A DNA stretch of 64,000 bases from contig OZ244160.1 of NCBI GenBank assembly GCA_965216325.1, forward strand, positions 1,792,001 to 1,856,000, given 5' to 3'. How positions within the stretch are numbered: the stretch's first letter is position 1; every line of letters starts with the position of its first letter. This stretch comes from Coraliomargarita sp. GTDB taxonomy: Bacteria; Verrucomicrobiota; Verrucomicrobiia; Opitutales; Coraliomargaritaceae. Of the stretch, positions 1-64,000 are shown one piece after another. The notes beneath the pieces are model-generated. The model saw nothing but the letters and a program-made list of their open reading frames with translations. It made no database searches and was not told the origin of the DNA. The translations under genes were made by a program, and so were the position numbers.

Positions 1-1003
1 CATGCCCCTTCTGCGGCACAATCTTGGTCTCGGATGAAAGCGTCATATCGCCCGCAGCCATCTGCACCATCCAACTAACCAAGTCGACCCCGGTAACCAG
101 CTCCGTGACGCCATGCTCAACCTGTAGGCGCGTGTTCACCTCGAGGAAGTAATAGTCACCAGTCGAATTGTCATAGACGAACTCAACAGTGCCAGCAGAG
201 CGATACTTCACAGCCTTAGCGAGATTGAGCGCTGCTTCCTGCAAACCATCAATCACGGCATCCGCGACATTCACCGGCGGCGTCTCTTCGATGACCTTCT
301 GATTGCGGCGCTGTGCGGAACAATCGCGCACCCCCAGAGAGACGACATTTCCCTGCCCATCACCAAAGATCTGCACTTCAAGGTGACGTGCTTGCTGGAC
401 ATATTTTTCCAGGAAGATTCCACCTTGGCCGAAATGGCTTTTACTCAGGCGTTCGACACTTTCAAAGGCATCTACCAGTTCCGCTTCGTCGGCACACACT
501 TGCATGCCGATACCACCGCCACCCGCAGTGCTCTTCAGCATCACCGGATAGCCAATGCTCACTGCAATCGTGGTAGCCTCTTCGACACTCTGAAGCAGTG
601 GACTACCCGGCACCAGAGGAACCTGATTCTCTTCCGCGATTCTCCGTGCTTCATGCTTCAGACCGAAAGAGATCATCTGCTCCGGAGTCGGACCGATGAA
701 GGCCATACCTGCCGCCTCGCAGGCCGCAGCAAAGTCTGCATTCTCACTCAGCAAACCATAGCCGGGGTGAATCGCTTGCACATGACGGTCATGGGCAATC
801 TCGAGAATCTTATCAGCCTGTAGATAACTCTCGCTCACCGGAGATGGACCAACAGAGAAGGCCTCCGTCGCCATCGCTACGTGCGGCGCATTCTTATCGG
901 CTTCCGAGTAAATCGCAACCGATTGAATACCAAGTTGATCGAGTGTGCGAATAACCCGACAGGCAATCTCACCTCGATTGGCAATAAGAACTTTAGAAAA
1001 CAT
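1..1003 (-). CDS. uca: Urea/guanidine carboxylase, N-terminal biotin carboxylase domain (runs off the window edge)
   Basis: Hand translation from ATG at 1003 gives [20 protein letters not shown]...[13 protein letters not shown]...GGGGIGM...[17 protein letters not shown]...[16 protein letters not shown]. It lies downstream of two DUF1989 genes. Absent from the ORF track because it is truncated. Confidence 0.85.
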
Positions 1004-1013
1004 GAGTGGATAC

Positions 1014-1076
1014 GTAGCACAGGCATCTTGCCTGTGTATTAATAACTGTGATGCGCAGACTAGATGCCTACGCTAC
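1014..1076. repeat. REP-like inverted pair (GTAGCACAGGCATCTTGCCTGTG ... GACTAGATGCCTACGCTAC)
   Basis: GTAG-headed imperfect palindrome with a degenerate inverted partner in the intergenic gap. Confidence 0.6.
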
Positions 1077-1077
1077 T

Positions 1078-1713
1078 TTAATCCCAGATGAGAGCTTCAA
1101 CTGGTGTTGGGTTATAAGCGTTACAGGGGTTGTTGAGCTGTGGGCAGTTTGAGATCAGACACATAACATCACGCTCAGCTCTGAGTTCAACATAGCGCCC
1201 AGGCGCGGAGATTCCATCGGCGAACGTCAGTTTCCCTTCAGGTGTGACGGGCACATTCATGAAGAAATTAATATTACAGGTAATATCACGCTTACCAAGA
1301 TCAGGACCCCAGTGTTGGACACCGCAAATAAAGCTATCACGGCAGGCGTGCATGTGCTCCTTATCATGTGCATAGCGCATCGTATTACTTTCTCTTGAAC
1401 AGGCTCCGCCAAGCGTATCATGGCGGCCACATGTGTCAGCTACAATTCGTAGCAAAACATCGCCCTGTGTTGAAATAAGCTCCGTTCCAGTGGTCAAGTA
1501 GAGCGCTTGCTGTCGTTGAATCGTATCAGCCGCGCTATAGCGGTTTTCTGCGTCATGTGCATCGTAGAACAGTGTATCCGCTGCCTGATTTCCTTCGAGA
1601 TCAAGTATGCGCAGTGTCTGACCCTTCTTGATTTCATGTAGCCAGAAGTCTCCGGCCAAAATCACTTCACGATAAACGGCTGTTTCAGGATTGAGTGTGC
1701 TTTCGGTTAACAT
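1078..1713 (-). CDS. cgdB: Urea carboxylase-associated DUF1989 protein (carboxyguanidine deiminase subunit B-like)
   Basis: Motifs [49 protein letters not shown]; position next to the carboxylase. Confidence 0.85.
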
Positions 1714-1725
1714 GGTGCTCTAGTC

Positions 1726-2475
1726 CTAAAATCTAAGTGTGTTATAATCTTCTGTATTCTCGAACGCTCGGACGTTTTCTGGTCGACAAATTCGGCACGG
1801 ATCCTCTGCCGTAGCCCGTTCATTCTTGAAGACCTCGAGTTTCACATGTCCGGGGTCATAGTCTGGATTGGGGTCCAGTGGATGTTGGCAGGTGTTGAGC
1901 ACTACAAGTGTATCCAATTCAAAGCGCAAGTCGACATAGCTCCCCGCCTTTGAGGCTCCACTCACATAACTAAGTTTACCTTCTTCATCAGATACAACTT
2001 TGCTAAACCAATTCAAATTCGGCACCAAGTCACGTTTACCAAGGCCCCACTTTGCAAGCTCGATCAAGAATGCGCGCTGTGCATCTCGGTGGCAATCATT
2101 GCGTGCTTCCTGATAATTTTTAACGCCATACTTAGCTTCTATCAGTTTCTCATCAGAGCAACCACACACAGTATCATGCCAGCCCATAGTATCTGCAGTG
2201 ATCGAACAAAACAAACGGCCCATATCTGAATGCACACAGTAAGGTGCAGTTAAATAGAAGATGTGCTGCCCCTTCAAGGTATCGGGCATATTGTAACGCT
2301 CATGCTTCTCATAAGCATTGTAGAGGAGCATACTGACATTGGCTTTGCCTTCGATATCAGTCATTCGCAGCGTCTTGCCGCGACCGATCACTTTGGACCA
2401 CATCGTCGCACCATGCAATTTCGTTTCGTATATTTTCTCGGTAGCACCAAGCGGATTGGGTATTTTTGTATTCAT
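1726..2475 (-). CDS. cgdA: Urea carboxylase-associated DUF1989 protein (carboxyguanidine deiminase subunit A-like)
   Basis: Motifs [37 protein letters not shown]. Start placed at MNTKIP to avoid overlapping the upstream gene. Confidence 0.85.
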
Positions 2476-2498
2476 CTTTCGGATACGTTTGCAGAAAG

Positions 2499-3917
2499 TT
2501 AATATAGCCGCGCGTATTGATTGATCTCCCACTGGCTGATGCGCTGGTGGTATTGGCGCCACTCTTCAGATTTATATGTGATGAACTCATTGCGTAATTC
2601 ACTGCCAAGCACCTCCTCAACAAATGGGTCTGTGGCAAAAGCATGCACTGCTTCATCAAGACTCCGTGGCAGCTCACTGATACCACGCTCAGCGAGCTGA
2701 GCAGGTGACAGCTCGTAAAGATTGTCTTCTTGCGGATCACCCGGATCCAGTTGCTCTTTGATTCCCTGTAGGCCCGCGGCAAGCGCGAGTGCAGCCGCCA
2801 AGTATGGATTACAGGCCGCATCTGCATTACGCGATTCAACACGCCCGCCTGCCATCGGCACACGGAGCGAGTTGGTGCGGTTGTTACTACCATAGGAATT
2901 GAATACCGGAGCCCATGAGTAGTAGGGCATCAAGCCACGGCGCACCAAGCGCTTGTAGCTGTTGACCGTCGGGGCGAACGTCGCACACAAGGCTGGTCCA
3001 TGCTTCAATATACCGGCGCTGAACTGATAGCCCAAGTCTGTGAGCCCGAGGCCGCGTGGATCCTCCTCCTTTGAACATTTGAACAAGTTCTTCCCTGTCT
3101 TCTTGTCGTAGAGCGACATGTTGAAGTGCGCCCCACTGCCGGTCTTATCCGCAAACGGCTTCGGCATGAAGGTAGCAAGCAAACCTTCTTCCGCAGCATA
3201 ATGCTTAGCCATGTAACGGAAGAAGACAAAGCGGTCACACATGGTCAATGCATCGGCATATTTGAAGTCGAACTCAAACTGTGAATTTGCATCTTCATGA
3301 TCAAAGGAATACAACTCCCAGCCTAGATCATCGATAGTCGTTGCCATCTTATCGAGCCAGTCGTAACGATCCATGAATCGCTTAAAGTCGTAGCAGCTTT
3401 TCTCCAGATTATCGTCGCTATTCGGGATCTCGAGTTGCCCATCTTCGGTATGGCGGACCACGAACACCTCGCACTCGATGCCAAGATTCATACCGAAGCC
3501 CATTTCCTCTGCTTCCTTAAGAACCTTCTGCAGCACAACACGTGCATTCACCTCGTAAGGTTCTCCATGCAAAATGTTATCGGCTGGAATCCACGCCATC
3601 TCAGGGTTCCACGGCAGGGGAATGATCATTCCCAAGTCCGGAACAGAGGCGATTTCATCATCATTCGGACGCTGACCTAGACCATCTAAGGCATAGCCCG
3701 TGTAGAGCTCGGATCCATGAGCAAACTCTTCAAAGTGACTGAGTGGCACCACTTTGCCCTTAGGCACACCATGAATATCCACATAGTTGCCCGCACAATA
3801 CTTAACCCCAAGCTTTTCAAGTTCCGACTGAATCGCTCGGATCTGCTCGTCACTCCAGCGCTCCTCGCTGTAGAGATTACCCGCTGCTGTATTGTATTTG
3901 GCGTAGAATTCTTTCAT
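2499..3917 (-). CDS. Glutamine synthetase-like protein, GlnT/GmaS type (probable gamma-glutamyl-amine ligase)
   Basis: Motifs [41 protein letters not shown] (Trp at the GS Glu-flap position), NRT..RVP, NPYL. Confidence 0.85.
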
Positions 3918-3930
3918 TTGTATTCAGATC

Positions 3931-4707
3931 TTAGATACGTTGAAAATACGATGTAGCGAGTGGTGCTTTCTCCACCAATCCTGCTTCAATACGTGTTGCT
4001 AGTTCGGTGACTATCTGCTCGAAGAGTCGTTCGCCTGCGCTCTGAGTTGCTTCACTTGGTTTGCCAGTCACACCATTTGTACTGGTGCGGTTAACCGGAT
4101 GCGCGAACACACAGTCAGCGGTTCGATCAGGATCATCCGAGCACTTTAGGAAATCAGGACGCACCATGCGTGGCGCAAGGGACATCATCAGGCTGGTTTC
4201 GGCAGCATTCGCATGCCAATCGTCACCATCTGTTGTGAAGGCAGCTTCTATTTCCGGCGAAAGATCACCATCATTAAAGGCTGCGATCATCAAATCATCA
4301 TACCGGCAGCGCATTGTGTCTAAAGCGCAGCGAACTGCAGCGGCATTGCCCACATGGCAATTAACCATGAACCATCGGCGGATACCAGCCTTATAGAGCC
4401 AATCACCAATATCGCAAAGAACCGCGATCATCGTTGTTGGGCTCAACGCCAAAGTCCCAGGCCAGCGGTGCGAATGACCAATCGAGCAGCCATAACCGAG
4501 GGTTGGTAACATTGGCACATTGGTGCGCTGTGCGACTTCACGGCACAGCTTATCAGCGAGGACACTATCCATGCCTGTTCCCAGATGAGGACCATGTTGC
4601 TCGGTCGCTCCCAGCGGCAGAATCGCGGCATCACAGCCACTCTTGATGGCATCAAGAATCTCTGGCCATGTCATCTCACTCCACTGACTGTTCATAAGCT
4701 CGGCCAT
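3931..4707 (-). CDS. Creatininase-family amidohydrolase
   Basis: Motifs [45 protein letters not shown]. Confidence 0.9.
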
Positions 4708-4709
4708 GT

Positions 4710-5609
4710 TTATTCAACATCATCGTTCGCACTCGTCATACGCACCATTGGCAAGGCATGATCTTCGGCGTCTGTCTTTGGGTGAATTAAATCTTCGAGA
4801 CGTTGCTTGGTCGCAAGAAACTCGGGACTCAGCATACAGTCGGGTGTGCGTGGTCGTGGCACCGGCACTTCGATGAACTCGTGAATCTCGCCCGGGTTCG
4901 CCTTCAAAACCAAGATCCGGTCGGAGAGATAGATTGCTTCGTCCAAATCGTGTGTGACGAACATGATCGTGACGTCGACATTGCGCCAGATCTGCAGCAA
5001 GTGGGATTGCATCTGGCAGCGTGTGTGCGGATCCAACGCACCAAAAGGCTCATCCATAAAGAGAATCTGCGGCTGGTTTGCTAACGCACGGGCAATCGCA
5101 ACGCGTTGCTTCATACCTCCTGAGAGCTGACTAGGATACTTCTCAGCCGCATGTGCGAGGCCAACAAGTTCGATCCACTGCAGCGCTTCTTGCTCAACGG
5201 CGGTGCCGGAACGTCCGTTGACTTCTAGGCCAAACATTACGTTCTTTTTCACACTCAGCCATGGAAAGAGTGTATAGCCCTGGAAGACCATACCACGGTC
5301 CGCACCCGGGCCGCTTGGCTCTTCACCATCGAGAAGGAAACTACCACCTGAAAGCGTTTCCAAACCAGCAAGCATACGAATCAGTGTCGACTTACCGCAA
5401 CCCGACGGTCCAATCACCGAAATGAACTCGCGGCGATGCATGTTAAATTCAATCGGGCTGAGCACATCGACGGTGCCCTTGGCAGTGGTGAAGCTCTTGC
5501 TAACACCTTTAACCTCCAGCTTTATTGGTCGCTTGTATATCTCGGCGAACCGTGCACGGACGGCTTCGCTTTGCTCTTTGTAGCTCGGTAGTTCGATTAC
5601 ATCGTTCAT
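4710..5609 (-). CDS. ABC transporter ATP-binding protein (NitT/TauB family)
   Basis: Walker [31 protein letters not shown]. Confidence 0.95.
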
Positions 5610-5612
5610 TGC

Positions 5613-6998
5613 TTATGCCTTTCCGTTAACAGGTGAGTCGTAGACCTTGCGGTCGAAAATCCAGAAGAAGAATCGTCCAATCAAACCGTGCTTCTTTTCA
5701 GAGGCTTCCGGTGTCCATGGGAAGAGATACTTTCGCAGGGATGAGAGGATTTGGTCGGTCGTGAAACCGGTGATACCAATTAGAATGATGATCGGGAACA
5801 CACTATCGAAGTTGCGCCAGCGGCCTTGCGTCTCGAGGAACTCAGTCAAACCACTCTTCACACCAATGAGCTCCGCAATCACCAGCCAAGTCCAAGCCCA
5901 GCCGAGCAAGATTCGTAGGTCATTAAATAAATTCGGCGTAATCCCCGGTAAAATAACACGACGAATAAGTGTCATGTTCTTCGCGCCGAGTGTTTGGGCG
6001 GCTTCAATCAGAGAGGCATCGAGTTGACGCGTTGTATTCGCGACCACCAGCACGAGTTGGAAGAAGGTGCCGACAAAGACCAAGGCGATCTTGGGTGCGT
6101 CATGCGCGAGAAAGATTGCAACCAAGAGCGTGCTGAACGCCGGTGCTGGCATATAGCGGAAGAAATCGATAAAGGGCTCAAAGAGACGAGAAAAAAAATC
6201 AAAGGTCCCACAGAGAACGCCAAGTGGCACACCGAACAAAGCCGCCATCAAGAAACCGAGGAAGACGATCTTCAGCGAGTGTTTATAGCGCTCAAACATG
6301 GATGGCTTGTCCCCATCCGAAGTGAAGGTGAAATCGTCGATACCCTTGAGCATTACCTCGTGTGGTGCAGGTAGATAAACTGGATTGGCCGACTTTCCTT
6401 GCGGAACCAACTTTTCAAGTGGTGTTTCTGGTAGCAACTTCGAGGCAAACTCCGGCGAACGCTCCGACATCAAGACCCAGTTGCGCTCGATGATCGAACG
6501 GTTCTCGTCGGTGAACTTGACCTTCGTTTCCTCCAGTTCCCCTTCAGCAACATCACGCCAGACATAATAAAGTAATTCATCCTGATCCTTTTCATCCTTG
6601 GTTAGCCACCCATTGGCCACTGCAACTGATGAGATGTGTCGCATCTTCTTAACATTTGCACGGCGGATTCGCGAAGCGCTGCCTTCGACCTCATCGGACT
6701 GACGGGCTTCTAGGATGGCCGTGTTATCGGATTGAATTGCAGCGACAAACTCTGGGAAATAATCCTTCGATAAGTGATCTCCCGAAGTGAATACAGTCGT
6801 TACATCCTCACGATCTGCAGAGATCTGCAACTTTACATCTGGATGCCAAATAAATGGTGTGTAGCTAACAAATGCCCAAACAAGCAATGGCAGCATAAAC
6901 GACAAGATTGTCAGGAGAGTGCGGCGTTTCGCACTGAGCTCTTTGCGTATGGCAAACCAAGATGGCTGAGCTTTCTTACTGTTTTTTGCGATACTCAT
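5613..6998 (-). CDS. ABC transporter permease (NitT/TauC family) with a large soluble insertion
   Basis: [11 protein letters not shown] motif [24 protein letters not shown]. Confidence 0.9.
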
Positions 6999-7034
6999 GC
7001 AGAGATTGTTGCAGATCAGTCCTTACTTTTGGGC

Positions 7035-7066
7035 AAAAAGAAGGCGGGCCGGGTCCGGCCCGCCTT
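7035..7066 (-). terminator. Hairpin with U-tract between the binding-protein and permease genes (partial terminator or mRNA stabiliser)
   Basis: AAGGCGGGCCGG-GT-CCGGCCCGCCTT, with a T-run after it on the minus strand. Confidence 0.65.
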
Positions 7067-7106
7067 GAACACTAACTAACCAATAGGTTAAAAAAGGGTA
7101 AGTGGA

Positions 7107-8108
7107 TTACTTGAGCGACTCTGCGTATTCGAGCACCAGACTTGGGTCCAGATACTTGTCGGTATCGAGGTTTTCCTCGTAAACGCCCTGGTCGACATTG
7201 AACTGGTCAGCGATTACAGTGGAACCGTAAACCGAACCGAGGCCTTCAGCCTTCTTCCAAATTGGAAGCGCTTCTTCGAGACTCAGGATGTATGTGCCTT
7301 CGAAGAAGGGTTCGTATTCTTCAGGTGAAATTTCAACACGTGCTGCAAGGATCTCGAGTGCCTCATCGAGGTTGTCTTCATCCTTGAGGAAATCGACGAT
7401 CTTATACCAGACCTTCACGACCTTCGCCCAATCATCGCGACGCTTTTCAAGGCTTTCTGGGTCAACCGAAAGCAGATCGTAAATGATACCCGGTGCGTCC
7501 GCAGAGGTCAGCACAGGTGTGGAACCTGGAACCGTCTTGAGCGCTTGACCGGAGTTTGGCTGCCATGCACCAATGGCGTCGACCGCGCCAGATGCAAGCA
7601 CCTGTGGTGTTTCGTTGGTTGGAACGTTGACGATTTCAAACTCGGAAGGATCGATACCTGCGAGCTCAGCACCCTTAAGAAGTAGAAGATGAATCACGAA
7701 ACCTTCTTCGAGGCCAATCTTCTTACCCTTGAGGTCTGCCAGTGTTTTGATACCCGGCGCTGCAACGACCATGTCGTTACCATTTGAGTAGTCGTTGATG
7801 ATAATGCCGACCGAAGGCTTACCAGTACCTCCGGTAACGAGTGCATCACCATTGGTCATCGTCACTGCATCAATAAGGCCAGCGGCGTAAGCATCCATCG
7901 ACGCGACATAGTCCATCCATTGAAATTCGACCGCAATGCCTTCTTCTTCAAACCAGCCCTTATCGATACCGATTTGCCAAGCGACCCATCCCGGCCAGTC
8001 GCTGTAGCCGATCTTAAGTGGTTCTTTGGCGGACAGTGCAGAGCCGACGAAGAGGCTCGTAACACAGAGGAGAGTAGCCTTGAAGGCCGAGGTCTTGATT
8101 TTGAACAT
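7107..8108 (-). CDS. ABC transporter substrate-binding protein (urea carboxylase-associated, NMT1/SsuA-like)
   Basis: Signal peptide; [37 protein letters not shown]. Start placed at MFKIK, after an AAGGA RBS. Confidence 0.9.
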
Positions 8109-8195
8109 GATCAATTTCCTTAGATGTGTAGCTAGTAAGTCTTTCTCGTAGAGAACACGTCCTTCGACAGATCGGCCGAAGACAGGCACAGGATT

Positions 8196-8211
8196 TGCAG
8201 AAAGCATGCCA
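8196..8211 (-). promoter_or_regulatory. Sigma54 (-24/-12) promoter of the ABC/carboxylase operon
   Basis: Minus strand reads TGGCATGCTTTCTGCA, matching TGGCACG-N4-TTGCW with exact GG/GC spacing, about 90 bp upstream of the first gene. Confidence 0.75.
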
Positions 8212-8233
8212 ACCCTCGAAAAGTGTTGAAAAA

Positions 8234-8261
8234 GTAATATGAATAAACCTGAAAGTATTAC
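8234..8261. promoter_or_regulatory. NikR-type operator GTAATA-N16-TATTAC
   Basis: Perfect 6-16-6 inverted repeat between the divergent genes; same geometry as the E. coli NikR operator GTATGA-N16-TCATAC. Confidence 0.8.
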
Positions 8262-8287
8262 GATTTTCTAAACTCACAGCTATTCGT

Positions 8288-8743
8288 ATGACGATGGACA
8301 AAAATGATCATAAGGCGACTGCCGCCCGTATCAGTGTTTCGCTACCTCCACAGCTTGCCGCAGCGCTTGACAGGATGATTGAAGAGCGTGGCTTCCATAA
8401 TCGCTCGCAAGCGATTGCGGATATGATTCAGCAACAGCTAATTGAGCATCAGCAGGAGAAAAGCGATGCGGTCATGGCTGGCACGATCACGCTCATCTAC
8501 AATACTGCCAAGCCTGAACTCTTACAGAAGCTAACGCGTATTCAGCGTGAGCACATCCAAGAATGTATCAGCAGCCAGCATGTGCAGTTGGAAGGCGATT
8601 ACATCATGGAAGTTGTCTTGGTCCAAGGCCCGGTGCAGCGACTTCGTGAGATCACCGACCGTATGATCACCTGTAAAGGCGTCAGTTTCGGACGGCTGAC
8701 GCTCACAGATAAACTGATTCCGCAGGTGCACGGCCGCGGATAA
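8288..8743 (+). CDS. NikR-family ribbon-helix-helix regulator with a degenerate Ni site
   Basis: RISVSLP...[24 protein letters not shown] domain plus a C-terminal ACT-like domain (GTITLIYN...HV...MEVVLVQG...KGV..GRL). Confidence 0.9.
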
Positions 8744-8928
8744 TTGCGCATTTCTGCAAATGCTTTTCATATTATGCAGTATTCCTCGGAAACAACTTGG
8801 CGTAAATTTGGATCTTTTAACGCGCTTCATCCGATGCATGACTGTATTTCACCCTATCAAATAGAGTCGGCACTTGCGTTTGGAAGCGGATCACATTTTT
8901 TCGGCAAATCACTAACCCACAGAATACT

Positions 8929-10434
<1,506 letters not shown>

Positions 10435-10445
10435 TTCGATGTAAC

Positions 10446-10471
10446 GGCGGGCGCCCCATGGCACGCCCCTA
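10446..10471 (+). repeat. REP-like element, family GGCGGGCGC-N-CGCCCCTA(C) (also at 45041-45068 and 60917-60945)
   Basis: Three intergenic copies with conserved arms and variable loops, each next to a terminator. Confidence 0.6.
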
Positions 10472-10477
10472 ATTTTT

Positions 10478-10507
10478 CAAAGCCTCCCGGAAACGGGGGG
10501 CTTTTTT
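10478..10507 (+). terminator. Intrinsic terminator of gnd
   Basis: AAAGCCTCCCG-GAAA-CGGGGGGCTTTTTT. Confidence 0.85.
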
Positions 10508-10639
10508 CGTATCAGAATTCCTTTAGATCAGCTGTAAAATGCGTGCAGGCGATCAGCATCTCAAGCTAGACAATGTGATCGCGTATTAGTGCCCTCGCAT
10601 TCAAAGATCAATAAACTCAGCGAACTAACAAATTATCAG

Positions 10640-11524
10640 TTAGGATACCGACTTCCCGAAGTAGGACAACAGCCACATTTCTTTCCACAGACGATAACGG
10701 CCATTGTAGGTAATCTGTCCCTCTTCTTCCTGATGCATACGGTGCACCAAAAAGCCGTAATCCGTATTTAACCGCTCCAAGATCCGTTGCTGCTCATTGA
10801 TTTCCTCAAGCGGTGTATCTTCGAAAGGAATCGATATCATATTCGACTTAAGCAGGCGCTTGTAATGATAATTAAGCAATCGTGGCAGACGGCCTATTAG
10901 CGGCTTCCTAGACTGATTCCAGGCCTCTGGATAGTAACCACCAAAGGGCAAGAAATGATTGTCGGTAATCAGGCGCTGTCCGTCCTCACCAATCGTGCTA
11001 ATTGTATAACAAGCAGCGGCGTCTCCCTTACGTTTCGGAACAAAAAGCACCTGAATACGGGTTAACTGATCATCGCTTTCGTAAACCGAAGCACGTAAAA
11101 ATGTATCTTCAAAAAGCTCAGCCTTAAGCGCACAGACAGGCTTAAAGTCCTGCTTTCGCAACCAATCCTTTAATTCGATAAGCTCCTTATCGACAGGCCA
11201 TTCATCCCCATCATGGTTCACTCTAAAACTCGGAAACAATGGTAGATCGCTATTGCTGAGTGCTTTGATCGCAATCCAGTTGTAGCCAGTCTCCAACAAA
11301 AACCAAATACACAGTCCAGTGACAAAATGCACCCAATCCGGCCGCAAGGATAGTTCTGTAGCACGCAGAATAAAGGCAAAGATCGCTGCAAATAAAAACC
11401 AACGCATCCAGCGTGCGAGCACGTTCAACACTGGAAGTTGCACACGCCCACCGAGAATGGGTAAGAAAATCGCAAGCAAGGCACAGGCTAGAAGCAGGTA
11501 TTCGACTGTAGTTTCGTTAAGCAT
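10640..11524 (-). CDS. Hypothetical membrane protein (about three N-terminal TM helices plus a soluble domain)
   Basis: 294-aa ORF with a hydrophobic N-terminus; no recognised motif. Confidence 0.75.
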   Translation of the reverse strand: MLNETTVEYLLLACALLAIFLPILGGRVQLPVLNVLARWMRWFLFAAIFAFILRATELSLRPDWVHFVTGLCIWFLLETGYNWIAIKALSNSDLPLFPSFRVNHDGDEWPVDKELIELKDWLRKQDFKPVCALKAELFEDTFLRASVYESDDQLTRIQVLFVPKRKGDAAACYTISTIGEDGQRLITDNHFLPFGGYYPEAWNQSRKPLIGRLPRLLNYHYKRLLKSNMISIPFEDTPLEEINEQQRILERLNTDYGFLVHRMHQEEEGQITYNGRYRLWKEMWLLSYFGKSVS

Positions 11525-11530
11525 TTAATG

Positions 11531-11559
11531 AAAAAGGACGACCACTCAGGCCGTCCTTT
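11531..11559 (-). terminator. Probable terminator after dnaN
   Basis: AAAGGACG...CGTCCTTT stem with a T-run on the minus strand. Confidence 0.6.
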
Positions 11560-11589
11560 GGAAAATGAACAGTGAACGGAGTTCCCTAA

Positions 11590-12717
<1,128 letters not shown>

Positions 12718-12754
12718 GGTGAGATTTGTCGGGTTTTTACGGAGTTGTGGCAAT

Positions 12755-12982
12755 CCTTATATAATAGATACCTTTTTAATTAATTAATCTCTCAGTAACA
12801 GTATATGTGGTGAACGGTGAGGAAAACTCATCAAGTATTTGCGGGCAAGTTATTTAGAGCAGATTTTTGGTGTGAAGAAGGTGGTTAAGAAAATGTGGCG
12901 GAGGTGAATGATGGGAATAAGTTTTTTTACGTTCACAGTAAGTTCACGACAGTTCACGTTCTATTCACAGCTTACTCACACT
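12755..12982. other. Probable replication origin (oriC)
   Basis: AT-rich tract (12757-12789), DnaA-trio-like CAG TAA CAG TAT (12793-12804), then about a dozen degenerate DnaA boxes: reverse TGTGGTGAA, TGAGGAAAA, TGTGAAGAA, TGGGAATAA and forward ACGTTCACA, CTATTCACA, TTACTCACA. Confidence 0.75.
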
Positions 12983-12986
12983 GGTT

Positions 12987-13838
12987 TTAGGCTGATTTTA
13001 GACGTTTTCGGGCGCGGTAAATTCGGAATATGTGACGCACAGGGCCGTATGCGATGTAGACGAAGAACAGGATGGCAAAGAAGAACTCCTTGAAGAAGAA
13101 GGCAGTGCCGAGTCCCAGTATGAGGCCAATAAAGGTTCTGAATTTGGTTTGGGTGTGCCAATCAACGTCCTTGAAACTTGGATACGGAATGTTACTTACC
13201 ATTAAGAACGCGATTGCCAACATGAAGGGAGGAATCAAGAGGGCTAGACCCCGCGAGTCGAAGTTGGGAGTCTCCAAACTGGTGATGACAAGGACCAGTG
13301 AAGCGATCATGCCCGCCGCTGCCGGAACCGGTAGGCCGAGAAAGTCTTTGGTGCCTTTGAGTTGCTCAGCGGGTGGTAATAACGGGCTGGTTAAGACATT
13401 GAAACGTGATAAGCGGACTGCTGCGCATAGAAGATAGATAAATCCGATCAGCCAACCAAGTTGCTGGAAAAATGGATATTCCTGAGTTGGAGAGAGGATC
13501 AGGAAAATCATCATTAATGCAGGCGCTACGCCGAAGGAGATGATGTCGGCGATCGAATCGAACTCTTTACCAAAGAGTGATTCGCGTCCACCAAGACGGG
13601 CGACTCGGCCATCCAGAGCGTCGCAAATGACGCCAAACAAAATGAACCAAACAGCCTGAGTATAATTCTGAGAAACGATCGCCGGGTCTGTTTCGTAATT
13701 GGCCTGAATACAACGCAGTATTGCTAGAAAGCCAAAGAAGAGATTACCGGCTGTGAGACTGTTGGGTAGCAAGTAAATGTGACTTGCTTCACCCGTATCG
13801 GCATATTGGTGCGGTTTTTTTTCGGGAGTGTCAGACAT
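12987..13838 (-). CDS. pssA: CDP-diacylglycerol--serine O-phosphatidyltransferase
   Basis: LPNSLTAGNL, CDP-alcohol motif DALDGRVAR...FGKEFDSIADIISFGVAPA, FLGLPVPAAA, LMVSNIPYPSFK. Confidence 0.92.
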   Translation of the reverse strand: MSDTPEKKPHQYADTGEASHIYLLPNSLTAGNLFFGFLAILRCIQANYETDPAIVSQNYTQAVWFILFGVICDALDGRVARLGGRESLFGKEFDSIADIISFGVAPALMMIFLILSPTQEYPFFQQLGWLIGFIYLLCAAVRLSRFNVLTSPLLPPAEQLKGTKDFLGLPVPAAAGMIASLVLVITSLETPNFDSRGLALLIPPFMLAIAFLMVSNIPYPSFKDVDWHTQTKFRTFIGLILGLGTAFFFKEFFFAILFFVYIAYGPVRHIFRIYRARKRLKSA

Positions 13839-13866
13839 GCAAATTTAGCACATTAACAGAGAGAGG

Positions 13867-14229
13867 CTAGTCTTCCTGCTTGTGGCGCAACGAGTCCAGA
13901 TACTTCCAGAATGAGTCGTGCTGTTCGACTAGGAAGTCTTCTGTTACAGGTAGTTTGGAACGAAACACGAAATCAGCGAAGGTGTTGCGGTGCAGGATGT
14001 AGTGCGCCAGCAATGCCTCGCCTTGTGGCTCAAAGTAAATGCGAAATTCGCCCGCCCGCACACGGTAGTAAGTCTTACCGTTACGGTGGAAACAACCGAG
14101 CTCGTCGTTTGGATTGTCGAGCTGTTCCTGTGTGAGCGAACTGACGACCTCCACCAGGAGCATTTGAGAACGGGTATCGAGCTGATTGAGCTCGTGCATG
14201 CTTTGTTCGCTGAAATTGACTTGAAACAT
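13867..14229 (-). CDS. RelE/ParE-fold protein, apparently orphan
   Basis: MFQVNFSEQSMHELNQLD...YYRVRAGEFRIYFE...ILHR resembles RelE (YRLRVGDYRIIY...HR). Confidence 0.7.
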   Translation of the reverse strand: MFQVNFSEQSMHELNQLDTRSQMLLVEVVSSLTQEQLDNPNDELGCFHRNGKTYYRVRAGEFRIYFEPQGEALLAHYILHRNTFADFVFRSKLPVTEDFLVEQHDSFWKYLDSLRHKQED

Positions 14230-14359
14230 AATAAATGTGGCAGCGCCAGAAGTTGAATGGGGCGAACATTAGAAGGCTTAGGCTCGGGTGCAACTGAAGA
14301 ATGCGGCTTTGATCGCCATGAAGTTGACCAACAGGACTTTGCCTGCGTAGTTTAGCCGC

Positions 14360-14767
14360 ATGGTAAAAATCTCCATCGATTATCAGGGACAACTACGCTC
14401 ACAAGCTTCTCACGGTCCATCGGGCACGACCCTCACCACGGACGCTCCGGTCGACAATAATGGTAAGGGCGAGAGCTTTTCCCCGACTGATCTCTGTGCA
14501 ACGGCGCTTGGCAGCTGCATGGCGACCATTATCGGCATGCAAACCGAGCGGCTCGGTATTGATCTCAGTGGTATGCGTATCGAAGTCAGTAAAGAGATGT
14601 CTAAGGACCTGCCTCGTCGTATCGTGGAGTTGGTTACTGAGATTTGGTTGCCCATTGAATTGGATGCTGAGCAGCAAAAGCTGGTTGAAAAAGCGGCTCT
14701 CACCTGTCCGGTGCATTACAGTCTGCACCCGGATATCGCTAAGCCGATTCAGTTTCATTGGAAATAA
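14360..14767 (+). CDS. OsmC/YhfA family protein
   Basis: TDAPVDNNGKGESFSPTDL..ALGSC and CPVHYSL. Confidence 0.92.
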   Translation: MVKISIDYQGQLRSQASHGPSGTTLTTDAPVDNNGKGESFSPTDLCATALGSCMATIIGMQTERLGIDLSGMRIEVSKEMSKDLPRRIVELVTEIWLPIELDAEQQKLVEKAALTCPVHYSLHPDIAKPIQFHWK

Positions 14768-14769
14768 GC

Positions 14770-16500
14770 ATGAGCGATATGGATCCCAGTCAGCGAGCGG
14801 TTGCACTATTATTATTTGATACGCAGAACCGCTTGTTTTGCCCGAGTAACGATGATTTTGAGCTACAGCCTAGTATCTTTGCGGCTGACCTGGTGAGTGC
14901 GCAGAAACATGCTGAATCTCTCGTCGAAAACCTGGGAAATGTTCATGAGCTAGTTAATGTCACCTTTAAGGGACAAGAATGCGTTGTTTTTGTGAGCACT
15001 GTTTCAGCTGACCTATCGAACAGTAACTATCACAGTATTGATCAACTAGCCACGGCTAATACCTCGGCAGAGCTGAAAGCAATCCTGGACGCGATTGAGC
15101 CTCATTTGGTCCGTATACCTTACCTGGATCTTGGCGAGAACGAATACATTTATCGCTTCAGGACCGCTAAAGAGCGCAATCGAGGTGTTTATGTGGATCA
15201 GCAATCCGAAGCTTTATACCAGAGTGCACTCTGTTCAGCGATCAAGGCGGTTCGCCGAACTAAGGAGAAATCATCCGGAGTGCCGGCTGTTCTGGATTTT
15301 GGGGCAGTCCGCTATGTGATTCCGAGTCACTTTGGCTTTTGTTTAGGAGTGCAGAATGCAATCGAGCGCGCCTATGAGGCTGTTGCGACGAATCCGGGCA
15401 AGCGTGTTTTCATGCTGAGTGAGTTGATTCATAATCCATTTGTGAATGAGGACCTCCTAGCGCGTGGACTTCGCTATTTGCAAACGGACAAGGGTTTACC
15501 GCTTCGTGCTGACGGAACACCAGCTAGTGATGTGGACGATCCGGATGCATTGTGGAATCAACTGACTGGTGACGACATTGTGATCATTCCTGCATTTGGT
15601 GCGACGAATGAAGACAAGGCACGACTGATTCGCCGTGGTATTGCGATACGCGAAAATGATGCAACCTGTATGCTGGTTGAGAAGGTTTGGAAAGCTGCGC
15701 GCCGCTATGCCAAGGAGGGCTTTACCGTTCTCATTCATGGCAAGTCTGAACATGAAGAGACGAAAGCTACGTTTTCTAACAGCGCGGCACATGGTCCTGC
15801 GTTGATGATTCGGAATATGGATCATGCCGAAGCCCTTGCAAAGGTTCTCCAAGCAGAGGGACCTGAGAAGAAGCGTTTGTTTGAAGCTTCCTTTGATGGA
15901 CTTCATTCAGATGGCTTCGATGCGGAGCGTGATTTGGAAAAGATTGCCGTAGTGAATCAAACGACTCTGCTACGGAATGAAACTTTGCGGATTATTGATT
16001 ATCTGCGGGAAGTGATCGCCGCAAAATACGGTGCGGAGCAGGTCGAGGCTCACTTATGGTCCAAGGGTAAAGGAGATACACTCTGTTATGCGACTCAGGT
16101 TAATCAGGATGCTCTGCACAAAGCAGTTGAAAAATCGATTGATGCGGCGCTTGTCGTCGGTGGGCGTAACAGTTCGAATACTTATCAACTGTATCGTGTT
16201 TGTAAGGAGCGTTTTGGTGACGATGCACATTACATTCAGTCTGAATCTAATATTCTTTCGAAGGATCAGATCCGACATTATCACTTCCCTGTACACGGAG
16301 AAAAGATTAGCCAAAGCCAAACAGAAATTCGTCCATTCTTAAAAGAAAGCGACTCCGCCTTGACAATTCTGCTAACTGGTGGGGCATCGTGCCCAGATGG
16401 TATTATCCAGCAGGTAATCAATAAAATAAATAGCTTCTTTCCCGCACAAACACTGACACCAGTCGATGATATCGTAAAAACTTTTGAGTCTGAAGTTTGA
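14770..16500 (+). CDS. ispH: 4-hydroxy-3-methylbut-2-enyl diphosphate reductase with a long N-terminal extension
   Basis: FGFCLGV, ELIHNP, PAFG, DATC, HEET, NQTT, DTLCYATQ, VGGRNSSNT, TGGASCP; all three Fe-S cysteines present. Confidence 0.92.
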   Translation: MSDMDPSQRAVALLLFDTQNRLFCPSNDDFELQPSIFAADLVSAQKHAESLVENLGNVHELVNVTFKGQECVVFVSTVSADLSNSNYHSIDQLATANTSAELKAILDAIEPHLVRIPYLDLGENEYIYRFRTAKERNRGVYVDQQSEALYQSALCSAIKAVRRTKEKSSGVPAVLDFGAVRYVIPSHFGFCLGVQNAIERAYEAVATNPGKRVFMLSELIHNPFVNEDLLARGLRYLQTDKGLPLRADGTPASDVDDPDALWNQLTGDDIVIIPAFGATNEDKARLIRRGIAIRENDATCMLVEKVWKAARRYAKEGFTVLIHGKSEHEETKATFSNSAAHGPALMIRNMDHAEALAKVLQAEGPEKKRLFEASFDGLHSDGFDAERDLEKIAVVNQTTLLRNETLRIIDYLREVIAAKYGAEQVEAHLWSKGKGDTLCYATQVNQDALHKAVEKSIDAALVVGGRNSSNTYQLYRVCKERFGDDAHYIQSESNILSKDQIRHYHFPVHGEKISQSQTEIRPFLKESDSALTILLTGGASCPDGIIQQVINKINSFFPAQTLTPVDDIVKTFESEV

Positions 16501-16531
16501 GGAACAAACAGCATTGATTAAGTTATAGGTA

Positions 16532-16876
16532 GTGCTAATCGGACTCACAGACTTTGATGGCAGCCCCGCCCCCTTGATAGATTACGCGATCGGAACGGTC
16601 GTGTATCACAAGCTCTACAATTATCGCGGTGTGGTCGTTGCACACGACCTGCAGTGTATGGCAGGCGACACGTGGTATTATGCCAACAAGACTCAGCCAT
16701 CCAAGGATCAGCCATGGTATCATGTCTTGGTGCACGATAGCGGCGGCCTTAGCACCTATGTTGCTCAGGAAAATTTAGAGATCGATGATAGTGGCGAATC
16801 GGTGAATCACCCAAGGATCGATAGCTATTTTTCCGAGTTTAAGGATGGGCATTATCTCGTGCATCCAGCTGAGTAA
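16532..16876 (+). CDS. hspQ: HspQ/YccV-like protein
   Basis: IGTVVYHKLYNYRGVVV..D, DQPWYHVLV, TYVAQENL, HPRIDSYF. Confidence 0.88.
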   Translation: MLIGLTDFDGSPAPLIDYAIGTVVYHKLYNYRGVVVAHDLQCMAGDTWYYANKTQPSKDQPWYHVLVHDSGGLSTYVAQENLEIDDSGESVNHPRIDSYFSEFKDGHYLVHPAE

Positions 16877-16886
16877 GTAGCTTCAG

Positions 16887-18278
16887 TTAAACGGTTACAG
16901 CTTCGCTGCTCTGTTCTGCCTCCATACCCTCGAGAATCAATTCCCCCATGAGTGTGCTTGCAGTAGCGCTTAGTATCTTAACTGGAACCAGTTGGCCGAT
17001 CAGACGTGGGCTCGCTTTAACAATCACTTTGCGGTGGCCACGTGTGCGGCCAACAAACATGTCCTCACCACGTTTTGCCGGACCCTCAAACAGCACTTCT
17101 TCAGTCATGCCCACCAGTGATTCATTTCGCTCTAAGGAACGCTTACCGAGAATATCGAGTAGCACCTGATTGCGCTCTTCTTTGACTTCTTTCGTAATCG
17201 GATCGCCGAGTGGCTCAGCCGTTGTCCCAGGGCGCACACTGTATTTGAAGAGGTAAGCCATATCGAAGCCGATGTCTTCAAAATGTGAACGCGTCATCTC
17301 AAAGTCTTCGTCGGTCTCACCGGGGAAGCCAACGATGACATCGGTTGAGATATAAACATCAGGGCGCACGCTGCGGATTTTGTCGATAATACGGCGGAAG
17401 CGCTCGATCGTATAGGGACGTCGCATTGCTTTAAGAATGCGGTCACTGCCACTCTGCATCGGGAAGTGCAGGTATTCGCAGAGCTTCGGCATGCGGCCAT
17501 AGCATTCAATCAAGTCATCCTTGAAACCGACCGGGTGCGGGCTGGTGAAGCGGATGCGCTCAATACCATCGATTTCATGAACCTTTTCGAGCAGTTGCAC
17601 GAATGGGCTCTTCTTATCGACAAAAGGAAATTCGCGAATGCCGTATTGGTTTACAATCTGGCCGAGCAAAGTAATTTCACGAGTGCCACTAGCTGCCAGT
17701 TCTTTGACTTCCGCAACGATTTCATCCATCGGGCGGGCGCGCTCAGCACCGCGTGTCTTCGGCACGATGCAGTAGGAGCACTTCATGTTGCAGCCCTGCA
17801 TGATGCTGACAAATGCGGTTACCTGATCTTTCTCCTCAATGTGGGATTTGATCGTGTTTTGTGAGCCTTCTTCTTCTTCGAGATCAATGATGCTCTCTGG
17901 ACGTGGGCCTTGCCCTTGCAGGGTCGCGATCATATTGTCCAAGTGCTCAGGCACACGGTGAAATTTTTGTGTTCCAACAATCAGATCGAGGTCCGGCAGG
18001 CGGTCGAGCAGGTCGCTGCCACGATTTTGCGCCATGCAGCCCATCACTCCGAGAATGAAGTTCGGGTTCTTCTTTTTACGCTTGGTCAGGTGTCCGGCTT
18101 TGCCGATGGCCTTCTGCTCTGCCTGATCACGCACACTACAGGTGTTGAGAAGAACGACGTCTGCTTCCTGCTCATTGTCCACCATGGAGTAGCCCTTGCC
18201 GCGCAGCATTGCAGCAACCGCGTCGGAGTCGCGCTCGTTCATTTGGCACCCGTAGGTCTTAATATAAACCCGATTCAT
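16887..18278 (-). CDS. miaB: tRNA-2-methylthio-N6-dimethylallyladenosine synthase
   Basis: IKTYGCQMNERDS, NTCSVR, GCMAQ, CxxxCxxC (GCNMKCSYC), RFTSPHP, C-terminal TRAM domain. Confidence 0.97.
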   Translation of the reverse strand: MNRVYIKTYGCQMNERDSDAVAAMLRGKGYSMVDNEQEADVVLLNTCSVRDQAEQKAIGKAGHLTKRKKKNPNFILGVMGCMAQNRGSDLLDRLPDLDLIVGTQKFHRVPEHLDNMIATLQGQGPRPESIIDLEEEEGSQNTIKSHIEEKDQVTAFVSIMQGCNMKCSYCIVPKTRGAERARPMDEIVAEVKELAASGTREITLLGQIVNQYGIREFPFVDKKSPFVQLLEKVHEIDGIERIRFTSPHPVGFKDDLIECYGRMPKLCEYLHFPMQSGSDRILKAMRRPYTIERFRRIIDKIRSVRPDVYISTDVIVGFPGETDEDFEMTRSHFEDIGFDMAYLFKYSVRPGTTAEPLGDPITKEVKEERNQVLLDILGKRSLERNESLVGMTEEVLFEGPAKRGEDMFVGRTRGHRKVIVKASPRLIGQLVPVKILSATASTLMGELILEGMEAEQSSEAVTV

Positions 18279-18435
18279 AAGGAGCGCGGAGCATGTTGGC
18301 TAAGAGTGCTTTGTAAATGAAGAACTGCAGGCTCTGCCGACAGAATTGTATAAAAATTGTAAGAAAATATTTAAACTAGAGGGCTTATTTAGTGGGGCCT
18401 TGACCCCTCTATTGCGTGTAGCTTCACTGTATATT

Positions 18436-19023
18436 ATGTCTAACTCACAACTTACCCCCCGTGATATGATTCTGAATGTGGCTGGTGAACTGTTCCACCG
18501 TAAGGGCTACGGCGCCGTGACCATTCAGGATGTGATTGAAGCTTGCAACATCACCCCGGCAACTTTCCACCGTAATTTTCAAAGCAAGTCCGAACTTGGC
18601 TGTGCGTGGTTGGAGCGACTCAACCGCCGCATGGCGTCGATGCATCTGACTTTCATGGAGAAGCTCGGGGCGCGGGAAACTCGCCTTAAGAAATACTTTT
18701 TGTCCATGGGCAATTGGCTTGAAACCAATGGCTACCGTTCGTGCCAATTTGCCAATACGGCTGCCAGTATCGACGAGGCGGACCACGATATTGTGGATAT
18801 GGTCGATCAGTATAAGCGTGCGCAGCATAAGTTTTTCATCGATCTGGTGAAAACGATTGTTGGTCCGAAAGATGCTAAGAAGATCGGCACCGCAGTCTTC
18901 CTCCTATTTTCAGGTGCGATGACTGAGGCTCAGAATTTAAAAGCAAAGTGGCCGCTGGAAGATGCGCTTACTTGTGCCGAAGAGCTTTGCGAACTCCATG
19001 TCGGTATGGAAGTCGCCGTGTAA
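18436..19023 (+). CDS. TetR/AcrR family regulator, Cys-rich
   Basis: ELFHRKGYGAVTIQDV...TFHRNFQSKSEL HTH; SCQFANT. Start at MSNSQ. Confidence 0.88.
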   Translation: MSNSQLTPRDMILNVAGELFHRKGYGAVTIQDVIEACNITPATFHRNFQSKSELGCAWLERLNRRMASMHLTFMEKLGARETRLKKYFLSMGNWLETNGYRSCQFANTAASIDEADHDIVDMVDQYKRAQHKFFIDLVKTIVGPKDAKKIGTAVFLLFSGAMTEAQNLKAKWPLEDALTCAEELCELHVGMEVAV

Positions 19024-19058
19024 GGTTTTACCCTAGCCCCCTATTATGGTCCCCGGAA

Positions 19059-19089
19059 GGCCGGCAGATGGATTTCTGCCGGCTTTTTT
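19059..19089 (+). terminator. Intrinsic terminator after the TetR gene
   Basis: GCCGGCAGA-TGGATT-TCTGCCGGC followed by TTTTTT. Confidence 0.8.
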
Positions 19090-19230
19090 ATGGTTCCTCG
19101 TCGATTACCGGGGAATCCTTACATGGCTGTGCGGGTTAAAGCGACGGACAGGTTCCGAGTGGAACGACAAGACCGGGCACGGAGTGGACCGGACCATGTC
19201 CGTCCTCCTTTGCCGAGACCATGTTTTCGA

Positions 19231-19256
19231 AAGGAGGCAGGACATTCCTGTCCTGC
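19231..19256 (+). repeat. REP-like palindrome AAGGAGGCAGGACATTCCTGTCCTGC
   Basis: Imperfect hairpin with a degenerate inverted neighbour ending in CCTCCTT near 19204-19210. Confidence 0.45.
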
Positions 19257-19489
19257 TCAAGTTTGCCAGTTGCCGTCGGGCTACTTGTTGTCTGTCGTGG
19301 GGCAAAGTGATCGCAGCCCGAGCATGAATCTCTGCCTTTCATCCGATTCGACGAGGAACCCCAATTAAGCACGCATTCCCCGGAAAGTAACGAAGAACCT
19401 TTTTTATGGCACATCTTGACAGAGCGCTGGTCAGTTCCAAGCTCCACAAGTTTTTCAACTACAACCGAAACCAAAATAGACAGTATAAT

Positions 19490-20017
19490 ATGATCACCGT
19501 CGGCGATTCATTCCCTCAGTTCAAAGTCAAGGCCTGCAATGGTCTTACCAACGACGATCTTATCGAGATCACCAGCGAAAGCTACGAAGGTAAGTGGAAG
19601 GTATTTTTCTTCTACCCAAAGGACTTCACTTTCGTCTGCCCAACTGAGATCGTTGAGTTCAGCAAGCAAGCTGAAGAATTTGCTGACCGTGACACAGTGG
19701 TTCTTGGCGGTAGTGCTGACAACGAGTTCTGCCACCTTGCATGGCGCAATGATCACGAAGATCTTCGTGGCCTGCAAATCCCTCTCATTGCTGCTCCGAA
19801 ACTCGCTCGTGAGCTTGGCATCCTTGACCCAGAAGAGAACGTCTGCCTGCGTGCAACTTTCATCGTCGATCCACATGGCGTCGTTCAATACGCATCTTGC
19901 AACAACCTCAGTGTTGGCCGCAATGTGAAGGAAATCCTGCGCGTACTCGACGCGATCCAGTCGGATGAGCTCTGCCCATGCAACTGGAAGAAGGGTGACG
20001 AAACCATCAAGGTCTGA
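19490..20017 (+). CDS. ahpC: 2-Cys peroxiredoxin AhpC
   Basis: FYPKDFTFVCPTEI, GRNVKEILRVLDA, LCPCNW. Confidence 0.96.
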   Translation: MITVGDSFPQFKVKACNGLTNDDLIEITSESYEGKWKVFFFYPKDFTFVCPTEIVEFSKQAEEFADRDTVVLGGSADNEFCHLAWRNDHEDLRGLQIPLIAAPKLARELGILDPEENVCLRATFIVDPHGVVQYASCNNLSVGRNVKEILRVLDAIQSDELCPCNWKKGDETIKV

Positions 20018-20026
20018 GTTTAATCC

Positions 20027-20557
20027 ATGGAGAATGTAGCTGAATTGCTCTCGCAGCTTCCTGATGAAGCTAAGGATATCCGTATCAACGCCAAGCGTGT
20101 GTTGGCTGCCGAAGAGTCGCTCGATAATGAGCAGACTTGGGGGACCGCACTCGCCTGCGCGTATTTCATCCGCAATGCAGAGATTACCGAGGCAGTCTTG
20201 AACGATGCTAAGGCTGCAGGTGTGAGTGAGGCTGTATTGGCTGATGCGAAAGCGGCAGCCTGTTTGATGGGACAGAATACGATCTACTATCGTTTCCGTC
20301 ACCTGATGAACAGCGAGCAATATAACCAGCGTCCAGCAAATCTGCGCATGATGCGTATGCAGCAGGTCGCGTCAACCAAGCTCAACTTCGAGCTGTTCTC
20401 GATTGGTCCAGCCGCACTCAAGGGTTGCGAGATGTGCCTTAAGGCACACGAAGCTCAAGTGAAGGCTGGCGGTCTCAATGAGGACCAAGTGCATGATGCG
20501 GTTCGCATCTCGGCCGTGCTTTTCGGTCTGGCAGTCGCTCTAGACACTGCCATCTAA
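20027..20557 (+). CDS. ahpD: Alkylhydroperoxidase AhpD
   Basis: AKDIRIN, NTIYYRFRHL, LRM, FEL, GCEMCLKAH; directly downstream of ahpC. Confidence 0.92.
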   Translation: MENVAELLSQLPDEAKDIRINAKRVLAAEESLDNEQTWGTALACAYFIRNAEITEAVLNDAKAAGVSEAVLADAKAAACLMGQNTIYYRFRHLMNSEQYNQRPANLRMMRMQQVASTKLNFELFSIGPAALKGCEMCLKAHEAQVKAGGLNEDQVHDAVRISAVLFGLAVALDTAI

Positions 20558-20578
20558 GCAGCTACAGATTTTTTTACG

Positions 20579-20608
20579 AAGGGCGTTGTGTGAAACAGCG
20601 CCCTTTTT
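20579..20608 (+). terminator. Intrinsic terminator of ahpCD
   Basis: AAGGGCGTTGT-GTGAA-ACAGCGCCCTTTTT. Confidence 0.8.
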
Positions 20609-20660
20609 GGTGTCTGCTTACTTGTCGTGGAGTAGAAGATGCTTTTGTTCCAGATCGACC

Positions 20661-21068
20661 ATGTCCTACGAACCACAGAGAATTTTTGTTTACGGTACCC
20701 TCCAACCGGGGGGCACTTATTGGCCACAATTTTGCGAAGGCAAAGTCAGTGATGTTGTCGCTGCAATGGCGAAGGGGCAATTGTTCGATCTCCATCAGGG
20801 TTATCCGGGAGCACAGTTTGGCGGTTCTAGCTGGATTCGAGGTTGTGTGATGTCCGTTCTATCCGAGCAGGCCTTGCTCAAGATTGATGAACTCGAAGGT
20901 TACGACGGAAGTCGTGGGTATTTAGAAAACGAATACACCCGAGTCCGGGTCGATACCTATGACGTGGCAGGAGCGTTTTTAGGCCAGGTCTGGGCTTATG
21001 AGATTAATGCGCACTATCTGCATCGCTTCAAAGGCACCCTCATGCCGGATGGCATTTGGCCGCTGTAG
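20661..21068 (+). CDS. Gamma-glutamylcyclotransferase (GGCT/AIG2-like) family protein
   Basis: IFVYGTLQPG, GYPG, IDELEGY, YTRV, WAY. Confidence 0.88.
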   Translation: MSYEPQRIFVYGTLQPGGTYWPQFCEGKVSDVVAAMAKGQLFDLHQGYPGAQFGGSSWIRGCVMSVLSEQALLKIDELEGYDGSRGYLENEYTRVRVDTYDVAGAFLGQVWAYEINAHYLHRFKGTLMPDGIWPL

Positions 21069-21261
21069 CTGATTCAACAGCAGTTGTTCGCTAACATGAC
21101 TGCTCAATTGATTAATAAGCATAGCTTATACAATACAGTTTTATCGTTAAGTTTAGTTAATCGAATTGCATTCAGGGGGAGCTGTGATAAGTAAAACTGA
21201 TTCTAATTTAATTAGAACATTCACTACACTTATCACTCAAACGTTTTAACCTACCGAAAAA

Positions 21262-23535
<2,274 letters not shown>

Positions 23536-23555
23536 ATTTGTTCTTTATAGATATG

Positions 23556-23662
23556 ACCACCCCGACCGGACAAGCCGGTCACCCCTCCTCATCAAGGAGG
23601 GGAGCTTCAGAAAGCTCCTCCCCTGCTAAGGGGAGGTCATCCGCTCGTCGGATGGGAGGGGT
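23556..23662. repeat. CCCCTCC/GGAGGGG palindromic repeat doublet (related copies at 26653-26759 and 60970-61024)
   Basis: CACCCCTCCTC(A/G)TCAAGGAGGGGA and AGAAAGCTCCTCCCCTGC.AAGGGGAGGTCATCCGCT...CGGATGGGAGGGGT recur nearly identically. Confidence 0.75.
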
Positions 23663-23813
23663 CTCTTAAAAACAGTTTAAGCCGTCGTTTCGACAATAGG
23701 ATTTTCCATCCACCCATCGGCTCCGCACCTCCCATCCCGCGGAGCCACACCGGCGCAGGGCAGCCCCCCTGTCCTGCGCCACTTAGTTTTTTCCTCACAA
23801 CCGCCTACCAGCC

Positions 23814-24608
23814 ATGTGCACACTCGCAGAACCAATCAATGACAACGCTAACGCCGCCACTTGCGCTTTCGCAAATGACGCCGATACCTTGGGTTACGTC
23901 CATTCCGTAGAGACCTGCGGAACAGTTGACGGCCCGGGCCTGCGCTATGTTCTCTTTTTGAATGGGTGCCCACTGCGCTGTATGTATTGCCACAACCCGG
24001 ATGCACAGGGTAAGCCACACGGCGAGCAAAAGAGCCCGACTGAGGTGATTGAGGATGTGGTCAAATACAAGAACTTCATCAAGGACGGCGGCTTGACCAT
24101 AAGTGGCGGTGAGCCGCTCATGCAGCCCAAGTTCGTTGAGGCCACCTTTAAGGCAGCCAAGGCCGAAGGCCTCCACACGACACTGGATACCTCTGGTTTC
24201 CTAGGCCACAAGGCGACCGACGAGCTACTCGACAACACCGACCTCGTCCTGCTCGACATCAAGAGCTGGAGCCCACTCACCTACAAGTATGTGACCGGCG
24301 TCTGCGTCGACAACACTGTCAAGTTTGCCAAGCGTCTCGACGAGCGGGGCAACAAGGTCTGGATCCGCTTCGTGCTGGTGCCTGGACTGACGGACAACGC
24401 TAAGAACGTCGAAGGCCTTGCCGAGTTCGTCGCCACTTTGGGCAACGTCGAGCGCGTTGAGATCCTCCCCTTCCACAAGATAGGCGAGCACAAATACGCG
24501 GCTGCTGGACTCGACTACAAGCTCAAGGACACGCCCACACCAACCAAGGGTGAGGTCGAAGCCGTGCAACGCATCTTCGCCAAGCACGGTATCGAGGCGA
24601 AGGTTTAG
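23814..24608 (+). CDS. pflA: Pyruvate formate-lyase activating enzyme
   Basis: HSVETCGTVDGPGLR, GCPLRCMYCHNPD, SGGEPLMQ, LDTSG, ILPFH. Confidence 0.97.
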   Translation: MCTLAEPINDNANAATCAFANDADTLGYVHSVETCGTVDGPGLRYVLFLNGCPLRCMYCHNPDAQGKPHGEQKSPTEVIEDVVKYKNFIKDGGLTISGGEPLMQPKFVEATFKAAKAEGLHTTLDTSGFLGHKATDELLDNTDLVLLDIKSWSPLTYKYVTGVCVDNTVKFAKRLDERGNKVWIRFVLVPGLTDNAKNVEGLAEFVATLGNVERVEILPFHKIGEHKYAAAGLDYKLKDTPTPTKGEVEAVQRIFAKHGIEAKV

Positions 24609-24737
24609 TCGAAATTGGGGTTCCGACTTTAGGCGTTTGAAGCGTTCAGTTAGTTACGAGCATTCGTGAACCTTGGGTAGGGAGGTCCAAGTTGCTTGTC
24701 CTTGCGGTTTATCGCGCTTGGGTGCATCTGCTTAGTT

Positions 24738-25376
24738 ATGTTTCTCAATGATACGACTCCGTTTAAATTGCTTTTCATCGGCGATTCGATTACGGACTGT
24801 GGCCGCGACCGTGCGTTCAATGGCGACGATCTTGGCGATGGCTATGTGCGTCAGGTTGATGCCCTATTACGTGGACATTATCCTCAATTGAATGTGAAGG
24901 TTCTGAACACGGGTATCAGCGGTAATCGGGTCGACGACCTGGAGACACGCTGGGATACTGATGTCAAGGCGCTCAAGCCTGACTATCTTTCCATTATGAT
25001 CGGGATTAATGATGTGTGGCGTCACTACGACAACCCGCACATGGACCAGATCGATGTGGAGACCTATGCGGCAAAGTTGGAAGGTCTAATCCAGAAGACA
25101 TTGCCTATGGTTAAAGGACTGGTGGTGATGTCGCCCTTCTTTCTCGAGATAAACAAGTCCGATGCGATGCGCGTTCAAATGGATGCCTACGGAGCGGCTG
25201 CTCAGGCCGTGGCCGAGCGCAATGGTCTGCCTTTTGTGGATGTGCAGGCAGCCTTTGATGCTTGGTTGGCGCACAATCCGACGCAGCAACTCTGTGGCGA
25301 CCGCGTGCACCCCAACCATGTCGGGCATAATATCATCGCTAGTGCCTTTCTGAATGCGGTCGGCTTTGAATGGTGA
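24738..25376 (+). CDS. SGNH/GDSL hydrolase
   Basis: FIGDSITD, NTGISGN, IGINDVW, DRVHP. Confidence 0.93.
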   Translation: MFLNDTTPFKLLFIGDSITDCGRDRAFNGDDLGDGYVRQVDALLRGHYPQLNVKVLNTGISGNRVDDLETRWDTDVKALKPDYLSIMIGINDVWRHYDNPHMDQIDVETYAAKLEGLIQKTLPMVKGLVVMSPFFLEINKSDAMRVQMDAYGAAAQAVAERNGLPFVDVQAAFDAWLAHNPTQQLCGDRVHPNHVGHNIIASAFLNAVGFEW

Positions 25377-25426
25377 GGCGAGATTTCCGTTGTCTTGGCA
25401 TTCAGTAGCGGTCAAAAGTTGAGTCC

Positions 25427-26584
25427 ATGACCGACTCTGCTGGCGCTCCAACTGTTTCCACGCCACCCCGTTCCAGCCGGATCGCAGCCATCGATTGGAT
25501 GCGCGGATTGGTCATGATTTTAATGGTCATCGACCACGTCTCGATGGCCTTCAACGGTGGTCATAATTCCAAGGATACGGTCGCTTTGGCTGATCCGACC
25601 ACAGTCTTCGAGCCCTTTGCTTTTTTGACCCGCTGGGCGACTCACCTCTGTGCCCCCACCTTTGTGTTTCTTGCAGGCACCGCGCTGGCTCTTTCAATTG
25701 AGCGTAAACTGGAGAAAGGTGCGGATTCTAAATCGATCGATCGTGGCTTGCTCACACGTGGTGCATTTATCGCTCTGCTCGATCCGACACTGGTTTCACT
25801 CTTTTCCGGCCGCTGGACGATTCAGGTGCTCTATGTGATTGGCGTCTCGATGATGTGTATGGCTGTGCTGCGACGCCTTTCGACCAAGTGGCTGCTGGCG
25901 ATTGTTGGCTTCTGGTTTGTTGCTGGCGATGCGATCACGATGTCGATTTGGGATCCGACGGACCACACGCCGTCGATTTGGTCGTCTCTGTTGTTTGTGC
26001 AATACAGCGACCCGGGTGTGATGGTGATCAAATACCCGCTGATTCCGTGGCTGATGATGATGGTGCTGGGCTGGCTCTTTGGCCGCTACCTGCTGAATTA
26101 CAACAATGGCAAGTCACAGTTGGACCCGATGAAGCTCCTTTTGTCGGGCGGCTTGGCCTTCCTTGCGGCCTTCGGTGTGATTCGCTGGCTGAACGGCTAC
26201 GGCAATGCTGGACTGCTGCGGCCCGACGATACCTGGCAATGGTTCCTTCGGGTTTCGAAGTATCCGCCCTCACTCACCTTTACGCTTCTCGAGTTGGGCG
26301 TGCTTGCTGTCCTCCTAGCATTAATGATGATTTGGGAGCGACGCTTTGGTAGTCGCCCGAATGGGGCGCTGCTGGTGTTTGGACAGACTGCGATGTTCTT
26401 TTATTTGGTCCACCGCATTGTGCTCGAGGGTCCTGCGACCTACCTCGGTTTGCGCGGCTTTGGTGATTTGGGCACGACTTATTTGATTAGCGCTCTGCTG
26501 CTAGTGGCCTTGTATCCAGTCTGTCTCTGGTATCGAGGACTTAAGCAACGCCACCGCGGAGCGGCTTGGACGACGTATTTGTAG
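25427..26584 (+). CDS. DUF1624/HGSNAT-like membrane acyltransferase family protein
   Basis: RIAAIDWMRGLVMILMVIDH, TRWATHLCAPTFVFLAG, YPLIPW, KYPPSL; polytopic membrane protein. Confidence 0.85.
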   Translation: MTDSAGAPTVSTPPRSSRIAAIDWMRGLVMILMVIDHVSMAFNGGHNSKDTVALADPTTVFEPFAFLTRWATHLCAPTFVFLAGTALALSIERKLEKGADSKSIDRGLLTRGAFIALLDPTLVSLFSGRWTIQVLYVIGVSMMCMAVLRRLSTKWLLAIVGFWFVAGDAITMSIWDPTDHTPSIWSSLLFVQYSDPGVMVIKYPLIPWLMMMVLGWLFGRYLLNYNNGKSQLDPMKLLLSGGLAFLAAFGVIRWLNGYGNAGLLRPDDTWQWFLRVSKYPPSLTFTLLELGVLAVLLALMMIWERRFGSRPNGALLVFGQTAMFFYLVHRIVLEGPATYLGLRGFGDLGTTYLISALLLVALYPVCLWYRGLKQRHRGAAWTTYL

Positions 26585-26652
26585 GGGTAGGACCTTTGCT
26601 GGCAGGGTTTCGTAATTCTGGGACTGCTTCGTAGTAGGCTTGTTTTGAAAAG

Positions 26653-26759
26653 CACCTCCCCGTCTCGCTTCGCGATCCACCCCTCCTCGTCAAGGAGGGG
26701 AACCGGTATCTGCTCGTCGTTTTAGAAAGCTCCTCCACTGCTAAGCGGATAGGAGGGGT
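26653..26759. repeat. CCCCTCC/GGAGGGG palindromic repeat doublet, partly deleted
   Basis: Same arms as 23556-23662; the second unit has an internal deletion. Confidence 0.65.
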
Positions 26760-26786
26760 ATTTTGACGGTAGACCTAATCAATGAG

Positions 26787-26813
26787 CGGCAGCCTCGGCG
26801 AGGCTGCCCTACC
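26787..26813 (-). repeat. GTAG-type REP (GGTAGGGCAGCCTCGCCGAGGCTGCCG)
   Basis: Exact reverse complement of 53628-53654. Confidence 0.75.
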
Positions 26814-26831
26814 TATAGGAATCTGACTGAA

Positions 26832-28596
<1,765 letters not shown>

Positions 28597-28853
28597 AACT
28601 GTCTGAAATGGTCTCTGGCGTGGAGAACTCCCGATGTGGGGTTCGTCGAACACGTTCGAGTTGGGTTTGGTTTAAAAGTTAAAAAATGAAGCCACGAGGA
28701 CTGTCAGCATTGGCAGTGGTGGCAACGGTATTCGTAACGGTGTCACGAAATTGTTACTCATGCCGTAGCGTGCAGTTTTAACAAACGCTCTCCGTGTTGT
28801 AAGTTTACAGCTGATTGGTTCGTGCTCTGTAAAGCGTTTGCTGAAGCGGCACG

Positions 28854-29507
28854 CTACGATCCTCGAAGGTGCTCAACCAGTTCGCGCAGCGAATGCACGA
28901 CGGGCGCGCCGGTCTCGGCGAGGCGTTTGGGGCAGTGGTGGCCGTGGGCCATGAGGATACAATCGGTGCCAATGGCCTCGGCGACTTCGAAATCGTGCAG
29001 GGTATCGCCAATCATCACACACTGGCTCGGCTCCCACTCGAGTTGCTCGATCCAGTGGCGGCCTTGTTCGACTTTGCCGCGGGCGTAGATGTTGTCGGTG
29101 CCGACGAGGCCTAGGAAGTGATCGCGGATGCCGTAGTGGCCGATGCCGGTCTCAAGGGCTTCTTGTTTGGCGGCTGAGAGCACGGAGTGTGTCATGCCGA
29201 GCTCGCTGAGGTGTAGGAGGGTGTTGTTTGCCTCGCTGTGGAGCACGCATTCGTCGAGCCAGCGGGCCTCGTAGTCGCCGATGAATTCCTTGCTGACCTT
29301 GTCGAAGCTGTCTACGTCGACATCAAAGCCGAGGTATTCATAGAAGTGAATGACGGGGAAGCCGAAATTTTGGCGGTAGTCGTCCTCCGAGATGGGTCCC
29401 CTGCCCCGCTTTGCGAGTAAACCGTTGAGGACTTCCACGCACAGCCAAGTGTCGTTCAGTAAGGTGCCATTCCAGTCCCAGATGGCGTGTTGGTAGCGGG
29501 CGGTCAT
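28854..29507 (-). CDS. HAD-superfamily hydrolase (phosphoglycolate phosphatase-like)
   Basis: IWDWNGTLLND, VLSA, K, MIGDTLHD. Confidence 0.92.
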   Translation of the reverse strand: MTARYQHAIWDWNGTLLNDTWLCVEVLNGLLAKRGRGPISEDDYRQNFGFPVIHFYEYLGFDVDVDSFDKVSKEFIGDYEARWLDECVLHSEANNTLLHLSELGMTHSVLSAAKQEALETGIGHYGIRDHFLGLVGTDNIYARGKVEQGRHWIEQLEWEPSQCVMIGDTLHDFEVAEAIGTDCILMAHGHHCPKRLAETGAPVVHSLRELVEHLRGS

Positions 29508-29932
29508 TAATCGAGTAAATCGGGTTTACGCTGAAACAGCACGACGGGCACTTGCATGAGTGCTAGGAAAATCAAGCTTCCCTCGAGTCCGGGCACACCG
29601 AGTCGTTCGCCCTGCTCGGCCATCTCCATATAAGCGAACATTACCGAGACGATCATCAAGAACACGAATCCAACCGATGCGATCGTCAAAGCGCCGAAGG
29701 CAAATTTCCAGCCACTGTCTTTGATGCGTTGAAATGGGAGGTTCACTAGGAGGCCGTAGATCAGAAAGTAGCTGCCTTTCACGGTGTCGAGTGTGTCGAG
29801 CGTGCTTGAAGTGAGTATCAGCGCCGCTGCGACCACGAGACCGATGCCCATCAGCCGCCCTGCCCAGCGGGCATACTGCAGGCCTTTGATGGTGCTCGGT
29901 GAGATGTTGCTGGCTTCGGGTGAGTCGCTCAT
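29507..29932 (-). CDS. Hypothetical four-TM membrane protein
   Basis: Hydrophobic ORF whose ends overlap both neighbours (translational coupling). Confidence 0.75.
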   Translation of the reverse strand: MSDSPEASNISPSTIKGLQYARWAGRLMGIGLVVAAALILTSSTLDTLDTVKGSYFLIYGLLVNLPFQRIKDSGWKFAFGALTIASVGFVFLMIVSVMFAYMEMAEQGERLGVPGLEGSLIFLALMQVPVVLFQRKPDLLD

Positions 29933-30471
29933 TGGAACAGGCTGAGCAGATCACAGCCATCCCTGCGCTCGGCGTCAAGCAGTGCGAGCTTACGGTCTGC
30001 CCCCCAGCGGTAGTTTCCAGTCGTTCCGGAGGCGTTCACGATCCGGTGGCAGGGAATGAGTAGGCAAATCGGGTTGGCTGCGACGGCGGTGCCCACGGCG
30101 CGGGCGGCCTTCGGTTGGCCAATCTGCTCGGCAAGCTCAGCGTAGCTCTGTTTCTTGCCTGGGGGCAGCTCTAGCAATTGCTGCCACACAGATTTCTGAT
30201 AGTCGGTTCCTTCCGGAGCTAGGTAACTCCATTGAGTTGTGGGTGCGAGTTTTTGAAAGGCATTGAGCCACTTCAAAAAGGCTTCACGAAAGACACTGTC
30301 GGCCCAGCCTTCATGGCTAGGATCATCGTCAAAATAGAGGGCACTCAGGCCACGGTCACTGAATTTTGCGCAGATGGGTCCCCAACGGGTCAGCATGCGG
30401 CAGCCGACTTCTTGGGGATTCGCATAGTGAACCAATGTAGTGAACAAATTATCATTTAATATACTTGCCAT
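29929..30471 (-). CDS. ogt: Methylated-DNA--protein-cysteine methyltransferase
   Basis: GTDYQKSVW, SYAELA, ARAVGTA, IPCHRIV, YRWG..RKLALL. Confidence 0.92.
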   Translation of the reverse strand: MASILNDNLFTTLVHYANPQEVGCRMLTRWGPICAKFSDRGLSALYFDDDPSHEGWADSVFREAFLKWLNAFQKLAPTTQWSYLAPEGTDYQKSVWQQLLELPPGKKQSYAELAEQIGQPKAARAVGTAVAANPICLLIPCHRIVNASGTTGNYRWGADRKLALLDAERRDGCDLLSLFQ

Positions 30472-30530
30472 GGGCTAGAGGGGAGCCTATCGAACTGTTA
30501 AACAATCGGTAACACTCAACCACTACGCAC

Positions 30531-31607
30531 ATGCCCGCTAAGACACAAATTAAAAAGGTAGAACGCTCCCCTGAAGCAGACCGCAAGAACCTCGAACTCG
30601 CGATCTCTGGCATTAATAAGCAATTCGGTCCCGGTGCGTTGATGCGCCTGGGCGAGGCCGCGCAAATGGAAGTCGATACCATTTCAACTGGCTCCATTGC
30701 GATCGATATCGCGCTCGGCACCGGCGGTCTCCCACGTGGCCGTATCTGTGAAATCTACGGTCCGGAAAGTTCCGGTAAGACAACGTTCTGTTTGAGCTGC
30801 ATCGCCCAAGCCCAGAAGCAAGGTGGCAACGCGGTTTTCATCGACGTGGAGCACGCACTGGACCCACGCTATGCGAAGGTGGTTGGTGTGGATCTCGATA
30901 ACCTGATGGTATCCCAACCCGAAAGCGGTGAAGACGCGCTCAACATTACAGAAACACTTATCCGTTCCGGTGCGGTCGACATTATCGTCGTCGACTCCGT
31001 TGCGGCACTGGTGTCCAAGAACGAGCTCGATGGCCAAATGGGTGATACCACTGTCGGCCTGCAAGCCCGTATGATGAGCCAGGCAATGCGTCGTCTCACG
31101 GGTGCGATCAACAAGACCAACTGTGTGGTGCTCTTCACCAATCAGATCCGTGAAAAGATCGGTGTCATGTTTGGCAGCCCTGAGACACAGCCGGGTGGTC
31201 GTGCGCTCAAGTTCTTTGCATCGGTTCGTATGGATATCCGCCGCACCGGACAGATCAAGGAGTCCGGTGGTAAGGTCGTTGGTAACCGCACGCGCATTAA
31301 GATCGTGAAGAACAAGGTCGCTCCCCCGTTTACCGAGAGTGAGTTCGATATTATGTATAACGAGGGAATCTCCCACTCTGGTTCGCTGGTCGATCTCGGC
31401 GTTGAGCACAAAATCCTTGAGAAGAAGGGCTCATGGGTTGCCTATAAGGGCGAGATGATCGGTCAGGGCCGTGAAGCTGCGAAGACTCACATCCAGGAGA
31501 ATCCTGAGTTGGCCGACGAGTTGACTAAGCTGATTATGGAGAAGGTCCATCCGAAGGCCGGTGAATCGCTCACTGGCGATAGCGATGACGCTGAAAGCGC
31601 AGACTAA
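30531..31607 (+). CDS. recA: Recombinase A
   Basis: [56 protein letters not shown]. Confidence 0.99.
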
Positions 31608-31662
31608 AAGCTGTGCTTAGCCTCCCTCTTTTTTGGGCTGCGCTAGGTCGATATTTTCCTGC

Positions 31663-31704
31663 TAAGGCATTGCTGTGAATGATCACGGCAATGCCTTATT
31701 TTTT
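31663..31704 (+). terminator. Intrinsic terminator of recA
   Basis: TAAGGCATTGCTGTGA...TCACGGCAATGCCTTA followed by TTTTTT. Confidence 0.8.
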
Positions 31705-31868
31705 GAATGCATCCGACTTTGTCGAATAGGCGTCTCGACCGTTCCCTTGTCCTGAAGACCGTGGCAAGACGCCATGCCACAATCGAAGCCAATGCTTCAC
31801 AAATGAATGTGCTTCATCGCCTTGCGCTCTTGACCTGACGCTGGAATCCGCGAAGTTAGCGGGTTCCT

Positions 31869-33230
31869 ATGCCAGCCACAGATACAATTGTCGCACTCTC
31901 CACTCCAGTCGGTGAATCTGCTATTGCAGTCATTCGTCTGAGTGGTCCTGCCTGTGCCGAACTTGGTGAAGCCGTCTTCAAGCGCGCGAAGCCACTTAAA
32001 CCACGTTACGCTCACTATGGTTCCTACACAGACATTAATGGAAATTTGGTGGATGACTGTGTGATTACTTTGTTTGAGCAGGGTAAGTCCTTTACCGGTG
32101 AAGCCATGCTGGAGATTGCACCACATGGGAATCCACTGATCGTGCAGAAAATCATGGAGGATCTGTATGCACGTGGTTGCCGTCCGGCCGAACCAGGCGA
32201 ATTTACCCGCACCGCATTCCTGAATGGCAAGATGGACCTGAGTCAGGCGGAGGCGGTTTCAGACCTGATCCGTGCACGTTCTGAGCGCAGTATTGAAGTG
32301 GCACAGCGTCAGCTACACGGCTCTGTGGGCCGTAAAATGAGTGAACTCACAGAGCGTCTACTGGCAGTGATGGCGCATATTGAGGCTTATATCGACTTTC
32401 CGGAGGAGGATTTGCCGCCTGAAGATCAGGCGGGGCCAGCTCAGGATTTGCGCCGTGTGATTAATGAGACAAGAGATCTGATTGAGACCCAGCACTACAC
32501 TGCCCTACTCCACGAAGGGATCAAGACACTGATCGTCGGTGAGCCGAACGTCGGTAAGAGCAGTCTGATCAATGCGCTGACTGGCTCTGAGCGTGCGATT
32601 GTGAGTGACGTGCCGGGCACGACACGTGACTTCATCTCATCTTTCCTGATGCTCGGCCCCTGGCGTATTGAGATTTTGGATACGGCTGGTTTGCATGAAG
32701 CAGGCGATGCCATAGAACAAATCGGCATTCAGCATACGATCGAGCAGGCTGAGACGGCTGATTTCTTCTTGTTGGTTCTGGACGCCACGCAGCCCTCCCC
32801 TGCCCTGCCTGCCGAGTTGCTGGAACGTATGACTCCTGAGAATACTTTGGTGCTCGAAAACAAGATCGATTTGGAGCACTCGACTGTGCACGAAGAGTTC
32901 TTGAGCCAGTTCAAGCACTGTCGCCTCTCGTTGATGAATCGTGATGGGCTTCATGAGTTTCGTGACGCATGGCAGGCTGCAATTGATGCGGGCTTGTCGC
33001 AGCCGATCGCGACGGATGGTGTTGTAGTGAATGCACGCCATGCGGCTGCCCTTTCGGAATCTGTGTCCGCGCTTGAGTTTGCGGCTGAGAAAATGCGGGA
33101 CGGTGAGCTCTCTGAGCTCGTTGCGGCGGATTTGCGGGACGCGATTGAGTCGATTGGTAAAGTTGTCGGTAAAGTCGATAACGAGCGCATGCTCGACAGC
33201 TTGTTTAAACAATTCTGTATCGGAAAATGA
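31869..33230 (+). CDS. mnmE: tRNA modification GTPase
   Basis: [48 protein letters not shown]-terminal FCIGK. Confidence 0.98.
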
Positions 33231-35152
33231 GTTCTGGATTAAAGTTTGGGCCGAATCAGCCCTATGATGTGATTGTCTGTGGTGCTGGCCACGCAGGATG
33301 TGAGGCGGCACTCGCCGCTGCCCGTATGGGTGCAGATACACTGATGTTGACTGGTAATCTGGATACTATTGCGCAGATGAGCTGCAATCCGGCCATCGGT
33401 GGTCAGGCCAAGGGGCACATTGTGCGCGAAATCGATGCACTTGGCGGTGAGATGGCTATCAATACCGACACCACAGCGATCCAGTTCCGTCTGCTGAATG
33501 CGACTAAAGGTCCAGCGGTTCAGGCACCACGCGCTCAGTGTGACAAGAAGGCCTATCAGTATCGCATGAAGCATGTGCTGGAGCTCCAGGATCATTTGGA
33601 TCTGTTTCAGGCTCTGGTGCAGGGCCTGATCTTTGAGGGCGATCGTGTCGTCGGCGTGAAGACCAATCTGGATGTCGATTTCTATGCCAAGACTGTGGTC
33701 GTGACTACTGGGACATTCTTACGTGGCCTGATGCACGTCGGTCAGAATAAGAATGAGGGAGGCCGTATGGGTGATTTCTCGGCTAAGGGCCTCTCGGGTT
33801 CGTTTCTTGACGCGGGTATTGAGCTCGAGCGTCTCAAGACGGGCACCCCGGCCCGTATTCTTGGTAGTAGTATCGATTTTGCCGGCCTTGAAGAGCAGGA
33901 GGGTGATCCGGTCCCGACGCTGTTCGGGTTTTATGATACTCGCGGAATGGATGATATGTTCCACGTGGAACATTCTGAGGAACAGTCAGAGGCATTTGAG
34001 CAATTGTTCCAAGTGGAACATTCTGGTCAGCGCAAACTCGGGTGGGCGCCTGGTCAGGATCAAGTGTCCTGTTTTATGACGTATACGGGTGCCGCGACGC
34101 AGGAGGTGGTGAATTCCAATCTGCACCGTTCTGCGATGTATTCGGGTGAGATTGAGGGCACGGGCCCTCGCTACTGCCCAAGTATCGAAGATAAGTTTGT
34201 GCGTTTTAAGGATAAGGATCGTCACATGCTTTTCCTGGAGCCGGAAGGGCGGAATACCAATGAGTGGTATATTAATGGCCTTTCAACCAGCTTGCCGTTC
34301 GATGTGCAGCTCGATATGTTGCGCAGTATTCAGGGGCTGGAGAATGTGCACATGCTTCGTCCGGCTTATGCCGTTGAGTATGACTTCGCGCCGCCGACGC
34401 AGTTGTTCCCGAGTTTGGAGTCGAAGAAGGTGGAGAACTTGTTCTTTGCGGGTCAGATCAATGGCACCTCCGGTTATGAGGAGGCTGCGGGGCAGGGCCT
34501 GATTGCGGGTGTCAATGCCGTGCAGAAGGTGAGGGGAGCGGAGCCACTCGTTCTAAAGCGTCACGAATGCTATCTCGGTGTGTTGATCGATGATCTGGTG
34601 ACGAAGGGCACTCAGGAGCCGTATCGTATGTTCTCCAGTCGTGCCGAGCACCGTCTATTGTTTAATCACCCGAGTGCGGAGTTGCGCCTGCGGCATCATG
34701 TCGAAGCACATGGTCTCGTCGATCCTGAGCGTGTGAAGCGTATTCAGGCGAAAACAGACACGATTCTTAACTGGGTCGGGCGCTTGGAGAAAGAGCGTGT
34801 CGGCGGGCAGCTTTATGGCGATGTCTTGCGCCGCACGCGTTCGCAGGAGGACTTTCCGGCTGATTTGCGGTCGCTGTCGCGTGAGGTTCGTGATGAAGTG
34901 TTCTATCGTGTAGTTTTTCGTGGCTATCTGGAGCGTGAGGCGAAGCAGATCGAAAAGATGCGTCACATTGATAAAATTCGCGTCCCAGAGGGCTTTGATT
35001 TCCGAGCGGTGAAGGGCTTGCGTAATGAAAGCGCCGAAAAGCTTTCCGAAATCGCGCCACGCACGCTTGGCCAGGCGAGTCGAATCAGTGGGGTGAATCC
35101 AGCGGATATCAGCATCCTGATGGTCTATCTCGAGGCTCGATCATCTGGCTAG
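33227..35152 (+). CDS. mnmG: tRNA uridine 5-carboxymethylaminomethyl modification enzyme (GidA)
   Basis: [51 protein letters not shown]. Confidence 0.98.
33957..33972. promoter_or_regulatory. parS centromere-like site (perfect palindrome)
   Basis: TGTTCCACGTGGAACA inside mnmG. Confidence 0.9.
34005..34020. promoter_or_regulatory. parS site (one mismatch)
   Basis: TGTTCCAAGTGGAACA, 48 bp after the first site. Confidence 0.75.
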
Positions 35153-36007
35153 TTGTTTGGCCAAAAACCGGAGGGGCGCCGTGGTTGTGTTGTAAGTTGT
35201 TTTAGGTGAGTTGCTTGCGAGATGCTGTGTTTCGTTCTTACTCTGGGCGTAATTTTTAATCAGATCTTTTAAGGTGCTTTACAGTTAGTGTAGTAGAGTG
35301 CTGTAGTGGCGAGCTTGGTGTGTTCAATATAATGGAACTTAAATGGGGTGAAAATATGTATACCCAGGGGTGCACATTTTGATGGAGTGGGGAGGGCTAC
35401 TTCGCAAATCTGGCACTTAACCACGTTAAATCATATTTTCTGTGTAGTGCAGCGCCGTGCTTATCCGGTTTGAGACTGTTGAATGCGGTTCACACAATGT
35501 TGTTAGTCCGATACTAGATACTAAAAGCAGCCTTGGGCTTTGTTTTTTAAACCATGCATGAACGTCAATTTACGTTATCGAAGCAACTCGTCCGAGCGAG
35601 CCGATCGTCCTACTCGTGGCTGGGTTCCGTAGGGAGGCGACGTGCTTGCTGATTGTAGGCGAGCCTTCAATCGAAGTGGTCTGAATGTATCTACTTTTAA
35701 TCCATCGTGATAACAGATTGCGAGGAGTCCTTGCTGTTTCTTTGGGAACTTGGCCTTTTAGATGCCCGCATTTCAAGTCGTATAGTCCGCTTCGAGTTGT
35801 CTCATTTAAAAAACGAATGAGTTACAAAAATGTGTATATCTTTGTGTCATTGATGTCACGACTGTGACGCCAGTGTTATATTTGCAACGCGTGCATACTC
35901 TACTGTTGAGGTGAGACTTTCAGCGGGCACAAGGAGGCGCGTTTTGGTTCCTGCGACACAATCATAATCTCTGTGTCGGAGGGTGAAACTAAGATGCGCT
36001 TTCCGAA

Positions 36008-39000
36008 ATGAAAACAAACAAGCAACTTATCGCACTCACAACGCTCAGCTTACTCGCTTTAGCTGCTCAGTCTGCATGGGCACTGAAGATCGATATTCCC
36101 AAAGAGCTGGAAGCTGAAGTCGAAGCTCAGCGAGCGGCCGAGCAGGAGGCCTTGGCTGCTGAAATTGAAAGTATCTATGAGGGGAAGGTTGTGCTCCGAG
36201 AGGGGGGAGCAATGAGCTTCGTTGCTGAGTCGGGTGAGCCACTCGTTGAGCCAGAGACGACTGTGGAGACTGAATCATCGGAGCCGGAATACGTCGATTT
36301 TGGTGCGATGGAAGTCGCTGGACCAGAGGCTGAACTTACTGCGGATGAAGGGCGAATCTACGGCCAGATTATTGATCAGGATACCAGTGTCCCGCTTGCA
36401 GGTGTGGCGATTCTACTGGAGACAGGTGTCGAAGGTGAAGAAGTTGGGACAATTACCGACGCCAATGGGGAGTATGCTATCGGGCCTGTAGGTGCAGGGG
36501 TGTATACCCTGAGCATGTTTAAGGATGGGTATATCGGATCGACGGTTACAGATTATGAGATCGAAGGAGGCTTGGACAAGCAATTCGCGTTTGCTTTGCC
36601 TCTGCGTCCGGCTGAAATGTCTGACGAAGCTTATGAGTTGACTGGGTTTACCGTCTCAGCAGATGAAGCCAACGACATGATGATGAAGTTGGATTTGAAG
36701 TTTAATTCAGATCGAGCGCTTGATGTCATGAGTGCAGAAGACTTTTCAAAATTTGCTGCAAGTGATGTTGCGGATGCTGTGAAGCGCATCGCAGGGGTTT
36801 CGGTTAACGATGGCAAATTCCCATCGGTGCGTGGTTTGAATGATCGTTACACGGTGACTACGCTTAATGGAATGCCTTTACCAAGTCCGGACCCATTTCG
36901 GAAATCTCCGCAGTTTGATATGTTCCCTTCGTCACTGCTGGATTCAATTGTGGTTAGTAAATCTGCTACGGCTGATTTAGCAGGAGAATCGACTGCTGCA
37001 AACTTCGACTTGATCACTAAGCGTTTGCCTGAAGAGCGCATTCTGAAATTTAGTTTCGGTCTAGGTGTTAATGAGAATGCTTGGGATGATTTTCGTGATT
37101 TCGATCGCCCTAGTTCATACTGGTATGCCGACGCTGCGGATGATTTTGATCCGGCACCGCGCGAGAATTATGAGGATCCTAACGTGCGTCCAGGTTACGA
37201 TCCGACCGATGAGTTTTTGTCAAAGCGGGCCAGCAAGCGCCCAGATATGTCTTTCTCTGGAACCTATGGTGAAACCTTTGAATTTCGTAATGACCGCCGC
37301 TTAGGTGTAGTGGCCTCGGGTTACTACAAGATTAAGCGTGAAACGCTGTCAGATGCGACACGGGTGGATGATTATGACTTTGAGTCGGCTCAAGTGTTAC
37401 GCCCAGATGAGGATCCGCGTGTCATTAATATCGGCCAGCCGTCTTACATTCAGTTAGATGACATGGGCAATTTTGCAGGCTTTGTGCCAGTTGCGTCGTA
37501 TGTTCCGGTCAACGGCGTCGAACCAGAGCGTGGAGTCGACCCACTTTTCTTTGGTGATTCTGTGGTAAACGTTCCCTATGGGGATGAGACTACTTATGAC
37601 TTCTCGGCTTACTCTGAAAGTGTTCTGCTTGGCGGTCTTGCAGGCCTTACCTATGAAATGGGAGACGATCATGTGGTTGGCACGAACCTGTTTCATAGTC
37701 GCACTTCAGATACCTATGTAGGGCATGCGGTGAATGGTATTAATCCTGGTGAGAATATTGCAGGAACGGTTTTGGAGTTAGAGCGTGAAACGCTCTACTA
37801 TGTAGAGCGCTCGTTGACTGCGCTTCAGTTGTTTGGTGAGCATCGTTTGACGAGTATTCCGGTTTTTGATTCCCTATTTTCCTGGGGTTATCAGCATGCC
37901 AGAGCAAATCAGGATGAGCCAGATTTTCGCGATACGGTTCGTGTGTTAGACCAAGATGGTAATCGTCGTAATGTTAATAGCACTGATAACATTGCTTATA
38001 GTTCACGATCATGGAGAAGTGTGGATGAGGAGGAAGATAGTTTGCGTCTGGATCTGGAGTTGGATCTCGATGAAAAAACAAACGCATTTATAGGTTATGC
38101 GCGTTCAGATGCAGATCGAACCTCTGAGGTGCAGACTTATATCGAACGCCGCACCGATACCTTTTCGACCGGTGAAATCGTTATTCCGGATGGTCCGATT
38201 GATTCTTTCCTTGCAACCGACGGTATTCGTGGTGAGTCGGATTCGGAGCGAACGATCGATGCGGTTTATGGCATGGTCCAGCGTGATATTAATGAATTCA
38301 TCGGTCTGAATTTTGGTGTTCGCTGGGAAGATTCGGTTATCGGGGTCGAAAGCGATACTCAACTCGATAGCGCGGGCACTCTAGCTGATGTGTTTCGATT
38401 GTTCGATTCTGCACGTTTCGTTGACCCACCCAATGAGGTGACTCAGATTCTTTCGAATCAGGCGGATATTCTGGGTGTGCCAGTGGGATACAGCAATACC
38501 ACTGGTTCTGATATTGAGACCGAATTACTTGATGAATTGTATTTGCCGAGTGTGCTCGTTACTCTGAAGCCAGCGGAAGCGTTGCAGATAAAGTTGGGCT
38601 ACTTCGAGACGATTAACCGGCCCTCTTTTCGTGAGATTACGGGGGATATTTTCGTCGACAGTCTGACTGGTGATCGCCTCGCAGGTAACCCCTTCTTGAA
38701 GTCGTCTCGCACCGATAATTATGACTTTCGAGTTGAGTTGCGCCCTGCGGATGCCGGGTGGGAGCTTCCATTCTGGGAGGGGTTTCTTACCGACGGTGAC
38801 ATGCTGGGTGTAAGTCTATTCAAGAAAGAGATTACAGATCCGATCGAATTTCTCCAGCCAACTGCGGCGGGAACAATTGATGAGATTCCATTCAACAACA
38901 CGGAGGGTGCAGATGCAGAGGGTATCGAAGTCGAGTTTAATAAGAATCTTTCCTTCATTGGAGTTCCCTATGCAGAGTATTTTTCGTTCGGTGGTAACAT

Positions 39001-39490
39001 CTCGTGGACCGATGCCGTTGTTGGAGTTAGCCAGGCAGAAAAGGACCTGCTCGGGCTGAATGATAATATCGATGGAGACGCATTGAAGGACGAGCGTCCA
39101 CTTACTGAGCAACCAGATCGGATCGTTAACTTGAATCTCAATTTTGAGCAACCGGAATGGGGTTTCACGGCAACGCTTGCTTACAATTTCAAAACTGAAA
39201 TTCTCGAGAGCATTGGCTCGCAGGATGAACTGGATGCGTATCGAGGAGAATCGGAGCGCTTGGATTTGGTTCTCTCTAAGTCGTTTGATAACGGCCTCAC
39301 CTTGAAGTTCTCCATTAAGAACTTACTGGATGATGAAGAAGAGGCCTATTTCCGAAATCGTGCCCCTGATTACAACAATCCTGACATCCCGAATATGGAG
39401 AATCCCAGCTCATTTGGGGAGGATTTGTCGCGGATTTCAGGTGGCTCGATAGGACGCACATTCGCAATTAGTGCCAGCTACGAATTCTAG
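36008..39490 (+). CDS. TonB-dependent receptor with an N-terminal carboxypeptidase-regulatory-like domain
   Basis: Signal peptide; GRIYGQIID...PLAGV; plug motifs SDVADAVKRIAGVSV, VRGLNDRY, DMFPSSLLDSIVVSKS; NRPSFRE, GNPFLK, NLLD; ends ISASYEF. Confidence 0.93.
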   Translation: MKTNKQLIALTTLSLLALAAQSAWALKIDIPKELEAEVEAQRAAEQEALAAEIESIYEGKVVLREGGAMSFVAESGEPLVEPETTVETESSEPEYVDFGAMEVAGPEAELTADEGRIYGQIIDQDTSVPLAGVAILLETGVEGEEVGTITDANGEYAIGPVGAGVYTLSMFKDGYIGSTVTDYEIEGGLDKQFAFALPLRPAEMSDEAYELTGFTVSADEANDMMMKLDLKFNSDRALDVMSAEDFSKFAASDVADAVKRIAGVSVNDGKFPSVRGLNDRYTVTTLNGMPLPSPDPFRKSPQFDMFPSSLLDSIVVSKSATADLAGESTAANFDLITKRLPEERILKFSFGLGVNENAWDDFRDFDRPSSYWYADAADDFDPAPRENYEDPNVRPGYDPTDEFLSKRASKRPDMSFSGTYGETFEFRNDRRLGVVASGYYKIKRETLSDATRVDDYDFESAQVLRPDEDPRVINIGQPSYIQLDDMGNFAGFVPVASYVPVNGVEPERGVDPLFFGDSVVNVPYGDETTYDFSAYSESVLLGGLAGLTYEMGDDHVVGTNLFHSRTSDTYVGHAVNGINPGENIAGTVLELERETLYYVERSLTALQLFGEHRLTSIPVFDSLFSWGYQHARANQDEPDFRDTVRVLDQDGNRRNVNSTDNIAYSSRSWRSVDEEEDSLRLDLELDLDEKTNAFIGYARSDADRTSEVQTYIERRTDTFSTGEIVIPDGPIDSFLATDGIRGESDSERTIDAVYGMVQRDINEFIGLNFGVRWEDSVIGVESDTQLDSAGTLADVFRLFDSARFVDPPNEVTQILSNQADILGVPVGYSNTTGSDIETELLDELYLPSVLVTLKPAEALQIKLGYFETINRPSFREITGDIFVDSLTGDRLAGNPFLKSSRTDNYDFRVELRPADAGWELPFWEGFLTDGDMLGVSLFKKEITDPIEFLQPTAAGTIDEIPFNNTEGADAEGIEVEFNKNLSFIGVPYAEYFSFGGNISWTDAVVGVSQAEKDLLGLNDNIDGDALKDERPLTEQPDRIVNLNLNFEQPEWGFTATLAYNFKTEILESIGSQDELDAYRGESERLDLVLSKSFDNGLTLKFSIKNLLDDEEEAYFRNRAPDYNNPDIPNMENPSSFGEDLSRISGGSIGRTFAISASYEF

Positions 39491-39520
39491 AGGCGGAACT
39501 GACAAGATAGAATATTTGCT

Positions 39521-39549
39521 TTGTCACGACTTTGTCACGTGGGTGCCAC
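39521..39549 (+). promoter_or_regulatory. PHO-box-like direct repeats
   Basis: TTGTCAC-GACT-TTGTCAC-GTGG-GTGCCAC: three half-sites at 11-bp period (PhoB consensus CTGTCAT-N4-CTGTCAY). Confidence 0.65.
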
Positions 39550-39631
39550 TGATTCGACGCTTCGGTCATATAGTATGGAGGTCTCTTTGGCGGCCTATGC
39601 TGCTTCTCTCATAAAAAATAACTAAATTAGT

Positions 39632-41260
39632 ATGAAAAAGACACTCCTAACTGCGAGCATCGTTGCATCTGCTGCAGCGGCGAATGCTGCCGTTCTTGTT
39701 AATACCGACGTTACGTCCGATACAACATGGACCGCAGCTAACAGCCCTTACATCCTTGACGATATCATTTACGTCAAGAATGGAGCTACACTCACTATTG
39801 AGCCCGGCACAATCGTTCGTGGAAACCCACGCACGGACCTTGCAACATTCAACCCAGGTGCGCTTGTCATTACTACTGAAGGCCGCATCAACGCAGTTGG
39901 TGAAGCAAACAATCCAATTATTTTCACAACTGCTGCGCTTGATGTTGATGGTAACGGTGTTGCTGATGGCATCGACTTAGAGGTCGTTGTTGTCGATGGT
40001 GATGACGTTAAGAACATCGCAGCTGACCGTGCGACTGCATCTTCTACTCTGTTCCTTGACGCAGATCCAGCTAACGCGCCGCTCCCTCCTGCTCTTTATG
40101 ACGGTGGTGGCGACATCCAAACTACAACTGATGCTGATGGTGACACTATCAACATCGAATACCGCCAGCTTTGGGGTGGTATCATCATCCTTGGTGAGGC
40201 TCCAGTTAACACAGACGTAGTTGCTGCTGGCGGTCTTGGTCGCCAGTTCATTGAAGGTCTTCCTGTCGGTGCAGACGCTGCCTTTGGTGGTTTCAATCCA
40301 AATGACAATTCTGGTGCGCTTGCATACGTGTCCATCCGTCACGGTGGTGCTGTGATTGGTGCTGCGAACGAAATCAACGGCCTTACAATGGGTGGTGTTG
40401 GCTTCGGCACTCGTATCGATCACATCGAGGTATACTGCAATGCTGACGACGGCTATGAGTGGTTTGGTGGCACAGTGAACACTAAGTATCTTGCATCTAT
40501 CTTCAACAATGACGATGCGTTCGACCACGACGAAGGTTTCACAGGCCTTGGTCAGTTCTGGTTTAGCATCTTCAACAACGATGGCACGAATGGTGACAAG
40601 GCTGGTGAGCACGATGGTAAGACTGGCGATGCAAACAGCCTTGAGCTTCCGAAGACCTTCCCTGTCATCTACAATGCGACTTACATCGGTGGTGGTGAAA
40701 CCAACACGCGTGGCACAGAAGCATTCCGTATCCGCGATGATTGGGGCGGTGCTTACTACAACTCCATCTTCTCCAAGTTCAAGGGTGATGCTGTTGAGGT
40801 TGAGGTTGACGGTTTGGCTCGCCTTGCTGCCGGTGAAGTTATTTTCCACGAGTGCACATGGTTCGATTTCGGCGGTGCAGACGACGCAGCTAGCTATGGC
40901 AAGGCTGTCGACGTTGATACTGGTGACGCTCTTGCTGATGCGATCACAAATAGTTCAAACGAAGCGATTGTTGAAGCAATCTGGACTGCAGATTCAACGA
41001 ACCGCATTACCAACCCAGGCTACGCAGCATTCGATCGCCGTGCTGCTAACGGCGTGAACCCAGCTGCTCCTCTTGGTCTTGGCACTATCAACAACGGCAC
41101 TTCTTTCGGTGAGCCCGAAACAGCCACCTTTTTTGAGGATGTTGCTTACAAGGGTGCCTTCTCCACTGACCAAACTGCAACGCTTTGGACCACTGGTTGG
41201 ACTGCGCTCAACAAGCGTGGCATCCTCGTAGACCGTGGTGACGGCCTCTCTGTTGACTAA
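39632..41260 (+). CDS. Secreted Asp/Gly-rich protein, probable right-handed beta-helix, function unknown
   Basis: Signal peptide; LTIEPGT, NPIIFT, WGGIIILGEAP, DNSGALAYVSIRHGG, NEINGLTMGGVG, DDGYEWFGGTV, DDAFDHDEG. Confidence 0.85.
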   Translation: MKKTLLTASIVASAAAANAAVLVNTDVTSDTTWTAANSPYILDDIIYVKNGATLTIEPGTIVRGNPRTDLATFNPGALVITTEGRINAVGEANNPIIFTTAALDVDGNGVADGIDLEVVVVDGDDVKNIAADRATASSTLFLDADPANAPLPPALYDGGGDIQTTTDADGDTINIEYRQLWGGIIILGEAPVNTDVVAAGGLGRQFIEGLPVGADAAFGGFNPNDNSGALAYVSIRHGGAVIGAANEINGLTMGGVGFGTRIDHIEVYCNADDGYEWFGGTVNTKYLASIFNNDDAFDHDEGFTGLGQFWFSIFNNDGTNGDKAGEHDGKTGDANSLELPKTFPVIYNATYIGGGETNTRGTEAFRIRDDWGGAYYNSIFSKFKGDAVEVEVDGLARLAAGEVIFHECTWFDFGGADDAASYGKAVDVDTGDALADAITNSSNEAIVEAIWTADSTNRITNPGYAAFDRRAANGVNPAAPLGLGTINNGTSFGEPETATFFEDVAYKGAFSTDQTATLWTTGWTALNKRGILVDRGDGLSVD

Positions 41261-41275
41261 AATTCAGTATAACTT

Positions 41276-41300
41276 CCCCCAGCAGAATTTCTGCTGGGGG
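41276..41300 (+). other. Strong intergenic hairpin without a U-tract (mRNA stabiliser or processing signal)
   Basis: CCCCCAGCAGA-ATT-TCTGCTGGGGG. Confidence 0.55.
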
Positions 41301-41331
41301 ATTCTGACTTAAACATAGAAAACTACATAAA

Positions 41332-42078
41332 ATGAAAAAAGTAATTCTCTTCTCTGCGGCAATGTCTGCAGCAGCAGTATCGTCTTACGCGCAAAGCCTC
41401 GTTGCTGGTTGGGACTTTTCCCAGTTTCAGTTCGATGGCAGTGCTGACACTACTGGTGACTTTGTGGGTAATCCATCTATCGATTCCAATTTTGGTGTGA
41501 ATGCGTCGACCCTCTATTGGGACGGTAGCTTTAGCACAACGGCGATCGATTTCGGCGGGGCATTCGCATTTGCTCCAGCTGATGTTTTCGGTTCAAACGG
41601 TGCGCAGCAAAGCGGCAACTTGACAACACCAGGCCTTGGCGGTGATTTCTCCGGTTCTGGTTTCGGCCTTCGTTTCGGCACTGGTGCCGAAGGTGAAGAG
41701 TTTGTCTTCGCACTCGACACAACAACCTTCGGTGACATCAGCCTCACGTTCGATGCTCAAACAAACAACGGTTCTTCTGACCTGCAGTTTGCTTACAGCA
41801 CAAACGGTGGTGCTTCTTACACGAACTTCGGTAGTGCAGTTACAGTAGGTAGCTCTTCTGCTCTTCAGACTGTTGACATGTCTGCAGTGGATGCAATCGA
41901 AGGTCTCGCTCAAGCGCTCATCAAGGTTTCCATCTCCGGTCTTTCCGGTGCGGAAACACTTAGCTTGGATAATGTTCAGGTCCTCTCTGCTGGTGCAGCG
42001 GTTCCAGAGCCTTCCTCCTTCGCAGCTATCTTTGGTGGTCTTGCGCTTGCATTCGCAGCAGCACGTCGCCGTAACTAA
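41332..42078 (+). CDS. PEP-CTERM surface protein
   Basis: Signal peptide; C-terminal VPEPSSFAAIFGGLALAFAAARRRN. Confidence 0.95.
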   Translation: MKKVILFSAAMSAAAVSSYAQSLVAGWDFSQFQFDGSADTTGDFVGNPSIDSNFGVNASTLYWDGSFSTTAIDFGGAFAFAPADVFGSNGAQQSGNLTTPGLGGDFSGSGFGLRFGTGAEGEEFVFALDTTTFGDISLTFDAQTNNGSSDLQFAYSTNGGASYTNFGSAVTVGSSSALQTVDMSAVDAIEGLAQALIKVSISGLSGAETLSLDNVQVLSAGAAVPEPSSFAAIFGGLALAFAAARRRN

Positions 42079-42105
42079 TCCTACAAAGGTTTAAACACTA
42101 TTACT

Positions 42106-42140
42106 GCGGGCATGGTCATAATGGCTATGCCCGCTTTTTT
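42106..42140 (+). terminator. Intrinsic terminator
   Basis: GCGGGCATGGTCA-TAA-TGGCTATGCCCGC followed by TTTTTT. Confidence 0.85.
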
Positions 42141-42464
42141 GTTTATGGGGGCCTGTTGATGCCTATGAGCTAATTACGCTCTTTGTAGTATCCCGTTGCC
42201 TTGCTGTAGGAATCGCACAACTGCACTTTATGGTGTATGGACTTACTTGTATCGGCTTGAGAAGGATTTACATTGTGGTTGATGAAAAGAGTATCATCCG
42301 ATTGTTACATTCTAACGTTTGGCTAGGTTTCAATTTTGTCGAATTTTTTGTCGGTGTTTCCGATCGCTATACTTGAGATGATCTTACTTGAGTCTCTGAT
42401 GACTCAGGGGCAGGTTAGTTGAGATCTGGCTAGATGACTCAACTCAGTTATTCTATGTAGGTAT

Positions 42465-42503
42465 ATAAAAATGCCACCAGAACAGTTCCGGTGGCATTTT
42501 TAT
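42465..42503 (-). terminator. Bidirectional-type terminator
   Basis: ATAAAAATGCCACC...GGTGGCATTTTTAT. Confidence 0.75.
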
Positions 42504-42529
42504 GCTTCAGCACTCGCTGGAATGGTTTC

Positions 42530-43273
42530 TTATCTAAATGTATCCCATGTGATGCCTTCTAGGGAGGGGGCTGCTTCAATTATCTTGTTATTCTTGTCTA
42601 TCAGGAGCGCGTGTATCCCTTTTTCACGTGTTGTGAACATAGATGCCTTGAAACCTTCAGTGAACATTGGGATAATCGCTGGATAACCAACTTGATGCTC
42701 TTGAAGAAAGTTTAGGAAATCCTCGTTCTTCATCGTAGTCGGTAGCATAAGAATCACTCCAATTTTGTTGTCAGCAAACTTGCTGTTGAGTTGATCGAGG
42801 CGTTTTAATGCAGCTGTGACATCTTCTGTGTCTTCAGGGAGTTCATTGATGAGAAAATAATCAAAATCAACGAATGCAGATTCCGCCATGGCGATTGTGT
42901 CGCTGTGCTCGTAGCTGAAGACTCGCCGGGCGATTTGGCTTAGGAACAGGCCAGCAATATTATCGTTGTTCTGAGCGATGCTGGCAAAATCGGTTTCGTT
43001 TGCTTCTAGCAAGTGTGTGCCACTTCGGTCGATGATTGCAATCTTGGCATCCGGATAAGCTCGAACAAAGGTGCATTGAATGCCTTTGGTCAGGATTTTT
43101 CTGCCATCTGGCCCGAACTTATCTTCACGAGGTGTTACATGGAGAGGCCACTTATTTGAGTTGGCGTAGATCTCCTTGTAGCTGAGTGGTTGTTGCTCTT
43201 GGCTGCTGAGGCTGATTGTTAGGCAGCACGGAAGTAAAGTAAGTAAGGCTGTAAGTTTAAGTGTTTTGTTCAT
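42530..43273 (-). CDS. Exported hypothetical protein; C-terminal half is thioredoxin-fold-like without CxxC
   Basis: Signal-like N-terminus (MNKTLKL...); KFADNKIGVILM...GIHALLIDKNNKII resembles redoxin ends. Confidence 0.65.
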   Translation of the reverse strand: MNKTLKLTALLTLLPCCLTISLSSQEQQPLSYKEIYANSNKWPLHVTPREDKFGPDGRKILTKGIQCTFVRAYPDAKIAIIDRSGTHLLEANETDFASIAQNNDNIAGLFLSQIARRVFSYEHSDTIAMAESAFVDFDYFLINELPEDTEDVTAALKRLDQLNSKFADNKIGVILMLPTTMKNEDFLNFLQEHQVGYPAIIPMFTEGFKASMFTTREKGIHALLIDKNNKIIEAAPSLEGITWDTFR

Positions 43274-43889
43274 TATCAAGAGTGTCATTACCGAAGCCTG
43301 GGGTGTTGAATTTATCGCGATTAGGCGGGTTCACGATGACCGGAACTTTAGTAAATGCCTCGAAGTCGATGATATCAGCATTGTTCTCTATATACCGTGC
43401 CACTGAGCCAGAGCTAGGGTTTGTATTGATGAAGTCCTGAAAGGCTTTTTCTGCTTCTGGGTTGTGCTGAAGGCTCCCATCAGTGCCACGTATCGCTTTG
43501 ATGAAGCGGCGGTGGTTTTGAAGGAGCAATTGATTGTTCTTGCTGAGCGAGGGGCTAGTGGAAATGGAACTCACAAGTGGGTGTCCGGTGCCAAAAGACT
43601 CTTCAATTGTAATCTTATAGGCGACGCCATGCTGAGTTAAATGCAGGCTTTTAGTTGCAGGGTTGAATTCAATGATTCGTATCCCATAGCGTTCGCGACC
43701 TTTTGTTAGCCAGAATGATGCCTGTCGGCTGTTATCGCGTAGGCTAAAACGTTCTTCGTTGTTATAGTTGAAATACCCAGTGAGGGACAGATTGATTCCT
43801 GAGTCTGAGGCGTAGGAGGCGCACACAAGCATCCCAGTTATGAATAACTTGTGGAATTTGTGTGCTGCTAAATTTGCCCATCTGATCAT
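43257..43889 (-). CDS. Exported hypothetical protein
   Basis: 210-aa ORF with a hydrophobic N-terminal segment; no confident family. Confidence 0.6.
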   Translation of the reverse strand: MIRWANLAAHKFHKLFITGMLVCASYASDSGINLSLTGYFNYNNEERFSLRDNSRQASFWLTKGRERYGIRIIEFNPATKSLHLTQHGVAYKITIEESFGTGHPLVSSISTSPSLSKNNQLLLQNHRRFIKAIRGTDGSLQHNPEAEKAFQDFINTNPSSGSVARYIENNADIIDFEAFTKVPVIVNPPNRDKFNTPGFGNDTLDNEQNT

Positions 43890-43959
43890 TACAGCAGATG
43901 AATGTCTCTATGGGGGACGGGGCAAAATAAAAAATGTGACAATTTCGTTAAGTGGGATT

Positions 43960-44736
43960 CTAGCGGGTTACACTTAACTCTAGGGGGGAGCCTTCGAAAT
44001 ACTCTTCGTAAATGCCGACGCCGACCATGACTTCATCTATCTGCATGAAGCTTGTTCCTGTCTCGGGAGAATTGAGCAGTAGGTTTTTTGCTACCGTGAT
44101 ACCTGAAACTGATGTTAAATTTGAAGGCATGGAGACTGAGGTGATTGCATTGCCTTTGTAGCTGATAATTTTACTGATCAGATAATTCTCTTCCGATAGA
44201 TAGAATTCGTAGTGTTTGTTTGGCTTATTTTTCTCTGTAGCGGTTATGATTTGGTGTATCTTACCTTCATAGCTTTTGACGCCTGAGTGCTTTAGCTTGG
44301 CATTGTTTTGCCAAAGGTGCATGAGTTTCGGCAGAACTTGAGCCTCATCTTCCAGTTGCTCTGCTTCATTAGGTGTGAGTGTCTGGTGGGCAAGCGTCTC
44401 GCCGCCCGCGATACGCGTTGCGGTCCACGCCTCTCTGCCATCGTGTGCACGTATGATTTGAATGAACTGCTCCTCTTTGCCTGGGATGGGCATGGTGATC
44501 GTTGCGCGGATCTGATTGGGGCGCTTCTTAATAATGCAGAAATCCACTAGCTGTCCGTCGCGCTCGATGGTGCCGGTAGTGCGTATGCTCTCTACCTTAT
44601 TCCAATCGCGTAGGCCGCCCATCGCGTCCGCATGTTTGCGGAGGATGTCTTGGAGCTCTCTTTCTTTGCTCACGTCCGCACTGGATAGGGCCGAGAATAG
44701 TGTCCAGATAAGTAGTAGGGTTGTGCAGGTTTTCAC
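43960..44736 (-). CDS. Exported LolA-like/outer-membrane lipoprotein-sorting family protein
   Basis: ILRKHADAMGG..W.KVESI..TG, KRPNQIR, HDGREAW pattern; GTG start. Confidence 0.65.
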   Translation of the reverse strand: MKTCTTLLLIWTLFSALSSADVSKERELQDILRKHADAMGGLRDWNKVESIRTTGTIERDGQLVDFCIIKKRPNQIRATITMPIPGKEEQFIQIIRAHDGREAWTATRIAGGETLAHQTLTPNEAEQLEDEAQVLPKLMHLWQNNAKLKHSGVKSYEGKIHQIITATEKNKPNKHYEFYLSEENYLISKIISYKGNAITSVSMPSNLTSVSGITVAKNLLLNSPETGTSFMQIDEVMVGVGIYEEYFEGSPLELSVTR

Positions 44737-44895
44737 ACAACTAATATACCTCAGCTATCGCTTGTTGGACAATGAACGTCCTGGTGACAACGGTTAAGCT
44801 TTGGCGACGCTGTTACGGTTGCCGGTGGAGTGTGGCAGAGTTTGCGATTCTGTAACTGCTGTGACGATTTTCCGCAAAGAATGCGAAGTGCAAAC

Positions 44896-44978
44896 TGGAG
44901 GGCAACGCTCCGCCGTTGCCATGATCACTCTTGTGAGCCTAATCTTGCGTGGTGGCATCGACGGAGCGTTGCCCTCCA
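44896..44978. repeat. REP doublet (TGGAGGGCAACGCTCCGCCGTTGCCA and its inverted copy)
   Basis: Two inverted 26-bp palindromic units at 44896-44921 and 44953-44978. Confidence 0.7.
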
Positions 44979-45074
44979 ATTGGTGGGGACGAATTGTGGC
45001 TTATGATGTGTATAACTACTGCGGTTGGTTGCTATACTGAGGGCGGGCGCGTCAAGTCGCGCCCCTACGAAACG

Positions 45075-45104
45075 AAAAAAGGCAGCCGCGTCTGCGACTG
45101 CCTT
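45075..45104 (-). terminator. Terminator of the Ton operon
   Basis: AAGGCAG.CGC...GCG.CTGCCTT with TTTTTT on the minus strand. Confidence 0.75.
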
Positions 45105-45128
45105 AGTTAAATTAAAGAGCGATGTAGA

Positions 45129-46496
45129 CTAACTTTGAGATTTAGCTGCTCTCTCTACGCGCGCAAGATAGTCTTGCAGGTTGTTGTCGTGCTTGAGCTT
45201 GAGGGCTTTGCGGATCATGGGCACGGCTTCGACGTAGTTGCCGTTACGCACGAGTGTCTGCGCGTGTGCAACGAGTGCGTCGCGTTCGTAGGCTTCGATC
45301 TTCTTGGCTTCGTCATAGCGAGTAGTGGCTTCGGGAAGCATGCCCTTGTCGGCGTAGTTGTTCGCAAGCTCGATCATGGCTTCGCCGTTCAGGACGTCTT
45401 GCTCCACAATTTTGATGAGCGTTGCGATTGCGGCGTCGGTGTCGCCTTCGGAGCGAGCGATCTTAGCAGTGAGGGTCAGCAGTTCAAGGTCTTGGTCTTG
45501 TGTGAGTGATTCGCCAAGCTTTTCGCGAGTCTTCGCGATCATCTTCTTGGATTCTTCGTAGTTACCGGTGCGTGTGAGAATGTCAGCCGCACGAACGAGG
45601 GCTTTGCCATCGTCTGGCCCGACGATTTCAGTCGCAGCGAGGTAAGCGTTGAGTGCCAGTGTGGGCGACTCGTTGTTCATGTAGATGTCCCCGAGGAGGG
45701 TGAGGGTGCTGATGTTAGCCTTGCCCATGCGGCGAACGATTTCGAGGTTCTTGGCGGCAACCAGTGGCTTGCCTGTGCCGAGGTAAGCGTTGCTCTGAAG
45801 TAGCCAGAAGTCGGTGTTGTCTGGTTGGTCCTTCAGGAGCGTGTCGAACAGTGCAATCGCGACGTCGAAGCGCTCGGTTTCGAGCAGGCAGCGAGCGAGG
45901 CCGACCTTCCAGTCGTTCACTTCAGGCTGCATCAGGATTGCTTGGCGATACGCTGCATCGGCTGCGTAGTAGCGCTCTTCAGTCAGGTAAGCGTATCCAA
46001 GAAGTCCATACGAACGTCCGTCGACTTCGCCGAGGTCCATTGCTTTGGAGATGACTGGAATCGCTTCCTTGAACTTGCCAGCTTGCACGAGCACGAGGCC
46101 AAGGTTCTTGTAGGCACGACGGAAGTCTGGGTGCTTCTTGGTCGCAGTCAGATAAAATTGCTGGGCCTTTTCTAAATTACCTTCCTGGAAGTAAAGGTTT
46201 GCGAGAATGAAGTCGAAGGCCGCGCTGGTGTCCGCAGTGATCTGTGGTTCGAGTTGTTGAATCGCGACCTTTGGACTGGCTTTGATCAGGTCGATCAAGC
46301 CACGCAGTGCTTCCTTCTCTTCTTCAGAGATCTTTGGCTCGTAGCCTGCTAGAAAGCCGTAGTCGCCGAGGAATTCCTTAATAAAGGTTGGGTTGTCCCA
46401 TTGGTTGATGGCCGGATTCGGCAGGTCGGATTGTGCGCTGAGGCTGCTAGCTGCAAGGTTGGCCCCAAGAAGAATGCTTTGGATGTATGTGCGCAT
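45129..46496 (-). CDS. Periplasmic TPR-repeat protein (TtpD-like)
   Basis: Signal peptide and multiple TPR motifs; last gene of the Ton operon. Confidence 0.88.
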
Positions 46497-46539
46497 GATT
46501 TATTGAGTTGGAAAGTCTGAACGTAGAATGTGGGAAGGT

Positions 46540-47187
46540 TTACTTGAATGGAACTGCTGCGAACATGCGGACCTTAACGGGTTTGTTGCCTTTGGTTGCT
46601 GGTTCGAAGCGGGTGCGCTTGATGGTATTGACTACGGCTTTGCTCAGCAGGTCGGATGGAGATTCCTTCACGTTGATGCTCTCAACGATACCCTTCTCAC
46701 TGACGATGTATTCGATGCGAACGACGCCTGTGATGCGCTTGGCCTTGGCTGGTTTCTTGAACTCAACCTGAGTCTTTGGCTTTGGCGGAGAGTCCACATC
46801 GCCGAGGTCAAAAATTTCGAGTCCGCCCAGATCCTTCTGTCCAACTTCGAAGGATGGTAATGCGAAGTCGCCACCCATCGCTCCACCCGTGCCAGGTTCC
46901 AGTGCCATGTCGAGCATGTCGAGTGATAGTGGAGGAGGCGGTGTGTCGAGTTCGGGTGGTGGTTCCTCTTGCTCCGGTTCTGGTGGGGGAGGAGGCTCAT
47001 CTGGTGGTGGCGGTGGAGGCGGGGGAGCGACTGCGATTGCGTCGATTTCCTCACTTGGTGGCGGTGGCGCAGTGAAAATCTGCGACAAGGCAAGACCGAC
47101 AAAAATGAGCACACTCATCGCCAAGCCAAAGAGCGCACCGCCTACGAGGGTGCCTTTTCCTTGGGGTGGTTTGTATACGGATGACAT
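46540..47187 (-). CDS. tonB: Energy transducer TonB
   Basis: N-terminal TM, Pro-rich linker, C-terminal GVVRIEYIVSEKG...RFEPATKGNKPV. Confidence 0.9.
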   Translation of the reverse strand: MSSVYKPPQGKGTLVGGALFGLAMSVLIFVGLALSQIFTAPPPPSEEIDAIAVAPPPPPPPPDEPPPPPEPEQEEPPPELDTPPPPLSLDMLDMALEPGTGGAMGGDFALPSFEVGQKDLGGLEIFDLGDVDSPPKPKTQVEFKKPAKAKRITGVVRIEYIVSEKGIVESINVKESPSDLLSKAVVNTIKRTRFEPATKGNKPVKVRMFAAVPFK

Positions 47188-47288
47188 CTACTAAAGTGTG
47201 AAAGTTAAAAGTGGGAATGTGGGAAGGTGTTAGAATAGTTACTTTATACTTTGCTACATACACACCTTCATACGCTCGCCTTAGCGAG

Positions 47289-47687
<399 letters not shown>

Positions 47688-47734
47688 TTTACTAAAGGTT
47701 TGAAAGTGAAATGTATGAAAGTGGGAAGGTTGGC

Positions 47735-48316
47735 TTAATCGAGGTTCAGCTTGGTGAGGCTGAGGGATTCGATGCGTGCGAGTGCAGCTTCAATCGCGTG
47801 TTTACGTCGTCGGATGATGAGCGTCAGGAAGATGCCTGGTAGGGCGATGAACAGGCCGGTCTGTGTGGTGATTAGCGCTTCAGAAATACCTGCAGCGACC
47901 ACGTCGACGGTTTCGGCACCAGCGCTGGCGGAAAGACCTGCGAAGGTGGCGAGCATACCGATGACAGTTCCGAGGAGTCCCATGAGTGGAGCCGCAGCGA
48001 CGAGTGTATTCAAGAACACGAGTTGGCGCTCAATCTTGTGGAGCAGGGACTGGCGGACTTCTTCGAAACGGTAACGCACGTGCTTCGCGGCGGTAACGTT
48101 TTCCTGAGTGTAGCGAATGATCTCGCCGGCACGCCCCTCGGCTTTGGAGGGATCGTTTATCCAGTTGAGCCATGCACTCTCGTTGCAGAGCTGGACGTTG
48201 CCCTTGCGCAGGAACAGAAGTAGCTGAATGCCCATCGAGTAAATCACCACGGCCAGCAGGGCGAGTGGGATCATGACCCATCCGCCGCTAACCCAGATGT
48301 CTATGAACTTTTGCAT
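47735..48316 (-). CDS. exbB: MotA/TolQ/ExbB proton channel protein
   Basis: [34 protein letters not shown]. Confidence 0.92.
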
Positions 48317-48343
48317 GGGAAGTGTGGCTGCGAGTTAAGCGGC

Positions 48344-49753
48344 TTACTGTTCCTTATTCTTGTTGCCGATGACGCCGTTAATGAAGCCAACTGCAGATTG
48401 TTCCATGTCGCCGATCTTCTGGCGCGCCATGCGAGAGAGCACACCGTGTAGAATCAAAGCAGGAATCGCGACAACCAGACCAAGTGCCGTGGTCACCAAG
48501 GCTTCAGAGATACCAGAGGACAGGCTCTTTGCGTCACCGGTGCCGAAGATGGTGATCAACTGGAAGGTTTTGATCATGCCGGTCACGGTTCCGAGAAGAC
48601 CAAGGAGCGGTGCAGCTGCTGCAGTCAATGCCATGAACGGCAGGAAACGCTCAAGCTTCGGGCGAACTGCGAGGATCTTCTCGTAAAGGATTTCTTCAAG
48701 AGTGCCGCGCTTTTCGTCGGCACAAGCAACACCCTTGCGGATCAAGTCGCCACCGGCACCCGGCATGTCCGCGGCGATCTTAGCGGCTTCGTCTTGCTTG
48801 CCGCTCTCGAGAGAGCTGAGCACTTGTTGGATCTTTTCTGGCTGAGCGGTTTTGAAGCTGGTGATTTCGCCGATCTTGATGAGGCCAAGAATCAAGCAAA
48901 CACCGCCGAGGCCAAGAATGACATAACCAACGATGCCACCTTGTTGCACGCGCTCGCCGAGGCCGATGCTGCCTTGTTCGATCTTAAGCGCCTTACCTAG
49001 GGTGACGTCAGCTGGGAGCTCACCTTTGCCCGTTTCGACGAGTTGGCGAATACCTGCGGAAAACTCGACGCCTGGAACGGCAACCGCAGCTTCAGCAGCG
49101 TTGAGCTTAGTCACTGCCAGGCCTGCGAGGTCGGACTGTGACGAGGCGAAGTATACATTGGGGCCAAAGGTTGCAAACTTGCCTTCGACGATGTCGCCAT
49201 TTGGTGCGAGTGCGAGACCTTCAAACTGGTAGCCGCCGACGAGTTTTTCGAGGCGATCCAAGGCGACGCCGATGACTTCAACCTGCTTGGAGAAGCGGTC
49301 GGCTTGAGTCATGTCGGAATCTTCAAGTGCAAGCTTTGCTTCCTTGGTTGCGTCCAGGTAGAGCTGTTGCTCGGAGTAGTCGATGCGTGTTTCGAAGGAG
49401 CGAACAAACTCGTCGAGCAGGCCAGCTGCGTATTCGTTTTGAGCCTTGATACCGTCCACTTGCTCTTTGAGGCGAAGCAGACCGCTCTCAGTGTTGTCCC
49501 GCAGGTTGCGGAGGCGCTTGATTTCGTTGTCTTGCTGACGAACTTCGTCTTCAAGTTTGGAAACTTCGCGAATAAGAGGGATCTTTTCCTTAGCGATGTT
49601 TGCGCGTGTGGTGCTCAGCTCTTTGATCGCTTGGTCGAGGTCAGCCTTGGCTTGCTGCTCGGCTTGACTGAAGGATTGCGCCTGTATGCTACTGAATGGC
49701 AATGCGAGTGCCGCAGCGGTGAGCGCGAGGAGAGATTTTGCTTTAGTTTGCAT
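48344..49753 (-). CDS. Extended ExbB-like protein with a periplasmic coiled coil (TtpC-like)
   Basis: Signal peptide, coiled coil, [41 protein letters not shown]. Start at MQTKAK. Confidence 0.88.
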
Positions 49754-49772
49754 GGTAATGCGAAAGTTAGGC

Positions 49773-50528
49773 TTAGTTAATTCGAGCAGGGACTGGGACG
49801 AACGCAGGTTCGAGGCCTTCATAGATATTGATAAGCTGTTTGATCTGTGGACCGGCACCTGCAACTTCAGGCCAATCCCAACCTTCTGCGCTCGGAACGC
49901 CGATGCCTGCGTAATTGCCGGAGTCGTCGACATAGTAAGCCATTGCGAGGCCCCAGTAGATGGTGGTGACTTGCACGATCTTGCCTTCGCTGATTTCGCG
50001 GGACTCGCTGGTGATGGTCAGTGTGGTGTTGAACTTGTCTGTTTGGCTGAGGATACCGACGATGTTTTGCACGCGCTCACCCATTGAGAGCTTGGTGTCT
50101 TCCGGGTTGTCTGGAAGGCGACGAATGAGTGGCTTGAGCTTTTCAAGCAGTGGAAGTGGCAGAGTCTTAACGATTGCCTTCATTTGAGTTTCCAGTGCGC
50201 CGATCTGGTTAAGCACAACAGCGGAGCCTGCTTCGAGCTCATCCTTTTCTGCAGTCAACTTCGCGCGGTCTTCGGTCGCGGTCGTCGCTGTTTCTTCCAG
50301 CTCCTTGATCGCTTGGTTGAGGCGCTCGAGCTCGTTGCTCAAAAGTGTCTGTGTGTCTGTTAGGATGGATTGCTCCAGCTTCCAGTCGCTTTGCTCCTTA
50401 GAGATGAGCTGGTTCGTCTCGACCCATTGGTCGAGCACGTTGCGTGTGTTCTGGAGGTCGTCCGCGTGGGCAATCTGCATGAAGGAAGCGGCTCCGAGAG
50501 CCAGTCCGAGTAAAAGTTTTGCTTTCAT
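49773..50528 (-). CDS. DUF3450-type (TtpB-like) periplasmic coiled-coil protein
   Basis: Signal peptide and coiled coil; first gene of a ttpB-ttpC-exbB-exbD-tonB-TPR order. Confidence 0.75.
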
Positions 50529-50585
50529 AAGGTTTACTGAAAGCGACGGAACTAGCAGAAAGATTTTTAAAATGAAAGAAACCTA

Positions 50586-50614
50586 AAGTTAAGCTTCCGT
50601 GACAAATGTTACAG
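50586..50614 (-). promoter_or_regulatory. PHO-box-like repeats upstream of the Ton operon
   Basis: Minus strand reads CTGTAAC-AT-TTGTCAC-GGAA-GCTTAAC; the last two half-sites are 11 bp apart. Confidence 0.5.
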
Positions 50615-50863
50615 CGGGGTGAAGGCCTGATGCCTTATGTTAATTGCGTTTTTGCTACACGAATTTTTATGCCTCGCACTTTTGTTACGAGCAGGTTTCA
50701 TTCGAGTTACGCGGCCGTGAAACATTGCATGCGCGAGCCTTGCTTGCTTGCACCTTTCAGTTTCGATGCTCAAAGGAAGGCAACAGTTATGCAAACCTGA
50801 TGTGGCGAATATGCTTTCTACTAGCCAGCCGCAGACTAATTGAATAAAGTTGGGATACAAAAA

Positions 50864-51565
50864 ATGAGCGCAAATAATGTGAATCGCATTCTGGTCGTTG
50901 ATGATGAGCCGGATGTTACCGAGCTGCTGAAATACAAGCTGGAGCAGGAGGGCTATCAGTGTGAGGTGCTGAATGATCCGCTCGCCTTCGTCGCAGCGGT
51001 GCGCGATTTTCAACCAAACCTGATGGTTCTGGATATCATGATGCCGGAGTTGAATGGTTTGCAGCTCTGCCGGATCGCGCGCTCGGACCCTGCGATGAAA
51101 GATGTGCCGATTATTTTCCTCACTGCTCGTGGTGAAGCAGAAGATCGTGTGATGGGTTTGGAGACCGGCGCGGATGATTATGTTTCTAAGCCGTTTAACA
51201 CCAAGGAGTTGATGCTTCGGGTTGGGAAGATTCTGGAGCGAGGGTCAAAGGCTGTGGAAGTACCTGCATCTGTTCGCATGCAGATTGGAGGTGTGGTTAT
51301 TGATGAGGAGTTGCACCAGTTACTTGTTGATAATCAACAGGTTGTGTTGACTGCTACTGAATTCCGCCTGTTGAAATTACTTATGGAGCGAAAGGGGCGC
51401 GTTCAGTCTCGCGAGAATCTCTTGGTGAATGTCTGGCACTATGACACTGACATCGAGACCCGCACGGTAGACACGCACGTGCGTCGTCTTCGTGAAAAAC
51501 TGGGACCCTATGCGCATCTGATCGAGACGGTGCGTGGTGTTGGCTACCGCGCAGTCGAAATTTAG
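50864..51565 (+). CDS. phoB: OmpR/PhoB family response regulator, PhoB/PhoP-like
   Basis: LDIMMP, LTARGE, GADDYVSKPF, TEFRLL, SRENLL..VW, RTVDTHVRRLREKL, ETVRGVGY. Confidence 0.75.
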   Translation: MSANNVNRILVVDDEPDVTELLKYKLEQEGYQCEVLNDPLAFVAAVRDFQPNLMVLDIMMPELNGLQLCRIARSDPAMKDVPIIFLTARGEAEDRVMGLETGADDYVSKPFNTKELMLRVGKILERGSKAVEVPASVRMQIGGVVIDEELHQLLVDNQQVVLTATEFRLLKLLMERKGRVQSRENLLVNVWHYDTDIETRTVDTHVRRLREKLGPYAHLIETVRGVGYRAVEI

Positions 51566-51625
51566 GCTGCGTTTGTTCGGTTGCCACTGGCTTGGGAACT
51601 GTCAAATACTGCCTAAGTTAAATCG

Positions 51626-52915
51626 ATGACTGTGTTATTCGGGATAATTGCCGTTGCTGCGGTACTGTTTCTCTTGGGCTATATCCTCAAGACGCGTAAA
51701 ATGGTGCGTGATCTCAAGGATGCGGTGCAGGCGGAGCGTCGTTTGTTGCTGGAAGGGGAGTCGAGGCGACTGCAAACGCTTGGATTCTACGGATTGGTAG
51801 ATTCGATCAATAAGCTGGTAGATCGCTATAATGCCTACGCGGTTGAGAGCTCAGGGTATTCCAATCAGGTTGAGGCCATGCTCGGCTCGATTCAGGAGGC
51901 GGTGCTAATTTTTGATTCCACGCGCCGGACTATTGAGTTCGCGAACGAATCGGCCCAGCGACTGTTCCAGCATGGGCGCCTGCTAAAAGGGGCGCGGCTT
52001 GAATCCGCCTTGCGCTCTACTAGCTTGCTAGAGTTCCTCAATGCGCCACGCAATACTGAGGATACCGCGCGCAGTCAGATTACTCTGGAGCGGCGTGGTG
52101 AAGAGCTCTGGTTTGAGATTTCCTGTTCGCAGGTGCGTGGAATTGGTAATGAGGGCACTAGCTCGACCTTGCTGGTGATGCACGACATCACTCGGCTTAA
52201 GAGCCTTGAAATGGTGCGCCGAGACTTCGTGGCGAATGTCTCTCATGAGCTGCGCACGCCGCTGACGATCATCAAGGGGTTCGCGGAAACTCTCGTTGAG
52301 GACAATGCCACACTGCCGGTTGAGGCGCGTGCACGCTTCCTCGATAAAATCGTCAACAATGCGGAGCGCTTGCACGTCTTAGTAGAAGACTTGCTGACGC
52401 TGTCTCGTCTCGAGTCGAAGCCTGATCAGTTTGATCCGACTGCGCACTCGTTGCGCCAACTGTTTGAGGATACCTTGGAAAACTACAAGACGCGTTTAGA
52501 CGAGAGTTCACAGCGTATGGAGCTGGAATTTGATGAGCGGGTAGGGGACTTTGCTTTTGATCGTTTTCGCATCAATCAAGTGGTCGATAACCTGGTGGAG
52601 AATGCCTTCCGCTATGCGCCGGACTTTAGCATGCTGAAGCTTAAAGTTGATTATGAAGAGGACGAGAAGATGGTTCTCTGTTCCGTACAGGACGACGGGC
52701 CGGGGATTCCGGAGAAGGATGTAGAGCATATTTTTGAACGTTTCTATCGGGTGGATAAAGGGCGCTCGCGGGAGACTGGTGGCACGGGGCTAGGGCTTAG
52801 CATCATGAAGCATATTGTGCAATTACACGGTGGCCGCGTGTATGCGGAGAGTGCCGAAGGGGAGGGGACGATTATTCACTTCTCGCTGCCGTATCGGGCT
52901 GCGGCTGGAAAGTAG
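51626..52915 (+). CDS. phoR: Sensor histidine kinase, PhoR-like (single TM, PAS, HisKA, HATPase)
   Basis: RRDFVANVSHELRTPLT, LLTLSRLE, FERFYRVDKGRSRETGGTGLGL. Confidence 0.75.
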   Translation: MTVLFGIIAVAAVLFLLGYILKTRKMVRDLKDAVQAERRLLLEGESRRLQTLGFYGLVDSINKLVDRYNAYAVESSGYSNQVEAMLGSIQEAVLIFDSTRRTIEFANESAQRLFQHGRLLKGARLESALRSTSLLEFLNAPRNTEDTARSQITLERRGEELWFEISCSQVRGIGNEGTSSTLLVMHDITRLKSLEMVRRDFVANVSHELRTPLTIIKGFAETLVEDNATLPVEARARFLDKIVNNAERLHVLVEDLLTLSRLESKPDQFDPTAHSLRQLFEDTLENYKTRLDESSQRMELEFDERVGDFAFDRFRINQVVDNLVENAFRYAPDFSMLKLKVDYEEDEKMVLCSVQDDGPGIPEKDVEHIFERFYRVDKGRSRETGGTGLGLSIMKHIVQLHGGRVYAESAEGEGTIIHFSLPYRAAAGK

Positions 52916-53028
52916 AGCCGTGCAGTGCTTTCAGTCGCTTTAATTCAGTCCTGATCGAAAGCGGCAAGATGCTGCTTCTACTTTAGAAAACTTGACCATC
53001 GGCGAGAGGCTTGTGCATAACGCGCTCT

Positions 53029-53625
53029 ATGGAAATTACAGAAGCACACGCCCGAGAACTGGAAAAGCAGCGCATCCGTAAGGAAGAGCTGCGCGCTGAA
53101 TGTGAAGGCGTGCTCGAGGGCGTGGACCGCATACTCTTTGAAGCGGGCTGTGGTCATGGCCACTGGTTGACCGATTACGCGGAGGATACGCCGGATCAAT
53201 TCTGCATTGGGATTGACCTGATTTCGCTGCGCATCCGGAAGGGGCTCGCGAAGCGTGATAAGCGTGGTCTGAAGAATCTACATTTTATCAAGGCCGAGCT
53301 TGGTGAGTTCCTCGAAGTGCTACCGGAGCGCGTGCGCTTTGACATGACCGTGTTGCTGTTTCCGGACCCATGGCCCAAGGCGAAGCACCACCGCCGGCGT
53401 ATGGTGCAGCCGGACTTCCTGAGTGAAGTCGCCAAGCGCACGGATAAGGGCGGCACCTTCTGCTTCCGTTCCGATGATCGCCCCTACTTTGATTGGACCG
53501 TCGAACACTTGCAGGATCATCCGGAATGGGAGATCGATCCGGATGCGCAGTGGCCTTATGAGCGCGAGACCTATTTCCAGAGCCTGATGGACGAGTATTT
53601 CTCGGTGATCGCGCGTCGAGTGTAA
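53029..53625 (+). CDS. trmB: tRNA (guanine-N7)-methyltransferase
   Basis: [24 protein letters not shown]. Confidence 0.85.
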
Positions 53626-53627
53626 AG

Positions 53628-53740
53628 GGTAGGGCAGCCTCGCCGAGGCTGCCGTCAGAATATTTGTTAAGTCAGTGCTTTGATTCGCAGGAGCATTTGG
53701 CTTGGTTGCCGAACGGCTGTCTCGGCGAGACAGCCCTAGC
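53628..53740. repeat. Inverted GTAG-REP pair (REPIN-like)
   Basis: GGTAGGGCAGCCTCGCCGAGGCTGCCG ... CGGCTGTCTCGGCGAGACAGCCCTAGC. Confidence 0.75.
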
Positions 53741-53741
53741 T

Positions 53742-53990
53742 TTACACTAAATCCAGCCAAGCAATCAGCACGACTTGCACGATCAGCGCTACAGCGAATA
53801 GGCTGTAGGCGAAGAGCATGAACGAATCGGTGGCGAATTTGCGCTCCCGGCGCTTGCTGCGCGGCAGCGATTTCGGCTTTGGCGCGGGGCCACCCGATTG
53901 TTGACCAAGGAAGCTTTCTTTGCGGTCGCGCAGCTGTGTGATTCGTCCCGTTAGATTCGTTGGTGAAGTCATGCTGTGGACAAGTGACAT
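53742..53990 (-). CDS. Small hypothetical protein with a C-terminal TM helix
   Basis: 82-aa ORF filling the gap; basic region followed by a hydrophobic tail; start uncertain. Confidence 0.55.
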   Translation of the reverse strand: MSLVHSMTSPTNLTGRITQLRDRKESFLGQQSGGPAPKPKSLPRSKRRERKFATDSFMLFAYSLFAVALIVQVVLIAWLDLV

Positions 53991-54162
53991 TATTTGACCG
54001 GATCTGACAAGTGTAGATCAGGTGTTGTTGGTGATAGGTGTCATAAGTTGTTCTAATCTATTCGCTTGTTTGAAAAATCCAGTGTTGACCCTGTAAGGGG
54101 ACATCTCCATCTACGTGCACTTTTCGTCACACAATTGATGAAAAAAATTCACTACCTTTCCG

Positions 54163-55017
54163 ATGTTCCAAGTGAACCGACTACTACCAACTACATTCTT
54201 CTTTCTAGGCACAGCGGCCTCTCTGCAAGCAGCAGGCGATGGTGTTAGCCCGAAGCCGTATGATCTGACTGAGTTGTTCGGCCTACCGCTTACAAACTCT
54301 ATCGCGACCACATGGGCGATCTCGATCCTACTGATCATCGCGGTCCGCCTGTTTGTTGGTAAGCCACAAATGATCCCCGGCAAAGGTCAGGCGGTGCTCG
54401 AAAGCTTGATCGACGGCCTTAAGGGTCTCCTTGAGCCAATCGTTGGTAAGAAAGCCTTCCCGATGACCTTCCCGCTCTTGATCGGGCTGTTCATCTTCAT
54501 CCTGATTCACAACTGGAGTGCTCTGATCCCAGGTGTCGGTGTTTTTGGTCACGTTGACGACCATGGTCATTTTACTTACTGGATGCGTCCAGCGAATGCT
54601 GACTTGAATGCCACACTTGGTATGGCGCTCGTGGCAATGCTCGCATGGCTCTTTATCAGCCTCAAGGTGGCGGGCCCGAAGTTCTTTATCTGGGAGCTTT
54701 TCGGTAACAAGGCCGACAAGAAGGAAACACCCGCACCGATCTACATGATGCTGATCCCGATCTTCCTCATGGTCGGTGTGATTGAAGTTGTCTCCATCTG
54801 CTTCCGTCCGGTTTCCCTTTCCTTCCGTCTGTTCGGTAACGTGTTCGGTGGCGAAAATCTTTTGGTCAGCATGACCGGTATGGCACCTTACATCGTGCCG
54901 ATCCCATTCTATTTTTATGAAGTGTTGGTTGGCGTTGTCCAAGCCCTCATCTTCACATTGCTCGTGGCTATTTACATCGGCCTGATGACCAATCACGACG
55001 AAGACCACGCGCACTAA
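54163..55017 (+). CDS. atpB: F0 ATP synthase subunit a
   Basis: [33 protein letters not shown]; signal-like N-terminal extension. Confidence 0.97.
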
Positions 55018-55027
55018 TCACTACACC

Positions 55028-55061
<34 letters not shown>

Positions 55062-55109
55062 GCGGCACCGAAACCAACTAAACTATAACAACCAAATAGA
55101 TATACGATC

Positions 55110-55316
55110 ATGTTCGATATCCTTGCAGAAATCACTGGTAAGATTCACGTAGCAGCAGCAGCACTTGCTGTTCCTTTCGGCATTGGCCTCATCGGCCTCA
55201 AGGCTTGTGAATCTGTAGGCCGCAACCCTGAAGCAGCAACTAAGGTGCTGGTTCAGTCCATTATCGCTATGGCGTTCGCTGAAGCGATTGTCTTCTTCGC
55301 CATCTTCCTTGGCTAA
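55110..55316 (+). CDS. atpE: F0 ATP synthase subunit c
   Basis: GRNPEA loop; essential Glu in AFAEAI. Confidence 0.95.
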
Positions 55317-55393
55317 GACTGACGTCTAATGATTTTGCCGGCGCTCGATTCTGAGCGTCGGCACTTTCTTCCCTTACTACTTTCCTTTATACA

Positions 55394-56014
55394 ATGAAGG
55401 CCTTTTCCATCACACTGCTTTTCGCACTCTTTCTTCCACTTGGTTTGTTTGCAGCATCGGACCCACACGCGGCTGCCGAGGTAGCGGGTGAAGTCGCTGA
55501 GCAAAACAAGCTCACTATGATCACCGAAAAGTTCGGTGTGTCCGTGCCGACTCTTGTGGCACAGATGGTCAACTTCGTGCTGGTTGCCTTCGTTCTCTAC
55601 CGCTTCGCGGTGAAGCCAATCGCTGCGACGCTCGACGAGCGCCAACAAAAAATTTCCGAAGGTCTTCAGTATGCCGAAGAGATGAAGACCCAGCTTGCTG
55701 AAGCAGAGCGTGAGCGCGCTGCGAAGATCAAGGAAGCGGCTGCCGACGCACAACGTATTCTTGGTGAAGCTCGCGAGCAGTCCAAGGAGATGATCGAGCA
55801 GAAGACACAAGAAGCCGCAGCCCAGGCTGAGGCAATGATCCGCAAGGCGGCTGAAGCCACTGAGCTGGATCGTCAGAAGATGCTTTCTGAAGTCCGCCAA
55901 GAAGTTGCCCGCCTTGTAGTGGTTACTTCCGGCAAGGTGCTTGAGCGCGAACTCAGCGACGCTGAAAAGACTTCCTACTCCGACGCTGCTGCCAAGGAGT
56001 TGGCTGCCAACTAA
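55394..56014 (+). CDS. atpF: F0 ATP synthase subunit b
   Basis: AQMVNF...[11 protein letters not shown] followed by a coiled coil. Confidence 0.95.
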
Positions 56015-56038
56015 TTTCTTAACGCGACGTTCACCTCG

Positions 56039-56434
56039 ATGAAACAGGACAAGAAAATCGCCAATTTCGCCAAGAAGCTCGTTGAGCTTTCTAAGGATGC
56101 CGGCGTTGTCACCGAAGCCAAGGTCAGCGAAGTGCTCGCTGGTCTGAAGCAAGTGCAACCACGCCACACCTCGAAGATCCTCAAGCAGTATCTCGTGTAT
56201 ATCCGCCGCGAAATCGCTAGCCAGACTGCCGTCGTCGCCTCTCCGGGTGCACTCAGCGCAGACGCCTTGGCTACCATCGAGGCAAACTTCAGCAAGATCT
56301 ACGACCGCCCGATCAAGGCAGTCTCCACTACAGACACTTCTCTTATCGCCGGTGTGCGCGTGCGCGTTGGTGATGACCTCTATGATGCATCGGTTGCCGG
56401 CCGCCTCAAGCGCCTCGCCGAAAGCGTTAACTAA
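56039..56434 (+). CDS. atpH: F1 ATP synthase subunit delta (short form)
   Basis: DTSLIAGVRVRVGDDLYDASV; operon position. Confidence 0.9.
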   Translation: MKQDKKIANFAKKLVELSKDAGVVTEAKVSEVLAGLKQVQPRHTSKILKQYLVYIRREIASQTAVVASPGALSADALATIEANFSKIYDRPIKAVSTTDTSLIAGVRVRVGDDLYDASVAGRLKRLAESVN

Positions 56435-56476
56435 TCACACCACCACTTTTACTACCGTCATACGTTTCCACTTCTC

Positions 56477-58021
<1,545 letters not shown>

Positions 58022-58091
58022 GTCCCTTTCTTAATTCGCAATTTCTAATTGCTCCGCCCTCTCCATTTCATTCCGTCTTAATTAAGAAATA

Positions 58092-58982
<891 letters not shown>

Positions 58983-59012
58983 ACCAAACTTTAAACTACT
59001 CACTTCTCTTAG

Positions 59013-60440
<1,428 letters not shown>

Positions 60441-60442
60441 TC

Positions 60443-60856
60443 ATGTCGCTGACACTCGAAATCATTACACCTGACGAAAAGGTCCTCTCCACTGAGGCCG
60501 ATCAGGTTGTATTGCCCACCGAATCGGGCGAAGCAGGTATCCTGACCGGACACGTGCCCATGGTCACCAAGCTCAAAGCTGGCGAGCTGCGGGTCATCAA
60601 GGGCGGCAACACTGAGTTCATCGCTGTGGACAACGGTTTCGCCAAAGTGCTCGGCAACACGATCTCTGTTCTAGTGGAAGCCGCGATCGACGTGAACGAC
60701 ATCGACCTCTCTGAAGTCGAGTCTGCCCAAGCCCGCGCGCTTGAAGCTCTCAAGCAAGCTGAGGCCGAAGGCGTCGATCCGGAAGAAGTCGAGCGCCTCG
60801 AGTCCAACGTGCAGTATCTCATTGCACAGAAGCTCGCCAAGGGCCGCCGCCGCTAA
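60443..60856 (+). CDS. atpC: F1 ATP synthase subunit epsilon
   Basis: LEIITPD, GEAGILTGHVP; last gene of the operon. Confidence 0.96.
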   Translation: MSLTLEIITPDEKVLSTEADQVVLPTESGEAGILTGHVPMVTKLKAGELRVIKGGNTEFIAVDNGFAKVLGNTISVLVEAAIDVNDIDLSEVESAQARALEALKQAEAEGVDPEEVERLESNVQYLIAQKLAKGRRR

Positions 60857-60879
60857 GCCGCGATTCCAATCTAACTTTC

Positions 60880-60916
60880 AAAGCGCGATTCCAAAACGGA
60901 GTCGCGCTTTTCTTTT
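60880..60916 (+). terminator. Terminator of the atp operon
   Basis: AAAGCGCGATTCC-AAAAC-GGAGTCGCGCTTTTCTTTT. Confidence 0.85.
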
Positions 60917-61024
60917 GTAGGGGCGCTGCTCGCGGCGCCCGCCCGATGACTGCTTGAAGGCGTAGTATACAGAAAGCTCCTCCCCTGCGAAGGGGAGGTC
61001 ATCCGCTTGCCGGATGGGAGGGGT

Positions 61025-61303
61025 AACCGACCACTCGTTGACTTTGCTCCGACGATCATTCTGAAGGCCAAAGACTTTGCGACGGAGATTACGATTCACA
61101 ACGCCCGCGCAAATGAGATGCGCACGGAAACTGCGATCTCCAACGAACACGTCACCAATAATACCGCGGTGCGCGACACTCTGGTCGAACGTGGCATAAC
61201 GCCCGAGGAACTGACCGCTGAGGAAGACGTGAAAAAGGTCGAGCGCCGCCTGAATTCTGAGGAAAAGAAAAGCCTCCGGAATCCGAAGGCCTTGGAGGGC
61301 TAG
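61025..61303 (+). pseudogene. dinD: C-terminal fragment of a DinD-like DNA-damage-inducible protein
   Basis: RPLVDFAPTIILKAKDFATEITIHN...EHVTNNTAVRDTLVERGITPEEL..EEDVKKVERRL matches the DinD C-terminus; the 5' part is replaced by a palindromic repeat. Confidence 0.75.
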
Positions 61304-61357
61304 AGCTTGTTGAGCCGCCTTTCGGCAGGCTCAAGGCTCTGAGCTAGGTCGAAGGGC
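61303..61357. repeat. Palindromic repeat of the CTTCGAC-AAGCTCAG/GAGCTTGTCGAA type
   Basis: GAGCTTGTTGA...TTTCGGCAGGCTCAAGGCTCTGAGCTAGGTCGAAGGGC. Confidence 0.5.
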
Positions 61358-61396
61358 GAGGCGTGGCTGCGCTACCCATTAATAGTCAGTCTGGAT

Positions 61397-61418
61397 TTGA
61401 CAAATAGCTAGATAGCTA
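61397..61418 (+). promoter_or_regulatory. Probable TA promoter/operator: TTGACA followed by tandem TAGCTA palindromes
   Basis: TTGACA-AA-TAGCTA-GA-TAGCTA immediately upstream of the antitoxin gene. Confidence 0.55.
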
Positions 61419-61430
61419 GATGGTAAATAT

Positions 61431-61685
61431 ATGGACATGGTGGCACTCTATGACGCAAAGAATCGGCTTTCGGAGCTCTGCAATCAGGTTACGGAGACGG
61501 GGCAACCTTGTGTCATCAGCCGGCGTGGGAAGCCATTGGTGAAACTCGTGCCGATCGAAGACGAGAACGGCACGGAGTCCGTTTGGGATACGGTTGAGGA
61601 GGCACAAGCCCGTTACGGAGATTTGGACGAAGATTTCGTGCTACCCAAGCGCGCTGAGGCACAGCGCGAAACGCCGCTCGACTGA
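61431..61685 (+). CDS. Phd/YefM family antitoxin
   Basis: LYDAKNRLSEL...GQPCVISRRGKPLVKLVP. Confidence 0.9.
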   Translation: MDMVALYDAKNRLSELCNQVTETGQPCVISRRGKPLVKLVPIEDENGTESVWDTVEEAQARYGDLDEDFVLPKRAEAQRETPLD

Positions 61686-62104
61686 TGACTGGGCTCACAC
61701 ACCTGCTAGATACATCGGTGTATTCCCAGCGCTTGCGCCGGCATCCGCATGCGGGAACCGTGCGACGCTGGTCAGCTTTGGGAAATGCCCGCTGCGCGAT
61801 CTCAACTATTTGCGAAGCGGAGCTGTTGTTTGGTTTGGAGAAAAAAGCCTCGCCCCGCCTTTGGACTGAATATGAGCACTACCTCAAGAGCCAACTGGTG
61901 GTGCTATCCTTGGACCGGAAGGTGATCGAAACCTATGCTCAGATCAAAGCCGAGACCCAGTCGAGAGGTCTTGTCATTGGAGAATTTGACTTGCTGATCG
62001 GAGCGACTGCGCTGGCTAACAAACTGACACTCGCAACACTCAACACCAAAGACTTTGCCAAAATTCAGAGTTTAGAAGTGGAGGACTGGTCACTAGAACT
62101 ATGA
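61685..62104 (+). CDS. vapC: VapC PIN-domain toxin
   Basis: LLDTSV, ISTICEAELLFG, FDLLIGATA, TLNTKDF, EDW; overlaps the antitoxin stop codon. Confidence 0.92.
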   Translation: MTGLTHLLDTSVYSQRLRRHPHAGTVRRWSALGNARCAISTICEAELLFGLEKKASPRLWTEYEHYLKSQLVVLSLDRKVIETYAQIKAETQSRGLVIGEFDLLIGATALANKLTLATLNTKDFAKIQSLEVEDWSLEL

Positions 62105-62676
62105 TCGCACCGGCAAATTTCGACGGACAACTGGAATTGTATCTCTACGTCAGTGGGGCGTTTCGGAAGCAGTTTGACCTGAATGCCGCCAGTTTGCCTA
62201 AGGACAGCGAACTGGAGCTGCCCACAAATTGGTGGTCAGTCTGGCGGGCAGAGCAGATCCACTTCGAAGACGATGTCTCGTGGGTGCTCTTCACCAATGC
62301 GAAGACATTGTTCAGCTTTTGCTACCGCGCGTATGGGGATGACTATGAGAGCATCATCCAGGAATTCGAGCATGGCTTCTTGAGTAGTCTCAAATCCAAT
62401 GGCGTTCAGCTGCCCGCGGAGGTATTGACCCATATGGTGCCGATGACAGGTCAGCCGCGCTCCTTGATCGGGAGTATGAACGAACTCGCCTTGAACTTTT
62501 TGTCGGACTTTTACGAGCGGGGTGCCAGCCGTGAGGATGCCGAGATTCGGCTTTGGTCGGTTCCCATGGGCGCTATTGAGTATGAGCTGCCTGCCAATGC
62601 CTACTTGAGTGAGCTTCGTGCGAATCCACCGTGCGGCTGGGAGGTCGTCGAGCCGGACTCCGATGTGCCGTTTTGA
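62101..62676 (+). CDS. Hypothetical protein (possibly DUF6933-like)
   Basis: W..W.A...VLFTNAKTLFSF, RSLIGSMNE pattern; translationally coupled to vapC. Confidence 0.65.
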   Translation: MIAPANFDGQLELYLYVSGAFRKQFDLNAASLPKDSELELPTNWWSVWRAEQIHFEDDVSWVLFTNAKTLFSFCYRAYGDDYESIIQEFEHGFLSSLKSNGVQLPAEVLTHMVPMTGQPRSLIGSMNELALNFLSDFYERGASREDAEIRLWSVPMGAIEYELPANAYLSELRANPPCGWEVVEPDSDVPF

Positions 62677-62782
62677 TTCGGAGTGTTAGGCTCCAGCTCA
62701 ACAATTGTTGAGTCAGATAATTTTGACTTGGTGAACAGCAATACAAACTGCAGACCAATGCGCATAGTTTTGGGCCGTAACG

Positions 62783-62812
62783 ATTTGTGTTCATCCGTGT
62801 CCATCTGCGCTT
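62783..62812 (+). repeat. Degenerate decamer tandem ATTTGTGTTC-ATCCGTGTCC-ATCTGCGCTT
   Basis: Three 10-bp units. Confidence 0.5.
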
Positions 62813-62883
62813 GAAATTTCAGAACCCTAGTCGGACTCACTTCTGAGGTTGGAAAATGAGGAAAAGTCGTTAGATTGGTGCAA

Positions 62884-63390
62884 ATGGACTACGATTTTCT
62901 TGAGTTACTCCGTAAGCCTTTCGTCATCGGCTTGATTTTGGGCCTGATTTGCATGTGTGCGGTCTGGTGGCGGGCAGTGCGCAAGTTTCACGCTGCGAAG
63001 AAGGCGCATCAGCAGGAAAGTCAGCAGCTGCATAGCAAAGTCGCGAAGCTGGAGACGCACATCCGCACACAGATGGAGCTCACCGCCGACAGCAATACGG
63101 CGCTCAAGGACAGCGTTGAAGATCTCAAGCAGCAGAACGAGAACCTGCGCGTGATGAATAGCAATTTATCGACCAAGCCGGGCCGCGCCGAGCTACGTCA
63201 ACTCCACCTCTACGAAAAGGCGCTCAGCGTCATGCATGCGCGGGCGCCGGGCTTTTCGACTGCGTGGACTGAAGCGGTCAAAGACGCTGAAGTCGAACTC
63301 GAGCAGGAGGAAAAGGGCATCCTCAAGTGGATTCGTAAGCCGTTTCAGTTGGCCAAGCCAGCCAAAGCCGAGCCGACTGAACTCGAGTAG
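62884..63390 (+). CDS. Membrane-anchored coiled-coil hypothetical protein
   Basis: N-terminal TM helix followed by a heptad-rich helix. Confidence 0.75.
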
Positions 63391-63878
63391 GGGAGGGACT
63401 GCAGTATCTGTGGTCTGGCGACTCTATCGTGAACATCGAGGCCGCGGCTCGTTTACGCGCGGGAAGCCTCTAAAGACTCGACGAATTGGTATTCTGGGCC
63501 AGCGCACTATGAGGAGCTTGAGCTAGATGACTCTCTGCGTGACATTCGATACCTCCGTTATGGTATCGTGAGCTCTGAGAATCGTTTTGTTCGTGTCACA
63601 GTTCGTCTGATCGAGTGATCCACATGGAAGTCATTCGTAATTAGGGCGTTAGGTTGGAGTAGTTCCAAGCTTAATGCCTTAGGTAGTCATAACCATACCC
63701 CCTTAGGGGGTAATACGGGTAAAAAACTTAATATTTTTTTAATTTTACCCTAATCGACTTTACTAAAGGGAGCTTGTTTGTAGGGTTCGCGGTTGTGCGC
63801 TGCATTGTGAACAACCGTGAATAATGCTAATTATCGCACAAACCCTTACTACCAAACTACTTATCTAACTATACCAAT

Positions 63879-64000
63879 ATGGATTGCTCATGCGCCCTCC
63901 TTGGCGTCGTGGCTACGCTGCGTCGAAAGTGTGTTCAAAGTGTCTTCTGTGCTGTAATCGTCGGCATGCTGGGGACGTCCTTAGCGGCTCAGGAGAGCAG
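63879..64000 (+). CDS. Start of a probable exported protein (truncated by the window end)
   Basis: MDCSCALLGVVATLRRKCVQSVFCAVIVGMLGTSLAAQES; signal-peptide-like and open to the edge. Confidence 0.45.
   Translation, partial: MDCSCALLGVVATLRRKCVQSVFCAVIVGMLGTSLAAQES

Follow-up and report, generated by a model that had tools for sequence, protein, structure and literature searches.

Guanidine carboxylase operons have been described in Pseudomonas syringae and Raoultella terrigena and, according to the review PMC12186494, comprise an ABC importer, CgdAB, guanidine carboxylase and allophanate hydrolase. We analyzed a related locus in a Coraliomargarita sp. genome, within a window of 64,000 nucleotides to which all positions below refer. 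As in the two described operons, an NMT1-type importer, CgdA, CgdB, a carboxylase with aspartate at both signature positions and an allophanate hydrolase are encoded together. Unlike them, this operon carries genes for a glutamine synthetase (GS)-like ligase and a creatininase-family hydrolase behind those of the importer; in place of a riboswitch it has a sigma-54-type promoter and a NikR-like regulator, and its substrate-binding protein (SBP) falls under the TIGR03427 cut-off.

The guanidine carboxylase operon

The genes run on the minus strand in the order SBP, permease, ATPase, creatininase-family hydrolase, GS-like ligase, CgdA, CgdB and carboxylase. All eight were found where the original prediction had placed them, with intergenic gaps of 2 to 108 nt, so the tightly packed operon that it described is borne out. 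Beyond the window edge the operon continues with the rest of the carboxylase and then the allophanate hydrolase.

The gene for the biotin carboxylase (guanidine carboxylase; 2..1003, minus strand) leaves the window, which covers only the first 334 aa of the protein. The full protein is 1199 aa long and scored 1820 bits against TIGR02712 (cut-off 1303.85). Inspection of a specificity residue in its carboxyltransferase domain, outside the window, had been proposed as a check; Asp700 aligns with K. lactis position 1330 and Asp950 with position 1584, and Asp at both positions has been used to call guanidine carboxylases (PMC11410670). Both published signature aspartates are thus present, which identifies the core as the known guanidine carboxylase pathway. 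The two carboxyguanidine deiminase subunits, both DUF1989 proteins on the minus strand, are CgdB/UAAP2 (1078..1713; TIGR03424, 333.7 bits, cut-off 284.7) and CgdA/UAAP1 (1726..2475; TIGR03425, 327.2 bits, cut-off 205.95). The start of CgdA was moved from 2562 to the ATG at 2475, the TIGR03425 match starting at residue 44 of the longer ORF. With all three proteins above their family cut-offs and an allophanate hydrolase after the carboxylase, the core that had been predicted stands.

In that pathway guanidine carboxylase converts guanidine to carboxyguanidine, from which CgdAB forms allophanate and ammonia, and allophanate hydrolase breaks allophanate down to ammonia and CO2. Urea has a separate route, as a urease is encoded at another place in the genome. 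The operon serves nitrogen scavenging through guanidine uptake and breakdown.

The importer consists of an ABC transporter ATPase (4710..5609, minus strand; PF00005, 108.6 bits), a 461-aa permease (5613..6998, minus strand), in which the PF00528 match is confined to residues 256-415 and follows an N-terminal extension of about 200 aa, and a periplasmic SBP of the NMT1/SsuA family (7107..8108, minus strand; PF09084 and PF13379 matches). The SBP scored 141.6 bits against TIGR03427, under the cut-off of 333.9. Its signal peptide begins at the ATG at 8108, the end coordinate originally given; the ORF-finder start, 8207, falls within the promoter.

The ligase and the creatininase-fold hydrolase

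The GS-like glutamate ligase (2499..3917, minus strand) scored 618.6 bits against TIGR03105 (cut-off 469.6), and its best PDB matches were 9qur (378 bits) and 7cql (291 bits). Its YYSWAP motif aligns with GYEAP of E. coli GlnA, the flap Glu being replaced by Trp335 and Asp50' by Thr73. The Trp for flap Glu read from the SWAP-type motif was confirmed, and, like amine ligases, the enzyme has neither the flap Glu nor an Asp50' equivalent. The accompanying comparison to PuuA was imprecise, since PuuA carries Tyr, not Trp, at the flap position in the same alignment.

Like GmaS (RhGmaS, PDB 7cql; also PDB 9qur), the ligase is covered by TIGR03105, has the flap Trp, lacks Asp50' and keeps the catalytic Asp, Glu and Arg. 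It differs from GmaS in the substrate pocket. The amine pocket of RhGmaS is formed by seven residues, including Gln175 and Asn188 (PMC7948447, section 7), and two of the seven are altered in the ligase, Gln175 to Ser and Asn188 to Asp. Both changes were invariant in 158 of 158 sequences at at least 59% identity. Where the GmaS pocket has Gln/Ala, Asn and Ala, this subfamily, 'Ser204/Asp217/Thr73' (SDT), has Ser, Asp and Thr. A ligase phylogeny, which the original prediction had proposed, placed the SDT ligases in a clade of their own (SH-aLRT 100), with PuuA as a distant outgroup; judged by sequence, the ligase is a sister to GmaS and not GmaS itself.

Gene neighborhoods separate the two types as well. 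We examined 247 unique ligase sequences, among them 157 of the SDT type and 87 of the GmaS type. A creatininase-like gene lay within 3 kb of 134 of the 157 SDT-type ligases, none of which was of the mgs-linked type, while an MgsC-like gene adjoined 83 of the 87 GmaS-type relatives and the hydrolase was near 0 of 87. The partner of GmaS is thus mgsABC, and that of the SDT ligase is a creatininase-fold hydrolase. A literature search found no paper on such a ligase-hydrolase module.

These results bear on the original model, in which an imported substituted guanidine or urea is degraded by the core and the released amine is trapped by a ligase of the GmaS/PuuA type. The closest solved relative of the ligase, 9qur (378 bits), is a glutamate-methylamine ligase, and the flap Trp and loss of Asp50' agree with GmaS, but the separate clade, the invariant pocket changes and the missing mgs link point away from such a trap. 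The amide would also be a dead end, as a search of all but 24 kb of the genome turned up no mgs-type gene, in line with the absence previously claimed for the window; the only GXGXG domain lies within a 1550-aa frame taken as gltB. The model further leaves the role of the hydrolase without explanation. We consider it unlikely.

We regard as slightly less likely still that the ligase acts as a glutamine synthetase devoted to the ammonia burst from guanidine breakdown, with a separate, unrelated role for the hydrolase. Ammonia is a common product of the carboxylase and guanidinase pathways, which are both contexts of the ligase, TIGR03105, whose cut-off the ligase exceeds, is named glutamate-ammonia ligase, and RhGmaS accepts ammonium weakly (PMC7948447). 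However, the ligase lacks both the flap Glu and Asp50', to which that paper assigns a key part in how GS handles ammonium, a GlnII-type GS is already encoded in the genome, and neither the tight pairing with the hydrolase (134/157) nor the association with Rieske oxygenases would be accounted for.

The hydrolase (3931..4707, minus strand; PF02633, 230 bits) is a creatininase-fold binuclear metal hydrolase and not creatininase proper. It shares the fold of solved creatininase (PDB 1j2t/1q3k), which it matches at only 75 bits, and has every aligned metal ligand and the catalytic His, which are kept in 144-145 of 145 orthologues. Tyr121 and Glu122 of creatininase are Val and Gly here; the Glu122 position is Gly, Thr or Ser in orthologues and Glu in 0 of 145. 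Creatinine, the name substrate of the family, is a cyclic N-acylguanidine. The creatinine-related substrate once offered as an example fared poorly, a creatinine-specific role being unlikely because the TIGR04448 score, 121.7 bits, is under the cut-off of 235.

The reading that we favor, tentatively and with slightly less than even confidence, is that of a guanidine operon under sigma-54-type and NikR-like control in which the pair acts through an N-gamma-glutamyl intermediate on guanidine or a simple substituted guanidine. The ligase would most likely acylate guanidine or a simple N-substituted guanidine, for example methylguanidine, with ATP and glutamate to give an N-gamma-glutamyl (acyl)guanidine, which the creatininase-fold metal hydrolase would then cleave. 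In lineages with a Rieske N-demethylase and a formaldehyde-handling gene, cleavage would come after oxidative demethylation. The pair would serve as a gamma-glutamyl carrier or trap, supplying or aiding the core that degrades guanidine.

Gamma-glutamyl carrier pathways such as PuuA/PuuD of E. coli offer a likeness, with a GS-like ligase beside a hydrolase, joined by an oxygenase in roughly half the related loci, and the same ligate-oxidise-hydrolyse logic. The aniline and isopropylamine systems are further pathways of this kind. PuuD, however, is class-I glutamine-amidotransferase-like, unlike the creatininase-fold hydrolase here, PuuA is distant in the ligase tree, and the window holds no oxygenase. 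With one query, no Rieske oxygenase was found in the window operon or the genome, so a hydrolase that merely reversed the ligase would create a futile, ATP-wasting cycle, which argues against the gamma-glutamyl reading.

Linkage of the pair to guanidine genes

Among 50 Verrucomicrobiota loci of at least 15 kb, the creatininase-like gene was present in 48, cgdA in 37, the carboxylase in 32, a GbcA-like Rieske oxygenase in 24 and a GFA (formaldehyde-activating) gene in 16. Five gammaproteobacterial loci carry an identical operon, and in 3 of these 5 full operons a guanidine-II riboswitch precedes the carboxylase. The co-occurrence survey that had been suggested thus found the creatininase-like and GS-like genes conserved with carboxylase genes in Verrucomicrobiota and Gammaproteobacteria, and the lack of conservation on which the original prediction could have fallen was not seen.

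Riboswitches tie the ligase to guanidine in other relatives. Two guanidine-I riboswitches flank the ligase and a Rieske oxygenase in Derxia, and in Thiomicrorhabdus a guanidine-II riboswitch leads a co-directional gene run ending in SBP, hydrolase and ligase. The cyanobacterial gdmH operon, as described in part of PMC12186494, consists of a guanidine-I riboswitch, GdmH, two Ni-delivery proteins and an ABC importer. Three Synechococcus loci share exactly that layout (riboswitch, GdmH-type agmatinase-family gene, hypA, hypB, importer) and add an SDT-type ligase between hypB and the importer, of which that part of the paper makes no mention. Neither carboxylase nor hydrolase is present in these loci, so ligase and hydrolase are not obligate partners.

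A substituted guanidine, as originally predicted, may still be the substrate, given the Rieske and GFA genes (24/50 and 16/50 loci); the Synechococcus guanidinase operons imply none there. The Rieske and GFA genes would also suit a GmaS-type trap, as would the Armatimonadota, where the pair has methylated-amine genes as neighbors (DmmA-like, HODM-like, MgsC-like and a GmaS-type paralogue), and the methylguanidine genes that guanidine operons are known to carry (PMC12508155). Such a trap is disfavored by the presence of the ligase in guanidinase operons that respond to guanidine itself.

Importer, hydrolase and ligase could instead form an independent module for another small amide or amine, merely co-located in a nitrogen-scavenging island. 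This would fit an SBP under the cut-off of the guanidine/urea-type family, and many Verrucomicrobiales loci, in which 4-8 kb of other genes separate the importer-hydrolase-ligase module from a NikR-cgdAB-carboxylase module. We consider this quite improbable, as the linkage persists over four phyla and in fused single operons, guanidine riboswitches lie in or beside ligase operons, and co-occurrence with the carboxylase holds at the genome level. A full carboxylase was found in 5 of 5 genomes in which the ligase lies apart from it, versus 1 of 14 control genomes; in none of the five genomes examined was the pair the sole guanidine route.

The control region

No guanidine riboswitch was found at the operon here, and a NikR-like regulator occupies the place of the guanidine riboswitches used by other bacteria. 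A sigma-54-type promoter element, TGGCATGCTTTCTGCA (GG-N10-GC; 8196..8211, minus strand), was read from the sequence, and rpoN is present in the genome; transcription from this promoter would be nitrogen-regulated. With up to 2 mismatches, a sigma-54-like element was found in 26 of 62 related loci, against 4 of 310 shuffles, and was missing in 36 loci.

The regulator (8288..8743, plus strand; NF003381, 123.7 bits, cut-off 105) has RHH and NikR_C domains, as do the NikR proteins of E. coli and Pyrococcus horikoshii. It differs from NikR in its gene linkage, which is to guanidine genes and not to those for nickel uptake, and in its replaced nickel ligands. Compared with E. coli NikR, H76 is R, H89 is Q and C95 is I, so that H87 is the only one kept of the four high-affinity nickel ligands; a Cys at the C95 position was found in 0 of 47 NikR-like orthologues.

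The E. coli nik operator has two half-sites with 16-bp spacing. The candidate operator here, a dyad GTAATA-N16-TATTAC at 8234..8261, likewise has two half-sites at that spacing. The NikR-family protein, its nickel site lost, would bind this dyad and probably represses the operon. Of 46 loci with the NikR-like gene, 26 had the dyad upstream of it with up to 2 mismatches and 20 did not. Incomplete conservation of the dyad and of the sigma-54 element was counted against the favored reading, as were the Armatimonadota context, the hydrolase-free Synechococcus operons and, in the five genomes examined, the absence of a case with the pair as sole guanidine route. The dyad had one match in the window, with 0.04 expected, and it recurs exactly in 15 related loci.

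The predicted guanidine carboxylase operon

Eight closely spaced genes lie on the minus strand, identified as open reading frames with family profile matches in the window. The row begins with an NMT1-type substrate-binding protein (SBP, 7107-8108), a permease (5613-6998) and an ATPase (4710-5609). They are followed by a creatininase-family protein (3931-4707; PF02633, 230 bits), referred to here as the hydrolase, and a glutamine synthetase (GS)-like ligase (2499-3917; TIGR03105, 618.6 bits versus a cut-off of 469.6). The carboxyguanidine deiminase subunits UAAP1/CgdA (1726-2475; TIGR03425, 327.2 bits versus 205.95) and UAAP2/CgdB (1078-1713; TIGR03424, 333.7 bits versus 284.7), a DUF1989 pair, both exceed their curated cut-offs, and the row ends with a biotin carboxylase, of which the window contains the N-terminal 334 residues (2-1003). 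The genome is a single contig of 3.06 Mb, and its nearest named relatives by ligase sequence are Coraliomargarita species of the Verrucomicrobiota. The ORF finder placed the SBP start at 8207, within a promoter element, so that the long frame carries a false 33-residue N-terminal extension; the signal peptide begins from the ATG at 8108. For CgdA, the family match sets in only at residue 44 of the longer frame, which makes 2475 the most likely start.

The whole carboxylase extends past the window edge to 1199 residues and scores 1820.1 bits against TIGR02712 (cut-off 1303.85). The methods of PMC11410670 recognise guanidine carboxylases by two Asp residues, at positions 1330 (Asn in urea carboxylases) and 1584 of the K. 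lactis enzyme. An alignment of the carboxylase with K. lactis 3va7 and 5i8i (K. lactis numbering equals chain index plus 593) showed both signature residues, Asp700 in AIDFTGD and Asp950 in GLGDVY. The original prediction had named the substrate-specificity residue of the carboxyltransferase domain as a check, and the family scores together with Asp at both guanidine-type positions support a core of carboxylase, CgdAB and allophanate hydrolase.

The allophanate hydrolase is encoded 3' of the carboxylase, just beyond the window edge, and is split in the assembly into two ORFs scoring 359.9 and 317.6 bits to TIGR02713. The break is a one-base shift at a run of T residues in the genome just left of the window (10445-10460 in the coordinates of fetched locus L013). 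Contigs from 4 of 4 public runs carry one extra base in this run of T. Three of the four are labelled with one and the same organism and could be the source data, and the fourth is a sediment metagenome with a depth of just 2.5. Judged from the ORF coordinates, one added base joins both frames. An assembly error is therefore the most likely cause of the break, which leaves the pathway complete. Urease is encoded elsewhere in the genome, and urea therefore has its own route. The operon's predicted role in guanidine uptake and the carboxylase pathway, under nitrogen-type control, is well supported.

The ligase and the adjoining hydrolase

The closest solved relatives of the ligase are the glutamate-methylamine ligase 9qur (378 bits) and the gamma-glutamylmethylamide synthetase (GmaS) RhGmaS 7cql (291 bits), while ordinary GS chains score no higher than 250 bits. 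Compared with E. coli GlnA, the ligase has neither the catalytic flap Glu nor the ammonium-site Asp50': Trp335 occupies the flap position (YYSWAP versus GYEAP) and Thr73 the Asp50' position. Replacement of the flap Glu by Trp had been anticipated and stands, but the parallel then drawn with PuuA does not, since PuuA has Tyr there. PMC7948447 lists Tyr147, Gln175, Asp177, Glu179, Glu186, Asn188 and Lys30' as the amine pocket of RhGmaS. Five of these seven residues are retained in the ligase; Gln175 is replaced by Ser204 and Asn188 by Asp217.

We gathered 265 GS-like sequences from all fetched loci, 247 of them unique. All 158 of the 158 sequences sharing at least 59% identity carried the signature Ser204/Asp217/Thr73 (SDT). 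The signature occurred in 157 unique sequences, 134 of which had a creatininase-like gene within 3 kb, and the remaining 23 were mostly on short contigs or in loci with another paralogue beside the hydrolase. GmaS-type residues (Ala or Gln, Asn, Ala) were found in 87 unique sequences. A gene like mgsC, one of the N-methylglutamate synthase (mgs) genes, lay within 6 kb of 83 of these 87, and none had a hydrolase neighbour. Among the SDT-type ligases, 151 of 157 had no MgsC-like neighbour, and the six that did are from Armatimonadota, in loci where a GmaS-type paralogue is present as well.

A quick maximum-likelihood tree was built from 58 rows, namely 56 of the 247 unique sequences, hand-picked for spread with 191 omitted, plus E. 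coli PuuA and GlnA. All 31 signature sequences, together with two derived Methylacidimicrobium sequences, fell on one branch (SH-aLRT 100) apart from the mgs-linked group; the root is unsure because PuuA and GlnA are on very long branches. The original prediction had taken the ligase to be GlnT/GmaS-like and proposed a phylogeny against GmaS, GlnT, PuuA and GlnA. Assignment to GmaS is not supported: the clade falls outside the mgs-linked group, two of the seven pocket residues are changed, and mgs linkage is lacking. The ligase shares the flap Trp and the missing Asp50' with GmaS and differs from it by Ser204/Asp217 and in mgs linkage; judged by residues and branching, it is not GmaS and belongs to a separate clade. 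A search spanning all but 24 kb of the genome found no mgs-type GXGXG gene. We ruled out that the ligase is the cell's only GS, as the genome contains a GlnII-type gene for ordinary ammonia assimilation.

The two Methylacidimicrobium ligases (loci L172 and L173), nested in the signature clade on a long branch, have the pocket Ser/Val/Ser and no hydrolase neighbour in the fetched flanks. Besides two relatives from Methylacidimicrobium, a locus scan with protein query P0125 returned 78 loci at 33-39% identity, and its matches were of use only as GmaS-type references.

The hydrolase scored 75 bits against solved creatininase and 121.7 bits against the creatininase equivalog TIGR04448, under its cut-off of 235. 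Glu36, His38, Asp47, His118, Glu170 and His165 align with the metal ligands and the catalytic His of the creatininase structures, and 144-145 of 145 unique orthologues retain these residues. Val and Gly take the place of creatininase Tyr121 and Glu122, and none of the 145 orthologues has Glu at the Glu122 position. The hydrolase thus has the binuclear metal ligands and catalytic His in common with creatininase (EC 3.5.2.10) but misses the equivalog cut-off, and from its residues it would be an active metal hydrolase with a pocket unlike that of creatininase. A Puu-type gamma-glutamyl carrier pathway uses a class-I amidotransferase-like hydrolase, whereas the hydrolase beside the ligase has the creatininase fold, and a domain search of the operon's genes found no class-I amidotransferase-like gamma-glutamyl hydrolase domain. 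Probing a plasmid collection with the hydrolase returned 29 records, all below 36% identity, and no orthologue.

Neighbourhoods of the pair in other genomes

We fetched 80 loci by ligase, nearly all Verrucomicrobiota-labelled, and scored a gene as present at 35% identity or more and at least 40% query coverage. The survey of co-occurrence that the original prediction had proposed came out in its favour: in the 50 loci of at least 15 kb, the hydrolase was present in 48 (76 of all 80), cgdA in 37 (45 of 80) and the carboxylase in 32 (36 of 80), with contig ends accounting for many of the absences. The ATPase was found in 50/50 long loci (70/80), the SBP in 49/50 (62/80) and a NikR-like gene in 38/50 (46/80). 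Opitutales have a single fused operon, as in the window, while in Verrucomicrobiales the genes form two modules separated by a few kb, and the NikR-like gene immediately precedes cgdA. Between the Verrucomicrobiales modules are genes for a GbcA-like Rieske oxygenase (24 of 50 long loci), an FGE-sulfatase-like protein (23 of 50) and a protein with a GFA formaldehyde-activating domain (16 of 50). Some loci also have a second importer there, along with a second ligase paralogue that bears the signature.

This second paralogue (L052:6996-8423 and 16 more loci in some Verrucomicrobiales and Opitutaceae) is 42-46% identical, keeps Ser/Asp/Thr, and sits directly 3' of the hydrolase, separated from the main ligase by the Rieske oxygenase. 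The FGE-sulfatase/PvdO-like protein recurs between both modules in Verrucomicrobiales with an adjoining protein of 338-359 residues that has no family match (L038:15000-16749, L052:13009-14594).

The entire operon, in identical order, occurs in five gammaproteobacterial loci, including that of Thioalkalivibrio sulfidiphilus, and the pair was also found in Armatimonadota and in one Thermodesulfobacteriota MAG. In 3 of the 5 gammaproteobacterial operons a guanidine-II riboswitch lies between cgdB and the carboxylase gene, which is the position published in PMC12186494. The Thermodesulfobacteriota locus has a guanidine-I riboswitch 5' of cgdAB, with genes for a Rieske oxygenase, hydrolase, ligase and importer running divergently from it. 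A guanidine-II riboswitch in Thiomicrorhabdus chilensis (L155:2180-9344) leads seven co-directional genes, the last three encoding SBP, hydrolase and ligase. The first four genes of that row encode a fatty-acid-desaturase-like di-iron protein, an MBL-fold lactonase-like protein, a TIM-barrel protein and a DMT transporter, and its SBP-like protein has no adjoining permease or ATPase.

Three Synechococcus loci have the order guanidine-I riboswitch, agmatinase-family gene, hypA, hypB, signature-bearing ligase, SBP, permease and ATPase, and the ligase start overlaps the hypB stop. This layout matches the published guanidinase operon, with the ligase as an addition; no creatininase-like gene was present within the three loci. 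Derxia gummosa has two guanidine-I riboswitches heading transporter genes, and between them stand the ligase and a Rieske oxygenase. A full-length carboxylase was encoded in 5 of 5 genomes in which the ligase stands apart from the carboxylase, versus 1 of 14 control genomes. According to PMC12508155, methylguanidine demethylation genes also occur in guanidine-switched operons, so riboswitch control does not prove that guanidine itself is the substrate.

From this sequence comparison, the pair appears to be part of guanidine metabolism, not methylamine assimilation. Cutting the other way, the pair in Armatimonadota sits among methylated-amine genes, namely DmmA-like, haem N-demethylase-like and MgsC-like genes and a GmaS-type paralogue. 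One such island (L096:676-13334) comprises DmmA-like and haem N-demethylase-like genes, an APC permease, a MOSC protein, a molybdopterin oxidoreductase, the hydrolase-ligase pair, an MgsC-like gene, a DAO oxidase and a GmaS-type ligase.

Control of the operon and possible chemistry of the pair

No guanidine riboswitch was found in positions 1-12000 of the window (Rfam, E at most 1), the sole match being a chance-level L20 leader (E 0.76), and neither guanidine-I nor guanidine-II riboswitches were found in the genome. Riboswitch control is frequent among guanidine carboxylase pathways, though not universal. Divergent to the operon is a NikR-family gene (8288-8743; PF01402, RHH, and PF08753, NikR_C; NF003381, 123.7 bits versus a cut-off of 105). 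Its product has both domains in common with E. coli NikR but has lost the high-affinity nickel site. The positions of the E. coli nickel ligands His76', His87, His89 and Cys95 are Arg, His, Gln and Ile; across 47 orthologues, Cys is never found at the last position and the third lacks His in 43. A nickel-sparing switch between urease and carboxylase was ruled out by the missing ligands.

The dyad GTAATA-N16-TATTAC occurs once in the window (8234-8261), against 0.04 matches expected, and is exact in 15 related loci; allowing up to two mismatches, 26 of 46 loci have it upstream of the NikR-like gene and the other 20 do not. By sequence reading, TGGCATGCTTTCTGCA at 8211-8196 matches the sigma-54 GG-N10-GC pattern. 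With up to two mismatches, 26 of 62 loci had such an element in the 300 nt preceding the SBP gene, usually 61-133 nt 5' of it, versus 4 of 310 shuffles. The genome contains rpoN. Public runs labelled RNA contained next to none of the searched words.

Guanidine was recognised only recently as a widespread nitrogen source, and two routes of use have been described, through the carboxylase and through the nickel guanidinase. The ligase accompanies both in several phyla, usually with the metal hydrolase and often with the oxygenase, which implies a missing reaction in guanidine metabolism; guanidine or its methylated forms could be activated, carried or trapped in that step. In the most economical chemistry, the ligase would gamma-glutamylate guanidine or a simple substituted guanidine and the resulting acylguanidine would then be hydrolysed, with oxidative demethylation between the two steps where the oxygenase is present. 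We infer the substrate of the ligase, the bond cut and the benefit of the oxygenase-free form in the window. One query for the Rieske oxygenase found no homologue in the window's genome, in which a ligase and a hydrolase that merely reversed it would be futile. As the Synechococcus operons show, the ligase can function with no hydrolase nearby; creatininase-family genes were found elsewhere in 8 of 9 genomes whose ligase lacks a nearby hydrolase, but also in 6 of 14 controls, so this comparison is barely informative.

A more specific, and rather improbable, joint reading is that the ligase makes gamma-glutamylguanidine, the creatininase-fold enzyme converts it to glutamine and urea, and the NikR-like protein is a guanidine sensor. 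ATP-driven acyl-activation would convert inert guanidinium to a reactive acylguanidine, whose amidino carbon the creatininase-fold enzyme (in Synechococcus, the arginase-family enzyme) would attack. If true, guanidine would have a third assimilation route, one that puts a guanidine nitrogen directly into glutamine, with the NikR-like sensor standing in for a riboswitch. More generally, the operon's protein regulator may sense what riboswitches sense elsewhere. The module is widespread in marine Verrucomicrobiota and may matter for the turnover of dissolved organic nitrogen. A literature search outside subscription journals and supplements found no publication describing the ligase-hydrolase pair; the creatininase genes in PMC4617892 and PMC12797532 appear only in expression lists.

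Elsewhere in the window, a 294-residue minus-strand ORF at 10640-11524 adjoins dnaN and has no Pfam or NCBIfam match. The operon's ABC permease (5613-6998) is 461 residues long and matches the transporter domain only over residues 256-415, with about 200 N-terminal residues lying outside the match.

Follow-up and report, generated by a model that had tools for sequence, protein, structure and literature searches.

The gene at positions 8288–8743 of the window, the 64,000-nt stretch of Coraliomargarita sp. contig OZ244160.1 analysed here, encodes a regulator that is NikR by fold and descent but is without the defining nickel site and the genomic role of NikR. The regulator is a strong candidate protein switch of guanidine use, that is, a protein counterpart of the guanidine-I riboswitch. 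Judged from sequence, the clade to which it belongs probably consists of dedicated local repressors of the guanidine carboxylase operon, released by guanidine or by the next intermediate. Guanidine has come to be seen as both a widespread source of nitrogen and a stress compound. The clade offers a concrete, widespread candidate protein regulator with a defined operator, and it exemplifies a metalloregulator scaffold that lost its metal.

The regulator gene and its parts are located as follows.

8288–8743, plus strand: NikR-like regulator gene, 151 aa (ORF, Pfam, NCBIfam, AF2 and Foldseek)
8327–8440, plus strand: ribbon-helix-helix (RHH) domain, residues 14–51, with the strand RISVS (PF01402, RHH_1, E 1.3e-7)
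8477–8707, plus strand: NikR_C (ACT-like) domain, residues 64–140 (PF08753, E 3.8e-24)
8546–8605, plus strand: codons of the former nickel ligands, R87 (8546–8548), H98 (8579–8581), Q100 (8585–8587) and I106 (8603–8605) (phmmer alignment and column counts)

The 151-aa protein scored 123.7 bits against the NCBIfam equivalog model NF003381 'NikR' (cut-off 105). It was aligned by phmmer to E. coli NikR (1q5v) without gaps, with query residues 14–139 on chain residues 3–128; an E. coli NikR position equals the query position minus 11. The phmmer match to P. horikoshii NikR (2bj1) had an E-value of 7.2e-28. An AF2 monomer model was built on 112 relatives and had a mean pLDDT of 85.9. Its top Foldseek matches were NikR structures from P. 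horikoshii (2bj3 and 2bj1) and H. pylori (6mrj). The C-terminal domain was superposed by Foldseek on NikR structures with rmsd 0.8–0.9 over 81 columns and TMt values of 0.93–0.95; on the H. pylori NikR C-domain 3pht_B, the rmsd was 0.8 over 81 columns. The RHH strand, described as intact in the initial annotation, was present as R14-I15-S16-V17-S18. R14 and S16, together with R39 and S40, were invariant in all 112 clade members. The whole C-terminal domain was also strongly conserved within the clade. The 3.06-Mb genome contained one NikR_C gene, the regulator itself. Source names of close homologues place the organism among the Opitutales/Puniceicoccaceae. A canonical NikR paralogue beside the nickel-less one was considered as a general arrangement and rejected, as 47 of 50 carrier genomes had a single NikR_C protein.

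The nickel ligands were then compared column by column. We take His76', His87, His89 and Cys95 of E. coli NikR to be the square-planar nickel ligands. The ungapped phmmer alignment placed them on R87, H98, Q100 and I106, and the substitutions claimed from the sequence by eye (H76 to R, H87 kept, H89 to Q and C95 to I) were the same. One of the four canonical ligands, H98, was retained. A profile-free search of 1.84 billion representatives (50% identity) gave 1380 relatives of the regulator. Among 151 sequences (the query and the best 150 of the 1380), 63 had H/H/H/C exactly in these columns, which cross-checked the ligand assignment, and 82 were without the Cys. When the query and its 120 best homologues were counted, none of the 121 had Cys at position 106, position 87 was Arg in 106 of them and position 98 was His in 101. 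Likewise, no Cys was found at the ligand position in any of the 80 related loci from species-representative genomes. The loss of the nickel site is a property of a large clade and not the decay of a single gene, and the column counts thus bear out the earlier reading of the site on a wider scale.

The two groups differed beyond the four ligands. The canonical NikR group also had H73, H74, H134, E41, R44 and D102, all lost in the nickel-less group, which had its own conserved positions M63, E92, L111, Q113, P115 and a Pro-Pro-x-His tail. Within the nickel-less clade, Arg occupied position 87 in 98 of 112 members, position 100 was L, Q, F or H, and position 106 was I, V, R, T or M. Proteobacterial members had His at 87, 98 and 100 and Thr at 106; with three His kept, they may have a metal site. 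In genomes of the same phylum without UAAP2, the NikR homologues kept H/H/H/C in 20 of 20 cases. These 20 kept the H73 position too, and they shared 33–45% identity with the query.

The neighbours of the regulator are a catabolic operon, divergent from the regulator gene in this window, and gnd.

7107–8108, minus strand: the operon's first gene, for an NMT1/SsuA-like substrate-binding protein of an ABC importer (Pfam NMT1/NMT1_2)
5613–6998, minus strand: ABC permease, 461 aa, with the transporter domain only at residues 256–415 (Pfam BPD_transp_1)
4710–5609, minus strand: ABC ATPase (Pfam ABC_tran)
3931–4707, minus strand: creatininase-family hydrolase (PF02633, E 3.4e-68; TIGR04448 below cut-off)
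2499–3917, minus strand: type III glutamine-synthetase-like ligase (TIGR03105, 618.6 bits, cut-off 469.6)
1726–2475, minus strand: UAAP1 (DUF1989), carboxyguanidine-deiminase-type subunit (TIGR03425, 327.7 bits, over cut-off)
1078–1713, minus strand: UAAP2 (DUF1989), second subunit (TIGR03424, 333.7 bits, over cut-off)
1–1003, minus strand: 5' part of the urea/guanidine carboxylase gene (TIGR02712, positions 1–332 of 1201)
8929–10434: gnd, downstream of the regulator

The substrate-binding protein scored 142 bits against TIGR03427 'urea ABC', below the cut-off of 334. The carboxylase gene runs past the window start, and the full ORF in the genome is 1199 aa. It is followed in the genome by an allophanate hydrolase, split into two ORFs in different frames. 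Following the naming of the established literature, we take UAAP1 and UAAP2 to be of the CgdAB type and the operon to encode the guanidine carboxylase pathway. No nickel uptake genes or nickel enzymes are among the regulator's neighbours. Urease, its accessory genes and an ABC importer for urea are also encoded in the genome. About 100 kb separate the urease cluster from the regulator, and the cluster has no operator. An operator-like site with one mismatch near it, at genome position 1911363, was rejected as it lies inside an ORF.

To see how widely the linkage holds, the 80 related loci were compared. UAAP1/UAAP2/carboxylase homologues were found beside the regulator in 69 of them, and in 53 UAAP1 was directly downstream of the regulator in the same orientation. 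The creatininase-like and glutamine-synthetase-like pair was also present in 27. Eleven loci were without UAAP/carboxylase homologues; eight of these were short contigs ending inside transporter or cassette genes. Other neighbours were seen in three of the 80 loci. In two methanotroph loci, the neighbour was a MOSC-FAD-2Fe2S oxidoreductase, and the operator stood at the start of it. The third, from an alphaproteobacterium, had the regulator with a glutamine-synthetase-like gene and a GGDEF/EAL protein.

The linkage was also seen from the side of the pathway. Among 401 genomes drawn evenly from the phylum, UAAP2 was over cut-off in 41. A NikR homologue was encoded less than about 8 kb away on the same contig in 33 of these 41. 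Among the remaining eight, one had a NikR homologue on another contig and one was cut at a contig end; in six of the 41, no NikR homologue was found at E <= 1e-10. The clade, with at least 592 genomic matches, ranged over Verrucomicrobiota, Kiritimatiellia and Alpha-, Beta- and Gammaproteobacteria. Its link was with guanidine genes, as opposed to urease, amt and further nitrogen genes. A urease alpha match was found in 25 of 50 carrier genomes; these are MAGs with unknown completeness, so that the count says little about nickel sparing either way.

The region between the regulator gene and the operon contains the following elements.

8234–8261: operator GTAATAT-N14-GTATTAC, heptads 21 bp apart centre to centre (exact palindrome, conservation)
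8195–8212, minus strand: sigma-54-type promoter of the catabolic operon, TTGGCATGCTTTCTGCAA, with GG at 8210/8209 and GC at 8198/8197 (regex and alignment)
8185–8198, plus strand: second sigma-54-like motif GGCACAGGATTTGC, facing the regulator gene (regex)
8283–8290, plus strand: conserved box TCGTATGA, spanning the regulator start codon (block T.GTAT.A in the intergenic alignment)

The initial annotation had reported a perfect palindrome with NikR spacing. GTAATA-N16-TATTAC was indeed exact at 8234–8261, with the regulator ATG 26 nt downstream, and the site was conserved among relatives. The half-sites as first drawn were too short; upstream regions of relatives gave a better family consensus, GTAWTAC-N14-GTAWTAC, whose two heptads are each palindromic and in many cases extend to GTATTACGAA...TTCGTAATAC. 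Within the window, the palindrome had two matches at up to two mismatches, against 0.47 expected. In the related loci, the motif was present at up to two mismatches in 68 of 80, with 83 matches against a mean of 3.4 in five shuffles of the same DNA (the raw total of 87 included four loci of the window's own genome). A palindrome of 6 + 6 bases is weak evidence alone, and it is the conservation in 68 of 80 loci that makes it more than chance. In 60 of the 80 loci, a site stood less than 150 nt before the regulator gene or less than 200 nt before the substrate-binding protein gene. Regulators stood at the control regions of guanidine operons in 69 of 80 loci, with the operator at operon starts. 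Genome-wide, 8234–8261 was the only perfect GTAWTA-N16-TAWTAC site in the 3.06 Mb. Allowing one mismatch gave 11 further sites, against 23 for the reversed control, which is no enrichment. With a sole perfect site and no enrichment of weaker matches, the regulon is therefore local. We have little doubt that the regulator would control the adjacent operon through the 8234–8261 operator.

In an alignment of 15 Puniceicoccaceae-type intergenic regions, three conserved blocks were the minus-strand sigma-54 promoter, the operator and the TCGTATGA box. The promoter block had the form GCA..AA...TGCCAA, and rpoN was found in the genome. From its sequence, the TTGGCATGCTTTCTGCAA motif is predicted to work as the operon promoter. 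The GGCACAGGATTTGC motif overlaps the -12 element of this minus-strand promoter and was conserved only in some relatives, being exact in loci L005 and L010; its role as a sigma-54 element for the regulator gene is uncertain. The TCGTATGA box may represent start-codon context, or else a third element resembling a half-site. A sigma-70 promoter scan of 8000–9000 gave no site in the intergenic region and one site inside the regulator gene. Between the operator and the -24 element of the operon promoter lie 23 bp (8211–8233), with the operator on the upstream side; if transcription starts near 8185, it spans about -49 to -76 relative to the operon. As it is upstream of the sigma-54 promoter, simple occlusion of the start site does not apply to the operon here.

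Other lineages had a different layout. In many loci, the operator began 6–8 bp past the -12 element of a sigma-54 motif, TGGCAC-N5-TTGCW; in Verrucomicrobiales loci, the first heptad was embedded in the sigma-54 GG-N10-GC frame. In most lineages, the operator, starting 6–8 bp past the -12 element, therefore covers the transcription start.

The same place in the cassette was taken by a riboswitch where the regulator was missing. With the glutamine-synthetase-like protein as query, an even draw of 400 genomes from one proteobacterial class (the gammaproteobacterial sample) was searched, and we took 10 loci with orthologues at >=67% identity and four weaker ones. A NikR-like gene was present in seven of the 10 orthologous cassettes. 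In all six NikR-like loci with the region visible, the substrate-binding protein gene was preceded by the sigma-54 promoter, the operator, a ribosome site and the ATG, and no guanidine-I riboswitch was found there. All three complete cassettes without a NikR-like gene (two orthologous, one a weaker relative) had the sigma-54 promoter and a guanidine-I riboswitch, which stood before the substrate-binding protein gene and before UAAP1; the operator was absent. One locus was unscorable, with its contig ending after the glutamine-synthetase-like gene. The sample behind this alternation (6/6 against 3/3) is small and its members are kin that are not independent. By position, the NikR-like protein with its operator appears interchangeable with the guanidine-I riboswitch, and this is the strongest argument that it does the riboswitch's job. 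From the Guanidine-I and Guanidine-II riboswitches inside them, orthologues of the operon would respond to guanidine.

Guanidine riboswitches also coexisted with the regulator, and were found in seven of 11 proteobacterial NikR-like loci tested. In NikR-like loci L040, L046, L050, L052, L060 and L065, the carboxylase gene was closely preceded by a Guanidine-II riboswitch, and Guanidine-I was before a divergent UAAP1 in L066. L097 and L100, from the second sample, also carried Guanidine-II. The proposal that a protein sensor stands where guanidine operons usually use a riboswitch was thus upheld by the alternation, but the coexistence with Guanidine-II argues against a simple replacement. Given this coexistence, the protein might sense something other than guanidine, or protein and RNA sensors can act in series. 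Serial sensing could provide two layers for one ligand or read two different signals.

No guanidine riboswitch was found in the 12 Verrucomicrobiota/Kiritimatiellia loci tested. An Rfam scan of the whole window matched no family, and a Guanidine-I search of the window's genome found none. Of the six UAAP2-positive genomes that had no NikR homologue, five were searched for Guanidine-I as well and gave none, with 150 of the 184–302 candidates scored. A third control mode beyond the regulator and guanidine-I must exist in some UAAP2-positive genomes.

The proposed mechanism is as follows. A NikR-family clade that has given up the square-planar nickel site would have taken over control of the guanidine pathway, comprising the importer, the creatininase-like and glutamine-synthetase-like enzymes, CgdAB-type UAAP1/2, the carboxylase and the allophanate hydrolase. 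We infer DNA binding, a repressor polarity, a tetramer and an effector for the regulator. Two RHH dimers of one tetramer would bind the two heptads on one DNA face, as in NikR. As the operator sits in the place of the guanidine-I riboswitch over the start site, the protein is most likely a repressor. It would hold a nitrogen-limitation (sigma-54) promoter shut without ligand; guanidine, carboxyguanidine or allophanate would bind the C-terminal domain, and the affinity for DNA would fall. Autoregulation is straightforward in this window and is implied by the position of the operator, 26 nt before the ATG of the regulator gene. Control of the operon here would need hindered contact between the activator and sigma-54, or DNA looping, and the case for it from the upstream operator appears weaker than that for start-site occlusion in other lineages.

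As to the signal, a guanidine or pathway-intermediate ligand is the reading we lean to slightly. That the clade is the first protein transcription factor to receive guanidinium directly, a metal-sensor scaffold turned into a small-cation sensor gating sigma-54 promoters, has a little less than an even chance. In a still more specific version, Arg87 would be a tethered guanidinium in the old metal site that keeps the protein in its DNA-binding form, and competition from free guanidinium would release the operator; we give this version little credence.

Three other readings were weighed. The regulator might sense nitrogen status or a general metabolite, such as glutamine or 2-oxoglutarate, and guanidine itself would then have an RNA sensor or none. 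Amino acids are ligands of many ACT-like domains, the operon scavenges nitrogen, Guanidine-II riboswitches share operons with the regulator, and the logic of NikR, in which the ligand-bound form binds DNA, would suit a co-repressor of nitrogen sufficiency. However, the sigma-54 promoter before the operator would usually carry the input of nitrogen limitation already, the clade is tied to guanidine genes (69/80 loci and 33/41 genomes) and not to urease or amt, and the regulator alternates with the guanidine-I riboswitch position for position. We regard a nitrogen-status sensor as unlikely. The alternation, here with a ligand-sensing RNA one for one, also favours a sensor over a protein with no effector at all, which would act constitutively as an autoregulator, or in an architectural role, to damp or shape the sigma-54 promoter while Arg87 occupies the former metal site and locks the DNA-binding form. 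Such a protein would fit the cationic Arg that replaces E. coli His76 in 98/112 clade members, and the free variation at former ligand positions 100 (L/Q/F/H) and 106 (I/V/R/T/M). IHF-type bending sites are common at the corresponding position of sigma-54 promoters, and the operator here sits where they often lie. But the strongly conserved C-terminal domain, with E92, Q113, P115 and the PP-x-H tail, suggests a function beyond oligomerisation, and a protein without an effector is quite improbable.

It is very unlikely that the protein still senses a metal, be it nickel or another, at a non-canonical site and serves as a nickel-sparing switch between nickel-dependent urease and the nickel-independent, ATP-consuming carboxylase route. 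The initial annotation had argued that no enzyme family of the operon is known to need nickel; this argument falls short, as alone it cannot exclude such a switch in a genome with urease. The urease, its accessory genes and the urea ABC importer, with no other NikR in the genome, make a nickel-sparing logic conceivable. The regulator being the only NikR_C protein in 47/50 carrier genomes also fits it, as do H89, H98, C129 and H148, well conserved in the verrucomicrobial branch, and the three His of proteobacterial members. Against a metal site, the Cys was missing from all members examined, the accessory His of NikRs were lost too, H98 was R/Q/N/D in many members and C129 was L/N/M/R/Q in Proteobacteria. 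Against the switch, only 25/50 carrier genomes (MAGs, completeness unknown) had a urease alpha match, the riboswitches of the pathway point to guanidine and not urea as the substrate, and the urease cluster had no operator-like site, the nearest one-mismatch site (1911363) being inside an ORF. From these alignments and neighbourhoods, nickel is very probably not the regulator's signal. A candidate guanidine-pathway repressor remains our preferred reading of the regulator.

The regulator shares its two-domain architecture and fold with canonical NikR from E. coli (1q5v, 2hza and 2hzv), P. horikoshii (2bj1 and 2bj3) and H. pylori (2ca9 and 6mrj). It also shares the RHH strand with Arg and Ser/Thr, and a two-part operator spanning 28 bp, as at 8234–8261. 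The E. coli NikR operator is GTATGA-N16-TCATAC, whereas the half-site here is GTAWTAC and the operator is tied to sigma-54 promoters. Unlike canonical NikR, the regulator is without three of the four nickel ligands and the accessory His residues, its neighbours are guanidine catabolic genes and not those of nickel uptake or nickel enzymes, and the logic to be expected would be induction of a catabolic operon, in place of co-repression by a metal. The Guanidine-I (ykkC) riboswitch, RF00442, controls the same pathway from the same places in the cassette, after the sigma-54 promoter and before the substrate-binding protein gene or UAAP1. It is a cis-acting RNA with proven ligand binding, whereas the regulator is a DNA-acting protein with a putative ligand. 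By description only, MetJ is similar in that a metabolite modulates DNA binding by an RHH protein. MetJ is an RHH repressor on tandem short boxes with SAM as co-repressor and has no ACT-like domain, which the regulator has.

A 2025 review (PMC12186494) gives riboswitches as the only known regulatory receptors of guanidine; it knows of no regulatory protein that binds guanidine and states explicitly that protein regulators are awaited. The open-access literature searched gave no description of a NikR without the nickel site in guanidine operons; subscription papers may bear on novelty. In PMC10927577, NikR comes up only through the citation of a NikR paper.

Together, the protein and its operator could become a component of a biosensor for guanidine. 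Since the regulator passes NF003381, annotation pipelines will call it NikR. Naming this nickel-less clade as nickel-responsive is a systematic annotation error that would mislead inventories of nickel use, and public records of relatives already carry 'nickel-responsive' names.

Some operons with the NikR-like regulator gene also have a Guanidine-II (mini-ykkC) riboswitch mid-operon, directly 5′ of the carboxylase gene. Eight related loci carried one in this position:

L040, 11877-11923
L046, 11874-11920
L050, 11918-11964
L052, 11895-11941
L060, 3228-3274
L065, 4686-4732
L100, 10254-10300
L097, 1549-1597

This arrangement places protein and RNA control in series in these operons.

Six genomes of the window's phylum (G452, G460, G463, G586, G625, and G670) contained UAAP1 and two tandem UAAP2-like genes. 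A search of all six for a NikR homologue returned none, and a search of five of them for the Guanidine-I riboswitch (150 of 184-302 candidates scored) was also negative. Because neither regulator was found in these five genomes, they point to a third mode of control.

In the intergenic region of the window, two opposite-strand sigma-54-type motifs, GGCACAGGATTTGC (plus strand) and TGGCATGCTTTCTGCA (minus strand), lie within 8185-8212 and overlap at their -12 elements. Owing to this overlap, the segment is near-palindromic and is possibly a bidirectional sigma-54 promoter. In an intergenic alignment, the minus-strand motif alone was conserved throughout the 15 relatives.

The following features belong to the guanidine operon:

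Window 5613-6998, minus strand, ABC permease of 461 aa
Window 2499-4707, minus strand, creatininase-family hydrolase and type III GS-like ligase, between the importer and UAAP genes
G000:C1 (own genome's contig) 1787549-1789332, minus strand, outside the window, split allophanate hydrolase

Pfam placed BPD_transp_1 only at residues 256-415 of the permease, and the ~250 residues before this transporter domain had no Pfam match. The creatininase-family/type III GS-like pair was present in 27 of the 80 related loci and was also found in riboswitch-controlled cassettes. The allophanate hydrolase gene, the last of the operon, is split in the genome into one ORF of 291 aa and another of 298 aa, which lie in different frames. 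A frameshift, a pseudogene, or an assembly error may explain the split.

Two methanotroph MAG loci (L048, 1228-3114; L072, 2841-4613) had the Ni-less NikR-like gene adjoining a MOSC-FAD/NAD-2Fe2S oxidoreductase gene, not guanidine genes. In both, a motif search located an operator-like site at or shortly 5′ of the oxidoreductase gene start. MOSC enzymes reduce N-hydroxylated compounds.

Directly past the regulator stop codon, a short hairpin (GCATTT-CTGC-AAATGC, window 8748-8763) is followed by TTTTC. It may be a weak terminator ahead of gnd; it was not among the sites listed by a terminator scan of the region. Between gnd and dnaN lies one further ORF:

Window 10640-11524, minus strand, 294-aa ORF, no Pfam family at E ≤ 0.001

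A urease and urea-importer cluster was located ~100 kb from the guanidine locus in the same genome:

G000:C1 1895268-1906850, outside the window, genes for a urea ABC importer and for urease (structural and accessory), plus a membrane ORF of 244 aa

In one relative, a urease gene lies ~5 kb from the guanidine locus on the same chromosome (that of L030).
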